Assembly: GCA_036785375.1 (NCBI GenBank)
Contig: JAWMAR010000253.1
Span: forward strand, 2,356,001-2,420,000
Reading direction: 5' to 3'
From: Leucoraja ocellata
Taxonomy: Eukaryota
DNA: 64,000 bases
This document shows, in pieces, positions 1 to 64,000 of this stretch (positions are counted from its first letter, which is position 1; the number at the start of each line of letters is the position of its first letter). The position numbers were made by a program, and so were the translations under genes. Under the pieces are notes generated by a model, which was not told the DNA's origin, did not search any database, and was given only the letters and a program-made list of their open reading frames with translations.

Positions 1-194
1 CACTTAGGAAACCTGAACGGAAACCTCTGGAGACTTTGCGCCCCACCTAACGTTTCCGCGAGGTTCCCGGATGTTTTTGTCAGTCTCCCTACCTGCTTCC
101 ACTACCTGCAACCACCTGCAACCTCCAGAAACCTTGGCTGGGGCGCAAAGGCTCCAAAGGTCTCCGTTCAGGCTTCCTAAGTGGGACAGGGGCA
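1..194. mobile_element. PIF/Harbinger-type MITE, left end cut by the window edge
   Basis: Right TIR ...CCTAAGTGGGACAGGGGCA is followed by TTA, and the element is internally palindromic. A left-end fragment (TTA-TGCCCCTGTCCCACTTAGG) recurs at about 3170-3235. Confidence 0.6.
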
Positions 195-340
195 TTACTC
201 CAGCATGGTGTGCCCGTTTAAATAAATCTATTACCTGCTTTCTTTCATCGGAAGGATTTGGAGATTTGTATAGGAACGAAAAAAATAGCCCCTATTTTAT
301 TTGAGAAATGTGCTTAGTGTGAAAATATGAAGCCACAAAC

Positions 341-630
341 CTTCATGGGCAGGACAGAGCTGTGTTAGATCCACGCTCCGTGTCTCCACACTAACAGGGT
401 TCCTCACGGTGCAGTTGTACACGCTGTTGTTGTTGGGTAGAGGTATGGAGAGTGCCAGCCTTCTCCCTTCGTCAGTCAGTATGTGCGACCCATCTGCCGT
501 GACCTTGTCATCTCCAGACCACCAAGTGTAGACTACTCGGTGCCGTGCTCCAGTGAACACACCAAGCTAACGTTACACACCCCTTCGGTGAAGGCTTCAC
601 TGATATTTATTATAGGTAATGACACGCGTT
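341..630 (-). pseudogene. CD2/SLAM-family IgC2 exon, paralog A, with a 1-nt frameshift
   Basis: Near-identical to exon 24578-24865 with the same AG/GT boundaries. Length is 290 nt (not 3n) because of a 1-nt deletion near 536. Confidence 0.85.
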
Positions 631-679
631 CTGTTTCAAAGAAAAGCAGATTTTTTTAAAAGCACAGTATTAAAAAAAA

Positions 680-970
680 CATCGGTAGACTTGCTGCCTT
701 GCAGCGACAGAGACCCTGATACGATCTTGACTACGGGTGCTGTCTGTACGGATCTTATGTCTTCTCCCAGTGACCGCGTAGGGTTTCTCCGGGTGCACCG
801 GTTTTCTCCCACTCTCCAAAATCGTACAGGTTTGTAGGTTATTTAGCTTGGTATAATAGTAAAGTGTCCTATTGTGTGTAGGGCATTGTCAGTGCGCGGG
901 GATCGCTGGTCCGTGAGGACTCGGTGGGCCCAAGGGCCTGTTTCCCGGCTGTATCTCTAAACTAAACTAA
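680..970 (+). mobile_element. tRNA-derived V-SINE-like SINE (representative copy)
   Basis: tRNA-like head, conserved GGGTGCTGTCTGTACGGAG body and (AAACT)n tail. Other copies lie at about 3478-3740, 5050-5340, 5975-6410, 29660-29960(-), 36113-36375(-), 38340-38615(-), 47350-47650(-) and 50250-50520(-). Confidence 0.75.
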
Positions 971-971
971 G

Positions 972-1171
972 NNNNNNNNNNNNNNNNNNNNNNNNNNNNN
1001 NNNNNNNNNNNNNNNNNNNNNNNNNNNNNNNNNNNNNNNNNNNNNNNNNNNNNNNNNNNNNNNNNNNNNNNNNNNNNNNNNNNNNNNNNNNNNNNNNNNN
1101 NNNNNNNNNNNNNNNNNNNNNNNNNNNNNNNNNNNNNNNNNNNNNNNNNNNNNNNNNNNNNNNNNNNNNNN
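972..1171. other. Assembly gap (200 N)
   Basis: Run of N. Confidence 1.
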
Positions 1172-1599
1172 GTTTCCACTAGCGGAGGTGTCTAGGACTA
1201 GAGATCATATCCTCAGAATTAAAGGACGATCTTTTAGGAAGGAGATGAGGTGGAATATATTTTGTCAGAGGGTGGTGAGTCTGTGGAATTCATTTCCATA
1301 GATGGCTGTGGAGGACGTCAATTGATATTATTATGGCAGAGGGAGATAGATTCTTGACTATTACGGGTGTCAGGGGTTAAGGGGAGCGGGTAGGGGAATT
1401 TGGTTAAGAGTGAGATATAGATCAGCCATGATTCAATGGCGAAGTAGACTTGATGGGCCAAATGACCTAATTCTACTCCTATCACCTATGACCTTATGGG
1501 AGGCCAAAGATGACGGTTTCTGTGGGGATTATAGGGCTGTTTGAAACAATAGGCAGACAGGGGCTAGATTGTGAGGGGACATTAAAGTGATTTAAAAAT

Positions 1600-1980
1600 C
1601 TAAAATTCTTAAGGGGTTGGACAGGCTAGATGCAGGAAGATTGTTCCCGATGTTGGGGAAGTCAAGAACAAGGGGTCACTGTTTAAGGATAAGGGGGAAA
1701 TCTTTTAGGACCGAGATGAGAAAAACATTTTTCACGGAGAGAGTGGTGAATCTCTGGAATTCTCTGCCACAGAAGGTAGTTAAGGCCAGTTCATTGGCTA
1801 TATTTAAGAGGGGGTTAGATGTGGCCCTTGTGGCTAAAGGGATCAGGGGGTATGGAGAGAAGGCAGGTACAGGATACTGAGTTGGATGATCAGCCATGAT
1901 CATATTGAATGGCGGTGCAGGCTCGAAGGGCCGAATGGCCTACTCCTGCACCCATTTTCTACGTTTCTTTGTTTCTATGT
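1600..1980 (+). mobile_element. CR1 LINE 3' fragment, (TTTCTATG)n-tail subfamily
   Basis: ORF2 C-terminus RTRGH...FFTERVVNLWNSLP plus 3' UTR and octamer tail. Confidence 0.9.
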
Positions 1981-2062
1981 AAACGACACCAAAGAAACGT
2001 TGTCCCATTAGCGAGGCGAGCTGCAGATAGTTTAACTCGTGTGGTTTGGACCCTGGCTGCAG

Positions 2063-2125
2063 ATGCTTTCGTATTCGATCGCCCACTGCGGTCCCAGACC
2101 ACACGTAGCGTGGACAAAAATACGT
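2063..2125 (+). CDS. Candidate 63-nt cytoplasmic exon of a plus-strand SLAM-like paralog (DAFVFDRPLRSQTTRSVDKNT)
   Basis: CAG acceptor, GTGAGT donor, symmetric phase 1-1, open frame. Homologous to 21913-21982. Confidence 0.45.
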
Positions 2126-2401
2126 GTGAGTGATCAGATAAACAGGTGGGACTGGAACAAGATGCAGCAGAGAAGGCAGTCAGTGCTGAAAGGTACTAAC
2201 CGCATCGTATTTAAGTTGATAACCCCCCAGTAACATCCTGTGGCAACACTATTCTTCCTTTTTTCTGTCTGTAATTCTCTAAAGGGAAATGTCGTGGCGG
2301 TGACTGATAAGGCATAATCAGAAAAGGACACAAAGTGCTGGTGTAAACACAGCGGGTCTGGCAGCATCTCTGGAGAGCACGGAAAGGCGACACAGCTTCG
2401 A

Positions 2402-2880
2402 GTCACAGCTCCATCCTAGACCGCAAGAAATTGCTGCGAATTGTGGACGCAGCCCAGACCATCGCACAAACCAACCTCCCTTCCATTGATTCCGTCTACA
2501 CCTCACGCTGCGTCGGCAAGGCCAGCAGCACAATCAAAGACGAGTTACATCCTGTCCACTCTCTCTTCACCCCTCACCAACTAGGCAAAAGGTACAGAAG
2601 TGTGAAAACGCACACCTCCAGATTCAGGGACAGTTTCTTCCCAGCTGTTATCAGGCAACTGAATCACCCTATCACAACCAGAGAGCAGTGCAGAACTACT
2701 ATCTTCCTCATCGGTGACCCTCGGTCTATCCTTGATCGGACTCTGCTGGTATTACCTGGCGCTGAATGTTATTTCCTTGTCACTCGATTGTAATCATGTA
2801 TTGTCTTTCCGCTGACTGGTTAGCACGCAACAACAGCTTTTCACTGTACCTCGGTGCAGGTGACAATAAACAAATCTGTA
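2402..2880 (+). mobile_element. Rex1/Babar-type LINE 3' fragment (paralogous copy at about 21150-21630, minus)
   Basis: Peptide LPSIDSVYTSRC...GKRYRS...RFRDSFFPAVIRQLN plus a 3' UTR with AATAAA. Confidence 0.75.
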
Positions 2881-3699
2881 AACCAAACTGTACTATACTT
2901 GGCCGAGACACATCTTCAAACTGATTTGGTGGAGGTGGTGGGAGAAGAGGGATGGAAAAGGGGGAGAGGCACGACAAAGCGTGGCAGATAATAGTGAGAC
3001 ACAGGTGAGTGGGTAGTGTTACACAGCCGCAGAGACCTGGGTTCGATCCTGACCTCGGCTGCTGTCTATGTGGAGTTTACCCGTTTTCCCTGTGATTGCG
3101 TGGATTTTCTCTGGGTGCTCCGGTTTCCCGCACTCCATCGTTCCAAAGACGTCCGCGTTTGGAGATTTATGCCCCTGTCCCACTTAGGAAACCTGAACGG
3201 AAACCTCTGGAGACTTTGCGCCCCACCCAAGGAAACGTCGCCCCTTCCTTCTCTCCAGATATACCGCCGCTCCTACTCCAGCAATGTGTGTCCATCTTCC
3301 GGTCCGTACAGTCTGAAGCCTCTCCCCCGCTTGATTCAACCAATCTCCTTCCCGCTGCTTTATCACCACCCCCCCCCCCCCCCCCCCCTCCACTCCCTGA
3401 ATTCCTCAACGCAGTCCCGAAACGTGGCCGTTCACCTTCACAGATGCTGCTTGATCACTTGGTCGCTGAGTTCTGAGGGCGACACAGTGGCGCAGCGGTA
3501 GAGTTGCTGACTCACAGCGCCAGAGACCAGGGTTCGATCCCTGACCACGGGTGCTGTCTGTATGGAGCCTGTACATTTTCCCCGTGAGATATCTCCGAGT
3601 TCTTCAGCTAACTTCCACATACAGGTTTGTATGTGGAAATTGCCCCTAGTATGTATAGGATAGTGTCAATATGCGGGTCGGTGCGGCCTGTTGGGGACG

Positions 3700-5400
3700 A
3701 AATGCCTGTTTCCGTGCTGTATATCTAACCTAAACTAAACAGGGCAGTTTATATATTAGTGGCTTGTTTTGTTCGACGCACATTGATGTTGGCGAATATC
3801 GTGACAGATACTAATACCACTGGTTAAGCCGCTATTGAACGCAGATGTACATATATATTTCTTATAAAGAATATTTTGTACATATTTCTTCTACTTTTCA
3901 TAAATATATTGCGGGTTTTTTACACGGATAATCCTAGAAAACTGTTAAACTTTTTAAAGGTCTAGCCAGCTAATTTAATTAACACGTTGCATTTGTTAAA
4001 CGATGATTCTTTTGTAATATTGAAAGTCTGAAAACATGTAACAGTCTCGTTTTTAAATTTCAGATTGCTGACATACAAAAAAACAATGATTAATTTTTGC
4101 ATTTTATGTATTAAACAAGCCTTCCTGATCGCTAGAACAAAGTTATTTAAATTTAAGGGTGGTGCAGTGGTAGAGCCGCTACCTCAGGGCATCAGAGAAC
4201 GGAGTTCGATTCTGACCTCGGGTACTTTCTCGGTGGAGTTTGCAAGTTAGTGGGTGGGTTTCCTCCAGGTGCCCCATGTTACACCATTGTAGGTTAATTG
4301 CCCCCCAGTAAATTGTCCTTACTGTGTAGGGGTGGGTGGGGAAGTCGGATAACACAGAACTAGCATTTGAAGGCACTGGGCCTGTACTTGCTGGAGTTTG
4401 GAAGGATGAGGGGGCGACCTCATCGAGACTTACCGAACAGTGAAAGGCCTGGATAGAGTGGATGTGGAGAGGATGTTTCCCCTGGTGGAAGAGTCTAGGA
4501 CCAGAGGTCACAGCCTCAGAATACAAGTTCGTTCATTTAGAAAGGAGATGAGAAGAGATTTATTTAGTCTGAGATGGCTGTGGAGGCCGTTTTAAGGTGG
4601 AGATTCGTTGATTCTTGGTTATGGGACGAAGGCAGGAAAATGCTGTTGAGCGGGAAATATTTATCATGGCGAGGTAGACTTGATGGGCCTAATGGCATAA
4701 TTCTGCTTGTAGAATGTATGGATTTATGGACTAGCGTGAACGGGTGATCGATGATAGACGTGGTTACGTTGGGTCGAAGGACTTATTTTCTGTAAATTAA
4801 ACCAAACAAATACGTTGACCCAGTTCCTGTCTCTACTGCGACGGTTGTGGTTATGGCTATTATTAAAACCATTTGCTGATTCTCCAAGTTCTGAATTTGA
4901 GTTTAAATTCTACAGCCACTGTAGCGAGCATTGAACTTACACCGCCAATCATTGGACTATGAACTTGATCGGCTCCATTCCCAGATTCCCATCAGGCTAT
5001 GAAACACTTCAACAACCTCCAAATAAGCTCTGAACTACATAGACATGGAACGCTAGAGACCCGGGTTCGATTCTGGACTACGGGTGCTGTCTTTACGGAG
5101 TTTGTAAGTCCCCCCCCCCCCCCCCCCCCCCCCGTGCCCTGCGTGGGCTTTCCCCGGGCGCCCCGGTTCCCTCCCACATTCCAAAGACATACAGATTTGT
5201 AGGTTAATTTGCTTCGGTAAAATTGTAAATTATCCCTCGTGTGTGTAGGATAGTGTTAGTGTGCGGGGATCGCTGGTCGGCGCGGACTCGGTGGGCCGAG
5301 GGCCTGTTTCCGCGCTGTATCTCCAAACTAAACTAAACTATTATTGTTATTATTGTATTATTATTATTTGTTTCTATGTACATGTCTCTCTGTGTGTCTG
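3700..5400 (+). repeat. Segmental duplication, inverted copy of the region upstream of the SLAM-like gene (about 29600-30640 and 36015-36150)
   Basis: Unique blocks 4801-4990 and 3783-3823 match the reverse complement of about 30028-30220 and 36025-36067. Confidence 0.8.
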
Positions 5401-6179
5401 TTGTCACATCCTGACCTTAGACAGGGCTGCCAACTCTCACGCTTTGAACGTGAGAGTCACGCATTTCTCACGCTGATTACAGAATTCTCATGCTGTCTTC
5501 AGTCCCTGCACAGTTCGTCTCTTTTGCGTCACATCAGAGCGATCTGTGCGGTCCGGGGAAGCGCGTCAGTTGGCGACTGTGGGTGACGTCGCATCTCGTC
5601 TCTTTTCTTCTCTTCTCTTCCTACCGAACCCGAAAACCACCTGTTTTTTTCAATTAGTTTTCGCGGGGTCGGGGCAGGCGAGCCGACCTGAGAACTGCAG
5701 TCAGTCCCTGGGACGCGAGCTGATCTTGGAACGACAGGCAGTCCCTGGGCACGCAGAATGCCAACTAGATCATTATGGACAAATTGGGCCAGTCACGTAC
5801 ATCTTGTATAACTCTGACTCTATGCAGATCTGAATGGGCTTAGAATGACCATTAAGCAAAATGTCTCTCCCTTCCCCATCTCTCCCTCCCCCTCTCTCAT
5901 GGCGGTGTAGGCACGAAGGGCCGAATGGCCTCTACTCCTGCACCTATTTTATGTGTTTCTAATATTGGTAATGGAAGGCACGATGGCACAGTGGTGGAGT
6001 TGCTGCCTGACAGCATCAGAGACCCGGTTTCGATCCTGAATACGGGTGGTGTCTGGACGGAGTTTGTACGTTCTCTCCGTGACCTGCGTGTGTTTTCTCC
6101 CACACCCTGGTTTCCTCCCACACTCCAAAGACGTGCAGGTATGTCCCCGCCCCCCGCCCCCCCCCCCCCCCCCCCATCA

Positions 6180-6270
6180 GTCTGAAGAAGGGTTTCGGCC
6201 CGAAACGTTGCCTATTTCCTTCGCTCCATAGATGCTGCTGCACCCGCTGAGTTTCTCCAGCATATATGTG
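6180..6270 (+). ncRNA. Short Penelope-derived element carrying a minimal hammerhead ribozyme motif (representative copy)
   Basis: CTGAAGA-AGGG-TTTCGG-CCC-GAAAC matches CUGANGA, helix II, GAAA. Many related copies occur in the window. Confidence 0.65.
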
Positions 6271-6465
6271 TGCCAGGTATGTAGATTAATTGGCTGGGTA
6301 AAGTTGTAAATTGGCCCTAGTGCGTGTAGGATAGTGTTATTGTGCGGGGGTCGCTGGTCAGTACGGACTCGGTGGGCCGAAGGGCCTGTTTCCGCGCTGT
6401 ATCTTTAAACTAGAATGGTGTTACAATAGAAATGATATTGCCTTTGTTCATCTTTCTGTTCTCAG

Positions 6466-6539
6466 CCAGACCACAAGGTGGAGCATCAGCCAGCCGAGCA
6501 GTAACTGCAGAACATGGAACTAGAGAGGGCAGATTGAAG
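6466..6539 (+). CDS. Candidate 74-nt exon, phase 1-0 (RPQGGASASRAVTAEHGTREGRLK)
   Basis: Strong polypyrimidine tract with CAG acceptor, AAG|GTGGGC donor, unique sequence between repeats. No recognisable homology. Confidence 0.3.
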
Positions 6540-6559
6540 GTGGGCAGGCGGGCCTGTTT

Positions 6560-8530
6560 ACCAGAGGAGGTTCACGAGAATGTTCCCAGGACTGACTGGA
6601 TTAATCTACAATGAGCATCTGTTGGCTATGGGCCTGGACCCACTGGAATTCAGAACAATGAAGGGGGATCTAATTGATACTGAACAAACAGTGAAAGACC
6701 TGGAAATCGTGGATTTGGAGAGGATGTTTCCACTAGAGTCTTGGACCAGAGGGCACAGCTTCAGAATAAAAGGATGTATCTTTAGAAATGAGATGAAGGG
6801 GAATTTATTCAGCCAGAGGGTGGTGAGTCGGTGGAATTTATTGCCACAGATAAATCTGGAGGGCGTCTTTGGGTATTTTTAAAGCAGATATTGATAGGTT
6901 TGTGATGAGTAAGGGTATCAAAGATTACGGGGAGAAGGCAGGAGAATGGGGTTGAGAAGGAAATATGGATCAGCTGGTGATTGAATGGAGGAGCAGACTG
7001 AAATGCTGAGGCTCTATAAGGTGCTGGTCAAGCAGCATTTGGGAATATTGTGAGCAATTTTGGGCACCGTATCTGAGGAGGAAAGTGTTGGCCCTGTAGA
7101 GGGTGCAGAGGAGGTTTACAAGAATGATCCCAGGAATGAGTGGGTTAACCTATGATGAGTGTTTGACAGCACTGGGCCTGTATTCGCTGGAATTCAGAAG
7201 AATGAGGGGGGGGGGGGGGGGGGGGGGGGGGCTTCAAAGAAACGTACGGAATAGTGAAAGGCCTGGATAGATTGGATGCGGTGAGGATGTTTTCACCAGT
7301 GGGAGAGCCTAGGACTAGATGGCGCAGCTTCAGAATAAAACAACATACCTTTAGACAGGAGATGATGAGGAATTTATTTCACCAGAGGGTGGTGAGTCTG
7401 CAGAAGTCATTGCCACAGAAGGCTGCAGAAACTGTCAATAGATATTTTTAATGTGGAGTTTGGTCGGTTCTTGATTAGTATAGGTGTCCGAGGTTATGGG
7501 GAGAAGGCAAGAGAATGGGATTGAGAGGTAAGGAATATCAACAATGCTTGAATGGCGGAGTAGACTTGAAAGGCAAAATGGCACAATTCTGCTCCAACAA
7601 CTTGTGAATTTATGTAAGGAGATGCGAAGGCATTTCATTAACCACAAGCTGTTAAATCTGTGGAATTCATTGCCACTCATCACCTTAATTTCATGTTTCA
7701 TGTATTTTGTGTTTTATGACTGTGTATCCGATCTAGTTCGCTCCTCGGGTAAATAAAGTTATATCGTATTGTGTCTATTGAATGTAGGAGCAGACTCGAT
7801 GGGTCAATAGACAATAGACAATAGATGTAGGGGCATGCCATTTGGCCCTTCGAGCCAGCACCACCATTCAATGTGATCATGGCTGATCATCCACAATCAG
7901 TACCCCGATCCTGCCTACTCTCCATTATCCCTTGACTCCGCTATCTTTAAGTGATCTATCTAACTCTCTCTTGAAAGCTTGAACTCTCTTGAACTCTCTC
8001 CTAAGAATCGGCCTCCACTGCCTTCTGAGGCAAAGAATTCCACAGATTCACAACTCTCTGAGTGAAAAATTTTTTCTTCATCTCCGTTTTAAATGGCCTA
8101 CCCCTTATACTTAAACTGTGGCCCCTGGTTCTGGACTCACCCAACATCGGGAACATGCTTCCTGCCTCTAGCGTGTCCAATCCCTTAATAATCTTAGATG
8201 TTTCAATAAGATATCCACTCATCCTTCTAAATTCCAGTGCATAAAAGCCCAGTCGCTCCATTGTTTCAACATATGGTAGTCTTGACTTCATGGGAATTTA
8301 CCTGGGGAACCTACGCTGCAGTCCCTCAATAGCAAGAATGTCCTTCCTTAAATTTGGAGACCAAAACTGTACACAATATTCGAGGTGTGGTCTCACCAGG
8401 TCCCTGTACAACTGCAGAAGGACTTCTGTATTCCTCTACTTAACTCCTCTTGTTATGAAGGCCAACATGCCATTAGCTTTCTTCAACTGCCTGCTGTATC
8501 TGCGTGCTTATGTTCTGATGTTCATGTACA
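6560..8530. mobile_element. Cluster of degraded CR1 fragments (plus 6560-7690; minus about 7808-8530)
   Basis: Repeated CR1 ORF2 C-terminal peptides (LEFRRM, RTRGH, QRVVNLWNSLP). Confidence 0.8.
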
Positions 8531-8541
8531 TCCAGATCTCG

Positions 8542-9950
8542 TTCAGGGCACCATAATGTTTGGGGCACAGCAATGTAATGTAAATTTTGTTGCATATCCT
8601 TTGCATGCAATGACTGCTTGAAGTCTGCAATTCCTGGACATCACTAGTTGCTGGGTGTCTTCTCTGGTGATGCTCTGCCAGGCCTGTATTACAGCCATCT
8701 TTAGCTTATGCTTGTTTTGGGGGCTAGACCCCTTCAGTTTTCTCTTCAGCATATAAAAGGCATCCTCAATTGGGTTCAGATCGGGTGATTGACTTGGCCA
8801 CTCAAGAATTTACCGTATTTTAGCTTTGAAAAACTCATTTGTTGCTTTAGCAGTATGTCTGTAGAATGAACCGCCGGCCAATGAGTTTTGAGGCATTCTT
8901 TGAACTTGAGCAGATGGATGTGTCAATACACTTCAGAATTCATTATGCAACTACCATCAGCAGTTGTATCATCATTGAAGATAAGTGAGCCAGTACCTTC
9001 AGCTGCCATACATGCCCAGGCCATAACACCCCCACCACCGTGTTTCACAGATGAGGTGGTATGCTTTGGATCTTGGGCAGTTCCTTCTCTCCTCCATACT
9101 TTGCTCTTCCCATCACTCTGATAGAAGTTAATCTTTGTCTCATCTGTCCACAAGACCTTTTTCCAGAACTGTGGTTGCTCTTTTAAGTACTTCTTGGCAA
9201 ACTGTAACCTGGCCATTCTATTTTTGCGGCTAACCAGTGGTTTGCATCTTACACTGTAGCCTCTGTATTTCTGTTCATGAAGTCTTCTGCAGACAGTGGT
9301 CATTGACAAATCCACACCTGGTTCCTGAAGAGTGTTTCTGATCTGTCGGACAGGTGTTTGGGATTTTTTTAAATTATAGAGAGAATTCTTCTGTCATCAG
9401 CTGTGGAGATCTTCCTTGGCCTGCCAGTCCCTTTGTGATTAGTAAGCTGACCAGTGCTCTCTTTCTTCTTAATGATGCTCCAAACAGTTGATTTTGGTAA
9501 GCCTAAGGGTTGGCTGATGTCTCTAACAGTTTTATTCTTGTTTCTCAGTCTCATAATGACTACTTTGACTTTCATTGGCACAACTCTGGTCCTCATGTTG
9601 ATAAACAGCATAAAAGTTTCCAAAGGTGATTGAAAACTGGAGGAAAGACTAGGTGCTGAGAACTCTCTTATACCTGCATGAAGGTGGCATTTAAACACAC
9701 CTGAGCAATTACTAACACCTGTGAAGCCATGTGTCCCAAACATTATGGTGCCATGAAATGGGGGACTATGTATAAACGCAGCTGTAATTTCTATATGGTG
9801 AAACCAAAATGTATAAAAATACCCTTCAATAAACTGATAATGTGCACTTTAACCACATGTGATTTTTTCTATTACAAATCTCAAATTGTGGAGTACAGAG
9901 TCAAATAAATAAATGATGGGTCTTTGTCCCAAACATTATGAAGGGCATTG
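8542..9950 (-). mobile_element. Tc1/mariner IR/DR-type transposon, defective
   Basis: Transposase pieces (HTH, GRPRK, WTDETK, KHGGG, PDLNPIE). Direct repeats CCATAATGTTTGGGAC lie at about 9925-9950, 9733-9755 and 8542-8570, and TA follows 9950. The outer part of the other IR is missing. Confidence 0.92.
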
Positions 9951-10260
9951 TATATTGTAAATAGCTGCTAATGTTACCCTTAATCCCCTCATCTAAATCA
10001 TGAATGTATATTGTAAAAAAGGTTGATAGACTACGTATTTACTTTAAATAAAGAGCTTTCCTAGCCTTTTTTTGTGAAAATTTTCAACACAGCATGAAAA
10101 TGTATCGTTCTGGCAATGTTTTGATTCAAACTTAGCCCGGCCAAAATCCACAAGATGTTCCTGAGACATTGTAGACCTTAAATACTTCTTAATCAGCTTG
10201 AGTTTGCTAAATGACTTCTCTGCAGATGCTCTGTCACTGGAATGTTAATCGTATTCTTAA

Positions 10261-10490
10261 GGGCCTGTCCCACTCGGGCGTTATTTGCGCATCATTTACG
10301 AGTCACGACGCACATGGCGCGACATCATTTGTGCATCGTGACGCGCGCATGCCGTGCATTACGCGAGCATAGCGCGTGCTGAGACGTAGTGGCGTAGGCA
10401 ATGACGTGCGGTTGCGCGCGGCGCCCAGGATTTCGGGATTCACAAAATCTTCGCGTGCCACCTGTGTGACCCGCAAGTGGAACAGGTAGC
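10261..10490. mobile_element. Harbinger-type MITE inserted in the hAT
   Basis: TAA-GGGCCTGTCCCACT ... AGTGGAACAGG imperfect TIRs around a CpG-rich palindromic interior. Confidence 0.6.
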
Positions 10491-10861
10491 ACGTTTAAGC
10501 TAACACAAACATTTGGAAACAGGTACACAAAGTCTGTACTCTGTTAACAGGTTCAACAGATCCAATGGCTTTAACTGCGCATTGACAACATTTGCTTTAT
10601 GTACTGAGGGTAAATGTTGCATTTCTTTTCCAAAATCATCACGGCTATGTTCAGCAAGATAAAACTGTTCTCTCCACATCACTTTCAGACATGGTGAGAT
10701 ATTTCCACAAGAAATCAAACATTTCTGCCAACAGCTTAACACCATTGAAGTGGACAGTTAATCCTGTTATAACATTGTCTACCAAAATGTAAAACATACA
10801 CTTCCTGAAGTAGGCCTCTTCTGGCCTATCATCTGTGTCATTCATTTCCTCCAAGTTAGCA

Positions 10862-11290
10862 TCAGATATAGATATGCCATTTATTGTCACTATACATGTA
10901 CAGTGAAACTGAAAGCTGCTCGTACTCAGTGCATACATACAATTTTACACAAAAAACAAGAAACAGAAAAACAAAACAGAAGGGAGAGGGGGGGGGGGGG
11001 GAATAGGTGCACAAATTCTACGGCGCTACATACATATATACATATATACAGATGGAAGTCCGTGTTGGGCGGTGTAGTCAGTGCATGTGTGGATTTGAAT
11101 TTATGGTAGATATAATTCTCGGGAAGCAGCTATTCCTGAGTCTGTTTGTCCTGGATTTGATGCACCTATAGCGCCTTCCAGAGGGCAGCAGGTCGAACAG
11201 TCCAAACGCAGGATGGGAGCTGTCTTTGGTGATCTTCTTTGCCCTGCTAAGGCAGCGGGAGGTGTAGATGTCCATCAGGGAGGGGAGGTG
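10862..11290 (-). mobile_element. Rex1-type LINE 3' fragment inserted in the hAT
   Basis: LPSLMDIYTSRC...LPSGRRYR...RLRNSCFP plus 3' UTR. Confidence 0.75.
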
Positions 11291-12023
11291 TGCTTTCATC
11301 ATGTGCGGCCATCATCAGGTGTGCTTTCATCATGCGGCCTTGCCCTCTTGCGCCTAACTCCAACACATCGAAGGGAGAGTTTTATCTCTATCTTTAGGTT
11401 AACTGATTTAGCTTCATTCCACATGGATTCCCAGTTGTTTCGAAGTTTTGTCAGATCTATGAGCAGAGTTTTTATGTTTGCAGCTTCAACATCCAGTGTG
11501 GCGTCTCTAGCTTGGATGACCTTGTTGCGAATATCTATGCCAGGTAATATTTTGTACCACACAGCTGACATTAACACAGGCAAAAAATGTCACATATAAT
11601 AAAATTCCATGGACGTCATTTCTTGTTTTGGCCGTCAAATTTAGTTCTAGGAGGTCTTCCAGTGTTAATTTAATGCCAGGCAAGTGAGCTGCAAAAGGCT
11701 TTACACATATAACACGATCTGAAGAAGGGTTTCGGCCCGAAACTTTGCCTATTTCCTTCGCTCCATAGATGCTGCTGCACCATTTTCTCCAGCATTTTTG
11801 TGTACATACCATTAAGGGACCAAGCCATACGGTTTTGTAGAAATTTCCACCACTTAGTACTGAAACTGAACAGGTGGTACACAGTTTGAATTGTTCTGTA
11901 AAAGGTTATTGCTTCAGGTATGCATTCAGCAGCATAATTTCCACACAAGTTGAGTGTGTGACAACAGCAAGGTGAGAGAATTGCTGTTGAGCATTGTTCT
12001 TGTATTTTTGCTTGTGTGCTGTT

Positions 12024-12690
12024 AACCATATAACCATATAACAATTACAGCATGGAAACAGGCCATCTCAGCCCTACAAGTCCGTGCCGAACACTTATTT
12101 TCCCCTAGTCCCATCCACCTGCACTCAGACTATAACCCTCCATTCCTTTCCCATCCATATACCTATCCAATTTATTTTTAAATTATAAAATCAAACCTGC
12201 CTCCACCACTTCCACTGGAAGCTCATTCCACACAACTACCACTCTCTGAGTAAAGAAGTTCCCCCTCATGTTACCCCTAAACTTCTGTCCCTTAATTCTC
12301 AAATCATGTACTCTTGTTTGAATCTTCCCTACTCTCAGTGGGAAAAGCTTGTCCACGTCAACTCTGTCTATCCCTCTCACCATTTTAAAGACCTCTATCA
12401 AGTCCCCCCTTAACCTTCTGCGTTCCAGAGAATAAAGCCCTAACTTGTTCAACCTTTCTCTGTAACTTAGTTGCTTAAACCCAGGCAACATTCTAGTAAA
12501 TCTCCTCTGTACTCTCTCTATTTTGTTGACATCTTTCCTACAATTTGGCGACCAAAATTGTACACCGTACTCCAGAATTGGCCTCACCAATGCCTTGTAC
12601 AATTTTAACATTACATCCCAACTTCTATACTCAATGCTCTGGTTTATAAAGGCTACCATACCAAAAGCTTTCTTTACCACCCAATCTACA
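12024..12690 (-). mobile_element. CR1 3' fragment, (TTATATGG)n-tail subfamily, inserted in the hAT
   Basis: ORF 12183-12680. TSD TGCTGTT at 12017-12023 and 12691-12697. Confidence 0.92.
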
Positions 12691-13344
12691 TGCTGTTGTA
12701 TTTTCCTGCCATATTTGCCCCATTATCGTAGGCTTGAGCTCTACATTCACTGAGAGGAATAGCATGTTCTTTCAATGTATCAGTTATCAACTGAGGACTT
12801 CTTCCCCTCTTTTGTTGCTGCAATCTGCAAACTTGAGAAAGCTTTCTTGAATCTCATACTGCGTTTCTTTTGAAAGTACGTATCTCAAAATAAATGCTGT
12901 TTGTTCAATATGGGAGGAATCTGGTGTGGCATCTACTATTACTGCAAAGTTGATTGGAGATTCCCTCTCAAGCAAAATGTGTTGTTTCACAAGTTTCGAG
13001 CACTCTGCAATGAATTAATTTTGAGTCAGGGGACAAATAATGAACTTGAAACCGCCCACTCATTTTCTATGACTCCTCTACATTTGGTACATGTTCCTGA
13101 AAGATGGGGTCCCACCTGGCGAGCAGTTCAATGTCCTAAAAAGTTTCCATTGTTTGAATCACCAATCCGATGGGATGAACTAGTAAATGCCAGACCACGT
13201 TCTCCCAAGAAGACTACAACATCGATGATGCACTTTAAAAGACTGTACCATTTCACAGCTTTAGTTTTGATTGACGCTTCTAAGATGGCGTCAGATTCAG
13301 ATTCAGATTCAAACTTGATTGTCATTGTGCAGTGTACAGTACAA

Positions 13345-13785
13345 TTTTGAACAAGTTAGGGCTTTATTCTTTGGAGCACAGAATGTTAAGAGGGGATGAT
13401 AGAGGTCTTTAAAATGATGAGAGGGATAGACAGAGTTGACGTGGATGAGCTTTTCCCACTGAGAGTAGGGAAGATTCAAACAAGGGGACATGACTTGAGA
13501 ATAAAGGGACAGAAGTTTAGGGGTAGCATGAGGGGGAACTTCTTTACTCAGAGAGTGGTGGCTGTGTGGAATGAGCTTCCAGTGGAGGTGGTGGAGGCAG
13601 GTTCGATTTTATCATTTAAAAATAACTTGGATAGTTATATGGACGGGAAAGGAATGGAGGGTTATGGTCTGAGTGCAGGTAGATGGGACTAGGGGAAAAT
13701 AAGTGTTCGGCCCGGACTAGAAGGGCCGAGATGGCCTGTTTCCGGCTGTAATTGTTATATGGTTATATGTTACATGGTTATATGG
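13345..13785 (+). mobile_element. CR1 3' fragment, (TTATATGG)n-tail subfamily, inserted in the hAT
   Basis: ORF 13396-13692 and tail. Confidence 0.88.
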
Positions 13786-14374
13786 TACAGAGACAACGAA
13801 AAGTAGTTAGCATCTCCTAGAAGAGCGACAAAGAATATGAGCAATAAATAAATAAAGTTAACTCCCGTCCCAGACAGCAGGTGTCTTTCCAGTTCTCGCC
13901 AAGCCAGGTAACATTCTGTGACGAATGCCTTTTTCATGTTTCGGGATCCTGTAGGAAAGTTTCCACCACTTCCCATTAGAATCCCAGCCTTCAACAGATA
14001 CCAGTGCAGACGCAGACACAGAAATGCTGGTCTTGACTGGTTTATGGAAAAATAATTGACTTGGAAAGCAATATAATGCTTGTTTCTGTTGACTCCAGAC
14101 AAGCCAGTCTCTTACATGTAGTTCTCCACTGGTGCTTTGAAATTTCGGTTTGCTTTCTGGTAAAACTTGATTGCGTGTCTTTTGGGAATGTTTTTAGGCA
14201 GACGGATGTGACCAATTGTAACATACATTTCTATTTCCTTTTGAGATGGAAACTCGGTTGTGATAAATCCAATGTCAAGGCGTACATTATGATTACTCCT
14301 CTCGTCTTCCACATGTGCCTGTATGTCTGTTTCTTTCTGTTTTCCTTTTTAATTTTCTGAATGAAAATCCTGTG

Positions 14375-15869
14375 CATCAAATCCTTCATCAAAATCCTGT
14401 GATTATTTTTGGAACAATGGAAGGCAGCGCTGAGCTAACTACGTCCCAAAAGAACCTACTTAGTTACGGTTTAATAATGGGGAAAAAACCTCATACTTAA
14501 ATTCTGGAAAAACGCCCCAACACCAACAATAAATATGTGGATTTCAAATATGTCTGAAATGCTACACCTGGAAGATATGAAATTCCTTCGAGCAGGCAAA
14601 CCAGACCACTTCCAAAAGATTTGGTCTTCATTTATCGACTTACTACAAGTGCAACAGAATTGTGAAAATAAATGGTTTTGTGAATGGAAATCCTGAATCA
14701 ACGCTGTAAGATTGGTCTGTAAAGGTAAAATGGTTGGTCAGGTAGACTGAAATAAAGAGCATGAAATGGCTGCTGACCAGGCTTGCTGGAACTGAGGCTG
14801 CAGGTTTCAGGAGGGAATACACAATGTCTTGCAGTTACTGCATAGTCATGAATAGGGGATCACCCGCCCCGTCTGACAAGATTGAGTAATATACAATCCC
14901 CCTCGCCGTGAAGACTAAGGAATGTACCGGTCTGAGCACTAGTGTGGTTCCTCTAGTGTGGTTCCTATAGTTCTCCTGTATTTTGCGTACGTGTCGGTTC
15001 TTTGATTGGGGACTGTGGGAGGTGCTAAACAGTGGCATTAAAATATAAAAGGCATTGCAATTAAGGGCAGAGAGCTGGACTCTTTGCTAGGTTGTAAACC
15101 TGTGTGAAGGCTCAGTGCTGAGTGGCACGGGTGGGGGACATTTTTGTGGAATTTAAAAGACATAAACTGTATTGAACAATCTCGATAGCCTACAAAAATG
15201 TTGGATGGAATTTTCGAACTGTGCACACATTGTATATATTTATTACTTGGACAGGGGCCACAGAGTGGCACGGGTGGGGGACCGGTTTGGTGGAATTTGA
15301 CAAATGTAAAAATATTGTACGGAAAAAATTTGTATAGTCTCCGAAAATGACGGATGAATTTTTTGTTCGAATGGTTCATGAATTGTATATATTTATCAAT
15401 TGAATAAAGTCTATTTTGAAATTAAAAAAAAAAAAAAAAGACTCAGTGCTGAATAAACGTACGTTTAAAGCAACCACGTTCGGTGTCCAGTCGATTATTG
15501 TCGAAACAACCGATGTAAGAGAAATACGTGAATCAACAGTTTCAGGACCTGGTGAGGGGGGAGGAAAATACGAAGTTGATATATCCCTTTTAGCTCTTTT
15601 TTTAACTTTTAACATATCTTCTGTTTTCTTTTTCTCTTTTTCCTTTTCGATGGCTTACCTCTTAACTTTTATTTTGAATTTTTCGTGTCTAAGGGTCTTT
15701 TTTTGATCACTCTTTCACACACTCACTATCCTATCTCACTTTCTTTACTTTTCTTCTTTTTAAAGTTTAAAATATGAAGTGGTACAAGAAATGTATTCTG
15801 TTATTTTTGGCTTATATTATTGTAATGTACACTACTTCTAATAAATAAAATTATTAAAAAATAAATTAA
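14375..15869 (+). mobile_element. 5'-truncated L1-clade LINE inserted in the hAT
   Basis: ORF2 C-terminus (LKFWK...HLED...FQKIWSSFIDLL), T-rich 3' UTR, AATAAA and A-rich tail. TSD AAAATCCTGTG at 14364-14374 and 15870-15880. Removing it rejoins the hAT reading frame. Confidence 0.85.
14679..15538 (+). mobile_element. Solo LTR (860 bp; Gypsy- or ERV-like) inserted in the L1 3' UTR
   Basis: TG...CA ends with 4-bp TSD GTTT (14675-14678, 15539-15542). TATAAAA at about 15044 and AATAAA at about 15403 and 15452. The L1 UTR is contiguous across it when compared with the copy at 33187-33636. Confidence 0.75.
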
Positions 15870-17404
15870 AAAATCCTGTGTAATGATTACCCAAATCAAC
15901 TGCTCCTTGTTTGGGGATGAGGATTCCAACAGTTTCTTCTTGCTCCAAGTCTATAGGTGAGTTCAATGAAAATTCTTTTGAGGCCGCACTTATTCCAAAT
16001 TGAAAGAGCGTGTGTTGACCCCTTTGTTCATTTTCCTCTCGTTCTTTCTTGTCTTTTCTTTTCTTGGCTCCTGATTTGTGAGAATACATTTTGGAGAGAT
16101 GATTTATAATTTATACATTTATATCTGAAAAAAGGGGGAAAAAAGTCAATCCTCCTCCAGCCTTTCATCTTTATCCAAGCCTAAATCCTATAGGCATGAC
16201 TTATTGTGGGGTGATCAAAGGCTACCACGCTAAGTTGCAAGGTGAATACTGCCCACCCTATGTGTCAAACAGGCGCTTGGAATTAAGTCAGTACTAAACA
16301 TACATGTTCAGAATGCCACTTACTGTCAACTCGTTGCAAGCACATTGGGAGGGGGGACCACACATGACACAATGAGGCCTAACATCTAGGACAGGGATCT
16401 TCAACCTACGTGTCAGGTCGCGGATCTGGCCCTTAAACCAAAATCATATCATAGGCGTATTTTTTTTCAATTTGTTTTCGCGGCCTGGGATCTACGACCA
16501 GTCCCGGGGCACGCAGGTGACCTGGGAACTGCAGGTCCTTTGGCCCACCGTGTCCACACCGACCAGGAATCACTCGATACACCAGCACCATCCGACACAC
16601 TAGGGACAATTTACAAGTTACCGGAGGACTTAACCTACAACCTGCATGTCTTTGGAGTGTGGGGCAGGCGAGCCAACATGGGCGCTACGGCCAGCCCCGG
16701 GGCACGCTGGTGACCTGGGTGCTACAGCCAGACCTGCCAGCCAACCTGGGAACTACACCCAGTCCTGCAGCAGGCAAGCTCACTTGGCACAGCTGCCAAG
16801 TTTTGTCAGAACATTTCAGTATTCTTGTACCTGAAAATCAGTATTTTGCTGAGGAAATCAGTATTTATACGCGGTGCCATTTTGCTGAAATATCTTTAGT
16901 TTTTATGTGCGGTCATACCCATGTAAGAGCCGGCCATTTTTCACCCAGAGAGTGGTGAATCTCTGGAATTCTCTGCCACAGAAGGTAGTTGAGGCCAGTT
17001 CATTGGCTATATTTAAGAGAGAGTTAGATGTGGCCCTTGTGGCTAAAGGGATCAGGGGGTATGGAGAGAAGGCAGGTACAGGATACTGAGTTGGATGATC
17101 AGCCATGATCATATTGAATGGCGGTGCAGGCTCGAAGGGCCGAATGGCCTACTCCTGCACCTATTTTCTATGTTTCTATGCAGCACCCGAGGTCAGGATC
17201 GAACCTGGGTCTCCGGCGCTGTGAGGCAGTAACTCTACCTCCGTGTGATGTACAGCACAAAAACTGGCCCTTCGGCCCAATTGCCCATGTCATCAAACGC
17301 TCCTCATATGTTAACTTAATCATCACGAGGGCCATTCTCGTAAACCTTGCACTGTGTGTTACAAGCCTGAATCACATAAACACAAGGTCTAAATACATGG
17401 TCCA

Positions 17405-17835
17405 CTGACAACTTCTGCGGCGAGGAAGAGACCGTGTTCCATGTGTATATGGAGTGTGAGAGGCCGCAGCCCCTGTACCAGTATCTGAAGGGGCTGCTCC
17501 TCAAGTTGTGGTTGTAATTTAGTCCCACGATTTTGGTATTTGGGCACAAGGCAGGTAGTGGGGAGGGTCGATTCGGAGGGTGGGATCTCCCTGTCGGTCT
17601 GCTCCTGGGCCTGGCCAAGATGGCCATTCGCGGGTCCAGGCAGCGGGCAGTCGATGGCCGCACAGCGGTCGGCTGCCTGCCCCTTTTCCAGGGTTACGTC
17701 CGAGCTTGCGTGTCCCTAGAAAGGGAACAAGGTTGGTACTATTGTATCGTAATGACTGCCTGATGTAATTTGACTATTGAAAGTCGTGTACTTTCTGGTC
17801 GATTGTTAAGTGTAAACTGAATAAATCTCCTTGAA
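17405..17835 (+). mobile_element. Tx1-clade LINE 3' fragment
   Basis: FCGEEETVFHVYMEC zinc-knuckle remnant, LLLGLAKMAI, AATAAA. Confidence 0.75.
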
Positions 17836-17883
17836 AGAAGGGAGAAAAATGGCCCACTGACATGGTCCCCTTTCACGCCACAG

Positions 17884-18440
17884 AGAGATTTACGTCAACT
17901 GAATGCCAATGGAGGAGAGGAAACGTAGAAACATAGAAAATAGGTACAGGAGTAGGCCATTCAGCCCTTCGAGCCAGCAGCGCTGTTCAATATTTTCATG
18001 GCTGATCGTCCAAAATCAGTGCCCCGTTCCTGCTTTTTTTCCCATATCCCTCGATCCCTTTGGCCCTAAGAGCTAAATCTAACTCACTCTTGAATACATC
18101 CAGTTAATTGGCCCCCACTGTCTTCTGTGGCAGAGAATTCCACAGATTTGCAACTCTCTGGGTGAAAATGTTTTTCCTCATCTCCGTTCGAAATGGCCTA
18201 CCCCTTATTCTTAAACTGTGACCCCTGGTTCTGGACTCCCCCAACATCGGGAACAATGGGATTTTTTTTCCTGCATCGGAAAATCGGATGGTACAGCTCA
18301 CCACGATATAGGATGAGATGAAATTCTACCCCGATCTGGACACTGCAGGCAAGAACGAACGAGGGAAAGGTGCTCTCCGCCCAACGTTTATCGTTCGATG
18401 CATCCAATCTAACCACCAGCTTGAATTGTGCCTTGAAATT
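17884..18440 (+). pseudogene. Inactivated ITSM-bearing terminal exon of a SLAM-like paralog
   Basis: Homologous to 55703-55867 (RDLRQLNANGGEE/NRMVQLTTI*DEMKF). It has a CR1 insertion at 17924-18277, TAG at 18309-18311 and a further 2-nt deletion. Confidence 0.85.
17924..18277 (-). mobile_element. CR1 3' fragment inserted into the ITSM pseudo-exon
   Basis: CATAGAAA tail, CR1 C-terminus and flanking GGAAA duplication. Confidence 0.85.
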
Positions 18441-18600
18441 AGATTAGATTAGAGATACAAATAGTGGCCAGCGCCAGAGACCCTGATTCGATCTTGACTA
18501 CGGGTGCTGATTTGTACGCAGTTTACACATTCTCACGTCACCTGTGTGTCTCCTCCCTGTTTCCTCCCACACTTCAAATACGCAGGTTGATGTACAGGTT

Positions 18601-20300
18601 TAGAAACATAGACATAGAAACATAGAAAATAGGTGCAGGAGTAGGCCGTTCGGCCCTTCGAGCCTGCACCGCCATTCAATATGAACATGGCTGATCATCC
18701 AACTCAGTATCCCATCCCTGCCTTCTCTCCATACCCCCTGATCCCTTTAGCCACAAGGGCCACATCTAACTCCCTCTTAAATATAGCCAATTTACTGGCC
18801 TCAACTACTTTGGCAGAGAATTCCACAAATTCACCACTCTCTGTGTAAAAAATGATTTTCTCATCTCGGTTCTAAAAGACTTCCCTCTTATCCTTAAACA
18901 TTGACCCCTAGTTCTGGACTTCTCCAACATCGGGAACAATCTTCCTGCATCTAGCCTGTCCAACCCCTTAAGAATTTTGTAAGTTTCTATAAGAACCCCC
19001 CCTCAATCTTCTAAATTCTGGCGAGTACAAGCTGAATCTATCCAGTCTTTATTCATATGAAAGTCCTGCCATCCCAGGAATCAGTCTGGTGAACCTTCTC
19101 TGTACTCCCTCTATGGCAAGAATGTAGAGAGTGTACAGAGGAGATTTACTAGAATGTTGCCTGGGTTTCAGCAACTAAGTTACAGAGAAAGGTTGAACAA
19201 GTTAGGGCTTTATTCTTTGGAGCGCAGAAGGTTAAGGGGGGACTTGATAGAGGTTTTTAAAATGATGAGAGGGATAGACAGAGTTGACGTGGAAAAGCTT
19301 TTCCCACTGAGAGTAGGGAAGATTCAAACAAGGGGACATGACTTGAGAATTAAGGGACTGAAGTTTAGGGGTAACATGAGGGGGAACTTCTTTACTCAGA
19401 GAGTGGTAGCTGTGTGGAATGAGCTTCCAGTGAAGGTGGTGGAGGCAGGTTCGTTTTTATCATTTAAAAATAAATTGGATAGTTATATGGATGGGAAGGG
19501 AATGGAGGGTTATGGTCTGAGCGCAGGTATATGGGACTAGGGGAGATTATGTGTTCGGCACGGACTAGAAGGGTCGAGATGGCCTGTTTCCGTGCTGTAA
19601 TTGTTATATGGTTATATGGTTATATGTCTTTCCTCAGATTAGGAGTCCAGTCTTTCTTCATATGACATCCCAGGAATCAGTCTCGTGAACCTTCTCTGCA
19701 CTCCCTCTATGGCAATAATGTCCTTCCTCAGATTTGGAGACCAAAACTGTAGGCAATACTCCAGGTGTGGTCTCACCAAGACCCTGTACAACTGCAGTAG
19801 AACCTCCCTGCTCCTATAGTCAAATCCTTTTGCTATGAAAGCTAACATACCATTCGCTTCCTTCACTGCCTAGTGCACCTGCATGCCTACTTTCAATGAC
19901 TGGTGTACTATGACACCGAGGTCTTGTTGCATCTCCCCTTTTCCTAATTGGCCACCATTCAGATAATAGTCTACTTTCCTGTTTTTGCCACCAAAGTGGA
20001 TAACCTCACATTTATCCACATTATACTGCATCTGCCATGCATTTGCTCAATCACCCAGCCTATCCAAGTCACCTTGCAGCCTCCTAGCATCCTCCTCACA
20101 GCTAACACTGCCTCCCAGCTTTGTGTCATCCGCAAACTTGGAGATGTTGCATTCAATTCCCTCGTACAAATCATTAATATATATTGTAAATAGCTGAGGT
20201 CCCAGCACTGAGCCTTGCGGTACCCCACTAGCCATTGCCTGCCGTTGTGAAAAGGACCCGTTTACTCCTACTCTTTGCTTCCTGTCTGTCAGCCAGTTCT
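18601..20300 (-). mobile_element. CR1 RT fragments with a nested opposite-strand CR1 (about 19126-19623, TSD ATGT)
   Basis: [10 protein letters not shown] and KFADD motifs. Nested ORF 19154-19540 has a TTATATGG tail. Confidence 0.88.
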
Positions 20301-21912
20301 CTAAGTTTACTAAGTTTGCACGTTCTCCCTTTGAACCTGTGGGTTTTCTCCGGGTGCTCCGGTTTCCTGCCGCACTCAAAAGATGTACAGGTGTGTATGT
20401 TAATTGGCTCCATTATCTTCTATGGTGTTGGTGAGGCCACATTTGCAACACTGTGTGCAGGTCTGGGTCTCACAACTGAGGAAGGATGTGCAGGATGTGC
20501 TGGCATTACAGAGGGTCTAGAGGAGGTTTACGAGAATGACCCCCGGGATGATTGGGTTAATGTTTGAGGTGCATTTGAAGACCCTGTACTCGCTGGAGTT
20601 TAGAAGGATGAGGGCAGGATTGCATTGAAACTTACCAGACAATGAAAGGTCGAGAAAAAACGGACGTGAAGAGGATATTTTCAGTAGAGGAAGTGTCTCG
20701 ACTGGAAACGTCACCAATTCCTTCTCTCCAGAGATGTTGCCTGTCCCGCTGAGTTACACCAGCATTTTGTGTCTATGTGTGATTGTACCAGCATCCTTCA
20801 AATATATATTTCGAGTCATGAACGTTGAGGCAGGGACCATTGCAACGTTCAAGAAACAATTAGACAGGTACATGGATATGGCAGGTTTGGAAGAATATGG
20901 GCCAAATGCAGGCAGGTCGGGCTAGTGTAGATGGGGCATGTTGGGCGGTGTGGGCAAGTTGGGCCGAAGGGCTTGTTTCAAAGCTGTATGTGTCTTTGAC
21001 TCTACCTGCCTATCAAGCTCCCCACTCACCTGTGTCTCACTATTACCTGCCATGCTTTGTTGTGCCTCTCCCCCTTTTCCATCCTTATTCTCCCCCACAC
21101 CCCCACTAAATTAGTCTCAAGAAAGGTCTCGGCCCAGTATAGTACAGTTTGGTTTACAGTTTTGTTTATTGTCACCTGAACTGAGGTACAGTGAAAAGCT
21201 GTTGTTGCGTGCTAACCAGTCAGCGGAAAGACAATACATGATTACAATCGAGCAGTGACAAGGAAATAACATTCAGCGCCAGGTAAAACCAGCAGAGTCC
21301 GATCAAGGATAGACCGAGGGTCACCAATGAGGTAGATAGTAGTTCTGCACTGCTCTCTGGTTGTGGTAGGATAATTCAGTTGCCCAATAACAGCTGGGAA
21401 GAAACTGTCCCTGAATCTGGAGGTGTGCGTTTTCACACTTCTGTACCTTTTGCCTAGTTGGTGAGGGGTGAAGAGAGAGTGGACAGGGTGTAACTCGTCT
21501 TTGATTGTGCTGCTGGCCTTGCCGAGGCAGCGTGAGGTGTAGATGGAATCAATGGAAGGGAGGTTGGTTTGTGTGATGGTCTGGGCTGCGTCCACAATTC
21601 GCAGCAATTTCTTGCGGTCTTGGATGGAGCTGTGACTCGAGGCTGTGTCGCCTTTCCGTGCTCTCCAGAGATGCTGCCAGACCCGCTGTGTTTACTCCAG
21701 CACTTTGTGTCCTTTTCTGATTATGCCTTATCAGTCACCGCCACGACATTTCCCTTTAGAGAATTACAGACAGAACAAAGGAAGAATAGTGTTGTCACAG
21801 GATGTTACTGGGGGGTTGTCAACTTAAATACAATGCGGTTGGCACCTTTAAGCACTGACTGCCCTCTCTGCTGCATCTTGTTCCAGTCCCACCTGTTTAT
21901 CTGATCACTCAC

Positions 21913-21982
21913 GGGTATTTTTGTCCACGCTACGTGTGGTCTGGGACCGCAGTGGGCAGTGGGCGATCGAATACGACAGCAT
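21913..21982 (-). CDS. Candidate cytoplasmic exon 6 of SLAM-like gene B; a 7-nt duplication gives a stop at 21930-21932
   Basis: CAG acceptor and GTGAGT donor. It is 70 nt versus 63 nt in the paralog because CCCACTG is duplicated. Confidence 0.4.
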
Positions 21983-22109
21983 CTGCAGCCAGGGTCCAAA
22001 CCACACGAGTTAAACTATCTGCAGCTCGCCTCGCTAATGGGACAACGTTTCATTGGTGTATGTTAAAATCACTTTAATGTACCTTCCCAGTCTAGTCCCT
22101 GCCTGCTTA

Positions 22110-22483
22110 TTAGAAACATAGAAACATAGAAAATGGGTGCAGGAGTAGGCCATTCGTCCCTTCGAGCCTGCACCGACATTCAATATGATCATGGCTGATC
22201 ATCCAACTCAGTATCCTGTATCTGCCTTCTCTCTATACCCCCTGATCCCTTTAGCCACACGGGCCACATCTAACTCCCTCTTAAATATATCCAATGAACT
22301 GGCCTCAACTACCTTCTGTGGCAGAGAATTCCAGAGATTCACCACTCTTTGTGTGAAAAATGTTTTTCTCATTTCGGTCCTAAAAGATTTCCCCCTTATC
22401 CTTAAACTGTGTGACCCCTTGTTCTGGACTTCCCCAACATCGGGAACAATCTTCCTGCATCTAGCCTGTCCAACTCCTTCATG
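22110..22483 (-). mobile_element. CR1 3' fragment, (TTTCTATG)n-tail subfamily
   Basis: ORF 22208-22489 and tail. Confidence 0.9.
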
Positions 22484-22907
22484 ATTCAATCATCCCTATA
22501 ATCCCCACAGAAACCGGCATCTTTGGCCTCCCATAAGGCCGCAAGTGACAGGAGCAGAATTAGGCCATTTGTTCCATCAAGTCTACTCCGTTTGGATCAT
22601 GACCGATCTATATCGCTCTCTTAACCTAATTCTCCTACCTGTTCCCCATAACCCCTGACACCCGTACTAATCAAGAATCTATCTCCCCCTCCCATAAAAT
22701 ATCCACTAACTTGGCCTCCACAGCCTCTTCTGTAGCAAAGAACTCCACAGATTCACCACCCCCTGTCAAAATAACTTCCCCCTCATCTTCCTAAAAGATC
22801 GTCCTTTAATTCTGTGGCTGTGACCTCTAGTCCTAGACACTCCCACTAGTGGAAACATCCTCTCCACATCCACTCTATCCAAGCCTCTCGCATATCCACA
22901 GTTTCAC

Positions 22908-22944
22908 CAATTAATTCTTGGTGCATTCCATCCACGGTCAAATC
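22908..22944 (-). CDS. Candidate cytoplasmic exon 5 of SLAM-like gene B (DLTVDGMHQELI)
   Basis: Pyrimidine tract with AAG acceptor and G|GTGAAA donor. Phase 0-1 is compatible with both neighbours. Confidence 0.4.
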
Positions 22945-23103
22945 CTTGAAGGATAAGGGGACGGGGTGGGATAATGGGAGAAATGGGCGAACAAACTTGT
23001 AAGGGAGAGGGAAGAGAGAGGGAGGGGGTGGAGGGGGTGGGGGTGGGTGGGTTACAGGTCATAACCTTGAATTGGACAAAGAAAAATATTCAAATGTACT
23101 GAC

Positions 23104-23213
23104 CTGCGCTGAGCTTGTCCTCTTGTAACACATGTAGCAAACTGCAGCTGAGATGAAGATGATTGTTGCGGCTGTAATAAGTACACGGCTTGAGACTCTC
23201 AGTGGCTTAGAAC
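23104..23213 (-). CDS. SLAM-like gene B exon 4, transmembrane (GSKPLRVSSRVLITAATIIFISAAVCYMCYKRTSSAQ)
   Basis: TCTCTCCTCAG acceptor, CAG|GTCAGT donor, phase 1 in frame with IgC2. A 20-aa hydrophobic stretch is followed by KR. Confidence 0.85.
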
Positions 23214-23474
23214 CTGAGGAGAGATCAATATTTCAGTTGCCAATCTATTGATTTGTTGATGAACAGGAACAGGATCAGGGAGGTCAGTTCAGTTTAGTTT
23301 AGTTTATTGTCACGTGTACCGGGCTACAGTGAAAAGCTTTTTTGTTGCCTGCTATCGAGTCAGCAGAAAGACAATACAAGATTACAATCAATGCGTTTAT
23401 AGCATAGATTCATAATAAGGGAATAACGTTTAATGCAAGGTCAATTCCGGTCAAGGATAGCCTTAGGGACATCA

Positions 23475-24070
23475 ATAATAATAATAATACATTTTATTTA
23501 TGGGCGCCTTTCAAGAGTCTCAAGGACACCTTACAAAAATTTAGCAGGTAGAGGAAAAACATGTAAGGGGAATGAAAGAAATAGTAGAGACATGACTAGT
23601 ACACAAAGTAAAGACAGAATTCAATACAAAACACAATATGAGGCAATTCAAGCACAGATGAAAAGGGAGGGGGACGTGGGGCTAAGGATAGGCAGAGGTG
23701 AAGAGATGGATCTTGAGGCGGGACTGGAAGATGGTGAGGGACACGGAATTGCGGATCAGTTGGGGGAGGGAGTTCTAAAGCCTGGGAGCTGCCCTGGAGA
23801 AGGCTCTGTCCCCAAAACTGCGGAGATTGGACTTGTGGATGGAGAGGAGACCGGCTGATGTGGATCTGAAGGACTGTGTGGGTTGGTAGGAGGAGAGGAG
23901 GTCAGTGAGATATGGGGGGGGGCAGATGGTGGAGGGCTTTGTAGGTTAGGATCAGGATTTTGTAGGTGATCCGGTGGGAGATGGGAAGCCAGTGAAGTTG
24001 TTTGAGGACTGGAGGGATGTGATGCCAGGATTTGGTGTGGGTGATGAGTCGGGCGGCTGCGTTCTGGACC
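23475..24070 (-). mobile_element. L2 LINE 3' fragment nested in a Rex1-type fragment (about 23285-24340)
   Basis: VQNAAARL...LHWLP...GDRAFSRAAP motif and (ATT)n tail. Confidence 0.8.
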
Positions 24071-24577
24071 AATGAGGTTGATAGTAGTTCAGGACTGCTC
24101 TCTGGTTGCGGTAGAATGATTCAGTTGCCTGATAACAGCTGGGAAGAAACTGTCCCTGAATCTGGAGGTGTGCGTTTTCACACTGCTATAACATTTGCCT
24201 GAAGGGAGAGGGGAGAAGAGGGAGTGGTCGGGGTGCGACTCGTCCTTGATTATGCTGCTGGTCTTGCCGAGGCAGCGTGAGGTATAAATGGAATCGATAG
24301 AAGGGAGATTGGTTTGTGCGACGGTCTGGGTTGTGGCCACAGGTCATGCAAGAAGGAAGTATTACCCTTCTCGACCTGAAAGGCCACACATTCATTCTCT
24401 CGAGAGATGCTGCCTGGCCCGCTGAGAAATTTCCTCCAACACTTTGTGCCTGTTTATACTACATCTATTACCTGGTTTCTTCCATCGGAAGGATTTGGGG
24501 ATTTGGATAGGAACAAAATAAATAGCCATTATTTTATTTGAGAAATGTGCTTACTATGAAAAGATAAAGCCACAAAC

Positions 24578-24865
24578 CTTCATGGGCAGGACAGAGCTGT
24601 GTTAGATCCACGCTCCGCGTCTCCTCACTAACAGGGTTCTCCACGGTGCAGTTGTACACGCTGTTGTTGGGTAGAGGTATGGAGAGTGCCAGCCTTCTCC
24701 CTTCATCAGTCAGTTTGTGCGACCCATCTGCCGTGATCTTGCCATCTCCTGACCACCAAGTGTAGACTGGCTCGGTGCCGTGCTCCAGTGAACACACCAA
24801 GCTAACGTTACACACCCCTTCGGTGAAGGCTTCACTGATATTTATTACTGGTAATGACACTCGTT
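24578..24865 (-). CDS. SLAM-like gene B exon 3, IgC2 domain
   Basis: 288 nt, phase 1-1. ERVSLPVI...CNVSLVC...YTW...YNCTVENPVS...C is the four-Cys CD2/SLAM C2 pattern. Confidence 0.92.
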
Positions 24866-25495
24866 CTGTTTCAAAGAAAAGCACAAATACAAACCATGGA
24901 ATAATAACAACCAGAAGCTGCTAGCCATGAGTTTCCCCACAAGAACATTAAGAATAGAAGATTATTTAGTTTAGTTTAGAGATACTGCATGGAAACAAGC
25001 CCTTCGGCCCACTGAGTCCTCGCCCACCAGCGATCCCCGTACACTAACACTATCCCACACACACTACGGACAATTTACAAACTCTGTACAGACAAGCACC
25101 TGTAGTTTTAGTGCAAAATCCTTCCCGTGAGTTTACAAAAATGAATCGTCCAGGTTACACTTTGCCACCAAAACTGGATTACAAGTAAACTCATTATTAG
25201 CAGAGAATGTTTAATGACTGGTGGCCCTATCATCTTACAGAAACGTCAGATGACTTGGAGAGACCTCCCTTCAAGAACCCATCCTAATGCTCTGCCATTA
25301 ATATTCAAACAGCAAATACTGGGGATGGGTTCCTAAATAAGCAAGGACTCCAACCCATGTAATGTTTCAGTACTCACCCTGCCCGTATAACCCACAGACT
25401 TGGACTCACATCGTCAGCATTTCCCCATACATCTTTATGTTCTTAAAGGTTGTTACATTGGAAAATGCACCGTTTATAAAATTGAAATAGATTAC

Positions 25496-25825
25496 CATAA
25501 ATCTTCAGTTCTGTCACTTGTTCGTGGACAGCCAGAGTCGTCCTTAAGTTCATTTCATATAGACCTTGATCATGTTCTGTTAGGTTCTGTATTTCCAGAC
25601 TACAGTCCTTCAGGTTTAACCTGATTCGCTGTTTGTTACAATGTATTGGATTGTTTTGAGATTTTATACATAATGGAACCTTTCCTGTTGTTGCTGAACT
25701 GCGGTAATCCCAAGTGAGGATTGAAATGTTTTCTCCTGAGATACATCCTGGTAACGTGACTGACTGTCCCAGTGTCCCATTCACCAAGCGATGAGTGTCT
25801 GGTTTCCCAGCAGTCTGTCCCAGAC
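25496..25825 (-). CDS. SLAM-like gene B exon 2, IgV domain
   Basis: 330 nt, phase 1-1. VNGTLGQSVTLP...W...SLEIQNL...DQGLY lacks the F-strand Cys, as in CD2/SLAM N-domains. Confidence 0.92.
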
Positions 25826-27229
25826 CTGAAACACAAGGACAAGATATTAGTGCCATCAGCTCCGGGGTGTTGGTGTTCATAGTTTCCCAGCCCAGCAGTG
25901 AGTTGCCCCAACTCTAATAATAATAATACATTTTATTTATAGGGTGCCTTTCAGGACTCTCAAGGACACCTTACAGTTAAAACAAGCATGAAACCAAAAC
26001 AACATATACAGCAACGATACGCAATTCCGAGAGAGCAGCCAATCGCGCCATCGTTCACCGTCACCTCCAGCAGCAATGTTTTCCGAGCCACCTGCAACAC
26101 ACCAAAAATAAAACACACTATTAATGAATTGAACATCTATTATATATTAAAACTGTGTGGCTGCCGCTGCCGCCTGGCGTCCGGCTGCCTTTCTGCCTTT
26201 TGATTCGCTGCTCCTTCCTATCAGCTTCCAACACTCTTCAAAACAAAGTTGCAAGACAGGAACACTCAGAACTTTTCACCTCAATGGGATATCACAGCAA
26301 GTGCTTCAACAGGAGGGGGAGAGCCAATTGGTATTGCAATTGGAACTGCTGCAGCAGGCAGGGCAGGTGCAATTGGAATTTTTTTTTAATCCACTGCTGA
26401 GGGAGGCAGGGGAGTGCTGGAATCTTACATTTGGGAACGGGTTCAGTTCTGTTGGAGGAGACGGGTGCATGGTGGAATATTGGGTTGGGGGATCACACCA
26501 TTGGGGGAGCAGACCCAACGGGTCTGCACTTGGTCTAGTAAAACATAAAAACATCCCCCCACAATGGTTCCCACTGTGAGGGAAGGCAGCAAAGTCCAGT
26601 CCTCTCCCTCCTGTTCGCCCACGGTCGGGCCTATTGAGGCCTCCGCAGTCGCCGCAACAGGACCGATGGAACTCCGGCGTCGAGAGAGAACACTCTCTGT
26701 GGTTTGGAGTGTCTGCAACGGCCGCTTCCTCCCCGGAGACCGCGGCTCCCGGAGTCCGCAGCCCGCACTGGCCGGAGCTCCGACACTGGCGATCTCGGCG
26801 GTAGATCCAAGGCTCCGTGGTGTTCAGAGTCAGCGCAGCCTGCAGCTGGACGCTCCGCAGACCACAGCTCCGAGATGTTAGAGTCGGCGGTCTCAGCACC
26901 CCGGAGCTCAGTTTCCCCCTCCCCTTTCCCCCCCACCCCCCACACAAAAGATTAAACCTCCAAAACAAAACTATTAGGACAGTAAAAAATAAATAAATGG
27001 GTGAACAGGACAGACAGCTGTAGGCAGAGCAGCCATACTCGACGGTGCCCCCTCGACTGATGGACAAGGGCAGCAGGTCTACCCATGGCAGCACCTCACA
27101 TCTTCAATTTGGAGTTTGCAAGGGTCAGTCACAGGGAGATATGCAAACTCCACACAGACATCTCTGGAGGTAGTGATTGAACCCAGTCTGGATGGATAGA
27201 TGAGATTGATAAATTAAATAAATAGAAGA

Positions 27230-27920
27230 TAGGTAGACGGACAGACAGACAGACAGACAAGTTTATTGTCACATGTACCGAGTGAAAAGCTTTTAGATAG
27301 ATACAATACAAAACGATAGAAGTTTATTTATCCCAGGAGGGAAATTAATTTGCCAACAGTCATAAAATAATTAAACTTGAAAATAAAGTGACAAATGACA
27401 GGCTTTCGGGATGTGCAAAGATTGGGGAGGGGGGTGGGGAGGGGGGTGGGGGGGGGGGGGGTAGTCAGTCTCAGTCTACCCATGACAGAAGGGGAGGAGT
27501 TGTACAGTTTGATAGCCACAGGGAAGAAGGATCTCCTGTGGCGTTCTGTGCTGCATCTTGGTGGGAACCAGTCTGTTGCTGAAGGTGCTCCTCATGTTGA
27601 CCAGTGTGTGATGGAGCAGGTGAGCTGTTATTGCCCAGGGTGCTCTGCAGTTTGAGGAGCATCCTCCCCTCCAAGCTCACCTTCATTGAATCCAACTCCA
27701 ACTCCGCCCCGCCGTCCTGATCAGTTTGTTGATCCTGTTGCCGTAGATGGCACTGGCTACCACCGGTTGGTAGAACATTTGCAGCATCTTGCAGCAGACG
27801 TTGAAGAAGCAGAGCCTTCTCAAACAGTACAGGCAGCCTGGTCCCTTCTTGTACATTGCCTCAACGTTCCTGGACCAGCCCAGTTTACTGTTCAGGTACA
27901 CTCCCAGGTATTTGTACTCC
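27230..27920 (-). mobile_element. Rex1-type LINE 3' fragment
   Basis: YKYLGV...LYCLRRL...MLQMFYQ and a TCTG-repeat tail. Confidence 0.7.
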
Positions 27921-27940
27921 TTGGATAGGTAGATGGATCA

Positions 27941-27999
<59 letters not shown>

Positions 28000-28008
28000 G
28001 ACAGACAG
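27941..28008. repeat. (GACA)n microsatellite
   Basis: Direct reading. Confidence 0.95.
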
Positions 28009-28460
28009 AGCTTGCAAACAGGCTACTCAGCCCACCGACTAAACCGATCATACCAGTTCTACATTATTCCACTTTCACATCCGCTCCATACGCACTGCGA
28101 GCAATTAACCTCCAACGCTGCACGTCTTGTGGATGTGGGAGGGGGGGGGGGGGGGGGGGGGGGCTGGGGCATCACATGTTTACACCAAGAGTGGTGGGTG
28201 TCTGGAATGCGCTGCCAGAAGTGGCTGGTGGAGGGCAGGTACGATAGTGGGGTTTAAGTGGCTTTTAGAAAGGCACATGGATATACAAGGAATACATAGA
28301 TATGGATTGTGTGCGGGCAGAGGAGTTGACATTAACTTGGCATCATGTTCGGCATGGATGTTGTGGGCTGAATGGCCTGTTCATGTGCTGTACTGTTCTA
28401 TGTAGCGACCTTCTTCCAACCTACCGCCACACCCACCCCGAGCTCAAGGCATGGACTCAC

Positions 28461-28530
28461 CTCCAGAGTTGCTCAACAGCAGCCAAAGTATCCAGATGAG
28501 GGAGTGAATCCCAGCGACTCTCCTGTCCAT
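28461..28530 (-). CDS. SLAM-like gene B exon 1, signal peptide (MDRRVAGIHSLIWILWLLLSNSG)
   Basis: ATG in GACATGG context, hydrophobic core, G|GTGAGT donor. Phase 1 matches the IgV exon. Confidence 0.85.
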
Positions 28531-29230
28531 GTCTTCGCTGAAGAGCAGGTTGTTATTGAGACACAAGAGACTGCAGATACTGGAATCTGTAGCAAGAAAA
28601 ACATAACCTGTTGGGAGGATCTCAGCAGTTCGAGCAGCGTTTGTGGAGGCAAAGACATGCTGGACAAGACTCAGACGGCAGAGGAAAGATAGTTCATGTT
28701 CATATGTCATAGGAGCAGAATTAGGCTATTCAGCCCATCGAGTCTACTCCGCCATTCAATCTTGGCTGATCTATCTTTCCCTCTCAAGCCCGTCTCCTGC
28801 CTTCTCCCCACAACCCGACACCCGCACCCTGATCCTAGACTCTCCCACTCGTGAAAACATCCTCTCCACATCCACACTATCAAGGTCTTTCACTATCCGT
28901 TAAGTTTCAGTGATATTCCCCCTCATCCTTCTAAACTGCAGCGAGTACAGGCCCAATGCCATCAAACGCTCATCTTATGTTGACCCATTCATCCCCGGGA
29001 TCATTCTATTAAAATATCTTTTAAATGCTGTTATTTCTGAACTCAAATGTATGATTCATTTTCATGGAATCCAACCATTCATTTCAACCAACCAACGAAC
29101 AATTCATGTTTCTTGCTCCCTCAGGCATTATCTCAAGAGACAAGAATCAAGAGCCGAGAGTGTTTTATTGTCACATGTTCCAGATGGAACAATGAAATTC
29201 TTACTTGCAGCAGCATTAGTAAATATAGTA

Positions 29231-29358
29231 NNNNNNNNNNNNNNNNNNNNNNNNNNNNNNNNNNNNNNNNNNNNNNNNNNNNNNNNNNNNNNNNNNNNNN
29301 NNNNNNNNNNNNNNNNNNNNNNNNNNNNNNNNNNNNNNNNNNNNNNNNNNNNNNNNNN
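29231..29358. other. Assembly gap (128 N)
   Basis: Run of N. Confidence 1.
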
Positions 29359-30644
29359 ATTGTCTGTTTTTATGTACGTATGCGTATTATATATGTGTGT
29401 GTGTGTGTGTGTATATGAATATATGAATATGAAGGAACCGCAGGTGCTGGTTTAAACCGAATATAAACACAAAATGCTGGAGTAACTCAGCAGGACAATC
29501 TGAAGAAAGGTATTGACCCAAAACGTCACCCATTCCTTCTCTCCAGCGATGCTGCCTGTCTCGTTGAGCTAGTCCAGTATTTTGTGTCTACTTTTTTATA
29601 TTCGTATATAATACGCATATATGTAAATAGAAAGAAACAAAAATAATGCAATAATAACAATAATAGTTTAGTATAGTTTTGAGATACAGTGCGGAAATAG
29701 GCCCTTCGGCCCACCAAGTCCACGCCGACCAGCGATCCCCACACACTAACACTATCCTGCACACACGGGATGATTTATAATTTTACCAAAGTCAATTGAC
29801 CTACAAATCTGTATGTTTTTGGAATGTGGAAGAGAACCGGAGCGCCCGGGGAAAATCCACGCAGGTCACGGGGAGAACCACAGACAGCACCAGGTGGTCA
29901 GGATCAAACGCGGGCCTCTAGCGTAGTAAGGCAGCAACTCTACCGCTGCGCCATCGTGCCGACCTCAATAGTCAACGTTGGTCAGATCTTATTTGGAAGC
30001 TGTTGTATTGTTTAATAGGCTAATAGTCATCTGGGAATGATGCCGTTCAAGTTAATAGTTCAATGAGTTCAATGGAGGCGTAAGTTCAACGCTCGCTACA
30101 GTGGCTGTAGAATTTATACTCAAATTCAGAACTTGGAGGATCAGCAAGTGGTTTTAATAATAGCCATAACCACAAACATCGCTGTGGAGACAGAAACTGG
30201 GTCAACGTTTTGTTTGGTTTAATGTACAGATATAGCACAGAATAAATGTCCTGCGGCCCACTGCAACCACATCGACCATCGATCACCCATTCACACTAGT
30301 TCATAAGTTCTAGAAGCAGATTTAGGCCATTCGGCCCATCAAGTCTACTCCGCCATTCAATCATAGCTGATCTATCTTTCCTCAACAATATATTCACCTG
30401 CCTTCTTACCATAACACCTGACACCCTCATTAATGAAGAATCAGTCAATTTCTGGCTTAAATATATCCATTGACTGGGCCTCTACAGCCATCTGTGGCAA
30501 TGAGTTCTACCACCCTCTTTAGTCTAAATCAATTATGTCTCATCTCCTTTCTAAAGAAACAAACATTTATCCTGAGGCTGTGATCTCTGGTCCCAGTAGT
30601 GTGCAAACTGCACAGAGGCAGTACCCGAGGTCAGAATCAAACAT

Positions 30645-31597
30645 CTGTACAGGATGGAGGTGGAGCTGCTTACAGAATGGTGCAGATCTCACAATCTCAC
30701 TCTCAATGTGGAAAAGACTAAGGAGATGGTGATCGATTTCAGGAGGGATGGAAAACGACATCACACTCCACTGCATATTGACGGAGCTGCTGTGGAGAGG
30801 GTCAGCAGTGTGAAGTTCTTGGGACTTCCCCTGGCGGATGACCTGACCTCTACGACCAACACTACAGCAGTGATCAAAAGAGCTCAGCGACGGCTCCACC
30901 CCCTCCGGAGACTAAGGAAAGCAGGTCTCCCTACTGCTCATCTAAGGACCTTCTACAGGGGCACCATCAAAAGCAGACTGACCTACGGCATCACTTCCTG
31001 GTTTGGGAGCTGCAAGGCTTACAAACAATATCAACTCAACAGGATAGTGAAGACCGCCAGCAGGATCATTGGTGCCCCACTCCCTTTCCTGTTGGAGATC
31101 TATCAGAAGCGGAGCATCAGCAGAGCCATCTCCATCATCAAGGACCCCTATCACCCATCACACCACATCTTCTCCATTCTGCCATCTGGGAAGAGGTACA
31201 GGAGCATCAGCTGCAAAACCAGCAGGATGCTCCACAGCTTCTTCCCACAGGCAATAAGACTGGTTAACGGACTGTGTCCCCTCCCCATATATCGTTTAGC
31301 AACACATTCAACCTCATCCATACTTTGACAACAAGGCTCCTGTCAAAGCAAAGCCACTGTAAAACCACTGTCGGTCAGAATGTCTGTTTTCATTCTATTG
31401 TAAATTTTAGGCCTACTTTCTGTTTTTAGACATGGTAATTTTAATTTATTTTTAAAGCTCTATGTATTTATCCTTTTTTTATTAACTATGCTGAATGGAA
31501 ACTGATCGAGTAATGTTTTTTTCGTTTCCTCTTTGTATGCAAGTACTCAGTGAAAATGATATTAAATAAATACTGAATACTGAATACTGAATACTTC
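30645..31597 (+). mobile_element. Rex1/Babar LINE, 5'-truncated
   Basis: 224-aa ORF (WC..HNLTLNVEKTKEMVIDFRR, KFLG, LPSGKRYR, SFFPQAIRL) and (GAATACT)n tail. Confidence 0.88.
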
Positions 31598-31967
31598 TCC
31601 GAAGGGCCAGACTCTGCGCTGTATCTCTAAACTGATCTAAATCTTTGAATTCAGTATGGAGGATTGCCAATCCATCCGGATTCAGGTGTTCACAAAACGT
31701 ATACATGAATTGATTATTTCCTGATAGATGCAAAACGTATGCCTTTCACCTATAACCCAAAAGATCACAATAATATCATTTTGGACCATTGTCAGTTAAC
31801 TTTCTCCAGAAAATTGGAAGGAATGTATAATGAAAAATCGTTTTGGAGATTCAACCCACAAATACTAACTGAGACAAGTTGTTGTGACTTTCTGAAGCTA
31901 CAGATGAAAATATTCTTTGAGACAAACGACACACGTGGTATTTCTGCAACATTATTGTGGGAAATTA

Positions 31968-32349
31968 CTTGATAGAGGTCTTTAAAATGATGAGAGGGAT
32001 AGGCAGAGTTGATGTGGATCAGCTTTTCCCTGTGAGAATAGGGAAGGTTCAAACAAGATGACATGACTTCAGAATTAAGGGACAGAAATTTAGGAGTAAC
32101 ATGAGGGGGAACGTCTTTACTCAGAGAGTGGTAGCGGTGTGGAATGAGCTTCCAGTGGAAGTGGTGGAGGCAGGTTCGTTGGTATCATTTAAAAATAAAT
32201 TGGATAGGCATATGGATGAGAAGGGAATGGAGGGTTATGGTATGAGTGCAGGCAGGTGGGACTAAGGGAAAAAAGTTGTTCCGCACGGACTTGTAGGGCC
32301 GAGACGGCCTGTTTCCGTGCTGTAATTGTTATATGATTATATGTTATAT
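31968..32349 (+). mobile_element. CR1 3' fragment nested in the L1
   Basis: Splits LLWE/TFMAYIR; TTATATG tail. Confidence 0.88.
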
Positions 32350-33186
32350 GAAACTTTCATGGCCTATATCAGAGACTGTATTATTGCATACCAAGCTTTT
32401 CAAAACAAGAAACATAGGACTGACCAATTGGAATTAGAAAAACAGATTAAACAGCTAGACTCAGAAAATGCGATTGACCCAACCACTGCAAAACATAATA
32501 AGATAGCTGCATTAAAATTTAAATTAAACCAGATCCTTTCTGCAAAAATTATTAGGGTATTTCATTACACTAAGCAAAAAAAAATTGAATTTGGCAACAA
32601 AACACACAAACTATTGTCAATCAGCTCCGTAAGTTAGAGAAGGATCACAGTATTCAAAACATTAGATCAGAAAAAGGAGAGCTGCCTACACTGCCTAACG
32701 ATATTAATGAAAGATTCTTAAAATTCTATCAAACACTATATTCATCAAAAACAACAGCCGATCCTGCAAAGATGAAAAGCTTTCTTGAGAATTGCAATCT
32801 CCCATCCCTTAATGAGGAGGAACGGGATGAATTAGGTGCAGAGATAACAACAAAAGGCGTTGTAGAGACTATTAAATCGTTGAAAAGTGGGAAAATGCCG
32901 GGTCTGGATGGGTTTAGTAATGAATTTTATAAAAAAAACGAATGATTTAATTTCTCCCCGCTTACAAGCCCTTTCTATTCAAGCATTTAAAGAACGGACT
33001 TTACCACAAACTCTTGCCGAATCAACTATTACATTGATTCCAAAAAAAGATAAAAACCTTGAGGAGCTTGGATCGTATAGGGCAATAGCCCTTTTATATA
33101 CAGACCAGAAGGTATTAGCTAAGACTTTGGCACATAGATTAAGCTTGGTTATTAGTAAACTAATACATCCAGACCAAACTGGGTTT

Positions 33187-33636
33187 TTTTTTTTAATATA
33201 TTTTTATTTATTGTAAGTACAGTAAGTTACAGTAGTACAAGCCACATATATCTTATTACATTTATTGTACCCCTTCATTTTTTAAGCTTTAAAGAAAGAT
33301 AGAAATAAAGAAAGTAAAGAAAGAGAGATAGAGTCGGGTTAGTGTGAAAGAGTGATCAAAAAGAAAAACCCATTAAATGAAGAATTAGAGAAGAAAGTTA
33401 AGAAATAGGCCATAGAAAAGAAAAAAAGAAATAGAAACACAAGCTCTATTATGAAAACCGCGCAAAAGGGATATACCAACTTCAAATTTTTCATCCTCCC
33501 TTACCAGAACCTGACACCATTTATTTTTTAAAATATTGTTGCACCTTATACTTGTAATAAGTCGATAAATGCAGACCACGTCTTTTGGAAGTGGTCTGAT
33601 TTGCCTGCAAGGTGAAGTCTCACATCTTCCAGGTGT
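33187..33636 (-). mobile_element. L1 3' end inserted antisense into the L1
   Basis: Poly-T start and HLEDVRL...FQKTWSAFIDLL on the minus strand. TSD AAACTGGGTTT at 33176-33186 and 33637-33647. Confidence 0.9.
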
Positions 33637-36600
33637 AAACTGGGTTTATACCTAATCGACATTGGTTTTATAATTTGAGACGTTTGTTTAATATAATATA
33701 TTTGCATAGAACGACAATCGAGGATCTAACAATTATTTCTCTAGATGCAGAAAAAGCTTTCGACCAAGTGGGATGGGCTTATCTTTTCACAGTGTTGGAA
33801 AAATTCCAATTAGGAGAAAACTTAATTTCATGGGTGAAGCTGTTATATACTAATCCGACAGCCAGAATAATGCTTTCACCTAAATTTCACTTATCTAGGG
33901 GTAACATTCAAGGATGCGCCCTTTCACCAATGTTATTAGCTTTAGCCATAGAACCCCTTGCGGAGAGTATTAGGGCATTCACGGATATAATACTAAATAT
34001 ACCACCAATAAAATTTTGTTATATGCAGATGATGTACTTTTATACATTACTAATTCCCAAGTTAGTATCCCAAACACTATGGAACAATTTGGTTCCTTCT
34101 CAGAGTATAGAATAAACTGGAATAAAAGTGAAAATTTGCCAATAAAAGCTCAAGACCCTTCTCAACTCCAAAAATTTCCTTTCAGAATTGTTACCGAAAA
34201 GTTTAGATATCTCAGAGTTTACGTGACTAGAAACCACCCCTCTCTATTTAAAACAAACTTCCCACCACTAATTACTAAACTAAATGCCTACATTCAATTT
34301 TGGAAAACACTTCCTTTCTCCCTTATAGGGTAAATGCCATAAAGATGATCTTCCTTCCGCAACTCCAATATTTATTTTAATCAATACCGTTACATCTCCC
34401 TAAAACTTTTTTTTTTTAATTGATTCCACTATCACTCATTTTATTTGGGATTACAAAACCCATAGAATACACAAAAGACATTTGTGCAAATCCAAAGAAA
34501 ATGGAGGATTAGCTCTTCCTAATTTTCTTTTTTACTACTGGGTGACTAACATTAAACCTATAATATTCTGGTTTGGACGATACATGTCAACAGGTAAATT
34601 GGTTAAAAATGGAGAGGGAAGGTTTGATTCTTTTAAACTTTAATATAGACTCGATTCTCCTATCTCCAATACATTTGAATAAGTCAATGTATGAGCAAAA
34701 TCCGATAATACACAGTACTCTATGTATTTGGAAACAGTTGAAATTAAGTCTTAAACTGAGAAACTTGTATCTCCTTCTGCCTATTGCTAACAATCCCTCG
34801 TTTAAACCGTCTGCTTTAGGTATGGTGTTTGTTCAATGGAAAAACCTGGGGATTAACACCGTGGGAGACCTCTATAAGAAGGGGACTTTCTATTCTTTTC
34901 AAAAACTACAGGAGAAATATCACTTGAACGCAAACAATCTTTTTAGATACCTTCAAATCCGAGATTATGTGAAAACATATACACAAGATTGTCCTTTTAT
35001 GGGTCCAGATATATTAGATGATAGTTTGAATAGACATGCCAATACAAATAACTTGATATCTTACATTTATCACACTCTCTTAAACGTTGATACCCCACCT
35101 TCTGAGATTTAGAGGCAAGCATGGGAAGACGAGTTGGGTTTACCTATTTCAAAAGATATATGGGAGGAAAGCCTACGATACATACATTACTTCTTTAAAT
35201 GCCAGGCATTGCCTGATACAATTCAAAATATTGCATAGGTTATACTATTCAAAGGCCAAATTGAAAAAGATTTTTCCAACTGTCTCCCCTATCTGCGATA
35301 AATGTCACCTCCAAGAAGCTACCTTAACCCATTCCTTTGCATCCTGGATAAATATACAACATTTCTGGATGGGAGTATTCGATATCATTTCTAAAACACA
35401 TAAAAATTAAACTGGAGTCAGATGCAAAACTAATAATTTTAGGAATGTCAGAGGGCTGCTCTAAGTTAACGATATTCCAAAGATGTTTCCTTGACTACGG
35501 CTTAATAACCACGAAAAAACATATACTCAAATTCTGGAAAAAGACATCAGTTCCCACAGTGAAGATGTGGATCACAGAAATGACCGAGACACTACATTTA
35601 CAAAAAATAAGGCTTGTTTTGGCTGATAAATCAGATCAATTCTCCAAAACATTGTCTCGTTTCACTGAATTTCTTCAACAATAGAATGGTTGAAGACAAA
35701 TTTTAAACCGACGGGTGTGGGGGGTGGGGGGGGGGGGGGGGGGAGGATAGTGGGACATATCTGCGTTTTTTTTCCCTTTTACTTTTATTTTTCCTCTCAC
35801 TTCTTTGGCAGTTCAGGGGTCTTTTCCTCTCTCCTTTTTGTAACTTTCTTTTCTTCATTCTTTCGTTTTTACTTTTTTTCTCCGATTCATTTATCAGCTT
35901 ATAAAATGTTAAAACTGAAGCTGTACAAAATTTGTATAATTGTCATGCTGATTGCTTTATTCTTGTACAATTGCTTCTAATAAAATAAACATTAAAACAA
36001 AAATCTTTGAATTCCAATTGAATTCCAGTCGTGTGTTACTACCTGTCACGATATTCGCCAACATCAAGGAATGATGTGTGTTTAACTAAAAAAAACACGA
36101 ATATAAACGGCTTAGTTTAGATTAGTTTAGTGATACAACGCAGAAACTGGCCCTTCGGCCCAGCGAGCCTGCACGAACCAGCGATGCCCGCACATTTGCA
36201 CTATCCTAAACATATCAGGGACAATTTACACTTGCCAACCCAATTCACGTACAAACCTGCATGTGGGAGTAAATTGAAGATCTCGGATTCAACCCACGTA
36301 TGTCACGGGGAGAATGTACAAACTCCAGACAGCACCCGAGGTCAGGATCGAACCGCTGCAACTCAACCGCTGCGCTGGACAAGGTTAACAGAGACAGTTG
36401 TATGTGTTCTATCTCTAATTGGAGGTGCGATGTGGGTGGGGAAAGGATCACGGCCCATTTAAATTTAAATTTACACCCATGCTCCGACGTCAAAATTATT
36501 TATATTGTATATCTGTCGGCCATTGGACTAGAACATCAAGAGAGAGATCCGCCAGATAAACTCATCTTAATGCCAGGAATAGTGAGCCTGAATTGGCATT

Positions 36601-37879
36601 GGATTTGGACAGCAGAACATGCCTCCCATGTACCTTGTAAGTGCCATGACGGATGGTGGGCAGAAGATGTTTTGTTAATTTTTGGTGAAGGTGAGATATA
36701 GGCTGACGTTCGGGTGGGGGGGGGGGGGATTATTTAATAGGAACCTGGGGTGCAACTATTAACGCAAAGTGTGGTGGGTGTATGGAATGAGCTTCCAGAC
36801 GAGATAGGTATAATTCCAACGTTTAAGAAAAAATAGATAGGTTCAGAGGGACAAGGGCCAAACGCAAGCAGGTGGGACTAGTGTAGATAGAAACATAGAA
36901 AATAGATGCAGGAGTAGGCCATTCGGCCCTTCGAGCCTGCACCGCCATTCAATATGATCATGGCTGATCATCCAACTCAGTATCCTGTACCTGCCTTCTC
37001 TCCATACCCCCTGATCCCTTTAGCCACAAGGGCCACATCTAACTCCCTCTTAAATATAACCAATGAACTGGCCTCAACTACCTTCTGTGGCAGAGAATTC
37101 CAGAGATTCACCACTCTCTGTGTGAAAAATGTTGTTCTCATCTCGGTCCTAAAGGATTTCCTCTTTATCCTCCCTTGTCCAGGACTTCCCCAACATCAGG
37201 AACAATCTTCCTGCATCTAGCCTGTCCAACCCCTTAAGAATTTTGTAAGTTTCTATAAGATGGGGCATGTTGGTCGGCGGCAAGAACAAAACCTGCACAT
37301 ATTTTTAAAATACGTGAAAAACCTCAAATTTTACGAGTAGTAATTGTCCACGTTTGACATCGGGGTTTCTTAAACGTTGGGATAGTCCCAGCCTCAACTA
37401 CCTCCGCTGGCAGCTTGTTACATACACCCACTACATCTTGTGTGAAAAAGTTACCCCTCAGATTCCTATTAAATCTTTTCCCCTTCACCTTGAACCTATG
37501 TCCTCTGGTCCTCGATTCCCCTACTCTGGGCAAGAGACTCTGTACATCTAGCCGATCTATTCCTCTCATGATTTTATACACATCAATAAGATCACCCCTC
37601 ATATTCCAGCTCTCCAAGGAATAGGGACCCAGATGAGGAGGTTTTTCTTTCATCAGGGGGTGGTGAATCTGTGGAATTATTTGCCACAGAAGGCTGTGGA
37701 GGCCAAGTCAATTGATATTTTTTAATGCAGCGATTCTTGACTAGTACGGGTGTCAGGGTTTATGTGGAGATTACAGGAGAATTGTGTTAAGAGGGAGAGA
37801 TAATTTGAGTGGCGGATGGGCCGAATGGCCTTATTCTGTTTCTATCACATGACATTATGATCTTGTCAACAGGTATTAG

Positions 37880-38310
37880 AATCCCATCCTAACCCATCCC
37901 GCCCCGACTTAATTCCTCTTTTTTAAATGCAACCTGCGTTGGTAAGCCTTGCATTCCCTCTGTCAACGTTACCCCCCCCCCCCCCCCCCACCCTGCTTCT
38001 CTTGCTAATTTCACTGTCTGTATTCCTTCGCTATCACCTCGTCCCCAGCCAACAATGGACCATTGTGGGCTCCACCTTTCCGAGTGATCTATGCCGGCAC
38101 TGTTTTGTTCTGTACCTTCCCATACCTCAATATCCTTCACCCCCGATTCTGAATCTGATGAAGGGCCTCGTCCCGAAAGGTCACCTATACCTTTTTCTTC
38201 CAGAGATGCTGCCTGACCCCCTGAGTTACTCCAGCATTTTGTGTCTATCCTCTGCGTCCACTTTTGCGGGTTGTCTCATTATGATCTGAAGAAGGGTCCC
38301 GGCCCGAACC
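37880..38310 (+). mobile_element. Penelope-like element terminal region with two hammerhead motifs
   Basis: CTGATGA-AGGG..CCC-GAAA-GGTC at about 38155-38183 and CTGAAGA..CCCGAA at about 38286-38308. Confidence 0.55.
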
Positions 38311-39971
38311 GCCCCTTAGACTTCACACATTAGACTTTAGATACAGTGCGGAAGCAGGCTCTTCGGCCCACCGAGTCCCCACCTACCAGCGATGACCCCG
38401 TACACTATCACTATCCTACACACCAGGGACAAAGTTACAGAAGCGAATTACCGACAAATCCAGCACGTCTTTGTGCTGTGGGAGGAAAACCGGAAAACCC
38501 GGAGAAAACCCGCGCGGTCACAGAGAGAAGGTACAAACTCCACACAGGCCGAATCCGCAGTCTCCACATTGGAACCAGATTCTCTGGCGCTGTAAGGCAG
38601 CAACTCTACCGCTGCACCTCATCTATCCATGTACTCCAGCGATGCTGCCTGACCAGTTGAGTTCCTCCTGCACGTTGTGTTCTCATTATCATCTTCTCGT
38701 TTCGGGAAACTCCCGCGCCCCAGAGATTGGGGGCGCGTAGAGCGACTAATTGATTCCATCACCCCACGGGCCAGCAGCGGCCCTGTGGGCCAAATGGCCG
38801 CCTGCACGGCTGCAGTCAATTTGGGGAGGAAACAACAGATGTCTCACATTCAGGCCGATGCCGTGTGACACTGGGCTTGGCGGTGTATGGGGGAGGTGCG
38901 GGCGCCGGCAGGTCGCCCACTCTCACAGGCATTTCACCTCTGACCAAGTCACCAACTTGCATTAAGCTAAGCCCGTGGGCTGTCTGTGGGTAGATGACCT
39001 ATCTTTGACTCTCTAGTTGTGAGTCTCGCTGGCAAGTGTGCAGGTCTCATGCAGGTGTGCAGGTCTCATGCTCTCGCCGCGTTTTCGTGAGACAAAGCGT
39101 AGCCTTCACCCATCGTCCTCGCTACTAAATCGTGTCCATCGCTCTACATTCAACCAGACCCGATCGAAGTATGCAACATTATGATAGGCATAGAGGGGGT
39201 GGACAGTCAGAACCATTTTTCCAGGGTGGAAATGTCAAAGATTCGAGGGCCCAGCTTTTCATTCAGAGGAGCAAAGTTCAAAGGAGATTGTCAAAGAGTC
39301 ATAGTCACCCAGTGGGGAAACAGGCCCTTCGGCCCAACTTGCCCACAACTTGCCAACACCGGCCAATATGTCCTACCTGCCTGCGCTTGGCCCATATCCC
39401 TTTAAACCTATCCCATCACGTACCTGTCCAAATGTTTCTTAAACGTTGCGGTAGTCCCAACCTCAACTGCCTCCTCCGGCAGCTTGTTCCAAACATCCAC
39501 CATCCTTTGTGTGAAAAAGTTACTCCCCAGATTCCTATTGAACCCTTTCCCCGTGTCATTTTCGCACGGCTGTATGACAGCTTTTCCCAAAGATCTACCG
39601 CCCTTAATGTGATAAAGTTACCCCTCAGATTTCTATTAAACCTTTCCCCCTTCTCCTTAGACCTGTGTCCTCTGGTCCTCGATTCACCTACTCTGGGCAA
39701 GAGACTGTGCATCGACCCGATCTATTACTCTCATGATTTTACACACCTCTATAAGATCACCCCTCATCCTCCTGTGCTCCAAGGAATATAGACCCAGCCT
39801 GTAGCTCACACCCTCTAGTCCTGGCAACATGCGTGTAAATCTTCTCTGTACCTTTTCTAGATTGATAATATATTTTGTATAACATGGTGGCCAGAACTGA
39901 ACGCGATACTCTAAATGCGGCCTCACCAACGTCTTATGCAAATCCCCACCACGGGTGCTGTCTGTACCGAG

Positions 39972-40487
39972 TATAGCGGCAGATTTTTCAGATCTTTCAG
40001 GAAATTAACTCCCTAGCCACTAATTGGACGAGAGGGGATAAGGGAATATCTTCGGTACGCATGCAAGCTGCCTCAGAGACTTTCAGAGCTTCTACTTTCA
40101 TAAAGCTTCAGCACACAGTCTTTTAATGAATATTTTCTTTATTGTAGATATAAAACTGTAAGATACATCCAAGGTTTTCCGACTTGTTCCAGCAATCTTC
40201 TTCGAACTCCAGCGCATTGCTTCAGATACTAGAAAACTCCTCGTGTCTTCTTCTTCACATGAGGCTTGACATGCTTGACCTGTGGCTCGACATGGTCGAA
40301 GGATAAACCTTCTCCCTCTCCTGTCCAAAACGAATTCTCAACTAAAACTAACACGCAAGCAGTTAAGCTGCATAAACACGCCCCAAGACACGTCATAAAA
40401 TCCCACCCACATTATAACGGGCTGGCTAAAATTTAAAGGAACATGCCATCCACAATGACATGCAAAATAGGCCAAATGGCCACTACA
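39972..40487 (-). repeat. 3' LTR
   Basis: Matches 46175-46690 with two visible substitutions. Confidence 0.97.
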
Positions 40488-40502
40488 TACCGGCCCCTAA
40501 TT
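40488..40502 (-). promoter_or_regulatory. Polypurine-tract position (AATTAGGGGCCGGTA)
   Basis: G-rich tract abutting the 3' LTR. Confidence 0.6.
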
Positions 40503-40602
40503 GTTCCGAATACATAATGAGGCAATTACCAAATAACATCAAAAAAGTGGCCATTAAGGCTTAACATACATCAAAATCAAAATATCAGGGAATAAAACCC
40601 TG

Positions 40603-40678
40603 TGGCTCCCTCGTCAGGAAATCAAACCGCGATCGCCCGCATGCTAGGCGTGGATACTAACCACTATACTAATGAGGA
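40603..40678 (-). tRNA. tRNA-Asp-derived, degenerate tRNA-like sequence with encoded CCA (anticodon position reads AGC)
   Basis: TCCTCATTAGTATAGTGGTTAGTATCCACGCCTAGCATGCGGGCGATCGCGGTTTGATTTCCTGACGAGGGAGCCA aligns end to end with vertebrate tRNA-Asp(GTC), with about 12 differences. Confidence 0.85.
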
Positions 40679-40801
40679 AAAAATAGCATGCACTATATAT
40701 CTGCAATCACAATTCTTTCTCGACTCTTCCATCTTCGCTTTCGCCTTCTAGAAGCAAGCACAACTTAGTTATTGATCTTATTAAAACATTGTTTTTTGTT
40801 T

Positions 40802-43606
40802 TCAGTCGCACAATACGTACCAAACCCTGAACATCAGGCATGATTTCCAGTATTCTACCCCCCTTTCTGCAGGATTCTTCTCCAAGATACTTTCTGTTAT
40901 TTGTTTCTTTTCCCGTATTTTCATCAACAATCTTGTTTTTATTTTAAGAAACCAGGCTACCGATGTTCTCAATTTATTCCATGATGAAAAGTGGGTAATT
41001 AAACTATTCACGGCGTCATATGAGTTTTTTTCAATCACATTCACCGAAATGTTTTGTTTAATTTCCGGATCTGTTATAGAGATTTCAAATCCGAGTTCAA
41101 GCTTTGGCCATTCTCTACTTGGCTTACTAAGAAACTTTGGCCCATTGATCCATCTCTTGTTATTAAGAAAGCAATTTGCTGTTTGTCCCCTAGAGGCTTC
41201 ATCCGCAGGATTTTCCTTTGTATTAACATATCTCCATTGAGAAACATTAGTAGCTCCTAGTACAAAGGAAACTCTATTTGCAACAAATGTCATAAAACGT
41301 TTGCTTTCATTGTTAATGTATTTCAAAACCGTAGTACTATCGGTCCAGAAGGTCGATTCTTCCAGTTGAAATTGCAGTTCCTTTTTCAGCATTATGTCAA
41401 TTTTCACAGCTAAGACTGCTGCTGTAAGTTCCATTCTGGGAATCGTCATTTGCTTCAATGGTGCCACTCTGGCTTTTCCCATTACGAATGCAACATGCAC
41501 TCTTTTGTTTACATCTTGTAGTCTTAAGTATGAAACAGTCCCATAACCACTTTCGCTGGCATCCGAAAAGTGATGCAGTTGCGCATTTCCGATATTACCA
41601 ATGGTTTTAGGCTTTATACACCGATCTACCTTAAACGTTGACATTTTTTGGAGGTCTTTTAACCATTCTGTCCAACTGTGCGAGGATGTTTGAGTTATAC
41701 TCTCATCCCAACCAAGTTTTTCTCGACACAGATTCTGTAAAATTAACTTGGCTAGCAGTGTAAATGGTGCCAAAATTGGTTCATATACTGAACCAATCAC
41801 AGATAAGATACCTCTTCTTGTGCATGGTCGTTCCTGAATTGACAATTTAAACTTAAACACATCCGTTTCCACACACCAGTGCAGTCCCAGTGCCCTTTCC
41901 ATTGGCAAGTTGTCTTTGTCTAAATCCATCACCTTGGTTTCTTCGGCTCTGTCATCTGGTGGAATGCTTTCCAAAACAGCACGACTGTTGCTAACCCACT
42001 TGGTAAGTACAAATCCTCCCTTATTGCAGAGAGAGGTTAGGTGCTTCACTATTTGAATTGCCTCTAACTCGGTAGATACGGATTTTAGGCAATCGTCCAC
42101 ATAAAAATTATTTTTCAAAGTGGAAATTACCTCCTCTGGGAAATAATCTTTATTATCCTCTGCGGTTTTCCTCAAAGCGAAATTCGCACAACTTGGAGAT
42201 GACACTGCTCCGAAAAGATGTACTTTCATTCGGTAATCAACAAGGTCTTGCTGCACATCCCCTTCAGGCCACCATAAGAATCGCAGATAATCAATATGTT
42301 TACCAGTTACTTTCACTTGATAAAACATTGCTCTGATATCAGCTATCAAAGCTATCGGTTCTTGCCTAAATTTGATGAGAACTCCAAGGAGCGAGTTAGT
42401 AAGGTCTGGACCTTGCAGTAATTCACTGTTAAGTGATGTCCCTTTAAAGACTGCCGCGCAGTCAAAGACCACCCTCAATGTCCCTTTCTTCGAGTGGTAC
42501 ACCCCATGGTGCGGAATATACCAGATCTCTCCATCATCTCGATATAGTTGATTCATTGGTATCCTTTCAGCATAATCGTTATTAATCATATTCTGTAAGA
42601 AGGATGTATATTCCTCTTGGAATTTCGTGTTCTTAACAAATTTACGTTTCAAACCATGAATACGCTGTTCAGCCATATAGCGATTATTTGGTAAATTAAC
42701 ACCTTCTTTCTTGAAAGGTAAATCCAAACAATAATGTCCATTTTTCATCTTAACTGAATGGTTCATAATATCTAAGAATTTCAATTCTTCTCTAGACATT
42801 TCTTCATGTTCTTGGCTGGTACTTTCATTGAAGTCATGATTATATTGCTTCATTAACAGCTTTTCCAATTTACCTGTAGATATTTGGTTAACAGCAACAG
42901 CACGGCTATTCATTTTGCTGGTGCTTTCCTTATTCCTACACAAGGAGCCATAAATAACCCATCCTAGTAGGGTCTTCATAGCATACGGTCCATCCCCTTG
43001 GCTCCTAATTATCTGTACAGGTTCTAATGCTCTCAGGGCATTCGTTCCAATAAGTAAGTCAATATCAGAATTTATCTTTGTTATTTTGACTTCTTTCAGG
43101 TAAGGCCATTGCTGTAAGTCTTCACATCTGGGTACATTTTGACGACCAACAGGCATTGTTTCATGTGTGAAAACCTCTGAAATTGGAATAAAATTATCTT
43201 CATCCAAACTGGATATCTCCATATTTGTTATATAATAACTCTGGTAATCCTTTTCTTTATTCATGGTACGCATTTGAATTTTAACTTTCTCTCCAGTAAT
43301 GTCCAACCTTCTCATCAAATTCTCTGTGCAAAAAGTAGCTGAACTCCCATGATCCAGAAATGCATATGTTTGCAACACTACATTAGTTTCCCTATTTCTC
43401 ACTTGTACTGGTAAAATAGAGAAAATGCATGCTTTCTCTCCGGCCCCAATATGTGCAGTTACTTGAGGCGAGGTGATAGCATTAACATCCGCTGACTCCT
43501 TTTTCTGCTCAGTATGATCTGGCTCTTTCTTTACAGTATGAAGCACATCAGGATGATTCTGCTTACATTTGTCACAAACTAGTGGACACTTACAGTCTTT
43601 TACCAT
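40802..43606 (-). CDS. BEL/Pao pol region: Cys knuckles, aspartic protease, RT, RNase H; truncated before integrase
   Basis: AFLDHGS, YIPHHGV, RVVFDC, GPDLTNSL, ADIRAMF, YVDD, HHFSDAS, TIPRMEL, NPADEASRG. Confidence 0.95.
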   Translation of the reverse strand: MVKDCKCPLVCDKCKQNHPDVLHTVKKEPDHTEQKKESADVNAITSPQVTAHIGAGEKACIFSILPVQVRNRETNVVLQTYAFLDHGSSATFCTENLMRRLDITGEKVKIQMRTMNKEKDYQSYYITNMEISSLDEDNFIPISEVFTHETMPVGRQNVPRCEDLQQWPYLKEVKITKINSDIDLLIGTNALRALEPVQIIRSQGDGPYAMKTLLGWVIYGSLCRNKESTSKMNSRAVAVNQISTGKLEKLLMKQYNHDFNESTSQEHEEMSREELKFLDIMNHSVKMKNGHYCLDLPFKKEGVNLPNNRYMAEQRIHGLKRKFVKNTKFQEEYTSFLQNMINNDYAERIPMNQLYRDDGEIWYIPHHGVYHSKKGTLRVVFDCAAVFKGTSLNSELLQGPDLTNSLLGVLIKFRQEPIALIADIRAMFYQVKVTGKHIDYLRFLWWPEGDVQQDLVDYRMKVHLFGAVSSPSCANFALRKTAEDNKDYFPEEVISTLKNNFYVDDCLKSVSTELEAIQIVKHLTSLCNKGGFVLTKWVSNSRAVLESIPPDDRAEETKVMDLDKDNLPMERALGLHWCVETDVFKFKLSIQERPCTRRGILSVIGSVYEPILAPFTLLAKLILQNLCREKLGWDESITQTSSHSWTEWLKDLQKMSTFKVDRCIKPKTIGNIGNAQLHHFSDASESGYGTVSYLRLQDVNKRVHVAFVMGKARVAPLKQMTIPRMELTAAVLAVKIDIMLKKELQFQLEESTFWTDSTTVLKYINNESKRFMTFVANRVSFVLGATNVSQWRYVNTKENPADEASRGQTANCFLNNKRWINGPKFLSKPSREWPKLELGFEISITDPEIKQNISVNVIEKNSYDAVNSLITHFSSWNKLRTSVAWFLKIKTRLLMKIREKKQITESILEKNPAERGVEYWKSCLMFRVWYVLCD

Positions 43607-43647
43607 GTGCCCCTTCTTTAAACATCCATAGCAGATTCCATTCCTTT

Positions 43648-45543
43648 TTAAAAGTCCATCTTTTTTTCATATTTCTTTTCCTTAAATTTACGACACCATC
43701 TTATGGTGTGACCTACTTCATCACAAAATGGACAGAATTCATTCTTTCTGGTCGGTGCATCCTCTTTGGCACCACCCAACACCTTCTCAGGTATTATATT
43801 GGTAGCAAAATTGCTTTTCTTAGGCCCTGTCTTTTGTTTAGTTTTGACATAGGTAGAACCCTTATAAATTGCAAGTGGCTTGGCATCTTCAATAATCCCG
43901 CTGCATGAATCTGACATGTACCGTACTTCTCTTTCTAAATATTCCACCAGGTCTGGTAGCCTGGCTACTTGATTGCTCTTATCACGTAATTTACCAGCCC
44001 TATCTCTCCACTTTTCTCTCATTCTTCTGGGCAACTTGCTAATGATGATTCTCATATTACTTGAAAGATTAATTTCCTCCATATAGCCAAGATTTTTCAT
44101 CGAGCTGCAACATCTTCTCAGAAATATTGCATATTCACTCAATTTATCCACATCTTCTGGCTTGATTTCTCTCCAATCATGGGCCTTTTCAATGTATGCA
44201 TTCGCAATCCTCTGTTCATCACCAAAACGTTCCTTCAATAATCTTCTCGCCTTTTTATAACCCTGGTTGTCTGGCTCCATCTGACAACTTTCCACAAGCC
44301 CCTTCACCTTCCCTTGTGTGTACTTCACCAGAAACCGTAAGCGCTCTTCTTCATCCTCAACTTTCTTCTCTAATACCTCTTCCAGTGCCCTCACGAAAGT
44401 TTCATATTCTAAAGGATCTCCAGCATATGTAGGAATTTCAACTGGTGGCAAAATGAGAGATTTATTTCGTCGAGCTATAATCTCGTTGAATTCAGATTGC
44501 TTATGCAGCAGTGCCAATAGACCAACCTGGCTCCCTTCTCCTTGGTCCACTGGTCCTTCTCGAGTTTGTACGGATGTTCTTATAGTAGCTAGTTTCCGTC
44601 TAGCACCCATTTGCTGAGCTGAAGGTTCACTCAACCTATTTAGGTTTTCCAATCCAAGGTATCCTGTGGACTTTGACCGTGGAATCGATTCAACTGCCAA
44701 TTCACTCTGAGCAGGTCTGGCTCTCTGTCTAGAGCTTATCGCCTTTGATGATCCAGAGCTGCATCTATACCCTTCACTTTCCAGTATGTCCCTTCTGGCT
44801 TTAGCCACCTTCAACTTTGTATCTAATTCCAGTTGTTCCTGACATCGCGCCATTTCTTCTTGCTGACGGGCCATCTGTTGCGTCATCTCCTCTTGCTGTC
44901 GGGCCATCTGTTGCATCATCTCTTGTTGCTGTCGGGCCATCTCATGTTTTTTCTTCATAGCATCCGCTTCTATTGAGAGCGCTGCTAACTCAGCCTTTGC
45001 TCCCAAACGAGCAGAAGCCCTCGAAACCGAACTGGCTGAGCTACCAGATTTACGGCCTGATCTTTGTGAAGATACATTTGAGATACTATCTCCCGGTTCT
45101 ATTTCATCACCTTCTTCTTCTGGCTTAGTATCTTCTTTTCTGCTACCTTTACTTTTGCTAACTTGCTCTAACCATCCTTCTACAACTTCTTTGGATTCAT
45201 CATAATACTCCGTATTTTCACAATCCCACTTAAAATGTCTTTCACGCTCCTCTTGAGAACGCTCTGCCTCCAGCAGTATGTCCTGCTTCTCTTTCAGCTC
45301 ATGGTTAAGGCTACTTATCAGGCGTAATTTCTCTTCCACCTTGTCCTGGTTCTCTTCTGATTCCATGAGTGTCTTCACACTTTCAAACAGCCTTCTAATC
45401 TTCTTCCCCAACTTGTTCCTATCCAATTCAGCCTCCTTGAGAACATGACTTCGACCTTTCTCAGTGAGTTTAAGTTGTCTGGCTGGTCTTTCTTCACCAC
45501 CTAGTGGCTCTTCTGGCATAGCTCTGCCCTCATCTTCCTTCAT
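43648..45543 (-). CDS. BEL/Pao gag, separated from pol by a 1-nt frameshift
   Basis: 631-aa ORF with coiled coil, IEPGDSISNV, YAGDPLEY, LKERFG and a CPFC..GH..C knuckle. Confidence 0.92.
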   Translation of the reverse strand: MKEDEGRAMPEEPLGGEERPARQLKLTEKGRSHVLKEAELDRNKLGKKIRRLFESVKTLMESEENQDKVEEKLRLISSLNHELKEKQDILLEAERSQEERERHFKWDCENTEYYDESKEVVEGWLEQVSKSKGSRKEDTKPEEEGDEIEPGDSISNVSSQRSGRKSGSSASSVSRASARLGAKAELAALSIEADAMKKKHEMARQQQEMMQQMARQQEEMTQQMARQQEEMARCQEQLELDTKLKVAKARRDILESEGYRCSSGSSKAISSRQRARPAQSELAVESIPRSKSTGYLGLENLNRLSEPSAQQMGARRKLATIRTSVQTREGPVDQGEGSQVGLLALLHKQSEFNEIIARRNKSLILPPVEIPTYAGDPLEYETFVRALEEVLEKKVEDEEERLRFLVKYTQGKVKGLVESCQMEPDNQGYKKARRLLKERFGDEQRIANAYIEKAHDWREIKPEDVDKLSEYAIFLRRCCSSMKNLGYMEEINLSSNMRIIISKLPRRMREKWRDRAGKLRDKSNQVARLPDLVEYLEREVRYMSDSCSGIIEDAKPLAIYKGSTYVKTKQKTGPKKSNFATNIIPEKVLGGAKEDAPTRKNEFCPFCDEVGHTIRWCRKFKEKKYEKKMDF

Positions 45544-46159
45544 GATTTAAAAGAGGTCTTGGCAGATTGCCAAGTCTTTAAATTAGTCGAAAAAAGTCTC
45601 TGCTTCTGAGTGACTTTGTTATTATCAACAATTTCTTCCAAAACTAAAACATACTGATAATGTAGAGAACCTCTCTCTAATTCCAGGTGCAAAATAAATG
45701 ATGCTAATTCCAATGGAATGCTCCTTTATCTCTTTGATTCAAAACAATCCAAGGTCGGTCTGCCTTTCCCAGACACGCTGGAGAAAACAGCTTTTTGAGC
45801 TCTATTACAGAATTCTTTCAATTAAAACCGTAATTTTGATTCAAAAGGTAATAATCAATTCGTACTCACAATTCAGTGATACGTCTTCCGATGCGTTCCG
45901 ATGCTGTTGATAGACCTCAAGGCTCTTCCTGGCCGAGATCTTCTTCAGTTCCACGATTGGAACCAATCTTCTTTGGCTGCACCTCTCCTAGGTCTTAGCC
46001 TTCGTCCTGCTCTGGCCGCACCTTTCCTAGGTCTTAGCCTTCGCACTTCGATCTTCTGTCCCTATCTCAGGGACTGGTATTTACCCCCGCCGGAGGTTCG
46101 CTTTTACTTATCTTCTTCTGTCCCAATCTCTGGGACTGGCAATTACCCCCTGCCGGAGG

Positions 46160-46170
46160 TATCCTTCGAC
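46160..46170 (-). promoter_or_regulatory. Non-tRNA primer-binding site, complementary to LTR 46498-46508
   Basis: GTCGAAGGATA lies 4 nt downstream of the 5' LTR. There is no TGG, and the exact reverse complement is inside the LTR. Confidence 0.65.
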
Positions 46171-46174
46171 TTAA

Positions 46175-46690
46175 TATAGCGGCAGATTTTTCAGATCTTT
46201 CAGGAAATTAACTCCCTAGCCACTAATTGGACGAGAGGGGATAAGGGAATATCTTCGGTACGCATGCAAGCTGCCTCAGAGACTTTCAGAGCTTCTACTT
46301 TCATAAAGCTTCAGCACACAGTCTTTTAATGAATATTTTCTTTATTGTAGATATAAAACAGTAAGATACATCCAAGGATTTCCGACTTGTTCCAGCAATC
46401 TTCTTCGAACTCCAGCGCATTGCTTCAGATACTAGAAAACTCCTCGTGTCTTCTTCTTCACATGAGGCTTGACATGCTTGACCTGTGGCTCGACATGGTC
46501 GAAGGATAAACCTTCTCCCTCTCCTGTCCAAAACGAATTCTCAACTAAAACTAACACGCAAGCAGTTAAGCTGCATAAACACGCCCCAAGACACGTCATA
46601 AAATCCCACCCACATTATAACGGGCTGGCTAAAATTTAAAGGAACATGCCATCCACAATGACATGCAAAATAGGCCAAATGGCCACTACA
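46175..46690 (-). repeat. 5' LTR
   Basis: TGTAGTGGC...GCCGCTATA, with AATAAA at 46341-46346 (minus). Confidence 0.97.
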
Positions 46691-47764
46691 CCGAGTTTGT
46701 ACGTTCTCCCCGTGGCCGCGTGGATTTCCTCCCATACTCAGAAGACGTACAGGTTTGTAGGTTAACTGGCTTGGTATAAATGCAAATTGCCCCGCGTGTG
46801 CGGGGATCGCTGGTCGGTGCAGACTCGGTGGGCCTCTTGCCGCGCTGCACCTCCAAAGGTACGATTGCAAAGTTTAAGGAACATTTTAAGGAACATTTAG
46901 ACATGTACATGGATAGGATTGGTTTAGAGGGACATGAAATGTTGGAGTAACTCAGTGAGTAACATGCAGCATCTCTGGATAGAAGGGATGGGTGATGTTT
47001 CGGGTCGAGACCCTTCTTCAGACTGAGTATAGGGGGCAAACGCAAGAAGATGTGTCTAGTCTAGATGGGGCATGTTGATCTGTGTGGGCAAGTTGGGCCG
47101 AAGGGCCTGTTTCCATGCTGTATGACTCGTGTCCCAAATAACATTCTGAATTATCGGGATTTTAACTGTTTAAATCTGTTACCATCCTGCCCCGCAAAAC
47201 CCCCTCCCTGCTTAAATTTCACTCTAATTGCCAGTATTTCATCTAAAACGAATGGGGCGTCTAATTGCTATTTAATTACCACATAATTTTATCTGATTAC
47301 ATGCAGACTTGCTTCACGAATCGCAGTCTGAATTTCATTTCATTGGAAATTTAGTTTAGAGATATAACGCGAACACATGCCGTTCAGCCCACTGAGTCCA
47401 CGCCGACCAGCGACCCCTCGTACACTAGCATCATCCAACACACTAGGGGTAAGTTACAATTATACCAATCCAATTATCCAACAAACCTGTAGGTCTTTGG
47501 AGTGTGGGAGGAAACTGAAACGCCCGGAGAAAACCCACGCAGCTCACGGGGAGAACTTACAAACTCCATACAAACAGCACCCGTAGTCAGGATCGAACCC
47601 GCGTGTCTGGTGCTGTGAGTAGCAAATCTACCCGCTGAGCAACCGTGCTGCCCTGATATATGAATGTCCAGCATGGTTAATTTTAAATAGTTCGCTTGTG
47701 TTTCAGTTTGGTATTGGGAGTGGGGTATTGACATGGATAGAGGGCTGGTAGGTAGACGGGAAAC

Positions 47765-48781
47765 AGAGTCCTCAGCCCCCTATTGTACTCCCTGTACACA
47801 CATGACTGTGTGGCTAGGTTCAGCTCCAATTCAATAATTAAGTTTGCTGATGACACTGTGGTGGTGGGCCTGATCTCAGACAACGACGAGAAGGCCTACC
47901 GGGAGAAGGTGGCTGATCTAGCACTCTGGTGCCAGGATAACAGCCTCCTCTTGAACATCAAAAAAACGAAGGAGCTGATCATGGACTTTAGGAGGGCACA
48001 TCATCCGAGGACGTACACTCCATTGAGGATAAATGGGGATCCTGTGGATAGGGTGAACTGTTTTAAATATCTGGGAGTCCACGTCTCTGAGGATATGACA
48101 TGGACATCACACGCCTCAGCACTCGTGAGTAAGGCAAGGCAGCGCCTTTACCACCTCAGGCAATTGAGGAAATTCAGAGTGTCTCCGAGGATCCTCCACT
48201 GCTTCTACGCAGCGGCGGTGGAAAGCACCTTGTCCGGGAACATTACCATCTGGTTTGGGAATTGCTCTGCCAAGGACAAGAAGGCTCTGCAGAGAGTAGT
48301 GCGTTCGGCCGAACGCACTATGGGAACTTCACTCGCCCCCCTGCAGGAACTATACAACAGGAGGTGCAACTCCAGAGCCAACAATATCATGGGAGACCCC
48401 TTCCACCCCTGCAACGGACTGTTCCAGCTGCTACGGTCAGGCAAACGCCTCCGTTGCCATGCGGTGAGAACGGAGAGGTTGAGAAGGAATTTCTTCCCAG
48501 AGGCCATTCGGACTGTAAACGCCTATCTCACCAGGGACTAACTCTACTGAACGTTTTTCCTTCCATTATTTATTATGTAAAAGAATATGTGTGTTATGAT
48601 TGTGTTTATAGTTTGTTTGCTTGTTTGGTTGTTTGTCTTTTGCACAAAAGTCCGCGAGCATTGCCACTTTCATTTCACTGCACATTTCGTATGTGTATGT
48701 GACAAATAAACTTGACTTGACTTGACTTGACTTGACTTGAATTGACTTGACTTGATTTGACTTGACTTGACTTGATTTGAC
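47765..48781 (+). mobile_element. Rex1/Babar LINE, 5'-truncated
   Basis: 252-aa ORF (LYTHDC, KFADDT, KTKELIMDFRR) and (CTTGA)n tail at 48711-48781. Confidence 0.92.
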
Positions 48782-51760
48782 ATGCTGCCCGACATGCTGA
48801 GTTACTCCAACTTTTTGCGTCGACTTTCGGGTTAAACCAGCATCTGCAGTTCCTTCCTACACCAAGTACAGAAGGTCAGAATGAAAACTAGATAATTGGA
48901 GTTAAGAAACATTCGCTCTGCAAGCTGCGACCCCTAGATGCTGCTGCACTCGCTCAGTTTCTCCAGCTCTTTTGTCTAGCTGCGCACGATGCTGCCCTCT
49001 TGCACAGACCTGGAAACGTTTACTCAATAGAGTCTCATCGATTTCTGTGGCTATTTCCATCATACTACATACAGCTGGTTAGGCTTCAAATGACTAATTC
49101 TTTAAACCATGTGGCTGCACCACGTATGCATAGGAAGAGCGGCGAGGTTTTGAATGAAACGAATGAAATCTCCGTGTGGTTAACATCATCCCCAGGTGGA
49201 GCTCCAGTCTTCATGAAAGAAAAGTACTTGGCACAAGCATAATGAAAGGTCCAACATAGATCACTAGAACTAAATATTTGCAGATACAGCTCAAATTTAT
49301 GCTTTGGTCACTTTCCCCCTCACCCCCCACCCCCCTCCCAATTTATTTTTAAACAAAAATACCTTTTTTTTTAACGGCTTTTTAAGAAGCTTCTAAACAG
49401 GTATTAATTCTACGTGACTAATCCTTTCCTCTTACACACATTTAAGTCAGTACCAACCAAAGATACTGAAACGCCACCTATTCCTTTTCTCCGGAAATGC
49501 TGCCTGATCCGCTGTGTTACTCCGCCTTTTTGTGTCTACCATTTGTATTTGGTTTTGTTTCAGTGCTCCTGTTTCTTTACCTCCGCCCCCCCCCACCCCC
49601 CACCTGACTCCCATTTCACTGAAATGTGTGAGTCTGTAGGTTAATTGTCTACTCTAAGTTACTGTAGTTTGAATGATAGGAGGTGCAGAATAAAGTGGGG
49701 TTAATGTAGAATTTATTTAAAGTCCGGATTCTCAGTTAAAGGACGTAACTGTGCTGAATAACTCTATGCACTAGTCTTGGAGAAAAGCCTGAATGCCAGT
49801 AACCTATTCTCCGTAACCTGCTCTCTTCCTCCCGATTCCTGTCTGGGGAGGTTTTTAGTTGATCTCTCTTCTTAGCTAATTTTACTTGCATTCAGTCCCA
49901 CGAATTGCTAATGTTATGAACAAACCTGGAACACTTTTCATGAAGAAAATAATTCATTCCTTGGTGCAGATTGAGTATAAATTAATTGGGGGTAGGTGGG
50001 TGGGTGGGGGGCGGAGGATAGAGGGGAGTTGCGGAGGTGAAAGGGTTGTTAGATATTCCATAAATTTGGAGAGTTCAGTGTTCATACCAAACCAAACCAA
50101 TGCGTGCATTGTCACACAAAAAAAGCTGGAGAAACTCAGCGGGTGCAGCAGCATCTATGGAGCGAAGGAAATAGGCAACGTTTCGGGCCGAAACCCTTCT
50201 TCAGACTGATTGTAGACGGATTGACGAATGCAGACGTGCATTGTCACTATTAGTTTAGTTGAGTTTAGAAATGCAACGCAGAAACAGACCCTTCGGCCCA
50301 CTGAGTCCGCATCGATCAGCGATCTCCGTACATGAACACTCTCCTACACACACACTAGGGACAATTTACGCTTATTCCAATCCAATTAACCTGCAAACCA
50401 GTACGTTTTTGAAGAATGGGAGCAAACTAAAGATCGCGGAGAAACCCCACGCGAACACGGGGGAGAATGTACAAAGTCTGTACAGACACCACCAGTAGTC
50501 GGGATGGAACCCGGGTCTTCGGCTGTTTGTGTACTTGGTTTGATAGTAATGTTGACAGTACAAATGAAATGCAAATCTAGTCAAATTAACGTGGCTGACT
50601 GAATTGTCGCATTTGCTTGGCAGTAAAAAGCAGATGTTGTAAATCACACAACCGCGTGGGTTTTCTCTGGGTGCTCCAGTTTCACCCATATTCCAAATAC
50701 GTACAGGTTTGTAGGTTAATTGACTTCTGTAAATTGCCCCTTGTGTGTGGGACATAGAACAAGTGCAAGGGCGATCGATGCACTCATTGGGCCGAAGAAC
50801 CTGTTTCCATGATGTATCTCTGAACAAATGTGAACTATTCAGCAGGTCAGGCAACATCAGTGGGGACAGATAGTACAGAGAAGAATGCAGCACAGGAACA
50901 TGCCCTTCAGCCCAGTGTCCATGTCTAATATGATGCCAAGTTGACCCAATCTCCATTGCCTGCACTCCGTTGCCGAACCAGCAGGTCGAGGAACAGTTTC
51001 TTCCCGGCGGCTGTCACTCTACTCAACAACGTACCTCGGTGACTGCCAATCACCACCTCCCCCCCCCCCCCCCCCGGACACATATTATTATTTATTCAAA
51101 TCATGTGCTATGTCGCTCTTCCAGGGAGATGCTAAATGCATTTCGTTGTCTCTGTACTGTACACTGACAATGACAATTAAAATTGAATCTGAATCTGAAT
51201 CTGAATCGGTTCATATACATGAATTCCCTACATATCGATGTGCCTATCCAAAAGTCTCAATTCCACAATTGTATCTGCCTACACCACCACCCCTGACAGT
51301 GCATTCCACGCACTCACCACCCTCTGTGTATATTTAAAAACAATTGACCTGCACATCTACTTTAAACTTTGCCCCTCTCACCTTCCAACAATGGCCTCTA
51401 GTCTTTGGCATTTTCACCAAGTGTAAAAGGCTCTGACTGTCAACCCTATCTATGCCTCTCGAATGGAAAAGTTAGAAAGCCAGCCGTCATGGTTTAAATG
51501 CAGATTGGGAGAGGTGGATTGGTAATAGGTTTGTTATTGTGAAATATAGCGAGGAAAAATGTTTGTTTCGTGTGCTTTTTAAGCAATTCACACCGTTCAC
51601 GAATACCTCTGGTGGTCCAGCAGAGTAATTAACAGTATAGAATACAATGTTATTTGATACTTAGTCAACTTGAAATTCAAATCGGATCAAAGTCGGAGGG
51701 GAAGCCGCAGAGAACAAAGCACGTTGGTCAGGACTGTAGTGAGTACTTTGTCGGCACCAG

Positions 51761-53275
51761 ATACATAGAAACATAGAAATAGATGCAGGAGTAGAGGCCA
51801 TTCAGCCCTTCGAGCCTGCACCACCATTCAATATGATCATGGCTGATCATCCAACTCAGTATCCCATCCCTGCCTTCTCTCCATACCCCCTGATCCTTTT
51901 AGCCACAAGGGCCACATCTAACTCCCTCTTAAAAATAGCCAATGAACTGGGCTCAACTACCTTCTGTGGCAGAGAATTCCACAGATTCACCACTCTCTGT
52001 GTAAAAAATTATTTTCTCATCTCGGTCCTAAAAGACTTTCCTCTTATCCTTAAACTGTGACCCCTAGTTCTGGACTTCCCCAACACCTGGAATAATCTTG
52101 CTTCATCTAGCCTGTCCAACCCCTTAAGAATTTTGTAAGTTTGTGTAAGATTCACCCTCAATCTTCTGAATTCTAGCGTGTACAAGCCGAGTCTGTCCAG
52201 TCTTTCTTCATATGAAAGTCCTGCCATCCCAGGAATCAGTCTGGTGAACCTTCTCTGTACTCCCTCTATGGCAAGAATGTCTTTCCTCAGTTTAGGAGAC
52301 CAAAACTGTACGCAATACTCCAGGTGTGGTCTCACCAAGACCCTGTACAACTGCAGTAGAACCTCCCTGCTGCTATACTCAAATCGTTTTGCAATGAATG
52401 CTAACATACCATTTGCTTTCTTCACTGCCTGCTGTACCTGCATTCCTACTTTCAATGACTGGTGTACCATGACACCCAGGTCTCGTTGCATCTCCCCTTT
52501 TCCTAATCGGCCACCATTCAGATAATAGTCTACTTTCCTGTTTTTGCCACCAAAGTGGATAACCTCACATTTATCCACATTATACTGCATCTGCCATGCA
52601 TTTGCCCACTCACCCAACCTATCCAACTCACCTTGCAGCCTCCTAGCATCCTCCTCACAGCTAACACTGCCCCCCCCCCCCCCCCCCCCAGCTTCGTGTC
52701 ATCCGCAAACTTGGAGATGTTGCATTCAATTCCCTCATCCAGATCATTAATATACATTGTAAATAGCTGGGGTCCCAGCACTGAGCCTTGCGGTACCCCA
52801 CTAGTCACTGCCTGCCATTCCGAAAAGGACCCGTTTGCTCCTACTCTTTGCTTCCTGTCTGCCAGCCAGTTCTCTATCCGCATCAATACTGAACCCCCAA
52901 TACCATGTGCTTTAAGTTTGTATACTAATCTCTTATGTGGGATCTTGTCGAAAGCCTTCTGAGAGTACAGATTTACCACATCCACTGGTTCTCCCTTATC
53001 CAATCTACTAGTTACATCCTCGAAATATTCTATAAGATTCGTCAGACATGATTACCTTTCATAAATCCATGCTGACTTTGTCCAATGAATTCACCACTTT
53101 CCAAATGTGCTGCTATCCCATCTTTAATAACTGACCCCAGAATTTTCCCCACCACCGATGTTAGACTAACTGGTCTGTAATTCCCTGTTTTCTCTCTCCC
53201 TCCCTTTTTAAAAAGTGGGGTTACATTAGCTACCCTCCAGTCCTGAGGAACTACTCCAGAATCTAAAGGGTTTTG
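51761..53275 (-). mobile_element. CR1 LINE RT region and 3' end
   Basis: [20 protein letters not shown] and CATAGAAA tail. Confidence 0.93.
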
Positions 53276-54049
53276 GCGACTCTTTGGGTACTTTGTGCAT
53301 TGTATGCAAAAATGAAGAATTTCACTTTACATGTGACAATAAATTATCATTGAATTGTTGCAAGGTTGAATGAACGTGTCATTTGTCACTTTTCATTTCA
53401 CAGCAAATCTCGTATGTGTATGTGACGAATAAACTTGACTTGTCTAAATCAGAGCCTTATTATTCCGAGTCCAGAGCTTCATGGACACAGCCTTGAATTA
53501 CAGAGTAGTTGTTCCACTGGTATTCCATCACTCCAGAGCAGTATACCGTGAAGAATTCCCAGAATAGTGTTGTTTCTGGGTGCTCTTTGTACAATCGACT
53601 GAGGCACATTTTATTGAAAGCCACACTGAACTGAAATGCTTTGTTGACAGAATGAGAACACATTTGGGTTGGCAACGAAACAGCCTCGCACTGTTAAATC
53701 GCTTTGTTTTAAATAAAGTTTACTTCAAAATTAAATAAAATCTAACTTCATGCACATAGGCACGATAGCTGAAACAAACAGGAAATGGTGGAAATACACA
53801 GCAGTTGACAGCTTTTAATCAACAAAACCACAAGACGTATCTGTAGCAGTGGTTTGCTTCATGGTGCTGTTGCTTGCTCGGTGTTCAGTAAGGTCATGGC
53901 CCATCTGATTTTACCTTTACCCCTACTCTCCTTAGTTTGGAGATACAGCATGGAAACCATTCCTTCAGCCCGCTGAGTTTGAATTCAAGTTCAAGTTCCC
54001 ATTTATTGTCACATGCACTAATTAAGGTGCAGTGATATTTGACTTACCC

Positions 54050-55030
54050 TACATAGAAACATAGAAACATAGAAAGCAGGAGGAGTCCATTCGGCCCTTC
54101 GAGCCAGCACCGCCATTCATTGTGATCATAGCTAATCGTCCCCTAACAATAACCCGTGTCTGCCTTCTCCCCATATCCCTTGACTCCACTAGCCCCTAGA
54201 GCTCTATCTAACTCTCTCTTAAATCCATCCAGTGACTTGGCCTCCACTGCCCTCTGTGGCAGGGAATTCCATAAAATCACAACTCTCTGGGTGAAAAAGT
54301 TTTTTTCTCACCTCAATCTTAAATGCTCCCCTTTATTCTATGACTGTGGCCCCTCGTTCTGGACTCGCCCAACATTGGGAATATTTTTTTTCCTGCATCT
54401 AGCTTGTCCAGTTCTTTTATAATTTTATATGTTTCTATAAGAATCCCCCTCATCCTTCTAAACTCCAGTGAATACAAGCCTAGTCTTTTCAATCTTTCCT
54501 CATATGACAGTCCCTCAATCCCAGGGATCAATCTCGTAAACCTACGCTGCACTGCCTCAATCACAAGGGTGTCCTTCCTCAAATTAGGAGACCAAAACTG
54601 TACACAATACTCTAGATGTGGTCTCACCAGAGCCCTATACAACTGCAGAAGAACATCTTTACTCCTATACTGAAATCCTCTTGTATAAAGGCCAACATTC
54701 CAATAACTTTCTTCACTGCCTGCTGTACCTGCACGCCAACTTTCAGTGGCCGGTGTACAAGGACGCCCAGGTCTCGCTGCACCTCCCCCTTACCTAATCT
54801 AACCCCATTGAGATAATAATCTGCCCCCTTGGTTTTGCCACCAAAGTGGATAACCTCACATTTATCTATATTATACTGCATCTGCCACGCATCTGCCCAC
54901 TCACTCAACCTGTCCCGGTCACCCTGCAACCTCCTAACATCCTCTTCACAGTTCGCACTGCCACCCAGCTTTGTGTCAGCTGCAAACTTGCTAGTGTTGC
55001 TCTTAATTCCCTCTTCCAAATCCTAATTCC
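54050..55030 (-). mobile_element. CR1 LINE 3' fragment
   Basis: ORFs 54319-54642 and 54624-55019, plus tail. Confidence 0.9.
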
Positions 55031-55702
55031 CTCTTCCAATACAGCCATACCAAGTGAAAAGCAACAATACACACAGTCACATAAAAATAAAATTGAACAT
55101 AATCATCCACCACAGCATAATCCACATTCCTCACTGTGATGGAAGGTAATAAAGTGCAATCATCTTCCTCCTTTCTTCACCCGTGGTCGGGGTTGAACCC
55201 TCCGCACTCGCCGCTGCCGACGGTCTGATGTCCGAACCCCTCGCGTCGGGATAATCGAAACTCCGGGGTCAGCACGGATTGGAACATTCCACGGCATGCT
55301 GCTCCCGTGTCGGCCTCTGCTTACTGGAGACCGCAGGCTTCATGGTGTTAAGGTCCACAGGCCTCGTGGTTGGAGCTCCTTCACAGGCGATCCTCAGCAG
55401 TGGATCGCAGGCTCCTTTGATGTTAAAGTCCACGACGAAAACCACGGCATCACCTCCATGTCTCTATTTCACTGAGTTCCCTCCTTAGAAATTATGGTCT
55501 TGCTGTGTATTCCCAACATTTCCTACTTGAATTTCTCCCATTTGCCTTGGCCTTTCAAACAATGATCTGTTTGTAAACAAGTTCCAGGTCTCTGCCCCCA
55601 ACAAACAAGCCATTCGGGTCGGCTATTAGTATTGCAGCAAGCAGTTTCAACGCAAAACGCAGACGTGCAATTCAAGGCGTAATTCAAGCTGGGGGTTAAA
55701 TT

Positions 55703-55873
55703 TCATGTATCAGATGATAAACGGTGGGCAGAGAGCGCCTTTCCCTCATTCGGTCTTGCCCCTGCAGTGTCCAGATTGGGGTTGAATTTTATCTCATCGT
55801 ATATCGTGGTAAGCTGTGCCTTTCCATTTTGCTCTCCTCCACTGGCATCCAGTTCACGTAAATGTCTCTGTGG
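55703..55873 (-). CDS. Terminal cytoplasmic exon of SLAM-like gene C with ITSM (TIYDEI)
   Basis: Pyrimidine tract with AG (alternative acceptor at 55867), phase 0, open to TGA. Contains a TxYxxI motif and has a paralog at 17884-18440. Confidence 0.8.
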   Translation of the reverse strand, partial: PQRHLRELDASGGEQNGKAQLTTIYDEIKFNPNLDTAGARPNEGKALSAHRLSSDT

Positions 55874-56409
55874 CTTGAAAGGAAAGATTGTCAATGGACC
55901 GTGTGTTTAGATCTGGTGTTTATGTGACTCGGGCTTGTAATGCATGGTGCAGGGAATAGTGCAGAGGATAGTTTTGGAGTACAAGGCAGTTTACAGACAT
56001 GAAGAGAGATCTTGGCACTGGGAGATAGAGTTTTGTGCGGTTATAAATTCTGAAATGCCTGGTGAAAGAGATGATGTGTTCTGAAGTAACATAGAAGGAA
56101 TTTTCTCATGTATAGAAACATAGAAAATAGATGCAGGAGTAGGCCATTCGACCCTTCGAGCCTGCACCGCCATTCAATATGATCATGGCTTTAGTGGCCT
56201 TTGTACCACAAGACATGCAGAGCAAGTGCTGCAGGCTTCTGAGTGCTTTGGTCATCTCTGTCTTGTGGAATTGTATAGATTCAACTCTGCAGGGAGAGTA
56301 CTTTACGGTAATACAGAGTTCGCTATAATGACTGAAGCTTTGTGCTGAAGGACTAGCTGTGGGAGGGCTGCTTTCTCAGGGTTATTGGCAGTTATAGACA
56401 GCAACTACC

Positions 56410-56830
56410 ATAGAAACATAGAAAATAGGTGCAGGAGTAGGCCATTCGGCCTTCGAGCCTGCACCACCATTCAATATGATCATGGCTGATCATCCAACTC
56501 AGTATCCTGTACCTGCCTTCTCTCCATACCCCCTGATCCCTATAGCCAGAAGGGCCACATCTAACTCCCTCTTAAATATAGCCAATGAACTGGCCTCAAC
56601 TACCTTCTGTGGCAGAGAATTCCAGAGATTCACCACTCTCTGTGTGAAAAATGTTTTTCTCATCTCAGTCCTAAAAGATTTCCCCCTTATCCTTAAACTG
56701 TGACCCCTTGTTCTGGACTTCCTCAACATCGGGAACGATCTTCCTGCATCTCAGCTGTCCAACCCCTTAAGAATTTTGTAAGTTTCTATAAGATCCCCCC
56801 TCAATCTTCTAAATTCTAGCGAGTACAAGC
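56410..56830 (-). mobile_element. CR1 3' fragment
   Basis: ORF 56499-56729 and tail. Confidence 0.9.
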
Positions 56831-56838
56831 CAAGGAGA

Positions 56839-57700
56839 CAGCTGCACCAAGCATCTCTCTGTCCAGTGCCATCGATGGACTAGCAGGTCTAGGATGGGAG
56901 TTAAAGGCGTGTCTTCTATAGGCTCCCTCCCAAGATGCTCATCACGCTGAACTGGAAACATGTCCCTCCTCTTCCACCGTTACTAGGTCTAAATCCTGCA
57001 CTTACTTCCTCAACAGCACAAAGGGGCCACCTTTGATTCTAGCAGTTAAAGGAAGCTCGCCACCAACATCTCAAGAACACTCGGGAATGGCCAATAAACA
57101 CTGGGCGGACAAAGGCTAGAGATATAGAGGAGATTTGGAGTACAGAGGAGAATTACTAGAATGTTGCCTGGGTTTCAGCAACTAAGTTACAGAGAAAGGT
57201 TGAACAAGTTAGGTCTTTATTCTTTGGAGCGCAGAAGGTTAAGGGGGGACTTGATAGAGGTCTCTAAAATGATGAGAGGGATAGACAGAGTTGACGTGGA
57301 TAAGCTTTTCCCACTGAGATTAGGGAAGATTCAAACAAGAGGACATGATTGAGCATTAAGGGACAGAAGTTTAGGGGTAACATGAGGGGGAACTTCTTTA
57401 CTCAGTGAGTGGTACCTGTGTGGAATGAGCTTCCAGTGATGGTGGTGTCAGGTTTGATTTTATCATTTAAAAATAAATTGGATAGTTATATGGACGGGAA
57501 AGGAATGGAGGGTTATGGTCTGAGTGCAGGTAGGTGGGACTAGGGGAGAATACGTGTTCGGCACGGACTAGAAGGGCCGAGATGGCCTGTTTCCGTGCTG
57601 TAATTGTTATATGGTTATATATATATATATAGATCAAAAGGGGAGAAACCAGGATTGGCGGGGAAGAAGAGGCCGGATAATGGGAGAACTAGGTGTGAAC
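56839..57700 (+). repeat. Local direct duplication (about 360 bp without inserts) of 58448-58548 plus 61112-61383
   Basis: Colinear match once the CR1 inserts are removed. Confidence 0.88.
57124..57630 (+). mobile_element. CR1 3' fragment, (TTATATGG)n subfamily
   Basis: ORF 57161-57352 and flanking AGAT duplication. Confidence 0.9.
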
Positions 57701-58548
57701 CTGGAAAATACCCACTCAGTCACAGGGAGAATATGTCCACTTTATGCAGACTGCACCCATTGTCAGCATCGAACCGGGATCTCTGGTGCTGTAAGGCAAC
57801 AACTCTACCGCTGTGCTACCCATGTCACTCTTTTGCTGGCTTTCAACACAGACTGTTCTTGGTCAGGGAACCAGTGGCAACATTAGGAAGCGTGGCTTGT
57901 GCAATGCATTGCTTTTAAAAGAAGAAACGTAAATAGATAGCATCATCCCACTATGATTTTGAAAAAGTGGACAATTGACATAATTGCAACGCCAACCCTT
58001 ACTGAGACAGTGTTGGCGAACCAGTAAATGCTGGTGAAATTATAGAAACAAATTGAAGTCATCAGCAAGGCAGCTTTACATCAATGCCACCATTTCTTTC
58101 AGATGTACGAACAAAACATAGGGGTGGTTTAAACTCAGGAAGGCAACAGTAATCCAATATTAATGCAGCCAATAGAATCATGCAGAGACATCAGGAAGAC
58201 ATACTGTGTAAAATATACACATCAGTTCTCAGTGTAAGGAAAGACAAATAAAACAACAGAGTTGCCAGCATTGCAATTTAGAATTACATTTCAGTGACGA
58301 TGCCTGGTGCCTTCAACTTTATATACACAGCTTCAATGTATGGATCCCAAGCTCAGATTACAATTTGACTGCATCTTGTGTTTTCCAAGCATGGCTCTAC
58401 ATGGAACTTGTCAACACCTTATTTCTACATGCATGTTTGTTGCTGCCAGCTGCACCAAGCATCTCTCTGTCCAGTGCCATCGATGGACTGGCAGGTCTAG
58501 GATGGCAGTCAAAGTGGAGTCATCTATAGGCTCCCTCCCAAGATGCTC

Positions 58549-61111
58549 TGGAAGTATGATGTTGTGGCGATCAGTGAAACGTGGTTGCAGGAGGGCTGTG
58601 ATTAGAAACTAAATATTCCAGGATTTCGTTGCTTCAGGTGTGATAGAATTGGAGGGGCAAGAGGTGGAGGTGTTGCATTGCTTATCAGGGAAGATATTAC
58701 AGCAGTGCTTTGGCAGGATAGATTAGAGGGCTCGTCTAGGGAGGCTATTTGGGTGGAACTGAGAAATGGGAAAGGGGTAGCAACACTTATAGGGGTGTAT
58801 TATAGACCGCCAAATGGGGAGCGAGAATTGGAAGAGCAAATATGTAAGGAGATTGCAGATATTAGTAGTAAGCACAAGGTAGTGATTGTGGGAGATTTCA
58901 ATTTTCCACACATAGCCTGGGAAACACATTCTGTAAATGGGCTGGATGGGTTGGAGTTTGTAAAATGTGTGCAGGATAGTTTTTTGCAACAATACATAGA
59001 GGTACCTACTAGAGAAGGGGCGGTACTGGACCTCCTGTTAGGAAATGAGATGGGTCGGGTGGCAGAGGTATGCGTTGTGGAACAGTTCGGGTCCAGTGAT
59101 CAGAATACCATTAGTTTCAATATCATTATGGAGAGGGACAAAACTGGACCTAGGGTTGAGATTTTTGATTGGAGAAAGGCTAACTTTGAGGAGATGCGAA
59201 AGGATTTAAAAGGAGTAAATTGGGACAGTTTGTTTTATGGGAAAGATGTGGAAGAGAAATGGAATACATTTAAAGGTGAAATTTTAAGAGTACAGAATCT
59301 TTATGTCCCTGTTCGGTTGAAAGGAAATCGTAAAAATTGTAAAGAGCCATGGTTTTCAAGGGAAATTGGACACTTGGTTCGGAAAAAGAGGGAGATCTAC
59401 AATAGTTATAGGCAGCATGGAGTAAATGAGGTGCTTGAGGAGTATAAAGAATGTAAAAAGAATCTTAAGAAAGAAATTAGAAAAGCTAAAAGCTAAAAAA
59501 AAAATGGAAACTATGAAGATCAAAGAAGAGGAAGTACTGACACTTTTGAGAAATATAAAAGTGGATACGTCTCCAGGTCCAGACAGGATATTCCCTAGGA
59601 CATTGAGGGAAGTTAGTGTAGAAATAGCAAGGGCTATGGCAGAAATATTTCAAATGTCATTAGAAACGGGAATAGTGCCGGAGGATTGGCGTACTGCGCA
59701 TGTTGTTCCATTGTTTAAAAAGGGGTCTAAGAGTAAACCTAGCAATTATAGACCTGTTAGTTTGACGTCAGTGGTGGGCAAATTAATGGAAAGAATACTT
59801 AGAGATAATATATATAAGAATCTGGATAAACAGGGTCTGATTAGGAACAGTCAACATGGATTTGTGCCTGGAAGGTCATGTTTAACTAATCTTCTTGAAT
59901 TTTATGAAGAATTTTATGTTGTGTATATGGACTTCAGTAAGGCCTTTGACAAGGTTCCTCATGGAAGGTTGGTTAAGAAGGTTCAATGGTTGGGTATTAA
60001 TGGTGGAGTAGCAAGATGGATTCAACAGTGGCTGAATGGGAGATGCCAGAGAGTAATGGTGGATGGTTGTTTGTCAGGTTGGAGGCCAGTGACGAGTGGG
60101 GTGCCACAGGGATCTGTGTTGGGTCCACTGTTGTTTGTCATGTACATCAATGATCTGGATGATGGTGTGGTAAATTGGATTAGTAAGTATGCAGATGATA
60201 CCAAGATAGGGGTTGCGGGTAATGAAGTAGAGTTTCAAAGTCTACAGAGAGATTTATGCCAGTTGGAAGAGTGGGCTGAAAGATGGCAGATGGAGTTTAA
60301 TGCTGATAAGTGTGAGGTGCTACATCTTGGCAGGACAAATCAAAATAGGACGTACATGGTAAATGGTAGGGAATTGAAGAATGTAGGTGAACAGAGGGAT
60401 ATGGGAATAACTGTGCACAGTTCCCTGAAAGTGGAATCTCATGTAGATAGGGTGGTAAAGAAAGCTTTTGGTGTGCTGGCCTTTATAAATCAGAGCATTG
60501 AGTATAGAAGTTGGGATGTAATGTTAAAATTGTACAAGGCATTGGTGAGGCCAATTCTGGAGTATGGTGTACAATTTTGGTCGCCTAATTATAGGAAGGA
60601 TGTCAACAAAATAGAGAGAGTACAGAGGAGATTTACTAGAATGTTGCCTGGGTTTCAGCAACTAAGTTACAGAGAAAGGTTGAACAAGTTAGGGCTTTAT
60701 TCTTTGGAGCGCAGAAGGTTAAGGGGGGACTTGATAGAGGTTTTTAAAATGATGAGAGGGGTAGACAGAGTTGACGTGGAAAAGCTTTTCCACTGAGAGT
60801 AGGGAAGATTCAAACAAGGGGACATGACTTGAGAATAAGGGACTGAAGTTTAGGGGTAACATGAGGGGGAACTTCTTTACTCAGAGAGTGGTAGCTGTGT
60901 GGAATGAGCTTCCAGTGAAGGTGGTGGAGGCAGGTTTGTTTTTATCATTTAAAAATAAATTGGATAGTTATATGGATGGGAAGGGAATGGAGGGTTATGG
61001 TCTGAGCGCAGGTATATAGGACTAGGGGAGATTATGTGTTCGGCACGGACTAGAAGGGTCGAGATGGCCTGTTTCCGTGCTGTAATTGTTATATGGTTAT
61101 ATTATATGGTT
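58549..61111 (+). mobile_element. CR1 LINE ORF2 (endonuclease and RT) with internal deletions
   Basis: ISETW, YRPP, GDFN, QHGF, DFSKAFD, YADD. TSD ATGCTC at 58543-58548 and 61112-61117. Confidence 0.95.
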
Positions 61112-61399
61112 ATGCTCATCATGCTGAACTGGAAACCTGTCCCCTCCTCTTCCACCTTTACTGGATCTAAATCCTGCACTTACTTCCTCAACAGCACAAA
61201 GGGGCCACCTTCCGAAAGATTCTAGCAGTTAAAGAAAGCTCGCCACCAACATCTCAAGACTTGGGGATGGCCAATAAACACTAGGTGGACAAAGGCTAGA
61301 GATCAAAAGGAGAGAAACCAGGATGGGGGGGGGGGGGGGGGGGGGGGAGAAGAGGCCGGATAATGGGAGAAATTGGTGCGAACTGGGGTGGGAGGAAGA

Positions 61400-61635
61400 A
61401 AGAGAAAGGGGAGAAACCAGGATGTTATGTTAAATTAAGAAATTTCAATGTTCATGCGTTGGGTTGTAAGCTACCCAAGTGGAATATGTTACTGTTACTC
61501 CAGTTTGTGTGTGGCCTCAATCTGGCAATAGAGGAGGTCCAGGACAGAAAGGTCAGTGTGAGGATGGGTAGGGTAGGGGAGTTGAAATGGTTAGCAGACG
61601 GGAAATCTAGCATGCTTTGTTCGGCGAAGCGGTCT
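61400..61635 (-). mobile_element. Penelope-like element, GIY-YIG C-terminal remnant
   Basis: RFAE...ANHFNSP...IFHLGSLQP...NIE. Confidence 0.7.
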
Positions 61636-61652
61636 TTGCAGCTTGTACCAAC

Positions 61653-61726
61653 CTGGTCCCTGGCCTGGTTTGCTCTCCCGATCACAGCATACAGCGGTGG
61701 GTCACTTCTCCTTTCTGCGTTAGGAG
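61653..61726 (-). CDS. Penultimate cytoplasmic exon of SLAM-like gene C (PNAERRSDPPLYAVIGRANQARDQ)
   Basis: TTTTTATTTAAAG acceptor and CAG|GTTGGT donor. Phase 1-0 joins in frame to the ITSM exon; contains a YxxI motif. Confidence 0.65.
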
Positions 61727-63239
61727 CTTTAAATAAAAACAATTGCTATTGGAACCATGCTCCTTTTCCTTTTTACTAAATATTTTCCCCATACACTCTT
61801 CCCCTTTGTGCTCAATTCATCCACCAGGCATGCCTTCTGTGTTCAAAATGGCATAGATAGAGTGGATGCAGAAAGGATGTTTCCACTGGTGGGTGAGTCT
61901 TGGACCTGAGGTCATAGCCTCAGAATTAAAGGAGGTGAGGGGGAACTTCTTTAGTCAGAGGGTGGTGAATCTGTGGAACTCATTGCCACAGAGAGCTGTG
62001 GAGGCCAAGTCAGTGGATATTTCTAAGGCAGATTTAGACACATTTTTGATTAGAATGGGTGTCATGGGTTGTGAGAAGGCAGAAAAATGGGATTAGGAGG
62101 CACAGATCAGCCCCGATTGAATGGCGGAGTAGTCTCGATGGGCCGAATGGCCTAATTCTACTCCTAAAACTTGTGAAAAGTCTTTGACTGACGAGACAGC
62201 CACAATGGGCATCCCTGCCAAGGTTCACCATCTCCTCAGGCAATCATTGCCCCACCCATTGGTATTGTCATCTCAGTCCATCCACAGACCACCAGGGGAG
62301 AGGTATCCAGTTTCTGTCATTACAATCAAGTTGCACATTGGATATTGGACAGACAGAGAATCATTTTCTCTCAAGAGTGTTTATTTATCATACGAATCAG
62401 AGCAACAAAATTCTTAAGCTGCAGCTTGACAAACACATTAGATGTAACAACACAAATAAATGCCGTTATATAAAAAAATATTATTTACTTTAAGTAAACT
62501 AGTAAAAGCCTGTCTGAAACACATGTCTGAAGAAGGGTCTCGATTCAAAACGTCAACTATTCCTTTTCTCTATAGATGCTGTCTGACCACTTAATTACTC
62601 CAGCTTTTTGCGTCAAACTTTAGAAAAAAAACAAAGTATGTCAAGGGTCCATAGTAGGGCAAATTCCTGGTGTCGGGTGCTGAGGTCGGGTCATGCAAGG
62701 TGGTTCCTGTTCTTGGTTTCTTGGTTCTCCAAAATATTGCAAATGGAATTTAAACTGGAGGTGGTGAAGGGAGGGATTAAGCCAGAAAGGGTTGAACGGG
62801 TTCAAGAAGCTGATGGTTGATGAGAAGAAGCTGTCCTTGAAACTGGAGGTAATGGTTCCCAGGCCTCTGCACCTCACATCATCAGAAATAAGCTAAGCAT
62901 GGCAAAGTTATGTTAGTCAAGGGAAAACAAAAGTGGGATTACTCTTTGCACCAGAGTCATCTCAGGGCAACATGCCAACCCAATCTAGTGAATTGACATT
63001 TACGCTATTTGGTTTGAAACTCCAGAATCTTCGCTCCAAAGGATTTGTTCATCATCCTCAGTCGCAATCTAAGTCCTCAGATTCCACAGTTTGAAGAAAG
63101 CGCGGCTGGTGACGGGTACAAAACTGCCCAAAGTCGGGAATTATCTGTGATAAGACATAAAATGTTGGAGTAACTCAGCGGGTCAGGGAGGGTCTCCGGT
63201 AAGAAGGAATAGGTGATGTTTCAGGTCAAGACCCTTCTT

Positions 63240-63655
63240 GGGCTTGTACTCGCTAGAATTTAGAAGATTGAGGGAGGGATCTTATATAAACTTACAAAAT
63301 TCTTAAGGGGTTGGACAGGCTAGATGCAGGAAGATTATTCCCGATGTTGGGGAAGTCCAGAACTAGGGGTCACAATTTAAGGATAAGGGGGAAGTCTTTT
63401 AGGACCAAGATGAGAAAATCATTTTTTACACAGAGGATGATGAATCTGTGGAATTCTCTGCCACAGAAGGTAGTTGAGGCCAGTTCATTGGCTATATTTA
63501 TGAGGGAGTTAGATGTGGCCTTTGTGGCTAAAGGGATCAGGGGGTATGGAGAGAAGGCAGGTACAGGATACTGAGTTGGATGATCATATTGAATGGCAGT
63601 GCAGGCTCGAAGGGCCGAATGGCCTACTCTTGCACCTATTTTCTATGTTTCTATG
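63240..63655 (+). mobile_element. CR1 3' fragment
   Basis: ORF 63311-63574 and TTTCTATG tail. Confidence 0.9.
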
Positions 63656-64000
63656 TTCACTCTAAAGAGGGACCTCGACCAAAAACATCACCTATTCCTT
63701 TTCTCCAGAGATGCTGCCTGGTCCGCTGAGTTACTCAAGCATTTTGTGTCCATCTCCGTTGTCACCTAGCATCTGCAGTTCCTTCCTACACACCAGTGAA
63801 TTATCTGTGCTGGATGTAGAGGGAGAGTTACAGCAGCGTTGTAGCAGAGAAACTAGATCTAGCATCACACCTTTCAGCTTAGACAGCAAGAACAACAGAG
63901 AGGAAAGCAGATTTGATCAGTTGTAAAAGTTACATTCTGTTATTGTCAACTATTGCAGAAAGAGCAGGAGATAAAACATGAAAGAGTTACTCTGAGCGTG

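Follow-up and report, generated by a model that had tools for sequence, protein, structure and literature searches.

A BEL/Pao LTR retrotransposon in the window (the whole stretch of DNA analysed, 64,000 nucleotides from Leucoraja ocellata) carries in its 3' UTR a tRNA-like cassette which, in the reading considered probable here, is real, inherited, derived from mature tRNA-Asp and most likely carried along neutrally after capture by the enzyme of the element itself. This reading is based on what the cassette is made of, on the T-run left empty in sister lineages, on its confinement to one clade, on how fast it changes and on its recurrent partial loss. The window (1-64000) also contains what we take to be dense CR1/L2-type LINE ends and SINE-like repeats. 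The features of the element are the following:

39972..46690, minus strand: BEL/Pao LTR retrotransposon copy, 6.7 kb, integrase core deleted (protein domains, LTR pair, 5-bp target duplication)
46175..46690, minus strand: 5' LTR, 516 bp (LTR pair)
43648..45546, minus strand: gag frame
40707..43666, minus strand: pol (protease, RT, RNase H), with a break near 40860 and a C-terminal tail in a different frame until the stop at 40709-40707
40679..40706, minus strand: spacer, 28 nt, 3' of the pol stop (non-CpG distance 0.02-0.03; occurs in cassette-less lineages too)
40546..40555, minus strand: 3' UTR 10-mer complementary to LTR nt 4-13 (40484-40475), predicted stem around the polypurine tract
40488..40498, minus strand: polypurine tract (non-CpG distance 0.02-0.03; same motif in relatives)
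39972..40487, minus strand: 3' LTR, 516 bp (poly(A) addition at about LTR nt 367)

The window copy encodes PF05380 (E 9e-44, 149.8 bits against a cut-off of 22.3), DUF1759 (31.6 bits, cut-off 25.4) and RVT_1, and is flanked by a target duplication of 5 bp at 39967-39971 and 46691-46695. Protein relatives of the element carry PF05380, PF17921 and PF18701 together with an integrase with DUF5641; the best-named ones, about 70% identical, belong to bony fishes and to some bivalves, and no relative was detected in viral contigs. The integrase core is lacking in the window copy, other copies being about 1.3 kb longer at the break near 40860. It is also missing in many further copies (L003-L030, L043-L081), with several different shared breakpoints, and the integrase-less copies retain the last 50 codons and the UTR, suggesting non-autonomous sub-families. 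The 40 best-scoring UTR matches to the window family were all 99-100% identical and the 3' part of the cassette had 151 exact matches in the genome (3.44 Gb), the family being both young and large. These same figures bear out the proposal of the first-pass annotation that the cassette is older than this insertion and has been carried along within the element.

Other traits of the element were observed. The LTR ends in TA and not CA in 7 of 28 readable young copies (window 39972-39973 and 46175-46176; L002, L015, L021, L022, L025, L029), which occupy different insertion sites, pointing to a sub-lineage that integrates with a non-canonical end. The leader (46174-46040) contains two direct repeats with strong hairpins (fold z -3.4), older lineages having one unit, which possibly serve as a packaging or dimerisation signal. 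In the relatives, a UTR word some 55-70 nt upstream of the LTR pairs with LTR nt 3-16 and encloses the polypurine tract; pairing over at least 6 bases was found in 35 of 42 rows (the window and 41 relatives among L083-L162) versus 31% in cross-element and 12% in shuffled comparisons, and the modelled stem may perhaps present the plus-strand primer. A role of this word as a tether for tRNA-Asp was considered and rejected, since in relatives it changes along with the LTR start, as expected of a stem, and its match to tRNA-Asp is estimated to be so short that chance would produce it.

The cassette itself consists of the following parts:

40679..40683, minus strand: T-run at the 5' junction of the cassette
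40606..40678, minus strand: tRNA-Asp-derived body, 73 nt (match to host tRNA-Asp gene and to the Rfam tRNA model)
40671-40660, minus strand: A box, intact
40645-40643, minus strand: anticodon AGC
40628-40618, minus strand: B box, broken
40603..40605, minus strand: CCA of mature tRNA
40585..40602, minus strand: second copy of the tRNA-Asp T-arm, earlier called a terminator hairpin (14/18 identical to the host T-arm)

The first-pass annotation had described a 76-nt tRNA-like sequence in the sense of the element, located after the pol stop and before the polypurine tract and ending in CCA. This description holds for the minus strand at 40678-40603, with the pol stop at 40709-40707 and the polypurine tract at 40498-40488; the cassette begins 28 nt after the pol stop and about 105 nt separate it from the polypurine tract. 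The match to a host tRNA-Asp(GTC) gene covered 72/72 positions at 82% (E 3e-15), the next best match in the window reaching E 1.6. The roughly 12 differences announced before amount to 12 substitutions and a 1-nt insertion, and the change of the anticodon from GTC to AGC, the intact A box and the LTRs differing at 2/516 positions were each confirmed. As had also been stated, the CCA is not encoded in eukaryotic tRNA genes: in the 18 host tRNA-Asp loci inspected it never follows the discriminator. Judged from its sequence, the source of the cassette is a mature, CCA-bearing host tRNA-Asp. The CCA is kept in 35 of the 55 full cassettes and altered in 20; among parsed young copies it is kept in 24 of 25. 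In the youngest lineage, CCA and one extra base occur (window 40613-40603) where the closest older relatives (L192-L199) read CTA, the last 8 bases being identical to the end of mature tRNA-Asp, which may reflect recombination or another short jump.

Two statements of that annotation had to be abandoned. The hairpin behind the CCA, which had been interpreted as containing a Pol III-type terminator, is by origin a duplicate T-arm, 14/18 identical to that of the host and 17/18 in the older copies L055, L248 and L256, whose hairpins lack TTTT; the TTTT is a late change. The B box, previously regarded as near-intact, is without C56 and C61 (standard numbering; both invariant in tRNA B boxes) in 17/17 listed recent-lineage copies, and both are likewise gone in 25/25 parsed young loci. 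Lineages that lack the cassette show one T-run at the insertion site; in full copies T-runs border the cassette on both sides, also behind older cassettes. The 28-nt spacer behind the pol stop predates the cassette and is strongly conserved. A tandem duplication running from one GGGAG word of the tRNA to the other was discarded as the source of the CCA because such a duplicate would miss the extra CC of the least changed copies.

That the cassette is not a translating tRNA, as supposed earlier from its stem mismatches, was supported by its failure in tRNA models and by its broken stems. ARAGORN called no tRNA in the window, the Rfam tRNA score of the cassette was 19.6 against a cut-off of 29 bits, and an Rfam scan of 34000-43000 gave nothing at E<=1. 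Its folding was no better than that of shuffled sequences (z +0.74) and the minimum-energy structure, which resembles a cloverleaf, represents 8% of the ensemble. Older copies gave positive calls, 18 element copies among L043-L082 being named tRNA-Asp by ARAGORN and 7 of L163-L202 tRNA-Ala; element copies called in this way would inflate tRNA gene counts. A host tRNA-Asp(GTC) pattern (D arm and anticodon) searched against the 3.44-Gb genome produced 69 matches, among which the true genes were called with ARAGORN. Host tRNA-Asp genes were observed at L039, L041, L042, L071 and L082 and on contigs C368 and C1357, some adjoining tRNA-Met/tRNA-Ala and some in dispersed arrays.

The distribution of the cassette was surveyed on copies gathered in four ways, that is with the tRNA pattern, the integrase protein, the upstream flank and the downstream flank of an older copy. 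The integrase-protein set comprised 40 copies taken for divergence among the 150 matches listed, and the flank sets 30 loci upstream and 30 downstream. The 156 loci tested yielded 133 placeable and 113 distinct copies, host tRNA genes and truncated copies being dropped; 55 of these are full, 32 have a single T-arm (the acceptor 3' strand and CCA missing), 24 are empty and 2 partial. In a tree built from the flanks only (111 rows, midpoint root, L175 and L227 omitted), all cassette-bearing rows fall on one starred branch (100/99; 89 rows, one of which, L218, is empty), the cassette-less L180 adjoins this branch and 21 cassette-less rows fall outside; recombination between lineages may distort this tree. 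None of 80 relatives from other hosts matched host tRNA-Asp, the UTR being readable through to the LTR in 41 distinct ones, and the three weak relaxed ARAGORN calls obtained in relatives were all outside the UTR. The empty state can be considered ancestral because these foreign relatives are devoid of the cassette, the tree counts alone being unable to separate gain from loss. The outer empty lineages and the fish relatives have a common LTR start. One capture in the lineage of this genome would be the simplest reading.

Loss of the 3' end of the tRNA has been frequent. The single-T-arm state involves at least 14 changes on the tree, of which at least 6 are forced by starred branches. In 39 of 40 flank-chosen older copies the cassette is retained at least in part, 14 of the 40 lacking the acceptor strand and CCA and 3 more lacking further parts or all. 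Since the single-T-arm copies form groups at separate sites, elements without the acceptor stem and CCA must have kept transposing.

Constraint on the cassette was evaluated through the non-CpG distance of 4 young copies from 20 older full copies that had been chosen by flank (52 of the 55 full copies were aligned, three with long inserts being omitted). The distance was 0.20 for the tRNA part, 0.15 for the CCA and T-arm, 0.15 for the downstream UTR, 0.18 for the end of pol, 0.25 for the LTR, and 0.02 for both the spacer and the polypurine tract; such pairwise distances include post-insertion changes and ignore recombination between lineages, and a weakly selected short motif could escape them. 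The method thus detects constraint in the spacer and the polypurine tract and detects none in the cassette. Among the older copies only, the tRNA part was also more divergent than the UTR (0.14 vs 0.08, non-CpG distance). In the stems of the window copy three pairs are broken, two are weakened to G-U and none is compensated, and stem sites change faster than loop sites in both base classes. Of all changed pairs, 59 are still paired via a one-sided change, 10 are double changes and 73 are broken, so that more are kept than the 34% given by a crude random model. The double changes were examined as candidates for selection and rejected: all 10 (28 copies) are single-row and 5 involve CpG sites. 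None of the 12 changes of the window copy falls in positions 7-27 (A box and D arm), an AT-rich and CpG-free stretch; AT-richness and decay from G-C to G-U could account for this untouched stretch and the excess of kept pairs, both of which speak against neutrality, as does the persistence of the cassette in the most recently active lineage.

The first-pass annotation had proposed several functional roles for the cassette. Against them stand its absence from 24 of the 113 distinct copies (sister lineages) and the 32 copies without acceptor strand and CCA, a divergence at least as high as the rate of the flanking UTR, and no compensatory change in the window lineage. Absence in sister copies and neutral decay, named beforehand as the outcome that would speak against function, is thus largely what was found.

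Transcription was examined in four raw poly(A)-type RNA runs bearing the same species label, of which 1-6% was read in each and in which many copies are mixed and small RNAs invisible. They show that mixed copies are transcribed, with the cassette covered as deeply as the adjacent sequence; 8 reads of one run skip it. No pile of read starts or ends was found at the cassette in these four runs, a weak test at 1-6% read. A poly(A) site at about LTR nt 367 was indicated by 59 and 53 reads with loose oligo-T ends at 46324, the corresponding position of the 5' LTR.

The features involved in the priming of the element are the following:

46498..46508, minus strand: predicted self-primer, LTR nt 183-193 (exact complement of the primer-site position)
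46160..46170, minus strand: leader nt +5 to +15, the place of the primer-binding site, with no TGG-type tRNA site
46508-46498 with 46170-46160, minus strand: self-pairing in the window; the other self-pairing loci are L083, L084, L086, L087, L088, L090, L092, L094, L290, L102, L106, L119, L124 and L133

At these loci 10-12 bases pair, starting 4-6 bases behind the 5' LTR, with letters that differ per family; in the window, leader +5 to +15 pairs with LTR nt 183-193 at 11/11 bases. A TGG-type tRNA primer site was found neither in the window nor in 11 older copies, 3 readable cassette-less copies and 15 relatives. In the 11 older copies both pairing sides change together in several lineages, and decay cuts the perfect match to 5-8 bases. 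The relatives were assessed with a rule (TACA, then a 10-mer from +4 to +6 whose complement lies in the own LTR) which held in 15 of 80 (59 with enough upstream DNA; 13 start with GT; two represent one family). Over 100 shuffles it held in 1.7 loci on average and in 6 at most; the complement-only control gave 4, the reversed control 1 and cross-element pairs 8/210. The rule was framed after the pairing had been seen, and these controls gauge strength, not blind prediction. A readable 5' LTR end was available in 3 of 18 cassette-less copies, one pairing over 12 bases and two over 8, with the best match of one of the latter lying elsewhere in the LTR. Because the cassette-less lineages and the foreign relatives have no tRNA primer site either, its lack predates the cassette. 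In folding, RNA beginning at LTR nt 181 gives the duplex and RNA beginning at nt 138 a competing local hairpin; the poly(A)-type runs, data unable to show transcript starts, contained no start pile in the LTR. The primer complement is contiguous in the LTR and no spliced primer is needed. By this analysis the element would prime with a piece of its own RNA, as does Tf1, whose primer has 11 bases, and tRNA would not be its primer. The earlier idea that the cassette is a relic of an element which is no longer tRNA-primed stands as far as the missing tRNA primer site is concerned and falls in the rest, since the loss preceded the cassette and the cassette pairs with the primer-site region over only 6 bases.

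How the enzyme may have reached the tRNA is illustrated by one locus:

L270, 1490-1831 (contig C489, about 1228630-1228970): 3' part of tRNA-Asp with CCA joined to an R-U5-leader fragment

The 3' end of tRNA-Asp with CCA (18 bases) has 9 genomic matches, all in this BEL/Pao family and eight of them cassettes. At L270 the order is unrelated DNA, host-identical tRNA-Asp from position 47 to the end with CCA, the LTR through U5, 8 leader bases and unrelated DNA, with no evident target duplication. The LTR part, which is 92-93% like L064 and L078, starts at the base directly behind the predicted primer segment (one locus). Two cassette changes shared by all 16 copies closest to L270 in the LTR are absent from its tRNA piece, so L270 represents a capture separate from the cassette. 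This tRNA piece and the second T-arm of the cassette start at the same tRNA position, 47-48. A derivation of L270 by deletion of an ordinary copy would need three separate breaks plus a cassette from another lineage. We infer that L270 is minus-strand strong-stop DNA which, having run off the 5' end of its template, jumped to the CCA end of the tRNA, was extended as far as position 47 and then became inserted at a break, a reading that accounts for all three borders of the locus. Three pattern searches for further tRNA-to-R joints revealed no second case, the first giving L270 only; the other two gave 1 and 4 matches, all in unrelated sequence (the control also gave 4 for the 4-match search).

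Short repeats at the start of R in the L270 lineage blur the exact unit that was joined. Short variable repeats directly behind the predicted primer segment were also observed in the window (46497-46450) and in L067, L070, L183, L192, L193, L195, L197, L199 and L237. GAGCCA, the last 6 bases of mature tRNA-Asp, occurs among the R-start repeats in 6 of 86 parsed copies, and GCCA precedes a repeat unit in 10 of 86. These GAGCCA inserts may represent short jumps onto tRNA-Asp, perhaps in a single event, or perhaps chance.

For the cassette, it can be proposed that during minus-strand synthesis the RT would leave the element RNA at the U-run, copy tRNA-Asp from about position 67 back to 48, jump to the CCA end, copy the tRNA through to position 1 and return to the U-run, in one event or two. 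The direct repeat of the T-arm would then cause the repeated deletions. The cassette would thereby be the work of the element's enzyme, through a jump like that of L270. A bolder hypothesis, put forward tentatively and with rather more doubt than confidence, is that the clade uses 10-12 bases cut from its own transcript as a primer and that its RT jumps specifically to the CCA of tRNA-Asp, the cassette, L270 and the GAGCCA inserts being three fossils of this habit. On this hypothesis, to which the same reserve applies, the jumps would take place where the RT runs off the RNA at its cut 5' end or is stalled by a U-run, and L270 would record the self-priming cut site.

Among the alternatives, it is conceivable, if unlikely, that a LINE enzyme (CR1/L2 type, abundant in the window) copied a mature tRNA-Asp into a genomic copy that later became a source copy, the subsequent fate being equally neutral. 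LINEs are able to retropose tRNAs, and some of the products are 3'-truncated 'tailless' forms whose priming relies on short complementarity, as described in the available part of PMC5322556, and the single-T-arm form does resemble a 5'-complete, 3'-truncated tRNA; however, the cassette has neither an 8-35-nt target duplication nor an oligo(A), just a 4-7-nt T-run either side, the perfect CCA-ended 3' ends of tRNA-Asp are confined to this family (9/9), and L270 links the tRNA end to a fragment shaped like the strong-stop DNA of the element. A quite improbable explanation is that the cassette was once useful as a Pol III promoter or TFIIIC site which kept the 3' LTR open or insulated, aided the spread of the element and has since decayed. 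The large number of cassette-bearing copies and the 39/40 flank-chosen older ones with at least a part, the single-T-arm copies that hold both boxes in place followed by the T-run, and the A and B boxes kept by Helenus in its LTRs (PMC10886601, in the text accessible) would agree with such a past. Nevertheless, in 23 flank-chosen older full copies the non-CpG change in the A box (0.08) and B box (0.10) is about that found elsewhere (0.11), the host B box is kept in only 6 of the 23, and the youngest lineage, which is still expanding, has a dead B box (25/25 parsed).

It is very improbable that the cassette works at present as an RNA signal, whether as a site for RNase P or RNase Z or as a decoy resembling a tRNA. 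The cloverleaf-like minimum-energy fold, the CCA kept in nearly all parsed young copies (24/25) and the transcription of the region from some copies could be read in this sense, but the fold is no better than shuffles (z +0.74) and takes up 8% of the ensemble, the stems are broken and uncompensated, the acceptor strand and CCA were lost repeatedly, and the reads do not pile up at the cassette in the four runs, weak as that test is. Besides, according to the replication scheme, cutting at the cassette would separate the genomic RNA from its 3' R region. A present-day function of any kind is, on this evidence, very unlikely. That the cassette is the leftover of, or a stand-in for, a tRNA primer is barely conceivable: the element has indeed no tRNA primer-binding site, yet the cassette-less lineages and foreign relatives likewise lack the site and show the same self-pairing, the cassette is complementary to the leader start over 6 bases at most, its 3' end to any part of the element over no more than 7, and its orientation is sense, opposite to what is expected for a copied primer site. 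Capture by the enzyme of the element, followed by neutral inheritance, is the reading retained here.

The passenger cassette itself matters little, but it offers a clean, dated case in which a mature tRNA was captured whole by an LTR retrotransposon, since one genome holds the empty site, near-perfect early copies, repeated deletions and the decayed young form. L270 is a possible natural footprint of the predicted cut, which makes the mechanism directly testable. mascRNA-type processing signals have a conserved cloverleaf which is cut by RNase P and RNase Z; the cassette displays no such conserved cloverleaf. In yeast, pieces of Ty1 cDNA are reportedly captured at chromosome breaks; L270 is similar in being an R-U5-primer-site fragment without target duplication, here extended onto a tRNA, and it differs in that the tRNA would have served as a template, reached by a jump when the strong-stop DNA was extended at its far end, and not as the primer.

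The likeness of the element to BEL/Pao (Belpaoviridae) resides in a Gag with DUF1759, PF05380, the RT, the DUF5641 integrase of its relatives, the LTRs, the polypurine tract and the 5-bp duplication. In the part of the ICTV profile available (PMC8742986), members of Belpaoviridae have an 18-nt primer site for host tRNA-Arg or tRNA-Gly, that is, they are tRNA-primed, whereas the window clade has no tRNA site and pairs with its own LTR; a tRNA copy in the UTR does not appear in that part of the profile either. The placement in BEL/Pao thus rests on the proteins because the primer site is not of the type described. A family listed as tRNA-primed (PMC8742986, same excerpt) therefore appears to include a widespread aquatic clade with a covarying self-priming signature. 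Self-priming is known from Tf1/Tf2, Tj1, Tf1/sushi, Tcn1 and TAR groups, belonging to Ty3/gypsy or Ty1/copia in the sections available of PMC4600332 and PMC6317226. As far as these sections go, the window clade shares with Tf1 and Tj1 the lack of a tRNA site and a primer-site position complementary to the own LTR (over 10-12 bases in this clade), and differs in being BEL/Pao, in a pairing that starts 4-6 bases behind the LTR, and in a start and cleavage that are predicted only. No description of a tRNA copy in a BEL/Pao UTR or of BEL/Pao self-priming was found in the literature covered, subscription papers, Repbase entries and supplements lying beyond its scope; by word counts PMC554778 and PMC3118150 contain no occurrence of PBS, priming or tRNA, and PMC3601003 mentions self-priming once, outside the passages covered.

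Regarding the cassette, Helenus (tRNA), like Cassandra and Ajax (5S rRNA), is a miniature element without coding capacity that has a small-RNA gene inside both LTRs and conserved boxes, as presented in the accessible text of PMC10886601. On that text, the likeness is that of an LTR element with a copy of a host small-RNA gene that does not pair with the primer site; compared to Helenus and TRIMp3, the window cassette is single, lies outside the LTRs in a gag-pol element, ends in CCA and has decaying boxes. Tailless tRNA retropseudogenes, in turn, are L1-made, 3'-truncated and bordered by 8-35-nt target duplications in the available portion of PMC5322556. Within the terms of that portion, the cassette shares with them a tRNA copy that is 5'-complete and has no oligo(A) tail, and differs in continuing through CCA into a second T-arm and in a T-run of mostly 4-7 nt in place of the 8-35-nt duplication. 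The tailless, 5'-complete and 3'-truncated form matches the single-T-arm state (32/113) and not the full state (55/113), and the unrooted counts are compatible with either state having come first. Altogether, the cassette is a member of neither the Helenus-type elements nor the tailless retropseudogenes.

What the first reader, a model, noticed from the sequence alone, without database searches (positions are those of the whole stretch)
46155..46515. BEL/Pao retrotransposon with a self-complementary PBS: candidate tRNA-independent self-priming
Seen: the 5' LTR is followed (minus strand) by TTAA-GTCGAAGGATACCT, with no TGG tRNA-type PBS. The LTR itself contains AGGTT-TATCCTTCGAC (46498-46508; 40295-40305 in the 3' LTR). 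That gives 11 perfect pairs plus 3 more after a 2-nt bulge, with the 3' end pointing into U5 as a primer must. The site lies about 185 nt into the LTR, downstream of TTAGTT initiator-like motifs and upstream of AATAAA, so it is plausibly near the transcript 5' end. It also overlaps a competing hairpin, TCGAC-CAT-GTCGA. Chance of an 11-mer match is roughly 516/4^11 per tested position. Established: self-priming through an 11-nt 5'-end/PBS duplex cleaved by RNase H is known for Tf1/sushi-type Gypsy elements, while BEL/Pao elements are normally described as tRNA-primed. Inference: this lineage self-primes, possibly by independent origin. I do not know of a description of this, but cannot search.
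Basis: partly seen in the sequence, partly recalled or inferred. Interest (0 to 1): 0.88.

Follow-up and report, generated by a model that had tools for sequence, protein, structure and literature searches.

The report
Self-priming site in BEL/Pao retrotransposons
A young BEL/Pao retrotransposon and many of its relatives carry, where a tRNA primer site should be, a short block that pairs perfectly with a piece of the element's own repeat, so they probably start copying themselves without a host tRNA.

Summary
The window holds a young BEL/Pao element on the minus strand. Its LTRs are 516 nt and differ at 2 positions, and the target-site duplication is CTCGG. Four bases after the 5' LTR lies GTCGAAGGATA (46170-46160). 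It is perfectly complementary to TATCCTTCGAC at LTR positions 183-193 (46508-46498).

I fetched 80 related loci from metagenome contigs. The same layout recurs with different sequences: LTR end ..ACA, then 2-5 nt, then a 9-14-nt block starting GT that pairs with an upstream LTR site ending AC.
- 17 of the 81 sequences (window included) show an exact match of at least 10 nt.
- Five more show it in a weaker form.
- On a 13-row alignment, 9 of 11 pairs change on both sides and 95.8% of cells pair. None of 500 shuffles reached this.
- The trait sits in two clades of the pol tree and is missing from a third.
- None of the 13 two-LTR sequences has TGG after the LTR.

Best reading (0.75): Tf1-like self-priming in a BEL/Pao lineage. 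My searches of the held library found no description of this.

Not shown: the transcript start, the RNase H cut, and a comparison with host tRNAs. Two unchecked earlier notes of this scan flag self-priming candidates elsewhere in this genome.

The parts
46175..46690 (-). 5' LTR (516 nt; TGTAG...CTATA; most other copies read CTACA at the end)
   Evidence: 46176 variant
39972..40487 (-). 3' LTR (516 nt, 2 differences from the 5' LTR)
46691..46695 (-). target-site duplication CTCGG, upstream copy (downstream copy at 39967-39971)
   Evidence: read from the sequence
46498..46508 (-). LTR-internal block TATCCTTCGAC (LTR 183-193), the proposed self-primer; its 3' end is ..AC followed by C. The same block lies in the 3' LTR at 40295-40305
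46160..46170 (-). primer-binding block GTCGAAGGATA, perfectly complementary to 46498-46508
46171..46174 (-). 4-nt spacer TTAA between the LTR end and the primer-binding block (2-5 nt in relatives)
46157..46159 (-). CCT directly after the block; it can pair with AGG at 46511-46513 (weak second helix, 3-5 bp in relatives)
   Evidence: read
46341..46346 (-). AATAAA polyadenylation signal, 152 nt after the self-primer block; it places the block inside R
46615..46620 (-). TTATAA, the only TATA-like motif seen upstream in this LTR, about 112 nt before the block; function not shown
   Evidence: read from the sequence
43648..45543 (-). gag ORF (631 aa, DUF1759)
40802..43606 (-). pol ORF (934 aa; Peptidase_A17 and weak RVT_1; no integrase domain)
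40488..40498 (-). polypurine-type tract AGGGGCCGG+TA directly before the 3' LTR; the same motif is in 42 of 80 related loci

Best explanation
The element belongs to a lineage of BEL/Pao (Belpaoviridae) LTR retrotransposons that most likely start minus-strand DNA synthesis by self-priming rather than with a host tRNA.

**Shown**
- A 9-14-nt block lies 2-5 nt after the 5' LTR. It is perfectly complementary to a block inside the same LTR, upstream of the poly(A) signal and so within R.
- This pairing is kept in many relatives although the sequences differ.

**Inferred, by analogy with Tf1 of fission yeast**
1. The 5' part of the genomic RNA folds back, and the R block anneals to the post-LTR block.
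2. The element's RNase H cuts after the conserved AC. The next base is C in most members.
3. The new 3' end is extended through the spacer and U5, then through R up to the cut. This gives strong-stop DNA that transfers to the 3' R.
4. Copying of the primer during plus-strand synthesis would rewrite the primer-binding block in each cycle. That would explain why the match stays perfect.

**Also inferred**
- The primer block seems to lie some 15-30 nt (relatives) to about 80 nt (window copy) inside the transcript, not at its first base.
- The window copy lacks integrase, so it would need a partner element to insert.
For: **Identity**
- Peptidase_A17 scores 8e-44 and DUF1759 2e-07. There are 2129 pol homologues at E<=1e-20 among the 8000 candidates scored, the best 58-68% identical.

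**Window duplex**

**Two-LTR test (LTR end known without regard to pairing)**
- 5 of 13 sequences have an exact complement of 10-11 nt that starts 3-4 nt after the LTR: the window, L012, L066 (3' LTR copy), L046 and L044.
- Shuffle p values are 0.000-0.023.

**All 81 sequences**
- 478 exact inverted pairs of at least 10 nt were found, and 41 have a downstream arm starting GT.
- Of these, 17 loci show the full signature outside long ORFs: window, L001, L003, L005, L008, L011-L015, L017, L020, L040, L044, L046, L048, L065.
- Weaker forms add L066, L073 with 1 mismatch, and L007 with 9 bp. L009 and L018 are 100% and 99.6% identical to L007 over this stretch.
- Exact 11-mers with this context: 18 in 182,086 nt outside long ORFs against 0 in 454,701 nt inside them.

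**Covariation**
- On alignment A4 (13 rows), 95.8% of 142 cells pair and 9 of 11 pairs change on both sides, in 31 cells. None of 500 shuffles reaches this, and slid controls pair at 32-55%.
- Each element's own block forms 9-10 of 10 pairs with its own site. Crossed between elements, the mean is 5.9.

**Second helix**
- Matched mean is 3.6 bp against 2.6 bp crossed; permutation p is 0.001.

**Poly(A) signal**
- A[AT]TAAA lies 45-199 nt after the site in 15 of 21 loci listed.

**No tRNA-type site**
- 0 of 13 two-LTR sequences has TGG in the first 12 nt after the LTR.

**Clade structure**
- The label needs 2 changes on the pol tree, and 0 of 500 shuffles is as low.

**Literature**
- Self-priming is described as use of a 5' segment of the element's mRNA as primer (PMC4600332, passages).
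- It has been predicted for Tf1/sushi, Tcn1 and the copia TAR lineage (PMC6317226, passages).
Against: **No RNA evidence**
- All 24 listed runs are Logan contigs, and none is on record as RNA.
- The two RNA-guess runs show a whole LTR with foreign flanks and no depth over most of the leader.
- So the transcript start, and whether the block is in the RNA at all, are unknown.

**Structure and promoter**
- The window LTR has no TATA-like motif near the block.
- The thermodynamic fold does not form the duplex: the block sits in two local hairpins, and the fold z-score is only -1.5.

**An uncompensated variant**
- In organism B, the only LTR contig has C->G at 46498, the would-be 3' end of the primer.
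- The contig over the primer-binding block is unchanged, so there is no compensation.

**Limits of the comparative evidence**
- In L066 the 5' LTR copy has 2 mismatches.
- Rows of A4 were picked because they pair, and one row (L013) is a column out of register, so the percentage paired is biased.
- Many blocks share a T-rich pattern (..GTTTTTGAC), so the lineages are not fully independent.
- 8 of 13 two-LTR sequences lack an exact match of 10 nt or more.
- The 9 two-LTR loci tested with G-U pairs allowed (L078 among them) show nothing beyond chance.

**Not available**
- No host tRNA set could be compared.
- Hosts of the metagenome contigs are unknown.
Confidence: 0.75

Rival explanations
1. 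The R block and the post-LTR block form a conserved long-range RNA helix with another role, such as genome circularisation, packaging, dimerisation or control of translation. The real primer would be an unidentified cellular RNA that binds there or nearby.
For: The duplex and its covariation show pairing, not priming. A second helix flanks it, as in structured retroviral leaders (my own knowledge). No RNA or cDNA data exist.
Against: The helix sits exactly where a primer-binding site sits, 2-5 nt after the LTR. Its polarity puts a 3' end next to U5. Its length of 9-14 nt matches the known self-primers. No TGG-type site is present in any of the 13 two-LTR sequences. Perfect matches in diverged lineages fit a block that is recopied from the primer in each cycle.
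Confidence: 0.15
2. The post-LTR block binds a host tRNA, a tRNA half or another small RNA, as copia does with an internal part of initiator tRNA. The LTR match would then be incidental or a mimic.
For: The ICTV profile states that Belpaoviridae use an 18-nt site complementary to the 3' end region of tRNA-Arg or tRNA-Gly (PMC8742986, passages). No host tRNA set could be tested here.
Against: The blocks differ between elements at 9 of 11 positions, and each matches its own LTR. No block starts with TGG. The element's own tRNA-like cassette offers only 6 nt of complement. Rfam finds nothing in 39900-46800 at E<=1.
Confidence: 0.04
3. Chance complementarity in the window copy, picked out after the fact.
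For: A 10-nt complement to the LTR occurs elsewhere in the leader, and 5 of 2000 approximate shuffles reach 11 nt. The scan looked at very many windows.
Against: The pattern recurs at the same place in 17 sequences exactly and 5 more weakly, with 0 such pairs in coding sequence. Covariation is seen.
Confidence: 0.01

Closest known systems
Tf1/Tf2 and Tj1 of fission yeasts, and the Tf1/sushi group of Ty3/gypsy elements (self-priming)
   Same: There is no tRNA-type site. A short block next to the 5' LTR is complementary to a 5' segment of the element's own RNA within the LTR, with a proposed cleavage that frees the primer (PMC4600332 passages; PMC6317226 passages). The 11-nt length is the same as I recall for Tf1.
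   Different: The superfamily differs: Pao peptidase A17 and DUF1759 gag. The block appears to lie inside R rather than at the first base of the RNA, an inference. It has a conserved GT start and AC end, a 2-5-nt spacer, and a short second helix. Nothing has been tested at the bench.
Plant Tcn1 (Ty3/gypsy) and TAR/Houba/Osr-1 (Ty1/copia) lineages with predicted self-priming
   Same: Self-priming is inferred from sequence alone and is specific to lineages within a superfamily (PMC6317226 passages).
   Different: These are plant elements of the two other superfamilies. Their details are in supplementary files that I could not open.
Canonical BEL/Pao (Belpaoviridae) elements as described by ICTV
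   Same: LTRs, gag with DUF1759, pol with Pao peptidase and RT, and a purine-rich tract before the 3' LTR.
   Different: ICTV describes an 18-nt site complementary to tRNA-Arg or tRNA-Gly and replication primed by a host tRNA (PMC8742986). Here no such site is present. The window copy also lacks integrase.
copia-type priming by an internal part (half) of initiator tRNA
   Same: The primer-binding site does not start with TGG.
   Different: A half-tRNA site is the same in all elements that use that tRNA. Here the block differs from element to element and follows each element's own LTR.

Membership tests
BEL/Pao (Belpaoviridae) LTR retrotransposons | Pol with the Pao-type peptidase A17 region and reverse transcriptase | tested here: met
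   PF05380 at 8.3e-44 (149.8 bits, cut-off 22.3). RVT_1 scores only 22.8 bits, below its cut-off of 29.6. Homologues carry the same domains.
BEL/Pao (Belpaoviridae) LTR retrotransposons | Gag of the DUF1759 type | tested here: met
   PF03564 at 1.9e-07, 31.6 bits, cut-off 25.4.
BEL/Pao (Belpaoviridae) LTR retrotransposons | Two LTRs with a target-site duplication | tested here: met
   516-nt LTRs with 2 differences, and a CTCGG duplication.
BEL/Pao (Belpaoviridae) LTR retrotransposons | Integrase at the end of pol | tested here: not met
   No integrase family was found in either ORF. Relatives list PF00665/PF17921 and have ORFs of about 2000 aa. The window copy is therefore a deleted, non-autonomous member.
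BEL/Pao (Belpaoviridae) LTR retrotransposons | 18-nt primer-binding site complementary to tRNA-Arg or tRNA-Gly (ICTV profile) | tested here: not met
   There is no TGG in the first 12 nt after the LTR in 13 of 13 two-LTR sequences. Host tRNAs themselves were not available.
Self-priming LTR retrotransposons (Tf1 type), as a mechanism | Primer-binding block complementary to a 5' part of the element's own RNA within the LTR | tested here: met
   11 of 11 pairs in the window. The same holds in 17 sequences exactly and 5 more weakly.
Self-priming LTR retrotransposons (Tf1 type), as a mechanism | Pairing kept by compensatory change in relatives | tested here: met
   9 of 11 pairs change on both sides, 0 of 500 shuffles reach this, and slid controls are far lower.
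Self-priming LTR retrotransposons (Tf1 type), as a mechanism | The primer block is the very 5' end of the transcript | tested here: inconclusive
   No RNA reads were available. TATA-like motifs 44-62 nt upstream in several relatives, and a helix upstream of the block, suggest an internal position.
Self-priming LTR retrotransposons (Tf1 type), as a mechanism | RNase H cut that frees the primer, and cDNA joined to it | not testable with these tools
   This needs cDNA or RNA-end data. Only the conserved AC followed by C hints at a cut site.
Tf1/sushi clade of Ty3/gypsy | Ty3/gypsy-type pol and gag | tested here: not met
   Pfam gives Pao peptidase and DUF1759, and all listed homologues are of the Pao type.

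The most novel reading that the evidence does not exclude
A large and old part of the BEL/Pao superfamily does not use tRNA at all. It comprises at least two clades: one holding the window's element, the other found in unidentified metagenome hosts. In these clades, reverse transcription would be primed by an internal piece of R, cut free by the element's RNase H after a conserved AC. This would be a third, independent appearance of self-priming among LTR retrotransposons. A further clade has neither a TGG site nor self-complementarity, which hints at yet another priming mode.
Probability: 0.6. Interest if true: 0.85.

Novelty: new variant of a known kind. Interest (0 to 1): 0.78.

Why it matters
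**What was known**
- Self-priming of reverse transcription has been demonstrated for Tf1 (PMC4600332 passages).
- From sequence, it has been inferred only in Ty3/gypsy and Ty1/copia lineages (PMC6317226 passages).
- The ICTV profile states that Belpaoviridae are tRNA-primed (PMC8742986).

**What this changes**
- If this lineage self-primes, all three LTR-retrotransposon superfamilies have found this solution. The textbook description of BEL/Pao would need a correction.

**Practical consequences**
- Annotation tools that look for tRNA-complementary sites will miss or misjudge these elements.
- The rule found here is simple: ..ACA, then 2-5 nt, then a GT-starting block that matches an LTR site ending AC. 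It marks the LTR end, the R region, and probably the RNase H cut site.
- The rule can be tested directly with 5'-end and cDNA-end sequencing.

Tried and rejected
**Steps that led nowhere**
I used metagenome contigs instead.
- A scan of viral contigs found no relative.
- Sequencing runs: all 24 listed runs are contigs and none is on record as RNA. No transcript start or end could be read.
- ARAGORN found no tRNA in the window or in 34 loci. Rfam found nothing in 39900-46800. The tRNA alternative could therefore only be tested indirectly.
- A fuzzy search for the window's own block in the relatives found no homologue upstream of gag. This first looked like a failure, but it is what covariation predicts.

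**Guesses and methods I dropped**
- My first guess at LTR ends from terminal inverted repeats was wrong for L007 (corrected).
- The one-mismatch search is too noisy to use: 69 rows outside long ORFs against 58 inside them. Only L073 was taken from it.
- MAFFT put 7 of 17 rows out of register in A3, so I did not use A3. A4 has 12 of 13 rows in register, with L013 one column off on the 5' arm. The four clade-B rows are absent from A4 for that reason.

**Loci that could not be judged**
- Loci of or near the window's clade: L002, L004, L006, L010, L016, L021, L025, L029, L069 and L019. Each contig lacks the LTR middle or the 5' end.

**Ideas considered and rejected**
- A primer from the element's own tRNA-like cassette: only 6 nt of complement.
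- A PBS further downstream starting TGG: none lies near the LTR.

**Literature**
- Searches found no paper that describes self-priming in BEL/Pao.
- The two main BEL/Pao surveys, a mollusc survey and the GyDB network paper do not contain the words PBS, tRNA or priming (find mode).
- I could not read Lin and Levin 1997 (not held), Butler et al. 2001 or Frame et al. 2001. I know them from reference lists or recall, so a prior mention there cannot be excluded.
The PBS tables of PMC6317226 and PMC13524379 may bear on this.
Full report
**What is in the window**

On the minus strand lies a complete-looking LTR element.
- The 5' LTR is 46690..46175 and the 3' LTR is 40487..39972. Both are 516 nt and differ at 2 positions.
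- The element is flanked by a 5-bp duplication, CTCGG.
- Its two ORFs carry DUF1759 (gag) and Pao peptidase A17 with a weak RVT_1 match (pol). No integrase family was found.
- Pol has 2129 homologues at E<=1e-20 among the 8000 candidates scored. The best are 58-68% identical, and those with a name come mostly from bony fishes.
- So it is a young, integrase-less BEL/Pao element. An earlier unchecked note of the scan (s1-900018) describes an integrase-less BEL/Pao array elsewhere in this genome.

**The observation**

- The 5' LTR is followed by TTAA and then GTCGAAGGATA (46170..46160).
- The LTR holds the exact reverse complement, TATCCTTCGAC, at positions 183-193 (46508..46498, and 40305..40295 in the 3' LTR).
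- The polarity is that of a primer. AATAAA follows 152 nt later. Two small local hairpins overlap the block.
- By itself the match is only moderately unlikely. It appeared in 5 of 2000 approximate shuffles and 0 of 300 dinucleotide shuffles.
- A 10-nt complement exists elsewhere in the leader.
- The minimum-free-energy fold does not choose the long-range duplex.
- The window alone could therefore not settle the matter.

**Relatives**

With an alignment of pol homologues, the metagenome scan returned 80 loci at 41-56% identity.

*First test: two-LTR loci.* I took only loci with two LTRs, where the LTR end is known without reference to any pairing.
- In 5 of 13 sequences (the window included), an exact 10-11-nt complement to the LTR starts 3-4 nt after the LTR end. 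Shuffle p values are 0.000 to 0.023.
- The sequences differ:

| Sequence | Post-LTR block | LTR site |
|---|---|---|
| Window | GTCGAAGGATA | TATCCTTCGAC |
| L012 | GTCAACAAAAA | TTTTTGTTGAC |
| L066 | GTTTCGAAAAA | TTTTTCGAAAC |
| L046 | GTAACGAAAA | TTTTCGTTAC |
| L044 | GTTTCGAAAA | TTTTCGAAAC |

- In L066 the match is to the 3' LTR copy. The 5' copy has two mismatches.
- None of the 13 has TGG in the first 12 nt after the LTR.

*Second test: all loci.* I listed every exact inverted pair of at least 10 nt, 60-900 nt apart, in all 81 sequences.
- There are 478 pairs, and 41 have a downstream arm starting GT.
- 17 loci show the same signature outside long ORFs: LTR end ..ACA, then 2-5 nt, then a GT-starting block of 10-14 nt, paired with an upstream site ending AC that is nearly always followed by C.
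- These are the window, L001, L003, L005, L008, L011, L012, L013, L014, L015, L017, L020, L040, L044, L046, L048 and L065.
- L003/L020 and L015/L017 are near-copies of each other.
- Four more are possible but atypical: L022, L072, L077 and L080.
- Weaker forms are L073 with one mismatch and L007 with 9 bp. L009 and L018 are 100% and 99.6% identical to L007 there.
- Exact 11-mers with this context number 18 in 182,086 nt outside long ORFs and 0 in 454,701 nt inside them.

**Covariation**

- On a MAFFT alignment of 13 rows that runs from 12 nt before the site to 8 nt after the block (A4), I named the 11-pair helix and counted.
- 95.8% of 142 cells pair. 9 of 11 pairs have changes on both sides, in 31 cells. 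None of 500 shuffles reaches any of the five measures.
- Sliding the partner by 1-3 columns drops pairing to 32-55% and the covariation score from 0.63 to 0.05-0.18.
- The two pairs at the primer's 3' end (C-G, A-U) hardly vary.
- My own count on 17 sequences, anchored by coordinates, gives 9-10 of 10 pairs for each element with itself. Blocks and sites crossed between elements give a mean of 5.9.
- Two cautions apply. The rows were chosen because they pair, so the percentage paired is biased upward. Many blocks also share a T-rich pattern.
- The unbiased evidence is the two-LTR test and the contrast between coding and non-coding sequence.

**Context of the block**

- A poly(A) signal lies 45-199 nt after the site in 15 of 21 loci listed. 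This fits a position in R.
- In several relatives of the window's clade, a TATA-like motif lies 44-62 nt before the site (L001, L005, L008, L012, L013, L065, L007; read).
- This would put the RNA start some 15-30 nt before the block. In the window, the only such motif is about 112 nt before it.
- The 3-5 bases that follow the primer-binding block can pair with bases 3-5 nt upstream of the site. The matched mean is 3.6 bp against 2.6 bp when crossed between loci, with permutation p of 0.001.
- Both points suggest that the primer block is internal to the transcript. That differs from what papers say of Tf1 and Tj1, where the site matches the 5' end of the mRNA (PMC4600332 passages).

**Distribution**

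- A quick pol tree of 78 rows (L065, L069 and L073 left out for short matches) puts the signature in two clades.
- One clade of 23 rows (support 90) holds the window and 15 labelled rows. One clade of 9 rows (support 99) holds 5 labelled rows.
- The label needs 2 changes, and 0 of 500 shuffles is as low.
- The unlabelled rows in the window's clade are contigs that lack the LTR middle or the 5' end. Some still show the ..ACA + spacer + GT context.
- By my count from those calls, every locus of that clade that could be judged has the signature.
- A third clade of 34 rows has none.
- The nine two-LTR loci without an exact match were tested with G-U pairs allowed: L031, L051, L054, L070, L076 and L078 in that third clade, and L023, L034 and L080 elsewhere on the tree. 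They show no complement beyond chance. They also have no TGG.
- How these elements prime is open.

**Other copies of the window family**

- 20 of the 24 listed runs, from organisms coded A, B and C, hold the stretch or part of it. All are contigs.
- Laid on 45544-46800, the primer-binding block shows no variant at 10% or more in any of four runs.
- The LTR end reads CTACA in nearly all copies, where the window has CTATA.
- A diverged subfamily has another U5 end yet keeps the block.
- Against the model, the single LTR contig of organism B has C->G at 46498, the would-be primer 3' end. The contig over the primer-binding block shows no compensating change. The same variant is rare in organism C (3 contigs).
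- The two RNA-guess runs gave no information on transcript ends.

**Reading**

- The conserved, covarying duplex at the primer-binding position, with no tRNA-type site, is best explained by self-priming of the Tf1 kind.
- The R block would be cut after AC by the element's RNase H and extended into U5.
- The steps after pairing are inferred, not shown.
- A structural role for the helix with another, unknown primer remains possible (0.15).
- A tRNA or tRNA-fragment primer is hard to square with blocks that differ between elements and follow their own LTRs (0.04).
- Chance is excluded by the relatives.

**What is known**

- Papers in the held library describe self-priming for Tf1, Tf2, Tj1 and the Tf1/sushi group. 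They predict it for plant Tcn1 and for the copia TAR lineage (passages only).
- The ICTV profile says Belpaoviridae use tRNA-Arg or tRNA-Gly (passages).
- Eight searches found no description of self-priming in BEL/Pao.
- The main BEL/Pao surveys do not mention priming at all (find mode).
- I could not read older subscription papers or any supplementary file, so prior mention is not excluded.
- Two unchecked notes of this scan (s1-885379, s1-885686) flag self-priming candidates elsewhere in this genome, one of them in a Gypsy element.

**Verdict**

- It is a new variant of a known kind of mechanism, in a superfamily where it was not expected.
- RNA-end and cDNA-end evidence are still missing.

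Noticed in passing
window 40603-40688 (minus strand): A tRNA-like sequence of about 86 nt ending in CCA lies between the pol stop and the purine tract. To my eye it resembles tRNA-Asp (recalled). ARAGORN and Rfam do not call it. It offers only 6 nt of complement to the primer-binding block.
   Followed up: partly
window 40802-43606 and 40488-40801: Pol ends without an integrase domain, while relatives have gag-pol ORFs of about 2000 aa with integrase. The copy is non-autonomous. The tRNA-like cassette sits where the integrase part would be.
   Followed up: partly
window 45985-46155 (minus strand): The leader just after the primer-binding block holds two pairs of tandem repeats, with units of about 60 nt and about 40 nt. 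Each unit has an internal inverted repeat (read).
   Followed up: no
window 40490-40498; loci L001-L077: The purine-type tract AGGGGCCGG, followed by 2-5 nt and the TGT of the LTR, is found in 42 of 80 related loci as well as in the window. LTR starts are also alike (TGTAGGAGCC / TGTTGGAGCC / TGTAGTGGCC).
   Followed up: partly
loci L023, L031, L034, L051, L054, L070, L076, L078, L080: These two-LTR BEL/Pao loci have neither TGG after the LTR nor any complement to their own LTR beyond chance. Their post-LTR sequence still starts TT..GT in most. L031, L051, L054, L070, L076 and L078 are in the third clade of the pol tree. Their primer is unknown.
   Followed up: partly
window 46725-46800: The flank of the 5' LTR is an extremely abundant repeat. 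Summed contig depth is about 100 times that of the LTR in all four runs laid.
   Followed up: no
window 46176: The window copy's LTRs end CTATA. Nearly all other copies in three organisms read CTACA, the usual TG..CA-type end.
   Followed up: no
loci L007, L009, L018, L001, L005, L008, L011, L014: Several contigs are tandem or circularly collapsed assemblies, with the LTR shared between pol and the next gag or with identical contig ends of 55-99 nt. This recalls the shared-LTR array in note s1-900018.
   Followed up: no
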